Assembly: GCA_004764695.1 (NCBI GenBank)
Contig: SMSO01000037.1
Span: 224,747 to 288,746 of the forward strand
Direction: 5' to 3'
Origin: Schizochytrium sp. TIO01
Taxonomy: Eukaryota; Protista; Bigyra: Labyrinthulomycetes
DNA length: 64,000 bases
The position numbers and the translations under genes are program-made. The notes beneath the pieces were generated by a model, which ran no database searches, was not told where the DNA came from, and saw only the letters and a program-made list of their open reading frames with translations. Below are positions 1-64,000 of the stretch, piece after piece (positions within the stretch are counted from its first letter, which is position 1; each line of letters begins with the position of its first letter).

Positions 1-3000
1 TTGGCATTCGGGCGGCTCGTGACATGACATGGAACTATGGTGCGTTGAAGCCTTCAGCGAAGCGGCTCCAGGGCTGCTTTAGCTACGCATTCACTTCATT
101 CAGCCATGGAGCAGTGCCGAGGAAGGCAACGCAAAAAGTACTTTTTAATCAAGCAAGAGAGTAAGTCTGACAGCAGAGAGCTTAGGCGGGTAGGTATGTA
201 ACAGCAACCAACACGAAACGGGAAAGAAAATGTTTACTTCCACGAGAAACTAAGAGCGGTGGGACTCAACTTGAAATTGCCGACTTGAGGTGAGGAGCGC
301 AAAAGAGTGCGCGTCCACTCAAGGGGGCCGAAGCATGTCGCATGCCCAATAATGGCCGCAATGACTGGTTTCTTTCTTCCTTCCTCTCGACTCTGCTGTA
401 CTTGAAATTGAAAACTTCAAGTAAACCCCAGCTCAACTCAATCAATCCGATCAGTTCAATCAATCCAAATATTAATTAATTCAACTAATACATCTACAGT
501 AGCGCCTCACGTGAGTCCTGCGAAAGAAGGGTACTTTTCATGATTCTGTTCACACATCAACGAGTGTATCTAAGTAAGGCTGGACAGATAGTAGAAGGAG
601 ATGCAATCTTTTCACTCAGCCTTCATTGCTACCTGAGTAGGTGTTTGTTTGTTTGTAGAGAAGCGCCGGGAGAAGCAGAAAATAGGGCCTGGATTAATTA
701 TGTATCGAGCAGGATCTTTAGCATCAAGGGCAGTCTGGGTAACCAGCCAAAAACGTTTGATGAGGCTTGTGCTACTGCGCCGAGAAGAAGGTTTGCGTAT
801 CTTTGGCGTACTTTTTTTACTTTTTTTCGTTTTTTTGTTTTTGCCTCCCTGGCAGAGAATGCTTTGAAACGCGGTTCAAAGGCAGACAGTTATGACTGTG
901 GTGGGGAGCAATCGGGAATGTGCTTTTCCCTATGCGGACCTCTTTTGTGTTCCTGATAAGAGCGACCATGTATACCCACAGCGAGCTAGGCAATAGGTCA
1001 AGTGCGGGAACCACACCCCTGACCATCCTCTCCACAGCTGTGCGAAATCAAAAGTATCTGTGATACTTATACTATGTAGGAGTAGGTAGTAGTGCTTCCT
1101 GCTACTTGACGTTATCGAAAGATCGTGTTGACTATTTAGAAATAATTTGCTCCTCTTCTCTCTCTCTTGACATAAAACCAACACGAAAAAAGGAGTGGTA
1201 ATTTTATTATGTTTATTCGATATTTTTATGTTAAAGAAAACCTGCATCTTTAAAAAAAAGTCCAAAGCAACAACTAAGAAAACAATTACTTACACTTGCA
1301 AATCGTAAGGTGGAATAGGAATAAGAGAAGCAAGCCATTTCGGAGCGGCGACGATGGATTCCTCCGCTTCCGTTGAACGACAGAAGCTTGGCTTTTCCCA
1401 GGCTCTGGCGGCGTCCTCGGCGGCTTGCTTAGCATTTCCGGTCTTCGGGTTATCCGCGTTTGCTTCCAGGCTTCAAGTATGCTGACTTCAATTAACCATA
1501 CTTACATCGAAAAAAGAAACCTGTGGATTCTTTCAGAAGTCAAGAAGGTCAGGTACTTGCGTAGGTGTTGGAACACAGGTGCTGTTAGTGAGAATTTAAC
1601 TAACGAGTCAACCGCACAGCGAAAGGCCGTCTTTGAAATCTCTATACCCATCCCTTGTCTCTTCGAAGCTTTTGCTTGTTTGGGCTCTCTCAGTAGAATG
1701 AAGGAGGCACTCGCTCGAATGGTGAACTTGAGCAGCTCAGCAGAGGCCGTGGAAATAGGCCGTCTACGAGGCGGTGTGTCCGTCTTTTGTGCAAAGCGCT
1801 AGCCGCAAACCATCCATATATGTATGTATTCTGACGCGAGCCTTTAATTTTGGACATGGAATATCGCAGAAATCCGAATTTCAGGCCGAAGTAATAGTAT
1901 CGGCGAGGTGAAATGAAGCCGTGAAAATGCAGGTGAGACAGCTCGTTTCCTGCCTGCTTTGTCGCGTTCTCAGCGAAGAGCGAATTTGAATTTGTAAAGG
2001 GCAACTCGAAGCAACAATTATAAAAAACAACAACACAACATCCCACGCCAAATGCGTCTCAAGGTTTTCTTAAAAATCCCAAACGGCGTCTGTTTGTCTA
2101 CAAGAATCCGAGACATCGAGAAAGCTTGCGACTGCGGTCAAAACATATCTGCCAAGAATAATCAATTTTCTGAGAAGGCAATTGATTAAATCAGGCGTGA
2201 GGCCAACCTATTCAACGGCAATCATCTCCCCGTTGAGTGCGGTTTCCGCTTTTCCTACACACTGCATATCGCAGCAAGGCACGTCAAGAACGAGCGTTTA
2301 TTCGAAGAGTCCTCATACCAAACACAAATAATTGGTCAGATTTCAATGGCCCTTCGTGCCTTGTTCAGCTTCTTCTTTCGGCCTCAGCGAAGCCTAAACA
2401 GCGAATTAGCGTGATCTGAGTTGAGTCGTGACCTACCAGAAAACCCTTGCTTCTTCATAGCTACCTAGAGTGTATGTACGTATGTATATCTTTTTATGAT
2501 TACAAATATGTGTGTATGTATGTATGTTAGTGTGTGTATAGAAACAAGCCCCCGTTGTTTTCGTTACCAGTGAAGGTGGGGGAGGAACCTTTGACAAACT
2601 AACTCCCTTGAGGAACCTCGAGGCTGGAGGGTCGGTTCTGCAGAAAAAAACTACAGCTGCCTGTCGCCTGAATTATTTGTCTTCGGGATCGCGTCATTAC
2701 CTTTTTTTTTTGTTTGCCAAATTCGAACCAAGAGTCTCGAAATAACTGACAGAAAACCTAAACTTCTGCGCCCTTGATACTTAATAATCTGAATGACCCG
2801 AAAAGCAAGCAAAAGCGAGCGACTGCGGTGTCTCACTTATTGACTTACCTCATAACACCCGTATGAGCCCTCCCATCTACCATAAAATACATCTTTCTAT
2901 TTTTTTTTTAAAATTCAAAATAGTATTATGATTTAATTATACATATTTAAAAAAAAAAAAAAATTATATAGGAAAGCAAAGTTCCTGGATGTATTGAAGA

Positions 3001-3900
3001 GAGCTATCGAATAAAGTAATCTATAGACAGCCATGAGATGCAGTCGTCACGGCTATTGTCTTTTCCGTACCGCCACAGCGTGACCACGGTGCGGTGGCGC
3101 AGAAAGCAACTCAAAGCACACTGGGTAGTACCGTTGAAGATGCTGGTTTCTTGCAGCTTCTATGTCTTTCCTGCAGCTTCTGCGTCGTTGGTACCTGCTC
3201 CGCAGTGCTCCGTCTAGTTAGAATCTCAGGGTAGCTCTAGCTAGAGCTGTGATGGAGACGTTCCCGCACACCGAGAATTTATTTAGCCCCCTCCCTCCCA
3301 CACCGGGTATGCGAGATTGCCCACAGCTCCCATTCCTATACCCGAATCAGTCTAAACGTGTGGGACAGATCGCGTCTGTTAGTTAAGGAGTGTATTCTTC
3401 CAGTTTTTATTTTGTTTTGTTTTATTTTGTCTTGTTTTGTTTTGATGTATGCTTTTATTTAGTTGTTTTAAAAAGAGAGATGATATATTTAGTTAAAAAT
3501 TCTTTAAAAGTTTCGCTTTGTATTGAGGTCGTTGATGGTAGCTTCTGATATTGATAAATAACAATAATTATATTTTCATTAAATAAAAAAGATTGTTAAT
3601 TTTAATAATTGAAAACGCCAATTTATTATAAACATTTACTATATTATCAAAAATAGATAATAATAATAATGATAACAATAATAATCTTATTTTAACTTTT
3701 AAAAGTAATTTAATACTATAAAATAATAATATGTTATTTTAAGAAAATAAAACAACAAACAAAAAGCAAAAGAAAAGAAACAACAATATTCTTACTTCCT
3801 AATCGTTTTTCAAGTCATTTTCCATCTTCTTCTTCTCATACTCAAATTGATATGCGAATTCTTAGTACTTGTTCTTCTTCCAAACAATCCCGTCTTTCTA

Positions 3901-3959
3901 ACCAAAGGTTACCAAAGGTTACCAAAGGCTACCAAAGGCTACCAAAGGCTACCAAAGGC
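3901..3959. repeat. 10-bp tandem repeat ACCAAAGGYT x6
   Basis: Seen directly in the sequence. Confidence 0.95.
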
Positions 3960-4236
3960 GACAGCACTTAAGGAATCGATCCCAGAGGGGGGCTGTGTAG
4001 ATAGACAAATTTGAGAGTCTCAATGAATGGTCTTAGTAAAGGCACTGGCCGGCTACATGGATCCAAAGATTTACAAGTGTAAAGAAAACTCAGTGTACTT
4101 TCCGCATTGTGAAAGAATGAAGGCCAACACACCTTGAGATGTATATGCACCGAGCGACCACGGCGTCGGCACGCTCACCGTGTGCGTGCATGGGCCCTCG
4201 CTGCTCCTTTAAGCGAGCCAATCAATCAATTTTCCC

Positions 4237-4300
4237 ATTAATCAGAAAATGAATTAATCAGAAAATGAATTAATCAGAAAATGAATTAATCAGAGAATGA
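4237..4300. repeat. 16-bp tandem repeat ATTAATCAGAAAATGA x4
   Basis: Seen directly; the last copy has one substitution. Confidence 0.95.
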
Positions 4301-7300
4301 ATCAATGAATCAATGAAACAATGAAAGAGTCAATGAAGAAATCAATGAATGGATAAATCAACCAATCAATGAATCTCCATGAATCAACCAAATTTTCCAT
4401 CATTCAATTCAGACGATGCAGGGTCAAAGTCATCACCAGCTCGTGCCAGCTGTCCCAAGAAAGGTACCAGTGCCATACCCGCTACCAATCAGCAGGTCCT
4501 TGGAGGAGGTAGTTCTTGCTCGAAATCTTCAACGCACGTGGGCCGACGACAGGAAGTCTCTGCTGCTCGAAGTCTTCGCGGAAGGAAGGCTTTTGTTTCT
4601 CAGCTCGTGGCTCTGGATGGTTCTCCAGGTTCACAGCGTCGTTTATTCGCATACCTTGGTCGTCCATGCTCGTCTCCGCCGCTAAGGAATTGCACACAGC
4701 GATCTAAAGCGAGCAGACTTCGGAAGCTGTCGAGTCGATCACAGCAGAAACATGAACTCCTTCCTTGGAGGGGTTGGTCTCGGTGCATGCACATACAACT
4801 ATTGGTTGCGGAGGATCAAACAGCAACGTCCGTTTTGTTCTTTTTGTGCATTGCATTGCATTGAACTGCATTGCATCATAGATCGCGGAGCGGCGCTTTG
4901 CGAATGACGAAAACACAGACAGCAGCATCTTTCTTCCCAGCGGAGTGCTTACCAAGTACGCACGTGGGCGTGAGAGTCAAGGTGGAACCAGCAGATCAGT
5001 CAGGTCGGATCGGCGCATCGTGCTCAAGGGGTTTGCAAATAACTGCTCATCGTTGTCCAGGTTTTTGTGGATTTCTCTGCAATTTGAAGCCTCCGCAATT
5101 ACTTTGCGCGATCTCAGACCTGTTTATTTACTTTCCTCTGGTTGTCCCTTCGCTGAATGGAGCGTATAGGCTTTACCATAAGAGGCGTTCTTTTTTGTTG
5201 TTGCCGGTTTGAGCGCTGCCAACCTTTGGGGGAAGTGCTTACGTTGAATGAAGTAAGTTGAACTGATTTTTCGCAAACAGAGAACCTTCGCAGAGGAACA
5301 GAGTCTGCAGCCGTCAAAATTTCTTTCACTCAGGCCCTTTTCTCGATAGCTAGCGATTGTTTTGCACTCGTTGTTGAAAACTGAGAACGGCGTTCAACTC
5401 TGAAGAACTTCAAAAGACATGAAGAGAAGAAGAAAAGAAAAGAAAAGAAAAGAACAGACCTGGCGGCCCTGGCCAGGCGTGACTTTGGGGCCCTGCGGTG
5501 ATCTTCGAAGGGTGGAGTCTGTTAACCTATGTATGCACTCCTCCTCCTCTGTGCCAGCTCGCCTGTCGAGAAGCTGCCGCGCATGCCTTTATCCTTTTGT
5601 TATCTTCGCTGCAGAAGAGCTCTATCTACCTACGTTCTGGGAACGAAATACCGACATTGTTACTAACACTTGTAAAAGCAGTGTCTAATTTGATGTTTTG
5701 CTTTTTAGAATATTGAAAATAATTACAAAAGAATTATCGAGACTGAAGTTGTTATGTATGGAGCGGGTGTTTTGTTTTATTTATTTTATTTATATTCTAA
5801 ACGTAGCCCGAGTAGACTTTTAAAGAATAAATAGATCAAAATCACAAGAAGTGAATGAACACGGAGCTAGCGAAGAACAGAACAGACGTGATTGCAGTTA
5901 TAAATGATAGTAAAATGCCAAACTCACAAGTTTCCACGATTCGTTCTGTCTGCTCGCAATTCTTCGCTTTTTAATGGCTGCACGCTATTTGAGGGTGTTG
6001 GGAAAGAAGGCGAGTTGCATCCTGAGAGACCAAAGAACAGCAAGATGGAGGACCTTTTCTTTAATTATGAAATCTTAAGATTGCCCACCAGCGAGAAAGA
6101 AGCTGATTCCAGGACAACAACTGCGATCACACCTCACAACTTGGACGACTCCGACCTGCCCGAAAGCTGTTGATAAAAGCTCAATTGAACACTGTGACTG
6201 TTTTCGAAATCGATAAGCCTCTTACACATCCTTAGTTTATTCATAAACAGGCGGCCGTCTTCAATCTCTGAGTAGATTCGAATTGGCGCCTCGAAATCAT
6301 TAAACTTAAATCCACAATTCTTTTTTATTCAAATAACTCATACTACATATGCTATTTCTCGAGATACTGCAACTGTCTGTCTTCAATCTAAAGCTGTTCA
6401 TGACGTTCATGCGTGCTGCAAATAATTATTCATTGATCCATATTCACCACTGCTTCGACGACTATTTTTGGTGAATCTTGGTTTAAAAAAAATAATTAAA
6501 AAAAAAAAAAAAGCGCAAAGTGAACAACATCGCAAATCCTGAGACTTGGACACGCGAGCTAGCTTCCCCGATCTTTGCGTGAGCTGCTTGGTTCCTCGCC
6601 GCTCGAAAAGCCAGTCAGTCAGACCGCCATTGATCACTTCGCAGGGCATCTCTAGCAATCTGTTCGTTGCATCATCCCATCAACGATCGTAAATGCGTCC
6701 TTCCGCGCTCGCATCATTATAGTAAGTGAGTCAGGGAATCAGGGTGGAGAAACACCATGAACTGCGCCATGAACCCGCAAGCATGGCGTTTACAGGGATT
6801 CATTCATTTCATGAAAAAAAATTAAAAAATATGAAACGAAAGGTACTCTTAGTTTCATTTTCATTCTATCAATCTTAATAACTTTAAAACTTAGTTGGTT
6901 AAATATGATTGATCCCTTGCGCCCCTTCTCTATGAAGAGAAAAAAATACAGAGCTTGATCAATCGAACGACCCCGATTCCGGCTTTCTGGGATGTCGAAA
7001 GCTGTCAACCACATTTGGAGATTGGGATGATTTAGTATGCGAAGGTGAAAGGGTTTCTCTTGTTCTGTCTTGCTAGTGTTGTTATAGGTCAATCCATAGG
7101 GATTAGGTTTTGTGTTTTATCCGACCTTTTTTTCTTCTTCTTCTTCTTCGTTTAGTCCTTGAATTTGTTAGAGAATTAAACTGTGCATGAAGTACAAGGA
7201 AAAAGCATCTTTTCCCTGAAAGTGACACTTTCAAGTTAAACTCCCTGTTAAAATAAATAAATAAATAAATAAGTTAAACTTAAAAACCAAATATTTCTTC

Positions 7301-8886
7301 TTCTTCTTAAATTTATATCAAAAGTAAAGAAATGTTCATTTAAAGTTAAAAAAAAAGACTTAATTGAATCGAAAAGGTAAAGTGTTAGTTTTGTTCTATT
7401 CTAAAAATTAATCCATTTAAACAGTCCTCATGAAAAAGACAAAAACAAAACAAGAGCACAGTAATAAAAAAAAAACGAAAAGAAAATAAGAGAGATCAAA
7501 AGTGAGTGCGATACCTCCAAAATATTACCATTTCCAGGAGCAGAAAGGTGTTTCTAAGATCTAGTGGACTTGTGGTATACACTAGACTGCTTTGTCCTGT
7601 CTCCAGATGGCCTCCACATCAGCGTGTTGGCTATTGAGCTGACACTTCAATTGATGTTGGAAATGGCAATAGCGCTAGAACTTCTCAGAGTAGTAAGCAG
7701 TTAGTTAGTGAGCAAAGTGGGATCTCGCAATGCACTGCGCAATCAGTCGCTTGTTTTTTTTGTTTTTTTTTGTTTTTGATTTTTTTTTTTAATTTATCAA
7801 ATTGATCACAGTGTTCAAACCAAAGAGCTGTGAGAGTACCATGGCATGAAAGGGGCATGGTTAGCTTGAGGCTGTGAATGGTTTCTCTCTTCTGTCATCC
7901 GTGCGTGACTTATCACCTAAAAATGTCTTTTCCTTAGAACGTTGTTCAAATATACATTTTATTTTATTATTATTATTTTTTTTTTTTTTTGCCAACTAGT
8001 CAATCGCTGAGGAAGTTCTTCATTATGTAACAAAAATATATATTAAAAAATACGTGTTGGAGTTTAAAACGTAAATCGTATGATGGTGACCAGTTCCAAA
8101 GTTTCTTATCCCTTGTTGCTGTAATTCTTACAGTCATTCTTATATTCTATCTTAATCTAACTAATTGTCTGATCAAGACAAAAAGCTGACAAAGGCTGAC
8201 AAAACCAGAAAACACGATCTAAATTTATTTTTGAAAAAAGCTGACTCTTCTTACAATTACAGTTATTCATTGGTGTATATATTTCCTTTAAATTCACTTG
8301 ATGGGGGTGGGTCCTCGCTTATTCTTGTTCTTGTTCTTCTTCTGCTGCTTCGTCTTCTTCCACGGAAAGGAAATGTCCAACAAGAGAACCAATTCGATTG
8401 AAGGAGGCTCTAATTCTTGGAAGAGTCGCCTCCGATCTCTGCTTCCCGTTCAATAACTGCAACGCCTCGCGTAGTTCGCCTTTTTCGAGACACCTCTTAT
8501 TATCTCCAGTGAGCGATCGATTTGATTGGATGAAGGACGCAGCCATCATGGACGATGGCCACCACCACTCAATCAGATAAAGGTTTACGAGTGCCGAGCG
8601 GAGCAGGGGCTCGCCAACTACTTAGTGCTGAGCAGCGGACGGGGCAGCCGAAGAAACGGAGGAAGAACTGCTTCATCTTGGTGGATCAGATCAATCTAGT
8701 TTGGCGGATCGTAGCTACTAGATTACCAAACAAACTGATGATCTTTCTCGCCGTTCATAACTCTCTTCGAATGCATTGCGCATCCCGGAGCCAGAGCAGT
8801 CTATCGTCGAAGAGCAACGTTATCCACGGCGTCATGGTTTTTTAATATTTTTTTGATAAACTCGAGGCGAAAGCTTTGGTGAAGCT

Positions 8887-8926
8887 GCAAAGCAAAGCAA
8901 AGCAAAGCAAAGCAAAGCAAAGCAAA
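8887..8926. repeat. (GCAAA)8 microsatellite
   Basis: Seen directly in the sequence. Confidence 0.95.
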
Positions 8927-9000
8927 ATAATGCGAAATGCCGTCGGTTTCTCTTGTAGGAATCAGGCCTCTTTCTTGGGCCCAGCACAGCTCAGCATTTC

Positions 9001-9094
9001 AACAAAGAAACAAAGAAACAAAGAAACAAAGAAACAAAGAAACAAAGAAACAAAGAAACAAAGAAACAAAGAAACAAAGAAACAAAGAAACAAA
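9001..9094. repeat. 8-bp tandem repeat AAACAAAG, about 11 copies
   Basis: Seen directly in the sequence. Confidence 0.95.
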
Positions 9095-12000
9095 ACCTTC
9101 GCCAACACGTGAACAAAGCAAAGGCCACGAAACGAGGTGCGATAGAATAAGAGTCCAACCTCGTTAAACTTTCATCCCCTTCTGTACGACATCCTCTCAG
9201 CCGCGCACGTGCTGCGAATGTACTACTGCTAGGCAGTAAGTAGCGAGGTAGAACTGGCAACTTTCCTTCAGCTATCGCCAAAGTTCCTGCGACCACGAGT
9301 AGATTGACCGACCATCCATCCGACCGAAACCTAAGAACCAAAACCTAAGCAAACGAGCAACCAACGCACCCGATCACGTGGCCGAGATTGACCACATCTG
9401 CGCAAGTACTACTTCTTTATACCTGCAGAGGGATTCCCTTCCAGACTTAGTTCCTTGTGAATCTTCTGCCAAGACGCGAGGCCGAGGATAAAGCATCTTT
9501 CTTTAAAAAAAATCGCACGTTCATAACGAAGCAGCGGCATCTTGAATTGGTTTGATTCGATCATTTTGCGGTGACGGGAACCAATCTTTATGATGAGATC
9601 AAACTAGCGCGTGAGTAGGTGTGTATATATAAAATGTGTTATATATATATATATATATATACATACACATGTATGTTTAGATCGACGTTCAATGATTTAT
9701 ACGTGCGTGCGTGTGTGTATGTTAGTTTCTTACCTTCATAGTTAGTTCGTTTCCTTTTACCTTACTTGTTGGGTGCTTGCGTGGCTTGCAGCGGCCCCGG
9801 CTGCTCTATTGTTGGTTTGCAGCAGAGGGATTTCGTGACATTTCAGGCGCTTTTGGTAACCAGGAAAGCCCAGGTTGCCAGGATTCTTTCAATTCCTTCT
9901 CTGTTTGATCTTCGGGTGCTTTCCACCTTCTCCATTCTGATAGCTAACAAACTCAGCGACTTTGTTTACTTACGCTTTGAAAGGAGTAGAGAGAAGAGAA
10001 GGAGATCGAGCAAAAGAAAGAGCTTTAGAGAAAGGCACTAAATAGTGCACAATTCGCAAAGTGATATAGTATCACCTACCTACCTACCTGCCTACGATCT
10101 ACGACCTACCAATCAGCGGTAGCCTATAATATTCGTTTCTTACTTCGTAGTAATACGATTTCCGATTCATAAATGCGACCCGATTGGATATACTCTCACG
10201 GTCCGGAACCACGAGTTTCTATTTCAGTCCAGTGGACAACGGAGTCCAAAGTTAGTTTATTTTCCTCCTCTGGAGAACTTAGGTCTCAATAATGAAAATC
10301 AGCTCCGAGACATGCACAGCCCTCCTGGAAGGAGCTCAAATGATGGGCGGAAGATCATCGTAAGACTGAGCCAAAGAAAGGGCCTCGACTTGGACTTTGA
10401 CTTTCAAGCCAACGTCTGTGGCCGTTGCGAGATTATAAAAGAAAGAACCAGCGACCACTTTCCTTCTATGGTACTAAAATAGTATATCACCGGAAGGTCG
10501 TCGTAAATGTTATCGTTTCTTTTTAATTAAGAATTGATTGTAATGTTTGTCAAACTAGAAGAAAACAGAAAGCAAGAATGAATGCCAGGTATGCAGGTTC
10601 GCAGAAATTGAAAAAGGGTGAATAGAAGCAACAGGAACTGCGCACGCGTATCAAATCACCTGGAAAGCACGCAACCCGCGCCACGTCTCGGACATTTTCT
10701 GTCACTTTTAGGGTGCTCTTATATTTTACAATTGCTTGCTACCTGAGGGCCGTGAAATCCTCACATTCTCAGAATCAGTTCCTCATGTATTTATTTTAAT
10801 TTTAAAAAGGGATTTTTTTAAATTAAAATTAAATATATTAAATTAAAATAATAGAAAGAGAAGGGTAAACATTTATATTCATGAAAACACATTAGATTAC
10901 AGAAGTATCTCTGCTCCAGCTCAAAAAATAAACTGGGACCTCAGAGTTCTTCGACAATTAGTTCCGTCTGCGAAGAATAGTGCGGTTCTTGATTTCTATT
11001 AGCTTATCAGTGGAACATGATGTCTCCGAGTTTTCTGCTGCTCTCATCGAGCCGAGCCCAAACGAGAAGTTCCAGCTATTGCCAAACTCGATGTCCTGGC
11101 TGACTGGCTGGCATCAAAATGGCTGGCGAAAGCAGTCTGTCACTTAGCCTCTCCTCAAGCCCGTTTTGTGTCTCTGAAGCAATACCAGGCCTCGAGTCCT
11201 TTCTTGCGAGTATTTCTAAGGACGTGGGACGTACGTTTTGTACGTACGTTCGTACGTAACAACAACTTGGCAAGAACCTATCTAGCGGATGAAGTACGTG
11301 CGAACAATGTTGGCTTGAAACCATAACGCGGAAGTGGGGGGCAAATCTTTATGGCTACCACACTGCGATTTAAATGATATCAAAGTTGCGAGTTTTGGCG
11401 TGCAATCATATCAAGAAGTAGGCTGTAGACCTACTGAGTTCGTGCCAGCATTGCATTGCATATAGAAGAATTGGTTAGATTATGCCACATCTCTTATCAT
11501 CGCCTTTTGCGGTAGTACTGAGAACAAAAGAATCTAATGAGCGTTTTTGGCCTTTAATCTATTCGATTGGAATATACTCAGAGCAGGCTTCTGGGGACAG
11601 ATCTATCAGAGTTCATGTCTTTGGAGCCACTTTGATACTGCCTGAAAAAAGTTTGTATTGAGATAATATGTTACAACGATTTGCTCAGCCGTTGACGGAC
11701 CGAAGGTTCTTATAAAGCTAATGCGACGCTGAACATGAACTAACTTACCCTGAAGTCACATTGTAGATCGATTGATCGACTAGTATGCTGGTGATGTGCA
11801 ATCCAGATTGGAAACGGTCGAACTAGGACCCTGGATCAACAGTGCTGGCATGTGGAAGTCGCCATATCAAGTTAAGAAGAGCTGACAATCCATCTAAGAC
11901 AACAGAATCAACATGAAAACGACAGCCCGTTGATTTCTGAAATAAATTCCAGTGTTGCAACTGCTAGATCACTCCGCGTGGGTTTTTCCAAAATAAACAA

Positions 12001-12498
12001 ATATTTACAATTGTTTCGTCGTCATGGGCGTTCAAAAAACGCCACAACTATAGTTTTTCTTAAGTCTCACTTGCGAGTTCCCTATTCCGAAATCATTAAC
12101 AAAAAAACAAAATACAGAAAAAGCTTCGGTGTTAGAGAGAAGCCTTTGTAACAATTCTGTGATTGTTAGGGTTGACTTTTTCCATAGCATATAGCCATAT
12201 GATTTATCCTCATCGCTCGAGAGCTCCGCATCATAATGCCCCGCTTCAATGAGAAGATAATAAGCGGAGGAGATTTTCTTCCTTCATATTGTAATTTTAT
12301 TCTGTAAAATCAGCCTTCTAGTTTTTTGGTGCAACAGGAATGTCAAAACAACATTGAGAGCAACACAACGAAGGGATTAAAGATCATGAAAACCAACTGA
12401 AAAAAAAAAAAGTTGCATGCAGGGTAGAAATCTTCAAGTGATGGGGTTCAAGTCGCTCAGTAGTGCAGATAGTTGTGATAGTTGCGATTAGCCTAGCA

Positions 12499-12611
12499 GT
12501 CGCAATTCGAGTTTTCAAGCCTCTTTTCAACTTGGGAAAAGAAGGCTCTGATGATGGAAGCTTTGATGATATCACACCGTTCGTCAGAAGCTTGGAAGCT
12601 CGAATTGCGAC
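12499..12611 (+). other. Imperfect inverted repeat / hairpin with 26-bp arms
   Basis: 12499-12524 GTCGCAATTCGAGTTTTCAAGCCTCT pairs with 12586-12611 AGAAGCTTGGAAGCTCGAATTGCGAC: 23 Watson-Crick pairs, 2 G-U pairs and 1 mismatch. Confidence 0.85.
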
Positions 12612-14594
12612 GGTTTCTTACTTCGTTAGATGTCTGCTGTAAAAAAAAAAGCAAGTGTTGCAACATGCCCAAAAATAGAAAAAAACTTGATCAAGAACTT
12701 ATTGTATCAGGGTTGTAAAAAAATAAAGGTAGCCGTGGGTTTTTGTTCATCCCTCCAGTAGCTTTATCTCCGTTCAGACTTATCAACCTTGCATATATCT
12801 TTTACAGGATATCGTATTTTTATTATTTCTTTATAGCCAGGACGTTGATTCAAAGTTCCTCCGAATCATTTCGATTCCCAGCCAATGCTTATTATTGTAG
12901 GCATACAAGGAGCACTGCCATAGTATTCTGCCATTATTCTCCCTTTGAAAACAATGAAATCGAATAAATGGAAGAGCTACTTGAATCTAAAAATACAAAA
13001 GATGAGACGAAACGAAAAGAAAGTGAATCGGATATTTTTTTTGTGCCTTCAAAAAAAACATTTACGATTTTTTTAAGATAAAAAAAAAATATGTATGCAT
13101 GAAGGACCAGGCACTTTTATTGTTAGAATCTTTCTTTGCGCGTAAACATCTTTATTCATTAGAAAACTAACCATATACTAATTTATATAATTATAAAAAA
13201 AAACAAAAAAACTTTAAAAAACTAGAGACACAAGCTAAATGAGTTCGTCGGTGCACTCCTCAGTGCCAGCCAGCTAGGGGTTTCAAGCGTCCCTTCAAGC
13301 CAAGCTCGGACTCAAATAATCTTGCTGCATCATCTCCGACACACTTGCGATTCCGCAGCATCCATTACCTAAGAAATTACAAGTGTTTCTATTTCCCCTC
13401 GCACCTTGTTTTCTATTTAACTATAAACATACAAAAGGCACTACCTGCCAGAACTCATTTCGAAACGAACTATAACTATACCAAAGAACCAGAAGAAGAA
13501 GAAGAAGAAGAATAGCGCAGCGCGAATGTAGGTGGAACATTTTGGAAATCAGCCATTCGCCAACCAAGAAATAAGCTCCGACAAAGAAAAGGAAACCCAC
13601 GATTGTCGTCAATCCAACAGAAAGCAGCTCCGCTCCCTCAGCTCCGCAAGTAATTCAATCAAGCAATTCGCGATGACTTGTCTCAGGATAGATTGCTCCT
13701 TCGTTTGACCCCCTGACCCCTGGCCTTCACATAGCTTCTGCAACGCTTGTATAATATAATGAAGTCTATCTTGATTGCAATTCGACCTACGACTGAGATT
13801 GGGATAGACGTCACAGCGCAATGTATGTACGAATGTATGCCTCGCATTCCGTTGAGCGAACGGAGTCATATCCAGACAGCAATAGGACCCCTGGCACGAG
13901 TGGACAGCTGCCACGGACTCGCGGAGTGAGTTGCGAGCATCGCTTATCTTGGATGGCAACGCAAAGGCAAATTGGCGTTTAGACAGTACTGCCGAGTGTA
14001 ATGCATGGACTGCGTTGATTTGTTTTCAATGATGACAGGGCAACGAACGGTTGCGACCAACAAACGAGAAAGTCAGTTCCAATGCGACAAGAGCAAGTTT
14101 TGTAAAGGAGATAGATCTCCAGAGCAACGAGCGAAGACAGAGTATTTGCAACGAGAGGTGAGTATGTGACACGTTAATTTCTTCGCGGCTTGCTTCAACT
14201 GTATAGACCGCCCAAGCCCCCAAAGCTGCATTTTGCAAGAATAATAGTAATAATAATTCGCAGCCTGCAGCGCATGATCATGATTGTGTCGAACCTCAGA
14301 GGGTCCGAGCGCCGCTGAGGACAAGGCCAAATACCGACCTCCGTCGCAAGCCCATTCTATGGAATTCGAGAACTTGCGATCTATCAGCCTCGCAGGCATG
14401 TAAGTTCTTCCCAGCCTTTATTCGAGGGCTCGCGGCGCCACGCCAAGCGAGCAAGCCCTAAAATGTTGCTCCTGCATGACTCAAAGAACTAACTCGGGGA
14501 GCGAGCAACCTACCCAGTATCTGCCTGGCTGAATGTCTGAGAATAATTGCGCTTCTTCTCGACTCGCTACTGCATCCCCTTCATCTCTGACTAA

Positions 14595-14637
14595 TTCTTC
14601 TTCTTCTTCTTCTTCTTCTTCTTCTTCTTCTTCTTCT
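14595..14637. repeat. (TTC)14 microsatellite
   Basis: Seen directly in the sequence. Confidence 0.95.
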
Positions 14638-16413
14638 GCCTTCTTTCACTCGAAGAGTTTAGTTTCTTTCATTTCATCCTACATTCATTCTTCAAGACCA
14701 CGAAGCAATCAATTCAAGCTCCCTAAGAGAGGACTGGCCACACCTCAGCCCTAGAGACGGATGCGTGCCGTCCCACCCACCGAACCCATCTGTGATCCTC
14801 GAAATCATCTGTGATCTTGGAAATCATCGAAATCATCGTTGATCATCGTCACTGGTGATCACTTGTACCTGCGGCCTTCTTCTCCATTGCGCTGACTGAC
14901 TGACTGACTGAGTGAAGAGCGCCATGGCTGGCGATGAATGCAATGAATGCACACTGGTGTGCGTGAGTGATTGATGAGTGAGGGAGTGGCTCTCTGAATG
15001 TCTGAATGTCTGACTGTTCGTGAGCGTGATTTGGGACTCGACGACATGGCGAGCTTTGAAATGATGCAAAGTAACAGTCTCAGGCAGACTGAGGGGGCTG
15101 GTTGGGTTTTCAGAAAGGAGTGCGTAATTCTCGACGACGATGCGACTTCTCTTCTCTGCGCTTCTCTGCTCTGCGAAGACGAGGAAAGAGTTTCTTTGTC
15201 ATCCATAGTGATTGGAAACGAACTCCATTCGTAGACAGACAGACTCACTGACAGACTGACAGAAAGACAGACAAACAAGAAAGGCATTTGAAGCTTTTGC
15301 TGATGCTGCTGTGGGAAAAGAAAAAGAAAAGAGAATAAGATGTTCGCTGATGAGGCCGCAAACGGAGGAACCAGGAACGGGCAGGCGTGGAGGAAGGTGA
15401 CGCTGTGAAGGTGGAGTGCAGGAAAACAGACGACTTAAAGTCGGCGAAGTACAGCAGCCCACATCAGAAGGTTCAGACTCGAGGGCAGGACGCACGTACT
15501 ACTGTCTAGTAGGGAGCAGTATAGCTAGTGGTAAAAAAAAGTACTTTTAAAAGTAGCAATTTAAAAATAAAAGAATTTTTAAAATAAATAAAAATAATTG
15601 TATCTTCAAAAAAATAAATAAATGATATAGATTTTAAAATATAACAATTTCAAAATTCAGTATTTATTTAAAAATAAATAGTAATAATAATAATAATAAT
15701 AATAATGATGTAAATAAACTAGGACATGACAATCAAAACACGCACATGTTCTTCAAAAGTGTTGTTGATGGATGGATACCCAGCGACATTTTAAAGCCTT
15801 GAGGTGGCTCCGTTTGCATTTTCAGAGAGCACGACAATATCAAGGTGTCGCAGTTTCTTGCCCATCTTTGTTTTCTTTTAACCTTCATTTGTGTTTAAAC
15901 AAATACATCTCCAGCTCCATCTATTTGATGTTTATTTTAAAAGAAAAGGATAATATTTCCATCCATGTCTTCGTTTTCTTCTTTTTGTTGTTCTTCACTT
16001 CGAAATTTCGAGGTGAAAGGAAAGGAAAGCGCATCAAAGCTTCTTGCTTCAAGCCACAATTCGTCTGGCCCGAGAAAGTCAGCGAGCCTGCAATTCGCGC
16101 CTCATGATAGGCAAGCGGGTGCCGAGGGCCAGACGCGATGCGACGCCTTCGGCGCGAGTCTGTCGATCGAGGTTGGCAGTCAGTCAGTCAGTCAGTCAGT
16201 CAGCTGAAGCGCCCTCGCTCAGACAGAGAGAGAGAGAGAGAGAGAGGTCTCCGCAGGAATTCTTAATTCTTTCGACCCTCTGATCCGCAATAGATAAGGC
16301 ACAAGCAGCACAAAGCAAACTGGACCCCCAAACAAACTTCTGCATCTGCCGAGGAGTGTGCTGGCCTTCTTGTTCTCTTCTTGTTCTCTTCTTGTTCTCT
16401 CTTCTTGGCCTTT

Positions 16414-16445
<32 letters not shown>

Positions 16446-16499
16446 TCCGCAGCTTCTTCTTTTCTCTTTCTTCGCTTTTCTTGGCTGTTTGTTTGTTTG

Positions 16500-16860
16500 C
16501 TTGTTTGTCTATTTCTTTGTCTATTTCTTTGAATAAGTTTGTTTGTTTGTTTGTCTATTTCTTTGTCTATTTCTTTGAATAAGTTTGTTTATTTCTTTGT
16601 CTATTTCTTTGAATAAGTTTGTTTGTTTGTTTGCTTGCTTCTTTGTCTATTTCTTTGAATAAGTTTGTTTGTTTGTTTGCTTGCTTCTTTGTCTATTTCT
16701 TTGAATAAGTTTGTTTGTTTGTTTGTCTATTTCTTTGAATAAGTTTGTTTGTTTGCTTGCTTGCTTGTCTATATAAGTTTGTTAGTTTGTTTGTTTGTTT
16801 GCTTGCTTGCTTGCTTGTCTATTTCTTTGAATAATTTTGTTTGCTTGTTTGCTTGTTTGT
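16500..16860. repeat. Compound minisatellite, core GTCTATTTCTTTGAATAAG(TTTG)n, about 7-8 copies with 34-50 bp period
   Basis: The core recurs near 16519, 16565, 16599, 16645, 16691 and 16725, with variants near 16767 and 16817. Confidence 0.92.
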
Positions 16861-19800
16861 TTCCCTGTTTTCCCCTGTAGAAGCCAAACAAATAAACAAA
16901 TAAAGAGGAGTACGCGCTTCGTAGGTTCATTCCAACAGCGAAAGAGGTGGAAAAAATAAAAACGACGGCGGGCGCCACCCTACGAAAACAGATCCACAGC
17001 ACAGCACAGGGCATTCTCGAGCCCCTCGGATCTAGAGACTCGCAATTCCGGCGTTTACTGAAAGCAGATGCACGCACGCTCTTGCAATGCGGAGGCCTCT
17101 TCGAGCGAGGTTCAATTGACAGGTGTAAAAGAAAGCCAACTCACTGACGCTTTGGAGGAGCTAGCCGCAAAGGCCTCTTTTGCAGCAATTTTTCCACGAA
17201 CTTACAGCGGTGCTGCCTCGCGATGCGAATTCAGCCTCTAAGAAGCGCAGTCTGCACTTGAATTAATAATTACTCTTCAAGGAATGGAAATAGAGAACCT
17301 CAACGGTCACTGTTCAAGTTGTTAGCAATAACAACCGCTGTACCATCCAGCCATGCATACATTTGCATGTATTCGCTAAGTAAAGTTGGGAATCTGCGGA
17401 GACGCCACTGAAAACGGTGGGCACAAACCAAGAGCGATGGGCAAGTTAAGATGCCTTGCCACTACTGACCTGGTTTGGAATTGCAAGTTCTCAAGAGAGA
17501 GTCGTCTCGCACCAACTTAATTAGTGCGGGTGGCAGCGGAACAAGATCTCTCCGCATCAGTCCTGGTGGTGTTTACGGAAGGTGCTTTCACCTTACCACA
17601 CGTCAGGAAAGCTTACTCGCAGATGTTGGTGGGCTAGTTTAAGTTAGTTACTCAGTTAGTTAGTGAGTTATTAGTTGGTGAGTTAGCTGCCGTCTTCGTT
17701 GGAACACCCTCTGCGGTTTCTCCCTTTACAAATGTCAATCAAAACCTTGGGCAACTCAGTCCATTAGCAGCGAATGAGAGATTTCGGTTAAGCCAGAGGT
17801 CCGGACCGCTCACGGGTTTGAGTTGCGTTACCCAGACTCTGGAGCATTCGTGTTGGCCGTAACGCTCCAAGACACGGAGCCAGACTACAACAGGTAGAAT
17901 ACTCAAGTTACCCCACATGGAGGAGCTCTTTTATTTTGATGTTCAACCCGAGCTTGTTTTGTTGGCTAGCACGAGTTAAAAAAGCTTGCTTTAATTCGAC
18001 CGCGAACATAAAAACGAAAAACGAGAAACAAGAAATGAAAAATGAGTGGCGCCTAACTCATAAAGCGCTGCAACCAACACTCTATCCTTAGTGCCTATTT
18101 CCAAAGCGTTAATGGAAAATCAAAGGCAGAACACAACATAACAGTTAGATTTCTCTTGATTGTGACAAAATTTAACTTTCATTCATCATTGCTTCGTTTT
18201 GCAAATTAAAGCATGATACTTAAACATGACTGTAGACACTCCAATAAAGCTAGCGAATGTGCTGGTCCTCGCAACGTCATTTTAAACAACTCTATTGCTT
18301 TCAACTCTTTATCATAATAAAACCACCACGAATTGAGATCACGATTATGTAATGGCACAATCAACGTTAGCATCCTGGAAACACTAGGTACCACAACATA
18401 CTAGAACGAAGAGTTTGCTCGCTCCTGGCATGGTCCCAACACGCGGCCAGCCCAGAGATTGACTCTAGAAAGACGTCCTGGTCGATTTCTGCGAGAACGT
18501 TTGGCCGAGCGGAGATTTGCAGCGGACTTGTTCGCCAGGAATTGGTCCGAGGCTAAGTCCCAGAGAAAGAAACGACTCGGAATTTCGAATCACTTTTCTG
18601 GCTAAGAGTCAGGTTGCAGGTGGGAAATTGTTAAGAACTGAGCCCGGTCGCACTCGCTCGCTTGCTCGCTTGATTGCTTGCTTGACGTGTATGAATGGAT
18701 GTTCTTGAAACATGTTTACTATAAATATATAGAATCAATAGAATCAATCGACTTTCATCGGCTATTATTATTATTTCTTTTAATATTTTCAATTCTTAGT
18801 TTTTTTAATTAAAAGTTTTAATTGAACGTTTTTAAGGATTTGTGAAGAGAGGCATTTTGCTTCAAGTGTGCGCTCTCGTGGCCGGGCCTGAATGTAGAAA
18901 ACTGCCCTTTCAGTAGTTTGGCTTCGTTTAAGATTCCCGGAGTCGCCAACACTGGTGCTATTGATGCCAAGAGCTGATAAAAATCTGCATGTATGTACGG
19001 AATTTTATTACGGGCTTTGGTGGGTTGATGGTCTTCAGTCAGCCCCGTGGCGCGAGGCATACTATGGCTTTGGGGACGCACCAAAATTGAAGATTGTCTA
19101 CAAAATGTCCACCGACATGAAAACACGATGTTACATTGCTCTAACGACCCATTTGTTTGTTTTAAAAATGTAATTGGGTGCACATGAAGTAGCTGGATAA
19201 TAGGAGTTATGGTAATGCAGGTTTCTTCAGCGAACATCGTGTTCTGAACGCAGTGTTTGATTTGGCAGTATAAGAGAAGAGGAAAGCTAAAGGCTCCTGA
19301 GCAATCGATGAGTTGAAGCATAATATGAGAAAAATATACGACACAAGGTGTCGTCGCTAAAGAAGTCTGGTTGGCTCTTTTTCCGGATAAGATTTTTGTT
19401 TTTTATTTTTTCAAGGCCAAGTCTTTCATGGAGGACAGGGGCGATGAGGGTGTAAAAGAAATTGGAAATCGTATTCTCCTTTTCTTACATCTGCTACTAT
19501 TCTAAGTGGAAGCGAACATGAATCTATAGTTTCTCGTCTCTTCACTTTTTAAAATATAAAACAAAGACCATATATGCTATAGGGGTCATTATCTTTAGAA
19601 AGCGTGATAACACATAATTGGCTTTCACTTCGAGTTTCCTTATTACTTAAGCGTCTTTCTTCTGAGTGCACGAACCAACAATCCCAAGCACTCGAATTTA
19701 AAAACACTTCTGCTCTTTTGACATGAAGTTAGTTCTATTTCCGTCATTATATCGAATTTTTTGAGCAGTTAGGAGAACATGAAAGGATCAATTGTTTATC

Positions 19801-21491
19801 TATTTCAAAATTGTAGAGTTTAATTTTTTTGAAAGCACATTAAAACATAATTCAAGGCTATTTAGGTCCACTGACGACAGAAAACTTAGCGATGAAGTCT
19901 AGTTCATAATGTTGGACTTTACAGACACATCAAATACATAATACTTCCAAACGGTATATCATCTTTTATGTTAGAGGGATCATGTTCTACATCAGTTTTA
20001 CAATCACAAAACAAAATCGATAAAGAAATACAAGAGTTGCGGTAGCAATACTAAATGTATCATCAGACAGTAGTCCGACTTTTGTTTTCATTTTTCGAAA
20101 TGCAAACCATAAGCATATTTTGATTGTTTCATATGAAAACTGTTTCCCTAGCTAGAGCAGTTTCCACACATATATAACATTGGCATATTGTCATGAGCTG
20201 TTTAAAGGCTGGCAAAAGATCATGTTTGTCTGAGACTTGGTCTCGATTTAATGAAGAAGTCCATATATTAATGTAGAGCAACACAACATTCTAAAATATA
20301 TAGCCATACTTCTAGTCGTGCTACACGTACAGCCTGTCCCTCGTGTCTGTTTGAAGTCCAGGCTTCCAATAGCGAGTTTCTTCGTCAAGTGCTTTCAAGG
20401 TGTACTCCAGGCGCCAAAGGAAGCTGCTTCCCCAACTCGAAAAACGGAGCCGCACTCGATGCCAGCTGAAACGAAGATACTTTGGATGCGACACGTTTCT
20501 ACCAATTGAATCGTTCATGAATCAGCTCTAAAACGTGTAGAAGAACAAATGCGGAGGCTTTCGCTATTTCCATGATTTGTTTTACTTTTCTCAGGCTATT
20601 TCCCAGGAAACTAACTAGTCTTTCTTTATACTGGCCTTGGTACCAGTCTAGCCTCCTGTGAGCCTTCATACAAAAGTGTTCGGCGAGACCCATTCATTCC
20701 GTACGCCGATTGCTTCTTTCGCAAAGAAGAACCATCCAGGTGGTCAGTTATTCATCAGGCAAGACTACCGGATAGGGAGCGACTTGATTCTTTTGTTACT
20801 CATACCTGTGAAAGGAGGGGACCTTTCTGCCTTAGCTAGACGCTGCTCATCATGAAGTCTGTGAATGCCGTCATTCACAAAAAGGAATCTTTTGGCGGGA
20901 TATAGTTGATCCACTGTCACAGGTTTGTTTAGTACAGTCTGGATGTATACCATTCTAGTTTTCTTTTATTAAAACAAACCAGAATCAGCTCATCGTTCCT
21001 GAAAGATTAGTTTGTCTCGCCCTGCGATGCGGCTGCAATCCTCCATATGGGTGCTCTACTATTGTCCTTCCTTCAAACCTTCATCTACTTGCGATGCACG
21101 AACCCGAACGTGGACCTGGGGAAGACATCTTCAGCAGCTGGAGCTGTCACTCGTGTCAGTCATTTCCCTTCGCATCTCTCGTAAATTCGCATAACCCCTC
21201 CAGAGACTCATCCGTTCGACAGTCACCCTATACTGTACCCATTTTCTATTCAATTTAAACACTTGATCGTCCTACCATCCTCCTTTCTCGTCGATTTCGT
21301 CTTCTTTCCCTTTTTTCATAATTCTCGTTCCACCTTGTCCTCTCCGCCGCCTCCGTTCCTGGTCTTTTCTTGCGCCCGTTCTTCCTCTCTCTTTCTTGGC
21401 TTGACATCATCAAAACCTCAAGCAAGAAGGAAAGAAGGATGCAAGGAAGCAAAAGGAAGCAAGGAAGCAAGGAAACAAGAAGAGAAAGAAC

Positions 21492-21603
21492 GAATTGAAT
21501 TGAATTGAATTGAATTGAATTGAATTGAATTGAATTGAATTGAATTGAATTGAATTGAATTGAATTGAATTGAATTGAATTGAATTGAATTGAATTGAAT
21601 TGA
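21492..21603. repeat. (GAATT)22 microsatellite
   Basis: Seen directly in the sequence. Confidence 0.95.
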
Positions 21604-24600
21604 TCGATTGCTGTTATTCAAACTGGCTGGCACTGGGGGTGGATGGTTGGTAGTGGGTATTTCGGAGCCCCCGGCAGCTCAGTGAGAGTGGGCACAGCAG
21701 GAAGCGCCGGCTTTCGCAGGTCGGTGCTGGCTAGCCTCAGAGGTGATGATGCGGCATTCAGTCAGTCAGTTAGCAACGATGCTCATTCAGCTCTGAGGCC
21801 TATTTATCGTGCCACTGCTACCGCGCGATTTGCCTTCTTGCTCATCTATTCTATTCTAAGGTTTAGGATTTTAAGAGTACTTTTTTTAAAATTTTGTTTT
21901 AAAACAATATTATAGGTGATATCGAAATAGTTTACTTCTTCGAAAGAGGAGTGAGTGTGCCCTTCTTGGCTCCGACCTGGCTCAGGCTTGTGAACTTGAA
22001 AGTCTCGAACGAGGTAGCCAAACACGATGTCTTCTTTTACACAGTTTTGTGCACTCTTTGTCTTTTTCTTGTTTTCTTTTAAAAAAAATTTTATAAAAAA
22101 TAATAATAATATATATATATAAGATATCGCTTTCATAGATCTGAGCCTTGATCTGATCAATATTTTTCGCAACAGCAATGGTTTGCCATGCATTTAAGTG
22201 AGTTGAATCAAGATATCAGATTAAATGCGTGGCGCAACATAGTACTACTCCACGAAAGGGATTCATTAAACCCTACTCAAATGACGATCCAAAGAACGCG
22301 AGCCTGGATGTGTTTGGAGGTTTACAGGATCTCACAGCCCTGGACTCGTTCTTATGGTTTTACTTGTGTAATTACTACCTAGCTAGCTAACGATTGCTTG
22401 GTCTGTATATTGAAAACATATTATAGTCATAGCTGTGGATAATTAAACATAGAAAGTAAATTATTGACTGCGATAAATCATGCTATCGATCGATAATATC
22501 CTAAAGAAGAATTTTTTCCTCTTAAATTAGAGTAACTTCGTCGCTCGGGCTTGATTTTATAGGTAGCGAACAAATGAATAGGATGTGGTTTTATGGTTCC
22601 AATATTAGACTTGTTGTGTGTGTTCATTTATTTTCCATGTCAAGCGGATAAAGCGAAAGCGGGAGTTCATCATCTTCAAACGAAAGTTTTCACCTTTTTT
22701 TCACCTTTAGATATAAAAACGTTTTAATATAAAGATGAATAGTATTAAAAAAGTTTAGTACAGGTTCGTTTTTCATGTCTCTCTTTGTTTGTTTCTTTTA
22801 AAATAAAAAGAATGAACTGCTTATGAAAAGTTATTTTATTCATCCCCGTGAGTCATGTTATTTTCAAACTTACGCAGGTTGGGTAATGCAGAGCCGAAAA
22901 AGTAAAAAAGTGGTAAAGTGGAAGAAGAAAAGAAGGACGATTCCATTCACTGTGAGGGTTTCATTTTGCTACCCCGGAACACTACGCACGGCTACCCTTC
23001 GAAGGTAAAAGTTGTCTTCCAATTTTTACTGTTCTTAATATTGGTTGACTGACGAACTCCGATTTTATGTCCAGAATCTCTACGTCTTAAAGTTATATTA
23101 TTTTATATTTAAAAAATGGTAAATTTTTAAAACTATTTTTATTTTTAGAAACTTTCCTTAATTCAATAACAATAAAAGGGGGATGAAAAGATATGAAGTA
23201 TAAAGCAGCTTTGATTTTTTAATCAATGAAAAATCCAAGAAAGTTTTCAGGCGCCTGTCTGCCTGTCTGTCTGTCTTTGTCTGTCGTTGAGTTCTTTTAT
23301 TCTCTTTTTAAACGCGACAGCAATATACTGATGAATCGATCTGTGCTTGAAACATCTTTACTCGAACTTCGGTGTCAATTTCATCATCAATCAGTTGTGG
23401 CGCCCCGCGAACAAGTGCACAAGGGAACAAATAGACAAATAGACAAATAGAAGTAAATTAATCAACCCATGAATAAATCACAGTTAGTTCTGCTGGTCTC
23501 AGCACTTTCTTTTGCTGTCAAAGAGGAAAGCCAACCTTTCTGCCTTCATAGCCCCACTGTGGCAGACAATATTCACTTACTCAAGTCCTCGTAAAGGTTG
23601 ACTACCTGAGAATTTAGGTGCAGCAGGTACCCGATCGTACTAAGAACCTTCGAAGCGAGTCCATGGAATCCTGGAAATCTTCAAGAAAAGAAGCCATTTC
23701 AGAAGATGATAGTGCCTCGCACCCAGTTACAATTTACTAAAAAGAGCTGAAGTGCCTGACTTTTGTGTCCTTCTCCATGTGTAATGCGAGTTGATATGTA
23801 TGTGTATCCGTCGATGTGTGGAAGTTCAATTCATTTCGCTGGCGCCATGCAACTCCTGGAATCATAGGGCAGACAATCGAGTTTCTCGCTTTGAGTTGCT
23901 TGCTCGGGTCTGGTAACTTGAGATTGTCTAAGACTTCATGGCATGCTTCAAGGAACGCGTACAGGTCGTTTGTAGCGCCATCTCGTGTCGAAAGGCCGTC
24001 CGTTTCCTGGGAGCCTTCTTTCGGCAGATAAATCAATCAAGTTTGTCAGTTTTGCTTTGTTTATTTGTTTCTCTCTTTTTTTCTTATTTTGTTTTCAGAA
24101 GAGAAAGGAGAGAGAAGATGATGTTTACTTTTCTCATACCGTATGAAACTATAAAATTAAATTATAAAAATAAAACGTTTTCTGTTCGCTTATTAGTTCT
24201 TGAGCTTGCGACTGTGCTGTTGTTCTCTTTCTCACTCGAAACCTTTGTCCAAATCGATCGAAGCTCTCTGCATGGTTGTAGTTACACTTCCCAGGAATAG
24301 TGCAAAGCCAACCGTTCACGTAACACCTTGGATTGATTGAGCAGCGTGACTCTTGAATCCATGCACCGCTACTACTCTGCTACGCACTGGCATGCACAAA
24401 ACTGACTGAGCGGCGCACTTTGCATCGCTCTGCTTTGCTCTGCTTTGCTCTGCTTTGCTCTGCTTCGAAGCCTCGGGTACTTTTCTTTCAGCACTCTATC
24501 TATGTAGGTAGAGTCAGCTAGTAGTTGTATCACAATCCAAGCTCCTAAAGCTCCTAATGTAAAGTTATACATAGACTAGGTAGTACTTTCATGGAACTTC

Positions 24601-25113
24601 TGTCTGTTGAAGAGTTTCCCCTTTCAATCAATCAACAAAATCAAGCAAATGTGTTTATTTGTGTCTCTCGTGTATTTGTAAAATGTACTGCACGCACCGA
24701 GGATGTCAACTCTCGAGCTCCTTAGCAACGCAACGCATTCGCATTCAATTCATCCGCGCGTTTTCATTCTTGGCTCAAGTTCCAGTCAACTCAACTCTAC
24801 TGCAACCCTCGTTTTTTTTGGTTTTTTGTTTTTCCAAGTCTGCACTTCATCACACGACATTGAATGAGATAAACAACCAAATGACTTCCTCTTCTCTACA
24901 AACAAATTAATTGCTTCTTATTACGCTTTCCTTCTCACTCTACCTACCGACAGAACAGCAAAAACGGAATAAAAATGCACAGCACGAGCCAAACCGGCAC
25001 GGCACGCGGCAGGACACCCCTGTCCAGAAGTAAGTAACACGTCCATCCCTGCCTCGACCAAAGGCATTCCCTGTAGCTTGCACCAGCCAGCCAGCCTCAG
25101 CTGGCAGCAAAAA

Positions 25114-25167
25114 CAGCAGCAAGAGCAGCAGCAAGAGCAGCAGCAAGAGCAGCAGCAAGAGCAGCAA
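25114..25167. repeat. 12-bp tandem repeat CAGCAGCAAGAG, about 4 copies
   Basis: Seen directly in the sequence. Confidence 0.9.
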
Positions 25168-26379
25168 AGGCTCGCTTCCTAGCGATCGCCTTCAACCCTC
25201 GGATCCAAGTGTTCCCGACCTCGACGCCAGCTAGCTAGGAGCCAGGTAGTACTGGCTAGCTACCCAGCTAGCTCTCCGTGAGCGCCAGCAGCGACCACAG
25301 ACTCGCCAGCCAGACCCAACAGTTGCTGCTTAGTGCCAGTCAGCCCAGTGCGGGTGCCCCGTCATCCCCACAGCTTGAGACCCAGTGCATGATGCTGGGA
25401 GAGATACCTTAATATAAGGGAGGTGAAGGTGGAGGATAGCCGGGAAAGACGACAGGGTTAAGGTGGCCTGAAGAAGACCTTCTTCGCAATCTGACGCATC
25501 AATCAGTGAGAAGGAAGACTCAGTTTTGTCTTGGTGGTAGCTGGTGGTATAGATAGCTAGCGGACACTTCGACAGGTAGTGGATGAGCGTGTTATTGAAA
25601 TGTCGTGATGACAATGATACGCACTTCGAGTTGGAGGGCTTACCACACGTAGAGAAGGTAGTAGGACGGGACCTATGGTGTTTCTTATGTGTTTGTTGTA
25701 ATTGTAGTACAAATGGCGCAGGATTGAAGAATAAAAGCTTCGGTCTGTTTGCACAGTTTTGTTTAGAAATTAAATGCACTTTATATATGCTTCATAACTC
25801 TTGAATGCTGTAATTTTGCGTGGGGAATAATCAATTGTTCAAAGGAAAATTACGCTGGTTCTATAATGCACGAGGCTTTTCAAGTTGAAATCGAAGTTTG
25901 TGTGGTTACCTTTTAACCGAACCCATGTTATAAACCAGGTCTATGAACCCAAATTGAAATCTTTAAATTTATTACTTGACTGTTGATCGCTCAACACGCA
26001 TACTAAACAATTAGCTGGCTGTCCATCTTGTCGCTCCCCTTCACTTGCCCAAGATTCTTTTTCTTCCACTGTGTTACTCTCTTGATTCTTGATTGAAATG
26101 ATCGAAAACTGAAGTCAAACGTCGCCTGGCCTCAGTAGGTAGTAGGTATCATATCAGACTCCTCCTTAGGCAGAAGATAGGTACCTAACCTACCTACCCA
26201 CCTAGTCACACATCCATTCACTCGTCTATCTATTCATTCATCACTCCATTTCAATGCCGTTCCTTTCTATCCACCCTGGAACACCTGCGCATCATCGCAT
26301 AGCTATAACTCCAAGAAAGTAAGAGACTAACTTCACGTTTCCTCAGTACGTTCCTGTTTTTGTTCTCTTTCAAGATCGT

Positions 26380-26411
<32 letters not shown>

Positions 26412-29400
26412 TCATTCTTTCTTTCTTTTTGAAGGCCTTCTTTCCTGCTTTGCTCCAATCACCAGAGCGGCGAGATGGCCAGCCGCCTCTTCGCTGGTGC
26501 GAAAGAAAGCGTGGAGTCCGTGACATAGATAGGTCGGGCGGACCACGAGCAGCCGTACTGATCTCGCTGCCCGGAGCGCACGCGGCGGCCTCGAACCGCC
26601 CAAGCAAGTAAAACCTAAAAGTTTGGAAAGAACACCTACATACTAGCTAGAAGAAGCATAGCAGATGTAATAGAGAGTAAGCTAAACTAAACGAAACTAA
26701 CTCTCGGTTTGATGGATTACTTTATACAATAAACCTTTTTTTTTTAATAATATATTTTTAATTCTGTTTTATTTTTTATTAAAGATTATGTTGAGTATTA
26801 GGTTTAAAGGATTCTATAGGTTTTAGAAAATGTTTTGATTAGAAACAATATTATTTATTTAAATAAACAAACAAATAAACAAAAGTGTAAGTGTTACTTG
26901 TGATTTTATTGAATAAACGTTTGCGAGGTGAATAAAGCAAAAGAAGAATAAAAAAGGAGATATTAAAATTAAAAATTAAAACAAATGCTATAAATTAAGG
27001 CGATCATCGATCGTTTAAGTAAAACAAATGTGATGTGCTCTGACAACAGTTAATGCTTGCAAAATATCCCTCACCGGTAATCAGATACTCACGAGTGCGG
27101 ACAATCTGGTAGCGAAGCTTCGGACAAAACCCGCTGCTTGGAAAACTTACTGGCACTATAGGTGTCCTTTTCAAATACGATGGTTTTGAGCAGCTGGGAG
27201 GAGAAGCATCATTCATCCGTCACAGCTGCTTCTTCCGCGCGCCACAAATGCGGAGGACAAGAACAACATAGGACTAGCTACCACTTCTGGTGTATACAGA
27301 TTTACACACCAACTGTTTGTCGAAGAGCTCTACTGCTTTCAGCTTTTTGTGAGTCAAGTTCCGAATACTCGTCCTCCTCCTACTGCGACTGCGTCACTCA
27401 CCTTTTGCAGCTGCTACTACAGCTCGTCCTCCTCCTTTTGAAGTGCATTCGAAGCCAACTCAGAAGGTGGAAGGGAAGCGCAGATGTGAGGGAGCACAAG
27501 GAAGAAGATCAGTACAAGAAAGATAAGCCGCTATCTTTGTGTATATAACCTGTAGGTGATCTTGTTTTCTGTACCTTGATCAGAATACAAAAATAGTCAA
27601 CGAGTTCAGACTTATTTAGATAAACGCCACCACTCCGTGGGGCCGAGAAAGGGTGTCTGTTGCGAGTACCGCAAACAGATAATAAATAAGTAGCTTCAAC
27701 TCATTCTTTCACTCAGAACGAGTGACAGGATGTTGTTATCTCAGGGCAACAGCCTTGTTGCAAGGTACCATTATAATATAGCGGGAAAGGTCCTTGCTTT
27801 TATCCCGCTCATCAGATCTTTCTTTGTCTCCGTGTCGGCCGTCCCAACGCTAATTAGAAAACAAATGCCTACGCGAAGAAACGATTCCGAATTGACGATA
27901 TCATTCAAATGAGGAGACCTCCAGCAGATTTCAACAACCCTCTCTTCCGACGTGTGAGCTTTTTATCAAGTTTGTTTTGTTGTAGTAATCTCCTTCAGCC
28001 AAGTGACTTAAAATCTGATCTTCGTAGTTTCGCTCAGCGGATGTTTCTCAGGAAGTCAGAGGAAAAGCCTTGAAGATCTCTGATCTGGTTGAATTCTAAT
28101 CCTCCTAGAAGTATACTACACCTATGAAGGCAGGAGAAAACAATGAAATGCTACAGAGAAAATCGTAATCCCATAAAAAAGCGGTTCTCGCCGCTCAACC
28201 CGAGCGCAAGATTGCGCACTTGCAATTTGTTCTAAAAGGCTTCGCTTCATTGCGACCGTCGTCGACACTGTTCATGGGCCTTCGCCTGGCATTCCTCACG
28301 AATGCTTCGTGATTTACGAGCCAGCACTGGGGCGGAGAAGCGGCCGCGGCATCCTCTCGTGAGCTACAGCCATGTCCCGCTGCAAATCGGACCTTCACGT
28401 GCGAACGTGAAATGGCGATGAAAAGCAAGAAAACAAGAGCGCCTGTCTCAAATACATACACGCATACATATATACATACTTACATACATACATACATCCA
28501 TGCATCCATGCAGAACATTATGCAATCTTAAAGCTCAAAGGTATTTCAAGGAACGATCTGCGAGTCACCGTGCTGGGAGCGGAGAATCATCTCTTGGAGC
28601 TTTGCTTTGACAGCCGCGGCCGTGTCTTTAGATTTTTGTATTTATGGTATACTCTTAGGAACATCGCCATTGCTCGATTCCTGAGACGCCTATCCATTCT
28701 GTTATTCTGCTTCCTTGAAGATTCATCTGCTGTGAATCCTGAGCATAGAGTCGGGGCGGCCAAGAGAAAGCAGCGATTGATTATTTCTTCGCTTTGAAGC
28801 TCTCTAGAACGCAAATCCTTCACGAAAGCCCTTCCAAAACAAAGCAATATTCATTCCCCTGCACAGGGTTGGCCAGTAAGTAGGTCGTTGAGAACCCTTT
28901 GGAGTGAGTGAGTGGCACACACTTCAGAGCGATAACGCAAGTGACTTGAAACGAGCCAACTGGCGCCAGAAAAGTCAAGCGAGCAATCATCCATTCGCAC
29001 GCTTGGTCGCAAATGCAGGCCCTCGCTCGTCTACCCTGCCGTATATCCATCCATCCGATTCCATCAGCACTGAGCAACTGTATTCACCTTCTTGAAGATG
29101 GTATTTAGGCAGCAGATAGACCTACCATCGCTTGGTCACGACTACACAAGTCGACCCTCTGGCCACCTACTACGAACTTGAAGAACGAAAAGAACGCCTT
29201 TTGTGAGGCTGAGGGATGACTAACTGATTTCGAAGTTCGCAAGCATAGGAGAGAATAATCAACAAAGAGAAACAATCAAGCAAACGAAACAAAGTCTCAC
29301 GCGAAGGAAAGAAGGGACAAACAACATTTACAGGAAGAAGACCGGTAGAGGTAGCAGGTACTTTCCGGAGGCAAGCCTGTGCAAAGTTTTGCAATTCTAT

Positions 29401-32400
29401 TTTCTGTTTTACTTCTCTAATCTTTTAAAATAAAGAAGCATTCTAAAGAGCATGGACTAATCAAAACGCGCCTGCAATCACTCACCAAGGGTCGACCGAT
29501 GTGTAGTGTTTGCTGTAAGCTCAATGGTTAAACTTCGAAGTTTCTTTCCGAAAGGTGTAACGGGTCGTTAGTGAGGGGACAAAAATCGTTTCGTTTGTTC
29601 GTTTATGAGCTCCTTTTTCAAATGTTGCATTTACATATATATATCATATTGAATTTTTTATTTTATTTTTTTTTACCTTCTTCTGCAAAACTTTTTATTT
29701 GGAGTCTTCAAACAAATAAAAGAAAGTTTTATCTTAGTTTCTATGGAAACAGAGGATCACGGAGCTTTCAAGAGCCCCCTTGAAGAAGGCACTTGACAAA
29801 AGAAACTCAAAGATGCCGTTCGTTAGACCATCTGAAAACTGCGAGTTCACGCACGATCGATGCTTTCATCCCTCTTTCCTCCACGAGCGCCGAAGATCAA
29901 AGTCAAAGAGTGCAAAGAAGCAGGGGCAGGAAGGCAGGAAGACAGGCAAACAGACAGGAGCAGGGAGAAAGTCTTCCTTCGTGCTTCCTTCCCTGCAAAC
30001 CTTGTTAATATTTCTTGTTTCGCCGTCGGCATTCCTTCTACTACCTACTGGAAACCGAGGGAGGTCTCGAAATCGAACGAATGGAGGTTCGCGCGGTGAA
30101 AAATAACGCTCATTCCTTCTTTCGCGATCGATTTCGTTCGTTTGCATTTGACTCACCCTCAGGAAGGTAAGTCACAACGAAACGAAAGAAAGAAGTCAAT
30201 GAATGAATGAATGAATGAAAGGGGTTTCAAAGCGCGCGATCTGTCGCTGATTGTCCCTATAGCTATTGCTACATAGCTACCTCCACAACTTTTTGTTGTA
30301 ATTCTAAAGCGCTTGAAAGCAAAATCCTCTTCTCAGGGATGAAGTGAAAGGAACCAGCGCGAACAAGCTCAAGCAGCAGGAACAAGAGATCTGATTCCAT
30401 GGCGAATTCATAGGCCAGGGACGGGGCGACTTGTTCCGAAGCGCAGTTGCTCTTCTCGTCGTCAGGCAGGAGTCTTTATCGCAGTCTGTTGCCAATAGGC
30501 AGTGGGCACCTGCATAGATTGAATGTTATTCTTGGCTGTATCTTTATCAAACGATCGATTGAAGTCTTAAGCAATCCAAAGTCACAGCGTTTTAATACAC
30601 GTTGTGGTCGGACTTTTAAAAGCATCTTTCCTCCTGCATAGCGTAATAATCAGTTCTGATGTGTGGTGGTGAGAGTGGAGGTAATCAAAACCTTCTTCAA
30701 CTGCGCTTCTCTTTTCCGAGTTTCAACAAGTACAGATGGATGAGAACTTACAAAATGACTTCACTACCTACCTAGTTGACTTGTGGGGACCTTATACGGA
30801 TCCTGCAACTTTAGTTTGCTCTCTTCAAGAGAGAGCAGTGAGAGAGTGAGTGAGTGAGTCAAGAAAGTCAAGTTTTTCGTTGTCATATTTGCAAAGTTAT
30901 TTCCATTTCGAGTTGTACATAGATTTAGGTATTTATAAGCGTTTTAAAAAAATAGAAATAACAAAAAGCAGAGAAAGAGTTTTCGTTTGTCGAGTTGATG
31001 TTGTTGCCGCTTCGGATAATTAAATATTTGTAACACTATTATTACTTACTTTAAAGAATAATTAAAGTCTTTATCAGGTTGCCTACACACCAGCCAGTCA
31101 GACTTTTGTCCCTGCAGCGCTCGAGGAAGCCCGCAGTTACCAGCCGCAGTTACTGCCCACAGTAAGTATCTCGTGTTCCCGATCCTCCCGACTCTCTCCG
31201 CATGCTTGGCACGAGATCAGCAAATGGCGAGATTCAAGTAAGTTACTCCTCTTTCATTGCCACCAACCTGCTTGAGCTTGGTCTAGTTTGGTCCATCATC
31301 CTCTGCAGAATCCTCGAACTATGTAGCCTCCCCCCTACAAAATCAGACCTCGACTCGACTCATGACAAAGTAGTGGCTAGTCCCTCCGAAGTTTGCAGTC
31401 TGCTCAAGTTTGAGTAAACGGGACCCTACTGGCACGTCGTTGCTTGCTCGTTTCTTACCTCCTCTACCTCCTCCTCATGCTTCTTAATAGCTGCTCTGAA
31501 CCTTGGACTTTCAGATCTCTCGCCCAACTTGAAGCGTTACGAGCTCCGTCAATTATTAGTCTCGATAAGATTTCTCTGCTCGAGTCGTGCAATTTTATTT
31601 ATCCTCCTCCTCCTCCTCCTCGTCGTGGGTCTCGTCATACTCATTTCTTCGCGACCTTGTTCGTTCGATGGTTTCTTCGAAGGATTGATCGATTCCTGCC
31701 AAACTTCTTCTTCTTGTGCCTTCTTCTCTCCCTGCACTGCGTCGACCTGACCTGACTTGGCCACGCGGGCCTTTCGCCGACAGCGTTCGATTGACTGCCA
31801 GACACCGATTTGCCGAGTGACGACTGAATGAATGAATCAGTTGATCAGCCCATCACTTGAAGATCGCACTGCACTGCACGTCCAATAAGCCTTCTTCTCC
31901 TGTTCCGCCCGGAATCCTTCCTGGCGTCGATCTCGCTTTTAATCTCGACGCAGGCATCTATTCGCCTGTACCACCGTAGGTTCAACTTCGCTTATAGCCG
32001 CCGAGTTCGACGCTCTGCAAAAGCTCCATAAAAGAAACCCGCTCCGCCTAAATCATCGTCGTCGTCTTTCGCGAGAGAGCCTTCGGACAACCAATTTAAT
32101 GCGGCGGCTTCGCTGATCGATTGATAGTCAGTCAATCAGTCCATGTGATCGATCGAGCTATTGATTTCGCTGGAAACCTCTTCTTCGCCTCCTTCTTGTA
32201 GCCATAGTAGTTCTTCTTCTTCTTTTATTTTTCTTCTTTTAGTTAAAAACCGGCAATATAAATATTATGTTAGACACTGCCCTTCTTTTTTGGAGTTAGA
32301 AGTTTTGTGTGTAATATTAAAAAAATAATAACAGTAATAATAAAGGTAAGTAAAGTAGAGGAACATATGCTGCTGATTCCTGGCGACGAGTAGATAGTAA

Positions 32401-35400
32401 TGAAGTTTGTACACGTTGGATTAATCGAATCGAAATGACAAGTGGCAGCTCCACTTAGTGTGCGAGCGAGGGAACAGCCGAGTAAAACGTCTCACTCGAG
32501 CTGGCCTACCTTGATCGCTTGGCTTTGACGATTTCACCAACTGATTGGTTGGTTGAATCGGGATCTCCAACATCTGCGTTCAAAATGATTGCGGCGGCCG
32601 CTCCAATCTGTTCTTGGAGGCAACGACGCCACCGATAGGTAAATGGATATTTACAGAAAGAGGAAGACGCCGCCAGCCGAGCACCACTTGCGAGTTTGCC
32701 CATAATTGCGAGCGATGGGCAAAAGAAGTAGAAACCCACGGTCCGGCGTTGCAAAATCTCGAGTTCGCACTCGAGGGCCTTCGTGAACGAGTGCCCTTCC
32801 TGCATAGATTAGAGCAGCTTGAACTTATGTATGATGTATGTATGTACCGCCAGTCAGTACAGTATGGCGCCCCATTTCCAGGCATGTGAAGAAAGCGTGT
32901 GAACTCAATCTCGGGACATTCTCGCGAAAACGAGGGAGCCTCAGATCACCCAAGCGCTGCAATACCTTGGTGGTCCAATCTGCTTCGCGAGCTTTGCGAG
33001 CTTCGCGAGACCATGAACTTCGTGGAAAGGAAGCCCGCCAGGCTGGCCATTCTTCGCTAGATTGGTTGAACATCCATTCATTCATCCATTCATTTATCCA
33101 AAGACTAAATCCCTTCAATTAATTCTAAAACTTCGGCGTCTCACCTCTTTGCATTAAACCCCTCCTGCGACAATAATGGTTCCCTCGCGCTGTGCGGAAG
33201 AGTCAATCCAGAGCAGACTCAGTGGTCGGTTGGCCGGTCTTGGAGTTGTGTCTTTGAGAAAAAGTTGCCGAGATCGAGGAAAGGAGCACACGACGGACGC
33301 ACTCACACACTCATTCACTTCACTCACTCACTCATTCACTAACTCACTCATTCACTCATTCACTCACTCAATCCATTCGGAGGAAGGCTTAAAAATCTCG
33401 CTCCGAGCGTCACGATCGTTCTGAAAGGACAGGAAGAAGACGGATCGCTGAGCTGTGATTCGCTCTTCTTCTTCTTCCCGTCTTCTTTCTCCTCTTCAGC
33501 GCAATACAGAAAGACGGGGCTTTCTCTTTCTTTATTTATTTCTCAGACTCTTTGTTTATTTCTTTATTGGGGTAAATGAAACCGGAGACGAACACAAACG
33601 TCTGTAATTTATTTTTAAAAAAAAAAATTATAATTAATAAAATTTAAAAAGAATACGAGGCTGCAACTAAAGCCCTGAAGCCCCTTTCGTTAGAATAAGC
33701 TTCCTCGCTTTCATGAACATTGAAAACACCATTCGAGTTTACTTTATCTCATATCAAAGGGAACTCTACTCCCGAGGAAGATTGCTTTGTTTTTTTCTTT
33801 TTACATGGGAAGCCACAGACAGACCACTTACTAAGTAGGTCCTACATAAGAGGCTTGTCTGAGCGAGGCGCCCTTTGAAAGGTGAAAGTTTCCAAATGTA
33901 TTATCTTGAATACATAGCCGCTGAGAGAGAGAGACGCAGAAGAACAGTCAGTCAGTCAGTCTGCAATTACCCCAGCAGTGCCGTCCAGGCACAAGCTGGA
34001 GAAGAGGGCGCTCTCCCTCAGCTGGCGCTACTCAGGGCCCCCCACTACTCACTTGCCGGGGCCGCAGGGAAGGCACGCAGCAGCAGAGGAAGAACTTGAG
34101 CGAATGAATGAATGAATGAATGAATGTGGGAGAACAGCCTTGGAGAACAGCTTGGAAAGAGAACGTCCACACCGGCCTAAAGCTACTGCCCATGTTGGAC
34201 AAACAATTCATTGGTTGGCTTTCAATCCACCGTCTTCCTTGTTTGCCTTCCTGTGAAAGTAGGCTTGCTTTACAGGAACACCTAGGGGTACAGGATATAT
34301 CCTATAGCTAGACTATTTATCTATTTAGCCCACTACTCGGGGTTCTCTCTATATGCATGCTGGCTGCCAAGAAGAAAGGTCTTCATGTAGAAAGTATTAT
34401 CATGGCAGTGGTACTCTCTGTTGTAATCTTTCGATCGTTGCTCAAATAAGAAAGTCAAGAGTCGCGGAAAGGTGAAAGAATAAAATCCACGTGTCGAATT
34501 TCGTATCCTCTTTTGGAGTTTCGTTTAGATGCTAGATCACTCGAGGAAAGCCTGCTACAGAAGAAATCGTTGATTTTCCTATTTGCTAGCTCTCTTCAAA
34601 TTAAACGAACTGTTCTGGTATACACCAAATGATAAGATGTCCTTTATTGCAAGTTATTACAGCAGTTTACTTGTTTACTGGGACGGGTGCGTATGGATCT
34701 CGATCAGTAATTAAAAATACTAAAATTTCTCTTTCATTTAAATCAGTAGGTGCTACCCAGCGAGTGACACGAAATACTTTTTTTATAAATGCTGATATTT
34801 ATTGTTTGTATACGTGGGAAGTCTGAAAAAAGACACGTCAGCTGTTATCAGCCCCAGCTTGTATTTACATTTTACTACAACTCTCAAGCTGCACTTGTCC
34901 CTCCCCAGGCTTTTCATGATTGTAGAGTAAGCACTCGAGACCCCGCCAGCACATCTCCCGGAAATACCAGTAAGTTTAAAGCTGAAGGGCACGAGGCATT
35001 TGGCTCAAGATCCTTTGCCTACATCAGTAGAAATATTCGTCCCAATGACATGGAAATTGCCAAAAGAATAACTTTGAAAAACATTTTCGCTTGTCCCTTC
35101 TTAAGATAACTTATGGGAAACACTAGGTAGCGTATGAGATGCAGGAGGCAGTATAACAATATTTTCAGAATACTTACAAATGGCTGCAGCGGCATCCATT
35201 CTATGTATGCTCAAAGGAAGAATTGAAATGATGTACTTTTTTCATCGGAATCATCTCAAACTCAATTAATTCATTCATTCATTCATTCATTCATTCATTC
35301 CTGGAAATCATGTGTGTCTTTGATTCGTTGCCACCATAGCAGACCTGGCCGCCACTTCAAAGTTCAATCTACTTGGCTGTGTGCTTCTCCCTCCCTCCAA

Positions 35401-37286
35401 TTGTGGATTCCAATGACAGGGATCTTCTCCAGTTCTTTCCTCTTCTTGCGCTTTTCATGAGAGCCATTTGTGATTTGTTGACAACATCGAACTAAGGACA
35501 AAAGCAAATATGTAGGTAGCAGGTGCCCAGCACCAAGTAATCAAAATGCTCGCAAGTTGAAAATTTCGCTGGGCATGTAAAGTAGACGGACGGGGAGAAA
35601 GCGGAAACCAATTCCTAAAAGCAATTTCAGTTTCTTATTTCTATGGCCCAAGTGAAAAGCGTACCTGTGTTACAGATCGATGCCATGAGGCAAACCAAGC
35701 TTATCGAACATTTTTGATCAGTCCGAGCACCAAAGAATCCGAAAATTCTCGATCAACGAGCTCTTATTATTCTTCACAGAGTTACCTTCGCTCTCTCTTA
35801 CCCATCGACGATGTGAACGAAGCTACACTGTTTCAAGTTGAGCGACACACAGACCGGCGACGCAGCAGACTTTGAGACTGTATGGTCTTATCATATAGTC
35901 TAACACCACTCCTAGCCTTTCATCTTCTCTAAACTCAAAATGTTCTACATTTCACTACTATAGCCTACTCACTAATTTTTTTAATTAAATAAATATAACA
36001 AATGTTGTTTTGCATTAAAATTTCATCTCTTTTTTATTAAGTATTTATCATGATTCTTCTACTCCCCCCCCCAAAAAAAAATTAAAAATAATAAAAATAA
36101 TAATAAAATTATGTAATACATATATCCATCTTTTATTTAATTAATTGTTTCTATGTTTTTAACAGTAGCTAGCACTACTTAGGCATCGGTTGGAGTCCCC
36201 AAAGTGATGCATGGTATTACTTTTTCTTTTACTTCAATCATACAAGATGACCGAAAAGCTCGAGTCTCACTCCTCCTTGTCAACAAACAAACAAACATAA
36301 CAAACCTATCTCCTCAGAGTGAAATTTGAGCTCGCTCCCTCTCCAGCCTTCTCCGGCCCTCTTCATAAAATAGCGCTCTGAGGCTGACCATTGAACTATA
36401 AGCCATTGCGGGGTCTATTATTTTAGTATAGTTTAGTTTAGTTTAGTTTATTTCCTTTCTTTTCAAACAACTGTTATTGGGAACTCGTCATATTCTATAT
36501 GGCTGAAAGAATGGGAACTCGTCATTGTTTAGGATGCACCTTTGAGCGATTGAGCGAGCGAGCGAAGCCAAGGCCAACCAAGGCTGCCCGTTCTGGACCT
36601 TCGCGCAGCCGACGCCGAAGCTGGTGACCTTGAACCATGCAGCGTTTGCCACCAGCAGCCAGCAGCAAGCACCGCCAACCTGGCCAGCCGGTTTAAGGAT
36701 TTCATTCATTGTTCAAAGCCACGATCGAATCGCATCTTTGGTCCATTCGCGAATGCCACCGCCACAAACTCCCAAAGAAAACGTGCCGCTCCACTTATTC
36801 ATTCATCACAAATAAGCCGCCAAGACCCAACAGGTTCTGCGTGGCGCTTCGAGTCCTTCTTCGATTCTTGCGGCGCGTACCCTTTAACGATCGCCGCAGC
36901 GGTGACAGTTCGTGGCGTTTTCCTGAATGTACGAGTGAGTATCTTTCAAGCCCTTTCGCGCGTTTCCCTCACTTGCACCTCTGTCACTCTCAGGTTCTCT
37001 TGCTAGCGCCATGTGAAATCCCACGGTCAAATACGCGCCACGATCATCCACGCAGTCGCTCAGTGAGCGCGTGCGAGAGCCACGCGTCGTAGGGCTCTCC
37101 AGGCGCCACGGATTTGACGCAGCAGACGATCGCTGCAGAGCTGCTGAGGAGTATGCGGTGCAGGTCGAGCAATCGAGCACTGCCACGGACCAATGCACAG
37201 CGAGTGTGGAGGCAATCCGCTGCGACAGACAGCGCTTGCGGCCCTTGGCATCCATAGTGCTATTTGGACTTTACCTTTAGGTGTCT

Positions 37287-37373
37287 TTTAGTTTAGCTTA
37301 GTTTAGTTTAGTTTAGTTTAGTTTAGTTTAGTTTAGTTTAGTTTAGTTTAGTTTAGTTTAGTTTAGTTTAGTT
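37287..37373. repeat. (TTTAG)n microsatellite, about 17 copies
   Basis: Seen directly in the sequence. Confidence 0.95.
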
Positions 37374-38142
37374 ACTATCAGTAAGAAGGAGAAGGGCCAC
37401 GAAGCACCCGGAAAAGCGGGGGAAAAAAGTGCCCATCGTGGGAGGATCCGGAAAAGAAAGGAGCCGCAATGTGAGCGAACAAACAACCATGGACACCTTG
37501 CAGGGCAAGCGAGGGAAGCAATGAAAAGGCCGAAAGCGCAGGCCACGACACCATGGACCAGCGAGCAAAGGAAACAAGAAGCGCTAGGCTTATTTTAATT
37601 GGATGATAAAGTGAAACAAACAAATAAAGCTTTTCTTTTCGACTTGAAGTTATTGGGGAACTTTTTTAAACGATAAAAGACAGTGGCAAGTAATTTATTT
37701 AAAATTTAAAAAAAATAAAAATCGGTTTGACCGAAGGAAGAAAATAAAGATTGGGTGTTTCCCTCTCAGGCCTTTCATCATTGTGGGTAAACCTCAAAGA
37801 AAGAAATCCATACTCACAGCACATCCTCTTCTTCCTAAAGCAGCCACTCTTTTCCCTCTCTCTCTCTCTCTTTCTCTCTTCTCCCAGCTCACGAGTGTTC
37901 CCACGTCCTTCCAAATTCGCATTTGTCCTTCACCTCCCCTCAGTGCGCGCCAGGCAGCCGCTCCACTCACATTAAAACTTCGCTTCTTCCAGCTTTAAGC
38001 CTCTTATGTCCACCTCACACACCCCTCACTCGCGTCCCTTCCTCCCCTAATAACCCCTCTGCTCCCTCACCAGAGCTGCTTTCCACTCAGCTCCTTTTCA
38101 CTTTTGCTTCTCTTAAAGTCCTTAGTGCTTGTACGCTTTCGG

Positions 38143-38524
<382 letters not shown>

Positions 38525-41500
38525 GAGGTGCATCACATCAATCAAAGAAATGCAAACTAAAACTATTTCGAGGCTCTCCTCACTGGTGTAACAACAGGCG
38601 AATGAATGGTACTCTTTCCTTTCAGTTAGTTCGTTTGCCCTCATAGCTTTACTTAATCACTTGCCTAGCATGCTTTTCTGCCTGGCAAATTAATTATATA
38701 GCTGGTTGAAAGTTCTTTTCTTCTCTCTGTAATTGCTCCAAGTACTCGTTCACTCTTTTTAACTGGTGGCTCCCAAGAATAAAAACAATAAACAAATAAT
38801 ATAATAAATGAAAAGCAGAGCACACTACGCACCTACAGCATGAAACGAAATGAATTTAAACGAAACGAAACGAAACAAAACGATAACTAATTACTTTGTT
38901 CACTCACGCAGTGTTTACAGAATTTACCTCGACACTCTTTTTTAAACGTTCGCATTGTATGTATGTATGTATGCATTGTAAGCTGCTATCTATGAATAAA
39001 TGAATAAATGGATAAACCAGAGATGAAAAGATGCAAAGAAGCAAAGTAGCTCTTGTTCATAGAGCTAGTCGGGACGAAATGGGGCGATCAAGTGCTTGTT
39101 GCGGCTCTTTCGCCGGCCAACTATGAGAACTGCGAATGCGCGAGGAGAAGATCGCTCCCTTGAATACAGCCTCTGCCATTGCAGAAAGTAAGCGGCCTTT
39201 GCTCGTCCCTCACAGTCGATGCACACACAAGCTAGCTAGTTTATGCCGCTTTTTCTCCTTCGCTCGACGTGCATTTGCAGTTGTTTCGCTCCTTGGCCTC
39301 GTGCTTTAGCGAGCGACTACTTTCTTTGTTTTAGCTGCTAAATCAATCCTGAGCGCTTTCCTTTCCTTCCTTGTGTAAAAAGATGGACTTCTTGCTTGAA
39401 GACGGTGGGGAATTCCTTGTGTATGCATGGTCGTCGGTTGGCACAGCTTTGGATGGGTGCCGAGGGTATGCAGATAGATATTCGTTTTCAGCCATTTCGC
39501 CGCGATTCACGAAGAAGTCGTCCGTCTTGAAAGCTGCAGAATGATGCCATGCCAGAAAACCTGCCTGACCCACAGGAGCGCTATGACGGTCAGGAGTACC
39601 GTCGGGGAAGCGAAGGGGACCGATACAGCCACGCTGGGGCGGCCTGTAGACTACGGTCGACAGTCAGGCAGAGGCAGGCAGGTGATCAATAAGTCCAAGC
39701 AATGCGTACCAAAGCAAATCGAACCAAAGCAATCCAAATCAAAGCAAAAATGAATGAATTAATGAATGAATGAATTGATGAATTGATTGATTGATTGATT
39801 GATTGATTGACTGATTGATGGTTCAGTTTTGGCTTTTGACCTTTGACATTTGGGGATTCGTAATTACTCGAATTCGAGGATTACGCCGAGGACAGCGAAC
39901 TAAGTATGCGTCGACCGATCAACAGATCTACGCGCTCTTCGTTTCTGTCACTCTTTTATCCTCCCAGATTCTTTTGTTTCCGCTGCCACGTCTATTTGAA
40001 ATGCAAATAACACATTATCATAAAAGGTTCACAGAAAGAAGGAAAGAAGGGAATGCCTCCTGTATTATTTGATGATTTACTTCTTTTATCCGAGGAGTTC
40101 TCGATCTCTTCTGCGGCCGTTCTCTCACTTCTTCTCCGTTTCTGGTACGGGACTGGCTAGAGGCGGCTAAGTGAGTGGTAGCGGCTAATGAATTGTTTTT
40201 CTGCGTGCCTTTTTTCCCTCCCCGACATTTCCATTCCTCAGACAAACAAACAAAACAAATAAAAATGATGCTATGATCCAATCAGAGCTGAGTTGGCAGC
40301 GACATTGGCGATAACAATGAAAATGTTAGACGACGAACCGCTCGGAGATGTATGAAGCGGACAGGAGAGAGCTACAGATAGGCAGTATGAGCAATTGTCG
40401 GTGGTTCTGATCTTTGCCCAGTTGGCAGCTAAGCCCCTCACGGTCACGGAGGTCCACTTCGTCGCAGAAGTCACGTTTTATCCGAAACTCGCCCAAGCAA
40501 AAAACTAGGCACCCTGACAGTTAGTCCATTTCAATCAATGTCACATCAGGATAACCTGTAAAATCCACTTACGTCGTGTGCTTTTGCTTTCGCTCAATCA
40601 CAGTCGTTCTTGAAAGCTACTGCGATCGAAATTTGCGCAAAACTCGCAAACGACGAGCGGCAATATTGATTTTTATTGATAAGCCATCGATATGACTGAC
40701 TGACTCTGCACAACAAAACAAGAACATGCTCCACATTCCTTGATTTTCCTTCTCTATTAAATTATGAAGAAACACAAGGAGCGGAGAAATACAGATAAAT
40801 GAGATCAATCGGTTTATCTTAGCTTTTGGTTTAGCACTGACCAGAATAAGCAAAGAATTCAAGAGCTAGTAGTCAACGCTGGCCGCGAAGATGGTACTGA
40901 GCTCTAAGGTTTGAGGATGTCAGAGACCAAAAATTCACTTCCGCCTACTTTAGCCAACAGGAAAGGCAAGCCAGCAACACCTTCGAAAGCAGAGCTTGTG
41001 ACAGGAACTTTTACCCCGAGCCAGACAAAAGCAAAAAGCATTTATTTATTCATTCTTACATTCATTCGCTCGCCTTGTGCTCTTCCGCACTCCATGCTTA
41101 AATAAATAAAAGTGAGACCTGATTGTGACCTGCTGAGTCCTTTGGTAAACCGGATGACTGATCAATGCATCCATAAAACATTTTGAACGAATCAAAGTGC
41201 CACTGAGTATGGAAATGATTGCACATTGCACATCTCAGTGGCAGACTTTTCTGCTCCCTTTTTTTTTAATTGAAAACCTGTTTTGGCTTTTCTTATCTCC
41301 TTGGTAAAAAATAGAAAACTCTCGGTAAAGAATGGAGGAACGAAGTGAGGAAGATAGTAAAGTACCCACTGTGATAAGACAGACTCACAGAAACACTCGG
41401 ATGATCTGAATCAACCTATGGAAAAATCAGTATTAAACTTTTAACAGATTGAAAGCCCCTTCTTCCATTGACCTCTCTGTTTTCCTTTCTCGAGTTGGTT

Positions 41501-42589
41501 CAAAGTGGTCGCACGAATTCGTTGAACAGAAAAACTAAACGTTGGAAATTAAAGAAGATTGTTGTAAAGCTTCTTCTCTGCTATAGCTTTTCGTACATGT
41601 GACCTAGTAGAAACAACGTAACTACTTTCTCTTTCATAACCACATCAAAAATACGAAAGATGTTTTCTTTACTTTCTTCCTATCTCTTCACTTGCCTCTC
41701 CCCGCTCTAATTTGGTAACAAGTTTTCTCTTCCTTCTTCAGCTTCTTCCATCGCCCCCTTTTTCTTTTTTCTTCGTCTCTTCCCACCTATTCTTTTCACT
41801 ATCTACTCAGTTCTGCTCATACTTCCCCAAATAATTATTTTCTTAGAATTCACTCAAATGATTTAAGTTGTAATTTAATTTTAAAATAAATTAATAACTA
41901 AAATAGAAACTTTAATAGGGAAATAATTACAATATTTTCTTCCTTCAAGTTCATTGCATTTTGGCACTTTCTCCTGTGTCGAAAATAAATTCCCCTCAAA
42001 CACTCTTTATTTTACTTTACTTTACTTGCCTTCCTTTTTCCTTCTTCTTCTTTTTTCCTTTGATTTTTTTTTTGGTCTCTTCTCTTCTGTTCTTTGTCGT
42101 CTTTCCTTTTCATTTCAAATAACTGAAACTTTGCTCTGTTTCTAAGTGCTGCTTTTTGCAAAAAAGAAAAAAAGAAATGGAAATGGAATTCAACAAAAAC
42201 CATTCCACGTGCTTCCTCTTCCTTTCTCGAGACATTCAAACCTTAATGCTTTGGGCACCCGTATCAGCTCTAATGAACATGCATTTGCCAGTTGTAATAC
42301 CCAGTCCCCATTGGCTAAACGGTTGCTTTGGTCTTTTTTTTTTATTTGATTCTCTGTCTCTGTGTTTCCCTGTTTCTTTGGTTCATTGAATGGAAAGTTT
42401 CTTTTTCGGTTCGTTTAAATATAAAATAATTCTTTGCTCCGTGCCTTTTCTTCCTTTTTTAGTCTCTTCTTGTGGTCAAAACTTGTTTACTTGTAAATGG
42501 AACTTTTGGGGTGAATAAGTGAGTTGTTCTTTTTAGGTTTTTACATTTTCTCTTTCTTCTCTATTTCTTTCTTTGAAACAATTAGCAGC

Positions 42590-43371
42590 ACAGCCAGGAT
42601 CGACGCCGCTCGCCACCAACGCTACAGCGCTCACACGCGACTCAGGCCCTGCAAGAGCTAGCTAGGGAACTGACCCTGCCGCGTGCCCACCCCCGCCTAT
42701 GCCTCCAGGCCTGGCCTCTTCGTTGAGCGACGGAAGGGAACCACAAAACAGAAAAAGGACTCCGTCCGCATCAGTCGCTCACTCATTCATTCGCTCAATC
42801 AGCAAAAGACAAACAAACAAACAAACAAACTTATTCAAAGAAATAGACAAACTTTAAAACATACAAACAAACACTCAACAAGGACAGCAAAACAGGAACA
42901 ACGCAACAGCGGCAAAGCGATAACTCGAAGAGTCGCAGCACAAGCATCAAATCCGAATTGACAGAGCAGACCCCCCGGGAGGCCTGCCACCTGCCTGTCT
43001 GCCTGCCTGTCTGCCTAGCTTGGTGCTCACTCCCCTATTGACAAGAGTCGAGGCCATACCTACAGCTTGCTATTCTTAGTGGAAATCGTTGTTCTTTCTT
43101 TCACGCAGGTGCTAGTTTGTTTGTTGCATTGCTTTGCTTTGCTTTGCTTTGCTTGAGAGGTTTTGGTCTACACTTGTGGTTCCTAGGCCAGCGTTGAGCG
43201 ACTTGATCGCCTTGCAAAGGGCAAGCTGCGGAAGGGGAAGAACGTAGAAGGCTTGCGATTGTAAATTCCATCTTGCAAGAACAACTACAGAAAGGACAAA
43301 GCGTGCTTTGTTTTGCAGTAGCGATAAGAAGCTGAAGACTGTTTCCCTTCAAGCAACAGAGGTCTCAACAC
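42590..43371 (+). promoter_or_regulatory. Putative proximal promoter / 5' leader of the AP2 gene
   Basis: A GC-rich patch is followed by an A/C-rich strand-biased tract (42800-42960) immediately upstream of the CDS. Possible splice acceptors at 43108 (ttctttcacgcag) and 43318 (tttgttttgcag). Confidence 0.35.
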
Positions 43372-45336
43372 ATGCTTGCAAGCCCTCAGCCTGTACTTCA
43401 ACGAGAAATATTTTCCACGGGTATGGACACAAACTACAGAACACACAGCCAGGAACAACAACTGCACACATCATCTTCGTCTGCCCAAAGCCAGCAAGAA
43501 GATTGGCTTCTTGCGTACCGTAAGCAGATTGCAGCCAGCGCCAACAAACCTCGCGTGAACCAGGTTCAAGCACTCACCAAGAGTTACCTTAGGGAACTTG
43601 ATTCGAGCACAAACCTGAAATTACAATCCTCTATCGTACCAACCCAAGCCACACAACAGGAGCGTTTCAACAACAACAACAAGCTGTCGCCACCTCAGAA
43701 CTACGTGGGGTCGGGACCGGCACCAGCACAAGGGGGACTGCCGCTCCAACGTGCAAACCTTTTGCAGCAACAACAGCGACAGGAACCTCAAAACGCTGCA
43801 TCGTCTATGACCGCGGCCACCTTACAGGGCCTTCTTCCTATGAAGTCATCATCCGAATGGAACAATCTCTCACAGCAACAGCAGTGTTCGCAACAACCAA
43901 GCTATCTGCAAAACATCAATTCCGATAGAGCTGGCACCCCCGCTCAGAACTTTACCACTACGAGCAGCAGCAGCAGCATCATCAACAACAACAACAACTA
44001 TCCATATTTAGAGCACCAACAACGGCAACAACAACAGCAACACCAGATGCCACCCTCTTTGCACCAAGCGCACCAGCAACATTTGCAGCGTGAGAGTTCC
44101 TCAAACACAAGAACAATACCGAGCCTTGCCCACTTCTCTGCGCAAAACCCTGTGGATCTTCGAAGTACATCCTTTGACTCCAGTGCTGTGGAGACCCAAC
44201 GCGAAGCTAACGAGTATACGGGGGGTGCTTTTCCATATCAAGGCCCTCAACAAGCTCCTTTTCCTGGATACATGGACCAAAGTCAACAAGCTGCTCTTCT
44301 TCGCTATATGTTCCTAAACCCTTTCCTGCCTGCAAACTACTCGCCAAACCCGAACACTCCTGGCGCTGTGCTCAACCAATCCGCTGGACCCTCCATCAAC
44401 CTCAACGCATCTTCTCAGCACCAACAGCTACAACAAAGACCTAGCACCGGAAACCTGAACTCCATAAACGCTACTCCCAATGTCAAGTCCTTTGCTGGCA
44501 TGCGCTCAAACTCTACGTCCTCCTTGGACTCTGGAAAGCCAACCCCTGAATCCTCTTCTGCCCGCCTTTTCGCTTCAGTAAACCCTTTCTCGCAGGGAAT
44601 GAAAGATGCCGCTGTGCAAGACTCGCCAGAACAATTTCAACAGCAGTTTCAACTTCATCAGCTGCAACAGCTCCGACAGCTCCAGCAATTCGAACTTCTT
44701 CGGCGTCAGAACTTGTCGCTCTACGGATCTGGTTTACCTGAAAACTCGTCATTCTCCTCAATGTTTTCTGATTCGATGAGCAACAGCGCCCCACCTGGAA
44801 ATCGTGTTGGAGGTCCAAATCTCAACTCCAACTCCCCTTCCCCAATGCCACCTCTAGCTTTCAATCACCTCGCTGGAATGGCTTCCCGCCTTCCTCTGGC
44901 GCAGCAACACAGGCTGGATGCTACAGGGAACCCTGCATCCTCTTCTTCGCCACAAAAGCGCTCTCGGAATGAAGATCCCGAAAGGCCAATGGCTGTCAGA
45001 AAGCGCAAGAAGTCCACTTCTTGTACCTCAAAGTATCGCGGTGTCACTTGGCATAAACGTGATAGGCGATGGATCGCCAGAGCCTGGGTTGATGGAAAGA
45101 TTAGAAACCTCGGGTCGTTCGCTACAGAAAAGGAGGCTGCTCTCGTCGTAGAACGAAAGTACATCGACACGTATGGAAACTCTGCAGCAGTGCTCAAAGA
45201 GTCCGACCTCGTGGAGACCGAGGACAGCAACAATGACAACGAACCTGGTAGCTCGCCATCTAACCAGCAGCAGCAATCTGCAAAGGCTGATAAGAAGACA
45301 AAGTCTACGTCTTTTCCTTCGTCAAAAGCAAATTAG
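43372..45336 (+). CDS. AP2/ERF-domain transcription factor with long Q/N/S-rich low-complexity N-terminal region
   Basis: 654-aa ORF. The C-terminal segment SKYRGVTWHKRDRRWIARAWVDGKIRNLGSFATEKEAA (about 45028-45177) matches the AP2 domain pattern and is preceded by a basic NLS-like RKRKK. There are poly-Q/N tracts upstream. Alternative start at ATG 43423. Confidence 0.88.
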   Translation: MLASPQPVLQREIFSTGMDTNYRTHSQEQQLHTSSSSAQSQQEDWLLAYRKQIAASANKPRVNQVQALTKSYLRELDSSTNLKLQSSIVPTQATQQERFNNNNKLSPPQNYVGSGPAPAQGGLPLQRANLLQQQQRQEPQNAASSMTAATLQGLLPMKSSSEWNNLSQQQQCSQQPSYLQNINSDRAGTPAQNFTTTSSSSSIINNNNNYPYLEHQQRQQQQQHQMPPSLHQAHQQHLQRESSSNTRTIPSLAHFSAQNPVDLRSTSFDSSAVETQREANEYTGGAFPYQGPQQAPFPGYMDQSQQAALLRYMFLNPFLPANYSPNPNTPGAVLNQSAGPSINLNASSQHQQLQQRPSTGNLNSINATPNVKSFAGMRSNSTSSLDSGKPTPESSSARLFASVNPFSQGMKDAAVQDSPEQFQQQFQLHQLQQLRQLQQFELLRRQNLSLYGSGLPENSSFSSMFSDSMSNSAPPGNRVGGPNLNSNSPSPMPPLAFNHLAGMASRLPLAQQHRLDATGNPASSSSPQKRSRNEDPERPMAVRKRKKSTSCTSKYRGVTWHKRDRRWIARAWVDGKIRNLGSFATEKEAALVVERKYIDTYGNSAAVLKESDLVETEDSNNDNEPGSSPSNQQQQSAKADKKTKSTSFPSSKAN

Positions 45337-46716
45337 ACATTTGAATCCCAGCACTAGTTACATTATTTCATGCATGCTCGCTATATGCTTGAAGGTGTGA
45401 TGTACAGCTTTCTTATTATGCATTGCCCAAGACCCTTTTTCACTTATCTTCAGGATTAACCAACATTAAATCCAAAGAAGAAAACGAAATGCACACAATC
45501 GTCATCATCTTGTACGCGCCCTTTATATTTTGACCAAAGCAACGAAATCGCCTACTTGAATACCAATGCCCTGTTCGTGCAAGAACAAATAACCATTGTC
45601 TACTCAACACACACAACCCTCTGTTATAATAACCAATTGATAACAACTAGCAAAAACAAAACCAAGGTGACAAATACCACCTGGCGCCAGTATCTGTGAG
45701 AATTAGTCACAGCTACTCCTACTCTTTATACATTCGTAGTGTATATGTATACCATTGCGTAACAACTATAGCACTTTGCCAACATTTTTTAACTTCTTCA
45801 AAATGCAATCTTTTGCATCTTACTTCTTTTTGTCTTCTTTCTTCCCCAGCAGGCATATTTTTGCTTGCTTAGCCTACTACTTTTCAAAGACTAGTCCATG
45901 AATAAAATCCTTATCTTTTGGCTCCATTTCAATAGGCAACTCATTTTTAATTTGTCCAAAAAGCTTTTCTTTCTGCAACATCATCCTTTTTGCACATGAA
46001 GATATATGCTAGAAATTTTCTTAATCCTTGAGCAATTTTCGCACATTCGCACATCAAATCAGAATTTAGACTTTAAATTATTTACATACATGTTTTTTTG
46101 CTTTTTTAAACATATAATCCCGCCCTGTGATATGAAATGATAATCTGTCTCTGGAAAATGTGTTTACTTACCATGAACATTAGCTTTAAATGAAAGAAAG
46201 GCTACTACTATTCATTAGAGTCGCAACTTTCTGCCGCAAGCTTCGCTGGCTAACGTTCAAACAGTTTTACCCACTTCCTTACAATAAACCAAACATTATT
46301 ACGTTACATCGTATATCAGCCATGGCTGACTTCAACTGTTCGATTTGCTTCGGCTGAGCCACTCAGCAACTGAAATTCAGAACCTGAAAATGTCCATCCT
46401 CAACTTAAAAAGGCTACTTTACTAATACACTGGACAATTTCAGCCGTCTCGCTATCTGGGCCCCTGTAATGATATTATTAATAACGATGAAAAATCATAC
46501 TCTCTGCCCAGACTTGCTACCTTAAAATGCACTCCCCAATCACGCACTCTCTTTCATACTTGGTCAAAAAGTGGCGCGAGCAGGAAGCAAAATGCTGGTC
46601 CTGCACATCAATCCTGGTTACACGGAACGAGACTCTCGGCCTTTAGGTAGTTCAAGGTGGGTAAATTGAACGCTTCACAGTTATGCTGAAAGACTTATTA
46701 GGGCCTGCACAATGCT

Positions 46717-48429
46717 TCACGAACTCTTCGCACGATTTGCACTGCGTTCCGCTCGTGACCGGAACTTTATTATACTCGGTGGTTGTGCCTCAGCTTCGTT
46801 ACTTACACCTCCCCGAGTGCTTTGCGATAGGCATGCCATAGATGGTGATAACTCCGCAAACCTGTCTTCATTTTGAACAGGTTCGTCAAAAACTGCCCGC
46901 ATCTGATCTGCAGACCAGTTCGAATGTGGTTTATCCCCATCGTAGTCTTCCTGCTTCGTGAGGAATGCGGAACTCGAAGAGCTAGACTGATTTTCTCCAT
47001 CGCGACTCGCTCGTTGAGAATTACGAGGTGCTGTTTTAGCGGCCTGGACCCCAAGGCGCTTTGCCAACAGAGATACTGGTAACCACTCCTCAAAGCTTCG
47101 CCTGACGTGAACTTCGTCGCCATGCTTATTGGAAAATGATGATGACGAGGAAGCTGATCCTATTTGTGCTGCAGACGAAGCCTCTCCAGCGCCAGCCTTC
47201 ACAAATCGAGAAGAAAGTGAAGGCAAGTTTGACCCAAACTGTACTCGATGCGCCCGAGGCAGATCTGTAGAGGAGCCTGGAGCCATGGAGGTATCTGGCA
47301 AAGGATACGCCTTTGCTACAAAATCTGGGCCCGAGGCATCACGAAAGCCTGTCAGCGGATCCCCAGAGGCGCGCTGATGCGCTTTCGCGGTTTGCTCCCG
47401 GAGACGTGCTTCAAGAGCATCCAAAGACTGTTTCCCGTTTGATGATCTTGGGGCAACAGGATCTTCACCAACGTCGATCTCGCGATCGTATTCATCCACA
47501 TCGTCAATGTCTGCTTCGTCAAATATACCCATACCAATGCCCTCATTCTGCACACAGCGGCGTTTTGAGGCTCCCATACCCGTTGTCGAAGAGCCGATGA
47601 TCAATTGAGTCCCAAAGTTTGTCTTTGATCCTAACCCTGCGTAGCCTTCATCCCGAAATTTAGTCTTCTCACGTGAAGTCAGATCAGGGGGGGCAAACGA
47701 CCTTCCCACCGCATGCATGTCAATCTCTACAGAACCGTCAGCAAGTAATCTCTGGCCTCCATCATTGACTTTCACTCGAGGTCCGAGTCCTTGACCTGGT
47801 CTCCACCCTAATTTCTGCATAATCTTGGAGCCAACAGTTGCTTTTGTTGGTGCCAGAGACCCCAAGATTTCGCGAGCAAAATGCTCTCCATCTCCGCGGC
47901 TCCCTACGCTCATCAGCTCACGGTTTCTCTTGGACCCCAATTTTCCGCGCGAATCAGTCAAAAATCCGTGGTTTCCCATTTCACGATTTACATATGCCTC
48001 AGAAGCTTTGACCGCAAGCATCGGGTCGTCCTCTTCGTCCATGAAGTCCTCAGGACGTTGTTGGCGGTATTTTCTGCGACTACTTTGCTGCAGACCTCCC
48101 CCATAGGACTTGGAGACCTCGTTGCGATGAGTGACAACTTTCTTCGAACCGTGCCAGCCTTCCGCAGACCCTACAGAGTTGAAATAGCCCGCGGAAAACC
48201 CGCCTGTGAAGGCGCCATGGAGGCGTCTGCGCCCATGCTCGTCATAGACCTCGCCAACACGTGGCGCTCGAGACGAAACCGAAGACACATCAAGCAGGCG
48301 CCGACGCTCGTGCTCTGATACTAAAGCACCGCCAAGAAGAGGTCGCGACATAGGTAGCGGAAACCGAGATCTTGCGTTTGTCAGAAACTTTTTGTTCAGG
48401 TTTGAGTAATCTCTTCCACATGTCCACAT
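46717..48429 (-). CDS. GPATCH1: G-patch domain-containing protein 1 / TOUGH-like RNA-processing factor
   Basis: Has the DUF1604 signature DEHGRRRLHGAFTGGFSAGYFNSVGSAEGW, QRPEDFMDEED, the G-patch SKIMQKLGWRPGQGLGP and the C-terminal EW.P..LLAKRLG motif. The real start may be the second ATG (48351, MSRPLLGG). Confidence 0.88.
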   Translation of the reverse strand: MWTCGRDYSNLNKKFLTNARSRFPLPMSRPLLGGALVSEHERRRLLDVSSVSSRAPRVGEVYDEHGRRRLHGAFTGGFSAGYFNSVGSAEGWHGSKKVVTHRNEVSKSYGGGLQQSSRRKYRQQRPEDFMDEEDDPMLAVKASEAYVNREMGNHGFLTDSRGKLGSKRNRELMSVGSRGDGEHFAREILGSLAPTKATVGSKIMQKLGWRPGQGLGPRVKVNDGGQRLLADGSVEIDMHAVGRSFAPPDLTSREKTKFRDEGYAGLGSKTNFGTQLIIGSSTTGMGASKRRCVQNEGIGMGIFDEADIDDVDEYDREIDVGEDPVAPRSSNGKQSLDALEARLREQTAKAHQRASGDPLTGFRDASGPDFVAKAYPLPDTSMAPGSSTDLPRAHRVQFGSNLPSLSSRFVKAGAGEASSAAQIGSASSSSSFSNKHGDEVHVRRSFEEWLPVSLLAKRLGVQAAKTAPRNSQRASRDGENQSSSSSSAFLTKQEDYDGDKPHSNWSADQMRAVFDEPVQNEDRFAELSPSMACLSQSTRGGVSNEAEAQPPSIIKFRSRAERSANRAKSS

Positions 48430-48980
48430 GTTGTCTTTTTATATGAGGGTGCAACATTCCGATTGTATTTAGTTCGCAATAGTGCCGTGCCTCAGGATAT
48501 TTGCATGAGCCTTCTTCATGTGAAAAGTTCGTGAGGGATGTGGTATGTTAAGTTACTGAGAGTTGCCGATTGCCTATATGCGATGTAGTTATAAGAAACA
48601 AAACGAAAAGAACACACCTCAATTTGCTCAACACGTCAAGAAAACCCAGATCTGTTGAGATCTTTTCTCTGACAACGAAGACAATGTTTGCAGCACACAC
48701 ATGAATTTGTAGTGTTGCAAATCATCGCTTCTTTTTCCCATATTTGACGTCAAACTTCAACAACATTTACATACAGAATGGCTGGCAAATCTAACTCTAC
48801 GATGCGTGAAGTATGGCCGATTGAGGAGGATGCTTTCGAAAAGTTGCAGTAGGATGTAACATCTACTTAAGAATCTTTTTGGTAACTCGTTCCTGTTCTA
48901 ATAGGTTGATATCTAGGCAGTGTTATTCAATAGAACTCGCCAGCAAATCCTGAACTTGAACGAGACACAGAACTCCAAGG
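48430..48980. promoter_or_regulatory. Probable bidirectional promoter between GPATCH1 and the F-box gene
   Basis: About 550-bp head-to-head spacer; positional inference only. Confidence 0.4.
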
Positions 48981-50561
48981 ATGCTTGACAGACTCCCGGA
49001 GCCCGTTTTGCTTCTAGTGCTGCAAAGCCTCGCCAGTCGCCACAGCGACGAATCGTGGCGCGATGAGGGAGTCCTCAACTACGCCCCTGTGCCTTCGACC
49101 CGCTCGAGATCGAGCAGTGAGGGTGCCGAAGCTACCGCATCCTCTCTTCCTTTGGCCGCAAACTCAGGGTTAGAGCCTCCAACATTAGAGGCGCCACGGG
49201 CCTATAAAAATATAAACCTAGAACTGTCTGGGAAAGACCTTGTGCGTGTTTCACTCACATGTAAAGCGGTTTATAATCTTGTATTTGCTAATGAAGATGA
49301 CCTGTTTCGTAGGGCGTACGAAGTCGACTTTTTGTATAGAAATGCTGGGTATCGACGTTGGAAAGAACGACTTTGGGACCAGCATGGTCCAGAAAGACCT
49401 GTGCAGAATATCCTTGAAGCACCGATTGTATTCTGTGCTTGGGAGGGTGCGCCAATACCGAGAACACTTGGATCCCCAAAGCAAAGCTATATCGTGCAAG
49501 CCCTGAGAGGAAGCGTCTTCGAGACACTTAACGAGGTGCGCTTAGAAGGCGACATGGACCGAGGCGCGATTCAAAAATACCAAGCCAAGTTCAAGCGCAA
49601 GCTTCTCACACGCCTTGATGAAATGGCCTACGAGTTTCGCGGAATAAATGAATTGCTCGCATGTGCAGTGCAGGTCGATCGTGATTTTTGGAATAAGCCA
49701 CCAGCTCTTTTTCGTATCAAATTCGTTTACACACTCGGTCGTGCCGTTTACTATATTCGTAGGCTCATGCAGGAGCTTGTACATAAACCTTCGGAAGAAG
49801 AAAATAGACAATTTCTTCTCCATGGTCTATTCATTATTGAGGCTGTGCTATCTGACAAACGATCCAAAGAGTTCTCTCCATACACATTGTTCCCTTGGTT
49901 ACAATCTCTTCTACCTGACGATTTAAGTAGCAATCAAGCACGTAGTCCTGCTCTTGTTGCTCTTATAATGGATCGATTGCGTGAGGCGCGTGATGCAAAA
50001 CGACATGGCTATGAACCTGATGCAGATTGGACCCACGAAGGGGTTTCGTTCCCGTCAACATTTATGGAAAAGGGAATTGGCCTACCTTTGATTCAAAATG
50101 CATGCCTCATGTACATGCTTCGTACTGCCGGCTTCCGCTGTAAAATGACAAACTCCCCCATGTGCGTTTATATTCGCATTGAAACAGACGAAGGTCCACT
50201 TTTTGCAGAAGCTAGAGGAAATACACTGTGGAGGCGTGCCGAGATGGAAATGAGAATGACCCAAGCAGATCATTTCCCGAGTGCAGCCTTCCCTGGTAGG
50301 CTACGTACGTTGGATGGGGGGCATGACTATGAAATGTTACTGAGGACAGGGCGTAATCTCTTTCGCATAATCTCCGAGTCCTCGCAGGGGTTGAATCGAT
50401 CTTTGCAGGCTACTCTTGTTTTGAAAATGCTTACAGTGATTGCTGATTGCATCCAACTCTTCCATCTTGGTCCTGCTGAGGTTGGTTATGAGAGTGTCAA
50501 CGTAGAAGAGATTATATGTGCTGTTTTCATTCAAGGAACAAGCCGCATTTTTATGCCCTAA
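48981..50561 (+). CDS. F-box protein with transglutaminase-like SirB1 (Transglut_core2) domain, FBXO21-like
   Basis: F-box halves LDRLPEPVLLLVLQSL and DLVRVSLTCKAVYNLV...LFRRAY. The C-terminal FMEKGIGLPLI...LRTAGF...NSPMCVYIRI...MLLRTGRNL resembles the SirB1/FBXO21 pattern G.P..L...P.H...R...NL. Confidence 0.7.
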   Translation: MLDRLPEPVLLLVLQSLASRHSDESWRDEGVLNYAPVPSTRSRSSSEGAEATASSLPLAANSGLEPPTLEAPRAYKNINLELSGKDLVRVSLTCKAVYNLVFANEDDLFRRAYEVDFLYRNAGYRRWKERLWDQHGPERPVQNILEAPIVFCAWEGAPIPRTLGSPKQSYIVQALRGSVFETLNEVRLEGDMDRGAIQKYQAKFKRKLLTRLDEMAYEFRGINELLACAVQVDRDFWNKPPALFRIKFVYTLGRAVYYIRRLMQELVHKPSEEENRQFLLHGLFIIEAVLSDKRSKEFSPYTLFPWLQSLLPDDLSSNQARSPALVALIMDRLREARDAKRHGYEPDADWTHEGVSFPSTFMEKGIGLPLIQNACLMYMLRTAGFRCKMTNSPMCVYIRIETDEGPLFAEARGNTLWRRAEMEMRMTQADHFPSAAFPGRLRTLDGGHDYEMLLRTGRNLFRIISESSQGLNRSLQATLVLKMLTVIADCIQLFHLGPAEVGYESVNVEEIICAVFIQGTSRIFMP

Positions 50562-50816
50562 AAAAATCAAATGAACAAATAGAAATTAAGATTGTATAAA
50601 GTGTTTTGTTGTAAGTCTGTACGTCGCTACATGCAGCAAAATGAGTTGGAGTGACCTCTTGGACATTCGCGAGAGTTGAACAATAGAAGTATTTGCGCTA
50701 TAAAACCTCCAATTGTGACTTTTCCTCGTTTCCAGTCTTTCTATCTTATCTTATACCGTTTTTTCAATAACAATTTCTTGTGCCGAGTTCTTACACCTTC
50801 AACAATTTGCAGTTCC

Positions 50817-52793
50817 CTAGCCCCAATTTGTGGTTAAATTCTTTTGTGCTAAAGAATTAGACGCCATAGATTTTAACAAAGAATGAGCGTAAGATGAATT
50901 TTGCAAACCTTGGGCGCGAAGAGCCTCAACAACTCTGAAACGAACGTCGCCACAAACTTGTGCATCAGTAAAACCTGGGTTCTGAAATAACCCTTCACGA
51001 GCATAATTATGATACGCCGCATCTGGCACAACTGCTGAAGAGAATGTATGCTGCTCAAGACGATCACGAGAGGGTACGATTTCTTGTAGTTTGCCATAGT
51101 ATGGCACTGTCTTTTTCAACTGTGCTAGTTTTTGCTCACTGACAACTGCTTCGATCCGTGCACGTTCAATTTCAACTTGTTGCTCCTGCAATCGGAGTAA
51201 ACGCTGTTCTTCACGATAGTTTACTCTCTTCTTGTTCTCTGGTGCGCGCGCACGTTGCATCTCGAGAAGTCTTTCGTCGTACTGCGCATCGTGAAGTGCT
51301 TGCATGGCAGCATCAAAAGCTCGCTGTTTCTGTAATTCAGCAACAAGCCGATGCTTCCGTTCACGTTCAAGCTCAAAGAGTGCAAGACGTTGTTCTTCTT
51401 CCTCGCGCGCAATTTCATCACGCACGCGTTTTGCTTCCGCCTCCTCTGCAGCGCGTATAGCAGCCTCATGTCGCTGTATATCTAAGCGCGCTTGAATCTC
51501 TGCTCGACGAATTTCAATTTCTTCTTTTTCACCTTGGCGTGTAAGTGCCGCCTGATATGTTGCAATTTGGTCATTAATCTTCTTTTCTGTTTCCTCATAA
51601 ATTATAGCTATAGAACGCGCAAAGGTTCTCGCAATATTCTTCCGCTGCTCAGTAAGTTGCCGTCGCTCTTCCATCCACACCAGTTCTTGATCAATACGAT
51701 CGTGGCTAGCTTCAGGAACTTGAAGCTGCGCTCGCTCTGTAAACAGCCCAAGACCTCGGCCACGCAAAACTGTCTCGCGATATACCTTTGCCAGCGCTTC
51801 GCGAATGTAAGTTTCATCTTTTGTAACAGTAGCCTCTCCTTCTCCTGATTCATGTACTTTTTTGTGCGATTGGATTCGCTCCTGTAGAGCGGCTGTTTCT
51901 TTGGCGTGTTTGCTTACCACAGCTTCAATCTTTTCGTTGGCGTTCCCTACTAAAGTAGATACCGAAGGAACATTCTCATAGCCAGCAACCAAATGCCCAA
52001 TTTTATATTGTACGGATTGCGCATGTGAAAGGCCTTCGTTGGATGCTGAATCGTCTTCTCCAGGACACGTTTCTTCTTTTCGAGATTCTCTCATGGCCCT
52101 TGCAACCGCACTCTTGGACTGTACGGTCTCTTGAATTGTAGCCTGAGCAGCTGCAAACAGCTCATTATCAACTGCAGCAAGATTTTCACGTATAATACGC
52201 AGTACCTGCGCTATTTCATGTAGTTGTGATGTGTTGTGCTGCTGGTCAAGCTCATTCTTTACGACCGAGTTCATTCCTAAGACTTGCCCCATAAGATCCT
52301 GTTGAAACCGCTGTAGTGATTCACTCTGTGCAGCAAGTTCCTTTTCGATATGTTGCCATTCCTCGCGCTCTTTGGAGTTCCAAAAGTCCATTACTAGAGC
52401 TGAGCTTGGCGGTTGGTTTTTTCGTTTGTCAATACTCCTTCGTCGTTCATGAAGTGGCTGACGGCGCAATCTTGATTGGCTCAACCCTAACTTCAAGTCA
52501 TGTTGTGATTGATTCGATGATGATATTGATTCGTGTTGTAAGGATTTTTGATGTACAGAAGCATCCCTTTGATCCTCTGGAGCACTGGCAAACTTTTGAA
52601 TCGATCCTAAAATATCAGTCTCTAGGCTTCGTGCGGCCTTTTCCAAAGCTACCGATTCCGTCTGCCAGTCATATTTATGCTTGCTGAGCTTTCCCCTACG
52701 TTTGTGCAAGCTTGTCTTTTGTGAAAGACTCTCCAACACTGCATTGCCTCGTTCTGCCCGAGCTAAGGCTTCCTCCATTTGTGCCGCATTCAT
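50817..52793 (-). CDS. CCDC148: Coiled-coil domain-containing protein 148-like
   Basis: Long E/R/Q-rich coiled coil. N-terminal LSKHKYDWQTE and C-terminal GFTDAQVCGDVRFRVVEALRAQGLQNSSYA resemble conserved CCDC148 blocks as I recall them. First in-frame ATG is at 52793; the frame is open to 52820. Confidence 0.75.
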   Translation of the reverse strand: MNAAQMEEALARAERGNAVLESLSQKTSLHKRRGKLSKHKYDWQTESVALEKAARSLETDILGSIQKFASAPEDQRDASVHQKSLQHESISSSNQSQHDLKLGLSQSRLRRQPLHERRRSIDKRKNQPPSSALVMDFWNSKEREEWQHIEKELAAQSESLQRFQQDLMGQVLGMNSVVKNELDQQHNTSQLHEIAQVLRIIRENLAAVDNELFAAAQATIQETVQSKSAVARAMRESRKEETCPGEDDSASNEGLSHAQSVQYKIGHLVAGYENVPSVSTLVGNANEKIEAVVSKHAKETAALQERIQSHKKVHESGEGEATVTKDETYIREALAKVYRETVLRGRGLGLFTERAQLQVPEASHDRIDQELVWMEERRQLTEQRKNIARTFARSIAIIYEETEKKINDQIATYQAALTRQGEKEEIEIRRAEIQARLDIQRHEAAIRAAEEAEAKRVRDEIAREEEEQRLALFELERERKHRLVAELQKQRAFDAAMQALHDAQYDERLLEMQRARAPENKKRVNYREEQRLLRLQEQQVEIERARIEAVVSEQKLAQLKKTVPYYGKLQEIVPSRDRLEQHTFSSAVVPDAAYHNYAREGLFQNPGFTDAQVCGDVRFRVVEALRAQGLQNSSYAHSLLKSMASNSLAQKNLTTNWG

Positions 52794-53374
52794 GAGAGAT
52801 ATTGACTTTTGGCAACACACTCAGAGATTGCTGCATATCTAATTTTTGGACAATCTCCAATCTGTATTGTATGTTTGTATTTGCCCCGGCAAAGACAGCT
52901 AAACTATCATCGTTTCTCTCAGCAGTCGTAGCATTGACCTTCACGTGATGGTCCCAGCACTTCGTCTCTCATCGCAATTCATTCTACCTTAAGATGTCCG
53001 TTGGAAAAATCGGTGCGTGTTCGCGCCGGATTATCTCTGTGTCTAGCCCAAAAATTCGCAAACGCAAATCAAAACCCATTTGCAAAAGGTGAATTGAATG
53101 TATTTCAAGTTACGTAAGCTCATGAAAGACCCCATGTTTCTCTGCCTTGATTGGAGTAACAGGTGTGGTTCATCGCTTTGGAAAGGTTCTCTTTCTACAC
53201 GCAAACTGATGCTTCATCGTGACTTGATACTATTTGTTGCAGGCCTAACAATCATTATATAAAGGATTAGTCGTTGTTTTTGATGCGACAAGGACCAAAA
53301 CAGCAAACGAGGAACGCGAGAGCGGGCTGCCTGAAGCCTGCTTTGCTTGCGATTTCTTCACCTACTCAGTCGCT
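52794..53374. promoter_or_regulatory. Probable bidirectional promoter between CCDC148-like and LIG4
   Basis: About 580-bp head-to-head spacer; positional inference only. Confidence 0.4.
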
Positions 53375-56300
53375 ATGGAAGACAACCTAGGTGGCCTGGA
53401 CGGTCTGCAGTCTGGTGCAACGACGCAGACGCAGTATGTGGAGGGCCCGTGTGACTATGCAGATGGGATTCGTTTTAAAGTGCTCTGTGAGGCCTTTGAA
53501 CGTTCACAGAAATCTACCCTAAAACAGAAACAGCGTCTTGCGATGTTTTTCAGGAGAGGACTCGTGGACGTCTCTAAGAAACAAACAATGTACCCGATAA
53601 TCAGACTCATAATTCCTGTAGTGGATCGTGTGCGTAATAGGTACGGAATTCGTGAAAGCAAACTGAAGGGCCTTTTGCGAGAAGTGATTGGCGTACGTAG
53701 AGATTCACCAGCAGGAAAGCAAATTGAGCAGTTTAAGGATAGCCGTATTGTAGGTACCGCAGCTGGAAACCTACCGCTTGTGGTGCAAGGAATTCTAGAT
53801 GAGAGAGGGTATAGTGCAAAGAGTAGTGTGGGCAAGAAACTCACCATTCAGGATGTCAATATCGCTCTTGATGAGCTCAGCGTGGCGACGGAGAACAAAA
53901 CGCGCCAGCAAATTCTAACGAGGCTTTTAACAAATATGGACTCGATCGAGTTCAAATGGATTCTTAACATCATCATGGTTGATAAAATGCACATTAATAT
54001 CAAACATGAGTCTGTTTTGCGTTACTTGCATGAAGATGCCCTCGATCAGTATAATGCACACATCAATTTGCGTCAAACATGCGCTGAATGCAAAGATCCT
54101 GAAATTCGCGTCCGCGCCCAAGTAAATTTGTTTACTCCTTTCAAACCCATGCTAGGCTTTAAGCCCACGGACAATACCCGTTGTATCGATGGCTTCAAAG
54201 ATGAAGCCTTTGCTGTTGAACCAAAGCTTGATGGTGAGCGTGTTATGGTCCACTGGTTTAGGCGAACCCCCGCGAAAACTAAAATTTATTCTCGCAAAGG
54301 TATTGATCTGGGTACAAAGTATGACTATAAGCACGCTCTTCAAGACCAGCTGGAGCACGCTTTGCTGGCAGAGGAGTGCATTGTTGATGGAGAACTTGTA
54401 CTCTATGATAGTGAGACTGGTGAGTACGCTCCATTCGGTCAAAATCGTACAGAAGCGCAGGAGGCTGCTGAGGCATACCGTGCGCAAGAAGAGCACCGGG
54501 GAACACGCTGGCTCTGTCTTGTGACCTTTGATGTGGTATACGTGCGATCCCCCCTTGTTCCAGCTGATCGCCAAGGATCCCTCACAGGTCTTTCGTATCT
54601 TGAACGAAGATCAATTTTACAAAAGGTTGTGCGGACGACATCAAACAAAGTAGAAATTATTCAGAACACAATCATCGATTCTACAGACAAACGTGAACGT
54701 TTCGACAGCATGTTCAAATTGCTTGAGGAGGTAATTCTCGAACGTGGTGAAGGCCTTATGCTTAAGAGACTTACCTCTACATATGATCTTGACAAGAGAA
54801 AACGTGACAGCTGGGTAAAGGTGAAGCCAGAGTATTTTGTGCAGCTCAGTGATGATCTTGATGTCATTGTCTTGGCAGGCTACTTACCTGATGGTCAACG
54901 TCGCAGCGGTGGAGCTAGTACCTTCATGCTAGGGGTTGCAAAAGATCCTCAAGATGGTGGCCAACCCACGGAGTTCTATACGTTTGGAAAAGTCGGAACA
55001 GGCTACAGTCTCAACGAACTCAAGCGCCTTCGAGAAGTCCTGCAAGAGGGTCAACACGAATGGACAGACACACCAGAGCATCTTATGGGTTGGAAACCAG
55101 CTAAGCGAGATGATCGACCTGACTTTTGGTATGAGCCAAGCAAATCTGTAGTATTCTCTGTATCTGGAGCAGAAATTGTGCGGTCCGAAAATTGGAGTTC
55201 GCAGTTTGTGATACGATTTCCTCGTGTACGTCGTATTCGCTGGGCAGAAGATAAACCGTGGTATGATGCAATGCGGTACAGTGAGCTCTCACACATGTAC
55301 GAGCAGACGCGTGGTGCCTTATCCCGGGCTTTGCAAGACCCATCACGTGGAAACGGCACTCGTAAAACCTCACGTAAGCCAAACCAAACCAAACGGGCTC
55401 AAACAGCGATTGGTACTGTTCCTTCTCAATTCACTGCTGTGGCCAGAGCTATCCGTGAAAATGCAAATTCAGAATCTAAACTTTTTTCCAAACTCAAAAT
55501 CCATGTCATTCCGTTTGATGTGAAACCGCCTCTCGAATTCCGGCATGTCAATGGTGAGGTAAAATCTGTGCAATCTCAAACAGATCTTGCCGTACTTTTG
55601 CAAAATAATGGAGCAGTGTACATCGCGACACCTCCTCGAAAAGGGGACCTCGACTTTGTTCTGGTTCATGCATCTGTAAATCCACGTCGTGTACAAAACA
55701 TCCTTCGTCTTGATACGATGGATTTAGTGTTTGTGGACTGGGCTCTTGCTTGCCTTTCCCGTGGTACACTCCATAAGCCCAAGGCAAAAGACTTTTTCTA
55801 TATGTGTTCAGCCACACGCATGAAGTACGGGGATTTTGATTCTTTTGGTGATCATAATGTAGAAGCAACAACAGGTCAAGCTTTGCAGGCTATTCTCTCT
55901 CGTGTGGAGGTGCGGACGCCTAAACGCCAAAAGGTCCGCCATGATTCGCTTGCCACAAAGGGCAATCGCCAAGACATTTGGGACAAGGTGGCACATCGTG
56001 CATTAGAGCTGTTACTCCATGACGAAGATGATCCTTTGTACACGCATAGTACTCCATTGCGTGGGTGTGTTTTGTACTTTGATAAGTTTGATATTGTACG
56101 CGTACGCATAAAGGAGCCGGAGAAGATTCGTGATGATGCTAAGTATTCACGAATGGCAGCCCTGGAGACAATGTCTCGTGTTTATGGTGCTCGCGTATGC
56201 AACGAACTTACACATGAGGTCACGCATATAATCATGGACCAACATAGCCCTGTTTTGGCCGAGCACATGGCAGGGATTCGTGAGCTTCTTCGGCATCGCC

Positions 56301-56470
56301 GTAATTCTAGGTTTGAATCATATCAATCTCTCGCTGAGCCCAAAACTATGTTGTTTTCTTGGCTTGAGCAAATCATTGAGCATGCAAAGTCGCCCAATGC
56401 ATCAGCTCTGTCCTGGGAGCATTTCCCTGAGCATAAGCATTTGCCACGTCTGGAAAAGCTGCCGGGGTAA
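53375..56470 (+). CDS. LIG4: DNA ligase IV (ATP-dependent, NHEJ)
   Basis: Ligase motifs I EPKLDGER, III IVDGELV, IIIa FDVVY, IV EGLMLK, V WVKVKPEY and VI IRFPRVRRIR are present. It has an N-terminal DNA-binding domain and two C-terminal BRCT-like domains, separated by DFDSFGDH..., which resembles the XRCC4-interacting region. Confidence 0.95.
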   Translation: MEDNLGGLDGLQSGATTQTQYVEGPCDYADGIRFKVLCEAFERSQKSTLKQKQRLAMFFRRGLVDVSKKQTMYPIIRLIIPVVDRVRNRYGIRESKLKGLLREVIGVRRDSPAGKQIEQFKDSRIVGTAAGNLPLVVQGILDERGYSAKSSVGKKLTIQDVNIALDELSVATENKTRQQILTRLLTNMDSIEFKWILNIIMVDKMHINIKHESVLRYLHEDALDQYNAHINLRQTCAECKDPEIRVRAQVNLFTPFKPMLGFKPTDNTRCIDGFKDEAFAVEPKLDGERVMVHWFRRTPAKTKIYSRKGIDLGTKYDYKHALQDQLEHALLAEECIVDGELVLYDSETGEYAPFGQNRTEAQEAAEAYRAQEEHRGTRWLCLVTFDVVYVRSPLVPADRQGSLTGLSYLERRSILQKVVRTTSNKVEIIQNTIIDSTDKRERFDSMFKLLEEVILERGEGLMLKRLTSTYDLDKRKRDSWVKVKPEYFVQLSDDLDVIVLAGYLPDGQRRSGGASTFMLGVAKDPQDGGQPTEFYTFGKVGTGYSLNELKRLREVLQEGQHEWTDTPEHLMGWKPAKRDDRPDFWYEPSKSVVFSVSGAEIVRSENWSSQFVIRFPRVRRIRWAEDKPWYDAMRYSELSHMYEQTRGALSRALQDPSRGNGTRKTSRKPNQTKRAQTAIGTVPSQFTAVARAIRENANSESKLFSKLKIHVIPFDVKPPLEFRHVNGEVKSVQSQTDLAVLLQNNGAVYIATPPRKGDLDFVLVHASVNPRRVQNILRLDTMDLVFVDWALACLSRGTLHKPKAKDFFYMCSATRMKYGDFDSFGDHNVEATTGQALQAILSRVEVRTPKRQKVRHDSLATKGNRQDIWDKVAHRALELLLHDEDDPLYTHSTPLRGCVLYFDKFDIVRVRIKEPEKIRDDAKYSRMAALETMSRVYGARVCNELTHEVTHIIMDQHSPVLAEHMAGIRELLRHRRNSRFESYQSLAEPKTMLFSWLEQIIEHAKSPNASALSWEHFPEHKHLPRLEKLPG

Positions 56471-57000
56471 TGTCAAGGTAATTCGAAGTTCCCATTTGGC
56501 TGAGTGGCAGGTACTTTTACTTTTCCCAGGACAAGTGAGGGTCGCGGGTGGGGAAACTCAGAATGGTAGATTTTAACCAAGATCAAAACGATTCCAAGTT
56601 TGAGGTTTCCAAGAGCGCGTAGTAGGGTTGGCGAGACTTTGTGCTGAATATTATCTGATCTAGCTGTCTCGGCGTTGGGTTTGATTTGACTGTTTCCTAT
56701 TCCCAGAAATTGTTTAATCAAATTCCCTTTGCTCGTCGTGGTCAACTGCCACTTCAAGTCGGGAGTGAAGATTTTCCCAGTGAACACTATTTGGAAACAA
56801 AGAGTTCCGTTATAGATACTAAGTCATCTGAGCAACGCAAGTTTGCTCTGGTAGCAGTCCTACCAGTATGCGCGTGTGCACTGCGAATCATATCACATTC
56901 GTCATACCGTGCTTTTTGTTTTAGACGTGGCAATTATCCACAGAAGTAAGTGTACGTACACTATTATAATATTGATTGGTACTTATTTAAACAAACAATA

Positions 57001-57036
<36 letters not shown>

Positions 57037-60000
57037 TTGAGTAAAAGTAGGAGGGGCCAGAAACCCCTGAAAAGGTTTGAGTCATCCTCCAAATTCGTTA
57101 GACGAGATAAACTGTCTCTCTCCTGCTGTTCCTGCTACCAGGCTTGTGATGTGAGGTCTTTTATTTCATACTAAATTGCTCTCTATGATTTGTTCTTATT
57201 CAGGGCGGTTTTTATTTTGTTGTAGAAGAATGCGAGCAAACAACTCCATGCTTATCTCCTCCCAAGTTTTCTGTGGTCACTAAATTCGTCGTTGCTGCCG
57301 GTCCACAAATGGTTCCTTCGTTAGTCCGATGCACACGAGTCCAGTGCCTTCAAGTTCAGGCACGAGTTTCTTCTTCGAGCGAGCACGTATTAGCTTCTTT
57401 TGCAGTCTCCCGTACCCCGATCTTTCAACCTCAAGTGTCTTACGCGCATATCTCCACCCAAGACAAACAACCAAAGCAAGTTCAAGTTCAAGTTCAAGCT
57501 CAAGCTCAACTAAGCCTCCTCTAGCTAGAGACGGTCCGCCATCCATCGTCATCGTCTTCGCCACCTGCCACCATCGTCGTATCAAGGCCTACCGAGGCAG
57601 TGCATATGCAATCTGCCGCCTTTGCAGACGACTCGCTCATTCTGCATTGTCGGCGGCGAGCGGGGCGGGGCGCCTGTCTCAGCCTCCGCGATGCTCGCAG
57701 CGACAGCTCGTCGAGGCTTCCCTGGCCTCCTCTTCGAGAGCATCCTCGAGCGCTCAAGTTCGAGGCGGGCCTCCTATCCTTTACACTAGCACCCCTCTAG
57801 CGAGCACGCTCCTCATCTAATTCAAATCTCTAGTTCAAATCTCTTTTTCGCGCCCATCATTAAATAGATAGATAAACACATACATACATAGATAGATAGA
57901 TAGATAGAGAGAGACCGCGTACCTCTTCTTTTTCTTCTACACACATAGATACATACATACACAGATATACTTCTTAATTGAAGCGTTTTCACAGTTATAA
58001 ATCAATCAGTTTTTTCGTTACGGAAGTCCATTGAATCATGAGCTAAAAAGATGTTGTTTGGCAAAGTCGAACGAAGGCACTTTTGGGAACGGCTGCCTTA
58101 TTCCGCCACCTCCAAAGGGGTACGGTTTAGCCTATGCGGCGTATAGGAGAAGGCAGTGCCGGCTCAATCACTCACTCAATCACTCACTCACTCACTCACG
58201 CACTCACGCGCTCAAGGTTGAAGCTCGCACGCAGACGCAGCTTTCAGGAGCTCACTCAGTCCAAGAGGCCACGATCGGTCGGAAGACCTGCGAGGCGACC
58301 TGCAAGCGGACCTGCCGCCGCATCTCTGCTACGAAGCTCGCGGCTTCGCGAGCTCTCGCGTTGCTGGTTCCGGCCAAGGACAGGCAGCTTGAGCGAGAAT
58401 AAGCGATCAGAGAGACAAAGAGACAAACCTTTTAAAAATGAATAAGTGAATAAGTGAATAAGTAAGTAAGTAAATAGATAGATAGATAGATAGATAAATG
58501 GATAAGTAAACAGAGCAGAGGCGACGTCGACAGAATGATTGAGGTTGAAGGCGTTGCAGAAACGGCGAGCGGTCCCAATCTTGACGCCGCTTCTTGGTCC
58601 CGCCGTATCGTAAGAACGATGTGAGGATGAGTGATCGCAGTCTTCTTCTCCTTCTTCTTCTTCTTCTTCTTCTTCTTTCTGACGAGCTACCAATTAATCG
58701 ATAGGATTCCTGAAGCAAGCATACATAGAATAACTTCACATGGATTTCTGTATAAAAAATAAACACTGTGATAAAGATTCTTTATAATTAAAGTTTTAAA
58801 ACAACATCATAGGTCGTAATGAAGACTGTTGTTCTCTTGCGACCTGTGACGGCAGCAATATGGACAACTTCAAAGCGCGCTTCCTGGCGCTCAGATCGCG
58901 ACGGCGCTCGGGAGCCACGATCTCTTACACGTCCCGGGTCGGTTTGCAGAGCTGATCATCGTCGTCGTCGTCACCACCACCACCATCATCATCATCATTT
59001 TCACAGCTTGGTTTTCAGACCTGCACTGCAATCATCCGTCATGATATCGATGAGCTAGCTGGCTAGCTAGCTAGCTAGCTAAGTAACTAACTAACCAACC
59101 GGTCCATCGATCAGTTGATTCTTTTGTTTGTTTGCCAAAGTCTTGAAACTTAGTCGTCATCGTCGGTCCAAGTTTCGAAGGGAGGAAAGACTGTTCCTGG
59201 CTGTCTCTACGTGCGCAACGCTAAATGGAAATGGTCGTGAACGTTGCTCGCCATGGCCATCAGATGGCATGGCCTTCCTTCAGTGGTTGAGCTAGCCTAG
59301 CTAGCTGGAGCAACTTGAATTTGTTGTTTGTTTCTTAGTTTGTTGGTTTGTTTGTGTGCCCTGTGTGGAATCAGACGGGCCAGCGGACCGGAACGAGGAC
59401 GAAAGCTGACCCTTTCGCTCACCCAAGTTGTATCTAAACTCTTCTTACAGCTAGCTGGCAGGTGGCGGTTCTACGTAACGGCGCCCAAGTTTGTTCAAAA
59501 CAAAGGAAGAACTGATTTTTTTAAATTTTTTTTAATAGCAATACAGAAAGATGAGCGCAATGAGAAGCTTGGGTGAAGGAAAAGTAGAGCCAGGAGCCCC
59601 AAGTCGAGGCTTGTTGAGTTTTTGCACGATATGCACCTCGACGCATGAACCGTGATACTTATACTCTGGTAGTACCCCTTTTTGTAAATAGACCGACCAA
59701 CTTCAATTTGATTTCATTTGACTCGATTTGATATGTAATTCAATGCAAACCGAAGCGCGCGGGCAGCTAGGTACCGAGTGACCAGGACTTCAGTCCGATG
59801 GCCTTTTTCGGATCCATTTCCCTCCAGGTTATTGATCAATTGATCCTTCTCTTTTCCTCTTCTCTTTTCCCTTAACTTGATTTTTTCCATTCTTTTAAAC
59901 CTTCACTAAACATGTTTTATTATTTAAAAAAAAAAAATTAAAAAAAGAAAAAAAAAGTAGTATTTCAAATACTTGAATAAGTAAGGCCTACCTACTGCGC

Positions 60001-62122
60001 TACTAGCACTGCGAGCCTCCAAGAGGAAAGAAAAACCTCTTTTTCTTCATCCAAAGCTTCACGTACCTACTGTGTCTTCGTATTAGAAGCAAGAGCCCCT
60101 TCTATCCAAGGAGAACGAGCTGGCGAGCGGAAGAAAGTACCGCCTAAGTGACCCCTAGGACCCCCTATCCCATCCACGACAAAGAAAGCACCGCTGCGCG
60201 TAAATCAATCAGCGATCGAGGTAGTTCTCCCCGAGCTGCGACTGATTGCGTCGCTTCACGCTCGGCTTTGCAGGAGCTGCGGCATCAGATCGGTCTCAAG
60301 CCAGCAAGCTCAAACTTGGCTTGGATGTCCAGTAGCTAGGTGCCGAAGAGCTCAGGTTCTTGAAAGATGCTCAACCAATCAATCAATCGATCGATCGATT
60401 GATCGATCTGCTGCTGCTGCTGCTGCTGATGATGATGATGATGATTACGCAGTCCAGCGTAGCACACCGCGGGGTCTTAGGGGTGCGCCAGAGTTTCCGC
60501 TATGCGCGCCGCATTTGAAATCCCGTCTGTCTGTCTTGAAAAGGCGCGTGAAATCGCAATGAGAACAGGGAAAGGCATGCAGAACCGTGCTTCCACCGCG
60601 TCGTGCCGTCGCAAAGCCTTCCGGCCTCCACGCCACGGGCTCTCCCCCCGCCTCCTGTGCCGGCTTCAAGAGGAAATCGATGACCCAACAAGCCACGAAA
60701 CAGTCAAACAAGCAAGCAAGAGGCATACTTAGAGGCATACTTGCCTCCTCGCCTCGTTTCTCTTCAGGGTCGTTCTCGCGTTCTCCCTTTTCCCCACAGT
60801 GGGGGTAACTCAGGTACCACTTTCCGGCCTCCCTCCCTCGGTCCCATTCCGCCACGCGAAAGTCCAAGTGGCTCATTACCCGTTCGCTCCTCGTCTTCTT
60901 GGGGCCCGTGGCCTGTGTCTGTCTGTGCGGCTGAAAGAAAGAAAGAAAGAAAGAAAGCCTTCGGGCCCAGAGCCTGAAGCCCCCCAGGCTCGAACCCTCC
61001 GTCACGAGGGGCGGCTGGGAGCCTTGCTTGCAGGCTTGGGGCTGCGTAAGCCCGGCTTGGCTGCGATGTACCCAAAGCGGTTTTCGCAGAACTCGGCGGA
61101 TCATTTCAATTAATTCGAGTTTTCAACTTTTTTCAAGTTTTACTTCTTTCTTCTTCTTTTCTCTCTTTCTTTTTTCCCCCTTTTTTATTATTTCTTTTTC
61201 TTTTTCATTCTCACAGCTGCGACGTAATGTACTAGGAGCACCTAAGCGCTCGCTACTGCTAGAAGTAGCGGCGTCTACCTACCGTATTCAGTAGCAGTGC
61301 CATTTTCTACTTCGAGGAGAGAGAAACCAGTATGAGTCGGGTCAATCAACTCTTAAAACTTGCTCGCTTCAAAAGACGGTGATGGAAACCTTCAAAGCTA
61401 CGGCCTCCGTGTGCATTGAGCCTGATTGAGGACTTTGGGCTGCCGAGCGACGTCCTTTGCCCCTTTTCTATCGGCCCCTCTCCCTCTCGCGAAGACGCCT
61501 GCCTCGCAAGGGAGGAAGGAGTTAGAAGAACGAACTGAAGGAAGGCTTCTTTCTGCCCATAGCAATAGATAGATGGATGGGTAGATGGATCATCACCTCT
61601 CTGTTTCTACTTTCTACCTACCTGTTTACGTAGGAGTTAGCTAACAGTGAACAAAGGGCGCTTCGTTCACAAGAAGAAGAAAGAAAGAAAGAATGAATGA
61701 AAGAATGAATGAAAGAATGAACGAATGAATGAATGAATGAATTTCTTCAATGATAGGATTGATGACCAAATAAGGAGAGGACCGACGCCGCCTCAGGCTC
61801 TGCGGCGACGGGTTTAGGGGGCGCGAGGCCACCTGAGGTCGAGCAGGTCCTGGCGAGCGGCGGGTCTGCGATGGCCTCCTCACCAACCAACCACCTCGAG
61901 GCCGGCCTTCTGGGCTGCCGCAAGGTGGAGCGTGGGGCGGAGCAATGGACTTCGCGCTCCTGAAATGGTTTTCAAGCGCGTTTGAAACAAAGAAAGAAAT
62001 CCTTGAAATCTTGAGAGGTCAAACTTTGGTTAGCCAAGCAGGTAAGTACCTAGGTAGGGGTAGCTAGTACTTAGGTAAGTACGCCTGTGCTTAGTTTAGT
62101 TTTGATTTGTTGAGAGGAAGCG

Positions 62123-62124
62123 GA

Positions 62125-62163
<39 letters not shown>
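62123..62163. repeat. (GAAA)10 microsatellite
   Basis: Seen directly in the sequence. Confidence 0.93.
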
Positions 62164-62164
<1 letters not shown>

Positions 62165-62791
62165 CAGGCAAAGCATAGCATAGCATAGTATAGAGTAGCA
62201 GAGCATAGCGAGGCGTAGCGTGGCGGAGGCCTATGGTAAAGGGTAGGTGGGGCTAGCTAGGGAGGAGGCTTTGTTTTCTTAGTTTGTTTGACGATGATCA
62301 CTTATGGAAAGTAGAAAGGAAGGAAGAAAGAAAGTGTTTGTTTAAACTTTGATTGAAAATACTTTTGAATTGGGAAATGATTGACTCGGAAAGAGAAATG
62401 AAAAAAGAAGGAAAGTTGCAGCGGCAAAGCAGAAACCGGCTGTCTCAGACTGCCGCATCGCAGCAACGCCTCTGGCGATTCAATCTTGCGCCGCGACGCT
62501 GACCTGCACAAACTTGCCAGCAAACCCGGATCGAGAACAGGCCCGCCACCAGAAAGACAAACTCAGAAACCATATAACAAAGGCGCCGCCACAGCAACAA
62601 CAGACCTGGAGCTTCGCGAACAGCACTCTGCTCGTCACCCCCCCCCCCAAATATATATATATCATACTGTATCAAATACATATCTATATAATATCACATC
62701 AAGAGCGCCTCTCTTGGTCAAGTTCTCTCGTGTGACACCGCATACGTGATTTGATCAAAGTAGAACTCGGCGCTCAGTAGACAAAACCATA

Positions 62792-64000
62792 ATGGAGACA
62801 ATGATCAAGACAGAGTACATGGGCATCCGTGAACCGCTTGATGCCGATGTTGATGCAATGCTCAAGGAATCGTTTTTGTCCGATGACGAGGTTCTTGGCC
62901 TCGGATTGCAGCTTGTGAAGATGGAGGACGAAAGCCACCACGACGAGAACGATGATGATGATCTTTTGGATCTTGACGCCGCGCAGATGATGGACCTCGA
63001 GCTCCCACCACTGATGGACTCAACGACTTCGTTCGTAGACCAGATCGACTTCTCACCAGCCAACGAAAGGAGAATTGGAGAGAAGAACAAGCGCAGGAGC
63101 AACAGCTTTTCACACGAAGATTCTGTCGCATACACAGCTGCGCCTTTGCCTCCTGCTTCGGTTTCGAGAACAACCACCACCAAGGGTGGCGTAAACCGAT
63201 CCCTTTTGCAAGACCAGGTTCACTCAATCGTGAAACAAGAGCCTGATACCGAGGAGCAACAGCCGCCTCGTGCTGCCCTGACAAGCGACCTCAATGCTCT
63301 TTCGAACCCAAGCTCTCGTCAGAATGAGTTCATGCGTGTGACTTCGCAGCCTCCTCTCGAGGTTCGTACTCGCACCAAGAACGAGAACCGCACCTTCGGC
63401 TGCGAGGTTCAGGTTCTTCGCATTCCGGATCCTGCAAACGCAAAGGCTAGCGTGGAGTTATGCTATGCTACCGACACCAGCGTCATCATCTCTACAATGG
63501 GCGGCACTCTTACTCGTCCTGTGGCCAAGGGTCGTGTCACGTTTGACGACCTCAGTGTCAGTGTGGCCTCCCCCAAACACGCAGAGAAAGAGTTTGTGCT
63601 TAAGGTTACCCTTGCCGGTGCTCCCGACCACCCTGTGTACTCAACGCCTTTCTATGCTTATTCCCACAAGAGCGTCTTGAAGCGTCGCCGTGAGGTATCT
63701 CTTCGTGCTGCTAGCCACAATGTTGTTTCCGCTCGCGGTGGCGAAGACATGCACGTCGTTGGTCTCCCCTTTGTGCGATCTGACCGCCTTCAAGTCGTCT
63801 TCCGCGTGCACAAAAGACACTGCTCGGATTGCCTCGAAAGCGTCCAGGCAGAGAGCTCCATGCACGGTGCAACAAACCCCAATGAAGACTGGTTTTCCAT
63901 TCGAGCTACAGACCTTGAGTTCTTTTCAGAGAGCGTACTCTTCTTCCGCACTCCTACCGTCTTTGCCAACACCACACAAGATGTACCATGTTCTCTTCAA
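62792..64000 (+). CDS. Putative transcription factor with Rel/STAT-like Ig-fold DNA-binding domain plus IPT/TIG domain (3' truncated by window end)
   Basis: Translated by hand: 403 codons open from ATG 62792 (METMIKTEYMG...) to the window edge. Acidic N-terminus, then MRVTSQPPLEVRTRTK...VTFDDLSV...FVLKVTL...VYSTPFYAYSHK, then GGEDMHVVGLPF...LQVVF...W...SVLFFRTP (IPT-like). The CDS itself is well supported; the family assignment is less certain. Confidence 0.8.
   Translation, partial: METMIKTEYMGIREPLDADVDAMLKESFLSDDEVLGLGLQLVKMEDESHHDENDDDDLLDLDAAQMMDLELPPLMDSTTSFVDQIDFSPANERRIGEKNKRRSNSFSHEDSVAYTAAPLPPASVSRTTTTKGGVNRSLLQDQVHSIVKQEPDTEEQQPPRAALTSDLNALSNPSSRQNEFMRVTSQPPLEVRTRTKNENRTFGCEVQVLRIPDPANAKASVELCYATDTSVIISTMGGTLTRPVAKGRVTFDDLSVSVASPKHAEKEFVLKVTLAGAPDHPVYSTPFYAYSHKSVLKRRREVSLRAASHNVVSARGGEDMHVVGLPFVRSDRLQVVFRVHKRHCSDCLESVQAESSMHGATNPNEDWFSIRATDLEFFSESVLFFRTPTVFANTTQDVPCSLQ

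What the first reader, a model, noticed from the sequence alone, without database searches (positions are those of the whole stretch)
62792..64000. Unlisted ORF encoding a Rel-homology-region-like (NF-kB/NFAT-type) transcription factor in an apparently non-opisthokont genome
Seen: a 403-codon open frame, absent from the ORF track because it has no stop inside the window. Domain 1 (about 63332-63670) has MRVTSQPPLEVRTRTK, VTFDDLSV, FVLKVTL and STPFYAYSHK. These echo the shared p53/Rel/STAT/velvet Ig fold: STAT5 FIIEKQPPQVLKTQTK, Rel 'I.EQP..R', velvet 'F.DLSV...L.F.L...S.PF.VYS.K'. Domain 2 follows directly (about 63694-63990): GGEDMHVVGLPF..LQVVF..W..SVLFFRTP. It parallels the NFAT IPT (GGQQMILTGQNF..KVVF..W..NMLFVEIP) and the RelA IPT (GGDEIFLL..EVYF..W..AIVFRTP). 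Established: a tandem DNA-binding Ig domain plus IPT defines the Rel homology region, and NF-kB/NFAT are known mainly from animals and their unicellular relatives. Inference: this may be an uncharacterised Rel-like TF family in a stramenopile. The canonical RxRYxCE loop is replaced by RTRTKNE, implying a different DNA specificity.
Basis: partly seen in the sequence, partly recalled or inferred. Interest (0 to 1): 0.85.

Follow-up and report, generated by a model that had tools for sequence, protein, structure and literature searches.

The report
Rel-like transcription factor in a thraustochytrid
A marine protist far from animals has an intact, probably expressed gene whose protein is predicted to fold like the DNA-binding core of NF-kB/NFAT. 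It belongs to a little-studied family spread across several protist groups, so this design may be much older than animals and their closest relatives.

Summary
Window 62792-64000 (+) is an open frame that runs 108 nt past the window end. The full gene is a single exon of 438 codons.

- **Selection and expression:** 12 of 16 differences between strains are synonymous. Four public runs hold colinear, gene-sized contigs, which suggests an unspliced transcript.
- **Host:** a thraustochytrid (stramenopile). The nearest homologue is from Hondaea fermentalgiana.
- **Sequence searches:** the protein matches no Pfam model held here.
- **Predicted fold:** residues 170-438 fold at pLDDT 92 into two beta-sandwiches.
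- **Whole-core matches:** the top 39 listed Foldseek matches are all NFAT, NF-kB or TonEBP Rel homology regions.
- **Most conserved stretch:** QPPxEVRTRTxxExRxF, at the position of the Rel recognition loop.
- **Family:** relatives carry Pfam PF28397 (DG1062_N). They occur in thraustochytrids, Amoebozoa including dictyostelids, Diphylleia and Colponema, and all are named hypothetical.

It is most likely a sequence-specific transcription factor. DNA binding, dimerisation and true homology to Rel remain untested. It is Rel-like in design but not a member of the Rel family by sequence.

The parts
62792..64000 (+). Coding sequence of the Rel-homology-region-like protein. These are codons 1-403 of 438. 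Codons 404-438 and the stop lie just outside the window, at window-equivalent 64001-64108 (L001:2102-2209).
   Evidence: Translation. Full ORF in L001. Single copy in its own genome. Colinear contigs of 1.6-2.2 kb without joints in four public runs. 12 of 16 strain differences are synonymous.
62483..64000 (+). Probable unspliced transcript, running on to about window-equivalent 64704. The 5' untranslated region begins between about 62483 and 62683.
   Evidence: Contigs of runs X1, X5, X11 and X19 cover L001:584-2805 at most. They stop short of the intergenic DNA (L001:1-484 is uncovered in all four runs) and show no joints. The label 'RNA' on these runs is a guess made by the tool.
62792..63061 (+). 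Acidic N-terminal region (residues 1-90; 26 D+E against 4 K+R; net charge -22). It contains a conserved acidic-hydrophobic motif (DAMLKESFLSDDEVLGL). Inferred to be an activation or regulatory region.
   Evidence: Composition. The motif recurs near the N-terminus in thraustochytrid, dictyostelid and environmental homologues. Its function is inferred.
63068..63097 (+). Basic patch RRIGEKNKRR (residues 93-102), a candidate nuclear localisation signal.
   Evidence: The sequence itself. Similar patches occur in Hondaea (RRIGQKNKRQ) and in P0009 (GAKRKRRGR). Inference only.
63323..63667 (+). Domain 1 (residues 178-292): a compact p53-like / Rel-N / velvet-type beta-sandwich, the presumed DNA-binding domain. 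It corresponds to Pfam DG1062_N in relatives.
63347..63397 (+). The most conserved stretch of the family, QPPLEVRTRTKNENRTF (residues 186-202), in the first inter-strand loop. It is the presumed DNA-recognition loop and the positional counterpart of the Rel loop RxRYxCE.
   Evidence: Column counts over 44 family members: P187 44, R192 44, T193 43, R194 40, E/D198 44, R200 44, F202 44. It lies in the loop between strands 12-16/21-23 and 33-39 of the model. The VIA alignment to p65 starts at model 10 = chain 19, which puts QP on QP (inference).
63542..63586 (+). Second conserved segment, FDDLSVSVASPKHAE (residues 251-265): a strand plus the loop S260-x-K262-H263.
   Evidence: F251 44/44, L254 44/44, S260 42/44, K262 40/44, H263 37/44. 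The velvet comparison rests on fold only.
63668..63715 (+). Basic inter-domain linker KSVLKRRREVSLRAAS (residues 293-308). It is partly helical and is presumed to contact the DNA backbone, as the linker does in Rel proteins.
   Evidence: V295, L296 43/44; R298 41/44; R299 44/44. Charge +4.8 here, and the family median is also +4.8. Helix at residues 124-131 of the model. The role is inferred.
63716..64000 (+). Domain 2 (residues 309 to about 420; the last 17 or so residues lie outside the window): an IPT/TIG domain of Rel/NFAT dimerisation-domain type.

Best explanation
The window ends inside an intact, single-exon, probably transcribed gene of a thraustochytrid. It encodes a 438-residue protein of the DG1062 family.

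Layout of the protein:
- an acidic N-terminal region (residues 1-90);
- a short basic patch (residues 93-102);
- a two-domain core (residues about 178-420) built like a Rel homology region: a compact p53-like beta-sandwich, a short basic linker, then an IPT/TIG domain;
- a basic tail that ends in RSRM.

Most likely mechanism:
- It is a sequence-specific transcription factor.
- The invariant loop QPPxEVRTRTxxExR, the S-x-K-H loop and the basic linker contact DNA.
- The IPT domain pairs two subunits on a dyad site, as in NF-kB and NFAT5.
- The acidic N-terminus recruits the transcription machinery.

Shown: the gene, its conservation and the purifying selection on it.

Predicted with high confidence: the fold and the domain architecture.

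Inferred: DNA binding, dimerisation, activation and nuclear import.

It works like a Rel protein in design, but by sequence it is not a member of the Rel family.
For: - **Gene:** full ORF. It is single copy in its genome. Gene-sized colinear contigs occur in four runs. 12 of 16 strain differences are synonymous, and the only replacement inside the fold lies in a variable loop.
- **Fold:** pLDDT 92.2 and pTM 0.84 for residues 170-438; pLDDT 94.1 for domain 1 alone.
- **Domain 2:** it ranks Rel/NFAT dimerisation domains first, by structure and by sequence profile.
- **Conservation:** the strongest conservation in the family falls on the loop that corresponds in position to the Rel recognition loop, and on the basic linker.
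- **Charge:** an acidic N-terminus (-22) and a basic linker and tail.
Against: - No experiment or computation here shows DNA binding.
- Domain 1 matches no Pfam model and no PDB sequence, even at E <= 10.
- Domain 1 carries only a slight positive charge (+2).
- The homodimer prediction gave no verdict.
- About half of the family ends in a C-terminal tripeptide [SA]-R-[MFIL], which looks like a peroxisomal PTS1 signal. That is unexpected for a nuclear protein.
- Two-sandwich architectures also occur in proteins that do not bind DNA (lower ranks).
Confidence: 0.65

Rival explanations
1. The protein has the Rel-like fold but does not bind DNA. On this reading it is a cytosolic or peroxisomal protein-binding or ligand-binding module, the resemblance to Rel is shared fold only, and the conserved C-terminal SRM is a working PTS1 import signal.
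For: - The motif stays at the very end whether the tail is 20 or 177 residues long.
- SRM, SRI, SRL and ARL fit the PTS1 pattern (own knowledge).
- Domain 1 is barely basic.
- There is no sequence link to any DNA-binding family.
Against: - Nearly all top structural neighbours of domain 1 are transcription-factor DNA-binding domains.
- The invariant residues are surface Arg, Thr and Glu in the recognition-loop position, not core residues only.
- Long acidic, low-complexity or poly-Q/N N-terminal regions are typical of transcription factors and not of peroxisomal matrix proteins.
- Many members end in RSYL, RSLL or RSRY, or lack the tail altogether. These do not fit PTS1.
Confidence: 0.18
2. It is a true member of the NF-kB/NFAT Rel homology family: a very divergent orthologue, or a gene transferred from a holozoan.
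For: - Whole-length structural matches to Rel homology regions.
- A profile hit to the NFAT5 IPT domain at E 0.003.
- Sub-threshold matches to RHD_dimer that cover the whole model in 7 relatives.
- R-x-R-x-x-x-E in the loop.
Against: - RHD_DNA_bind matches neither this protein, nor any of 44 relatives, nor anything in the genome in six frames.
- RHD_dimer stays under its cut-off.
- Domain 1 has about 115 residues, far more compact than the Rel N-domain chains it aligns to (about 170-200 residues). It is equally close to velvet and Runt.
- The family forms its own well-conserved group across Amoebozoa, SAR and CRuMs.
Confidence: 0.04
3. Domain 1 is a STAT-type or CudA-type DNA-binding domain, a lineage known from Amoebozoa, that has been joined to an IPT domain. 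The Rel-like architecture would then be convergent.
For:
- The family is abundant in dictyostelids, which also hold STAT and Cud factors (PMC6873476, PMC5923282).
Against: - There is no coiled-coil, linker or SH2 domain.
- No STAT_bind match in the window protein or in the 44 aligned members.
- Velvet and Rel N-domains score higher than STAT.
- No Entamoeba protein appears among the named hits, and only one protein from D. purpureum does. The Cud family has an Entamoeba member and five cudA homologues in D. discoideum (PMC5923282).
- I could not compare directly with a CudA sequence.
Confidence: 0.1

Closest known systems
Rel homology region of NF-kB, Rel, NFAT and NFAT5/TonEBP (Pfam RHD_DNA_bind + RHD_dimer)
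   Same: - An N-terminal s-type immunoglobulin-like DNA-binding sandwich, followed after a short basic linker by an IPT domain.
- Domain 2 is closest to Rel/NFAT dimerisation domains.
- The first loop begins with QP and carries R-x-R-x-x-x-E.
   Different: - No RHD_DNA_bind match.
- The loop is RTRTxxE, without the Tyr and Cys of RxRYxCE.
- Domain 1 is much more compact, at about 115 residues.
- There are no ankyrin repeats, glycine-rich region or calcineurin-docking region.
- The host is a stramenopile, while the literature I could search treats Rel/NF-kB as holozoan (PMC13042239, PMC8677719) and lists RHR/RHD as absent from Dictyostelia (PMC6873476).
Fungal velvet domain (VosA, VelB, VeA; Pfam Velvet)
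   Different: - No Velvet HMM match in the protein, in 44 relatives or in the genome.
- Velvet proteins have no IPT domain and dimerise through the velvet domain itself (own knowledge).
- Velvet is described as specific to fungi (PMC6231087).
Pfam PF28397, DG1062_N (named after Dictyostelium DG1062)
   Same: Homologues at E 1e-18 to 1e-32 carry this precomputed label (P0015, P0020, P0025, P0037, P0061). The nearest Atlas clusters to domain 1 carry it too. This is the family to which the gene belongs.
   Different: The model is not in the Pfam copy held here, so the window protein could not be scored against it, and I could not read its description or clan. Every named member is 'hypothetical' or 'uncharacterized'. 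No held paper mentions DG1062 together with Dictyostelium.
EBF/COE, CSL, Runt and STAT DNA-binding domains (other p53-like sandwiches)
   Different: There is no zinc knuckle or helix-loop-helix (EBF), no beta-trefoil (CSL) and no SH2 or coiled coil (STAT). All of these score lower than Rel and velvet.

Membership tests
Rel homology domain family (NF-kB/Rel/NFAT) | Match to Pfam RHD_DNA_bind (PF00554) over its cut-off | tested here: not met
   No match at E <= 10 for the window protein. None at E <= 1 in 44 relatives. None in the whole genome in six frames. That genome search also found nothing in the control genomes, so it has little weight.
Rel homology domain family (NF-kB/Rel/NFAT) | Match to Pfam RHD_dimer (PF16179) over its cut-off | tested here: not met
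   The window protein has no match. 7 of 44 relatives match below the cut-off; the best is P0025 at 23.6 bits against 28.3, covering model positions 4-102 of 103.
Rel homology domain family (NF-kB/Rel/NFAT) | Architecture: N-terminal immunoglobulin-like DNA-binding domain directly followed by an IPT dimerisation domain | tested here: met
   Two-domain model at pLDDT 92. Whole-length alignments to RelA, p52, NFAT1 and TonEBP.
Rel homology domain family (NF-kB/Rel/NFAT) | Recognition loop R-x-(R/H)-Y-x-(C/T)-E | tested here: not met
   The loop is R192-T-R194-T-K-N-E198. R, R and E are conserved (44, 40 and 44 acidic of 44), but Tyr and Cys are replaced. The Rel motif itself is from my own knowledge.
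Rel homology domain family (NF-kB/Rel/NFAT) | Dimerises through the IPT domain and binds kB-like DNA | tested here: inconclusive
   The homodimer prediction gave no verdict: 0.46 against a control at 0.38. DNA binding cannot be tested with these tools.
Velvet | Match to Pfam Velvet (PF11754) | tested here: not met
   No match in the protein, in 44 relatives or in the genome. Only the fold is similar.
STAT | STAT_bind domain flanked by a coiled coil, a linker and an SH2 domain | tested here: not met
   No Pfam match at all. The region after domain 1 is an IPT domain.
IPT/TIG domain (Pfam PF01833, E-set clan) | TIG HMM match or TIG fold | tested here: met
DG1062_N (Pfam PF28397) | Homology to proteins that carry the PF28397 label | tested here: met
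   Labelled proteins P0015, P0020, P0025, P0037 and P0061 match the query at E 7e-32 to 5e-18. The family profile finds P0061 at 2e-87. Atlas clusters labelled DG1062_N are nearest to domain 1.
DG1062_N (Pfam PF28397) | Direct match of the window protein to the PF28397 model over its cut-off | not testable with these tools
   The Pfam copy held here lacks PF28397: proteins that carry the precomputed label show no such hit.

The most novel reading that the evidence does not exclude
The DG1062 family may be the representative of the Rel homology region outside Holozoa. On this reading, the DNA-binding sandwich plus IPT unit, with a QP...R-x-R-x-x-x-E recognition loop, arose early in eukaryotes. 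It would survive in Amoebozoa, stramenopiles, alveolates, CRuMs and probably haptophytes. Animal NF-kB/NFAT and fungal velvet (which lost the IPT domain) would be lineage-specific descendants of the same ancestor. A further twist is possible: the end-dependent C-terminal [SA]-R-[MFIL] motif might hold the factor outside the nucleus until a signal arrives, playing the role that IkB or ankyrin repeats play for NF-kB.
Probability: 0.3. Interest if true: 0.85.

Novelty: new variant of a known kind. Interest (0 to 1): 0.62.

Why it matters
Rel/NF-kB/NFAT factors are treated as an invention of animals and their closest unicellular relatives, and velvet factors as an invention of fungi. Here a conserved family has the same two-domain design and a related recognition loop, and it is present in thraustochytrids, social and solitary amoebae, Diphylleia and Colponema. 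If it proves homologous, it would move the origin of this design back towards the root of eukaryotes. It would also offer a bridge between Rel and velvet.

The practical gains are:
- It adds an unrecognised transcription-factor class to the catalogues of Dictyostelium and of stramenopiles.
- It gives oil-producing thraustochytrids a new candidate regulator.

Both Dictyostelium and Aurantiochytrium can be transformed, so the idea is directly testable.

Tried and rejected
- **Pfam scans.** The 403-residue, 438-residue and core pieces gave nothing at E <= 10. phmmer against PDB sequences gave nothing.
- **Profile against PDB sequences.** It found only the IPT domain and nothing for domain 1.
- **Profile search of the large protein collection.** It reached no velvet, Rel or STAT proteins, only the family itself.
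- **Search from a dictyostelid member.** It did not bring up a named D. discoideum DG1062 entry.
- **Homodimer prediction.** Complex prediction with two copies of residues 170-438 scored 0.46 against a control at 0.38. That is no verdict, so it counts neither for nor against dimerisation.
- **Own genome.** No second copy, only a TIG domain inside a 4929-codon frame on contig 30. No RHD_DNA_bind or Velvet match, but the controls were silent too.
- **Relation to the Dictyostelium Cud family.** This could not be tested. Yamada et al. 2008 is not held, and the SpaA supplement holds no searchable alignment.
- **Literature.** No held paper links DG1062 to Dictyostelium, and none links Rel homology domains to Amoebozoa. 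The listed papers of the stramenopile, oomycete and haptophyte search do not mention Rel homology.
- **Earlier notes of this scan.** None near this place or on this theme.
- **Neighbouring ORFs.** No Pfam match.
Full report
**1. The observation**

Window 62792-64000 (+) translates as 403 codons from an ATG without a stop. The ORF list does not show it, because the frame has no stop inside the window.

The window is G000:C36:224747-288746, in a genome of 64 Mb in 37 contigs. In locus L001 (window x = L001 x minus 61899) the frame is L001:893-2209: 438 codons plus a stop, ending 108 nt past the window. An in-frame stop lies 45 nt upstream of the ATG.

**2. Is it a real, working gene?**

- **Copy number:** it is single copy in its own genome. 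The only other match of the family profile is a TIG domain inside a 4929-codon frame on contig 30.
- **Transcription:** four public runs from four different studies hold contigs of 1622-2219 nt that lie colinearly on L001:584-2805. They show no joints. The intergenic DNA on the 5' side (L001:1-484) is uncovered in all four, and the downstream gene sits on separate contigs. This is the pattern of an unspliced transcript. The tool's label 'RNA' for these runs is only a guess, so I call transcription probable.
- **Selection:** the contigs come from near-identical strains. Of the 16 substitutions inside the ORF, 12 are synonymous. The four replacements lie in the disordered N-terminal half (T130I, S145A), in a variable loop of domain 2 (M357I) and in the tail (G423A). 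The folded core is under purifying selection.

**3. Host**

The best homologue is FCC1311_107712 of Hondaea fermentalgiana, with 66% identity overall and 82% over the tree's 314 aligned columns. Another comes from Thraustochytrium sp. LLF1b. Both are Thraustochytrida, within the Stramenopiles. In a family tree the window protein is sister to the Hondaea protein (support 99). Earlier notes of this scan on other parts of the genome also call it Aurantiochytrium-like. The host is not an opisthokont.

**4. Sequence-level identity**

- The protein matches no Pfam model in the copy held here, even at E <= 10, and no PDB sequence.
- It has 63 homologues in the large collection and 92 among the representatives at E <= 1e-3.
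- The named homologues are all 'hypothetical'. They come from:
  - dictyostelids: D. purpureum, Acytostelium, Tieghemostelium, Polysphondylium and Synstelium;
  - other Amoebozoa: Ceratiomyxa, Protostelium, Phalansterium and Clydonella;
  - Diphylleia rotans (CRuMs);
  - Colponema vietnamica (an alveolate);
  - a record labelled Batrachochytrium salamandrivorans BASA81.
- Five homologues carry the precomputed Pfam label PF28397. The Atlas output names this DG1062_N, and the Atlas clusters nearest to domain 1 carry it too, with oomycete and haptophyte members recorded.
- So the family is catalogued in the newest Pfam release. I found no functional description. No held paper mentions DG1062 together with Dictyostelium.

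**5. Fold**

With a 44-sequence alignment, AlphaFold2 gives residues 170-438 a mean pLDDT of 92.2 and a pTM of 0.84. The model has two beta-sandwiches joined by a short helix. Domain 1 alone gives pLDDT 94.1.

- The family profile finds the NFAT5 IPT domain at E 0.003 and then only RelB among all PDB sequences.
- Pfam RHD_dimer is the family matched by most relatives (7 of 44), but always below its cut-off. The best is 23.6 against 28.3 bits, over the whole model length.
- TIG matches 5 relatives, and the one I re-scanned individually (P0016) is above its cut-off.

*Domain 1.* The matches of the domain-1-only model are:

|---|---|---|
| VosA velvet | 11.5 | 110 aligned, rmsd 2.9, 22% identity |
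| VeA velvet | 10.9 | 23% identity |
| p52 | 10.4 | |
| p65 | 10.2 | |
| Runt | 10.1 | |
| TonEBP | 9.5 | |
| STAT1 | 9.0 | 21% identity |
| Dictyostelium STAT | 8.5 | |
| p50 | 8.1 | |
| EBF1 | 8.1 | |

Foldseek ranks VosA, STAT1, STAT5 and Runx1 first, at E 4e-5 to 1e-3. Rows that differ by less than one Z unit count as tied. I therefore place domain 1 in the p53-like transcription-factor sandwich class, nearest to velvet and Rel-N, without choosing between them. No sequence method links it to any of these families.

**6. Where the conservation lies**

Over the 44 aligned members, the most conserved stretch is [QH]-P-P-x-E-V-R-T-R-T-x-x-[ED]-x-R-x-F, residues 186-202. The counts are P187 44/44, R192 44/44, T193 43/44, R194 40/44, acidic 198 44/44, R200 44/44 and F202 44/44. 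It spans the loops around the short second strand, between the first and third strands of the model.

The alignment to p65 starts at model residue 10 = chain residue 19. Without gaps, that puts F-M-R-V-T-S-Q-P on Y-V-E-I-I-E-Q-P of p65 (the p65 sequence is from my own knowledge). The RTRTKNE loop would then sit one residue earlier than RFRYKCE, so R-x-R-x-K-x-E is shared.

Further conserved elements:
- F251/L254 and S260-x-K262-H263;
- P-F-Y-A-Y-S-H;
- the basic linker V-L-x-R-R-R-x-V-x-L-R (R299 44/44; charge +4.8 here, and the family median is also +4.8);
- in domain 2, M-H-V-x-G-x-P-F, E-x-F-S-E-S-V-L-F-F and V-T-N-D-G-R-x-F-S-N.

**7. The rest of the protein**

- **Acidic region:** residues 1-90 carry 26 acidic and 4 basic residues (net charge -22). 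They hold an acidic-hydrophobic motif that recurs near the N-terminus in distant members.
- **Basic patch:** residues 93-102 (RRIGEKNKRR) look like a nuclear localisation signal (inference).
- **C-terminal end:** the protein ends in KRHCAAIRSRM. The motif stays at the very end whether the tail is 20 or 177 residues long.
- **What the end motif could be:** this end-dependence is typical of PTS1 signals, PDZ ligands or 14-3-3 mode III sites (own knowledge). It is unexplained, and it is the main reason I keep a rival reading in which the protein does not bind DNA.

**8. Mechanism**

The best-supported reading is a sequence-specific transcription factor built like a Rel protein:
- the conserved loop, the S-x-K-H loop and the basic linker contact DNA;
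- the IPT domain dimerises;
- the acidic N-terminus activates transcription.

The status of each step is as follows.

| Status | Steps |
|---|---|
| Shown | the gene, its selection and its family |
| Predicted with high confidence | the fold and the architecture |
| Inferred | DNA binding, dimerisation, activation and nuclear import |

The one test of dimerisation that I could run gave no verdict.

**9. Comparison with what is known**

- **Rel family:** by design this is a Rel homology region. By membership it is not a Rel family protein. RHD_DNA_bind is not matched, RHD_dimer stays under its cut-off, and the strict loop motif is not met.
- **Velvet:** it is not a velvet protein, because there is no HMM match and it has an IPT domain.
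- **STAT:** it is not a STAT, because it has no SH2 domain or coiled coil.
- **Its own family:** it belongs to the DG1062_N family.
- **Literature on distribution:** the literature I could search treats NF-kB as holozoan (PMC13042239, PMC8677719) and velvet as fungal (PMC6231087).
- **Transcription-factor censuses:** RHR/RHD, COE/EBF, Runt and CSL are listed as absent from Dictyostelia (PMC6873476). A stramenopile census names no Rel, STAT or p53 class (PMC4222949).
- **Cud family:** I could not test a relation to the Dictyostelium Cud family. The hit lists argue against identity with it (PMC5923282).

**10. Verdict**

Three points temper it:
- the family is broad and not specific to stramenopiles;
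- it already has a Pfam label;
- homology to Rel, as opposed to a shared fold and architecture, is unproven.

I rate it a new variant of a known kind, with interest 0.62.

Noticed in passing
L001:2155-2209 (window-equivalent 64054-64108, just outside the window): The family has an end-dependent C-terminal motif, K-R-x-x-x-x-R-S-R-M here. This fits the PTS1 tripeptide pattern and also a 14-3-3 mode III site, which is odd for a presumed transcription factor.
   Followed up: partly
L001:3055-3561 (-), extended in L002:3701-5533 (-), about 0.85 kb downstream of the gene: A convergent neighbouring gene: a 610-codon frame whose C-terminal part is acidic with repeated E-Q-A-L-x-x-S motifs that resemble ubiquitin-interacting motifs. 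The 168-residue piece has no Pfam match. It lies on separate contigs in the same four runs.
   Followed up: partly
G000:C30:447326-447565 (locus L004): The only other match of the family profile in the genome is a single IPT/TIG-like stretch (E 1.8e-7) inside an uninterrupted 4929-codon open frame, that is, a giant protein.
   Followed up: no
P0161 (Heterostelium album PPL_05494): A public gene model fuses the core of this family to an alpha-galactosidase (Pfam PF16499, PF17801, PF02065). This is probably two neighbouring genes merged by annotation, not a real fusion.
   Followed up: no
P0105 (2440 aa, 12 stretches) and P0115 (1799 aa, 6 stretches), hits: Residues 216-261 of the protein (GG..T.P...G.V.F.DLSV) weakly match a unit that repeats many times in two giant proteins. 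This may reflect a common immunoglobulin-like strand pair rather than kinship.
   Followed up: no
window 62755-63284 (-): Two ORFs of 140-142 codons lie on the opposite strand over the acidic N-terminal coding region. Nothing supports them as genes, and they are probably shadow frames.
   Followed up: no
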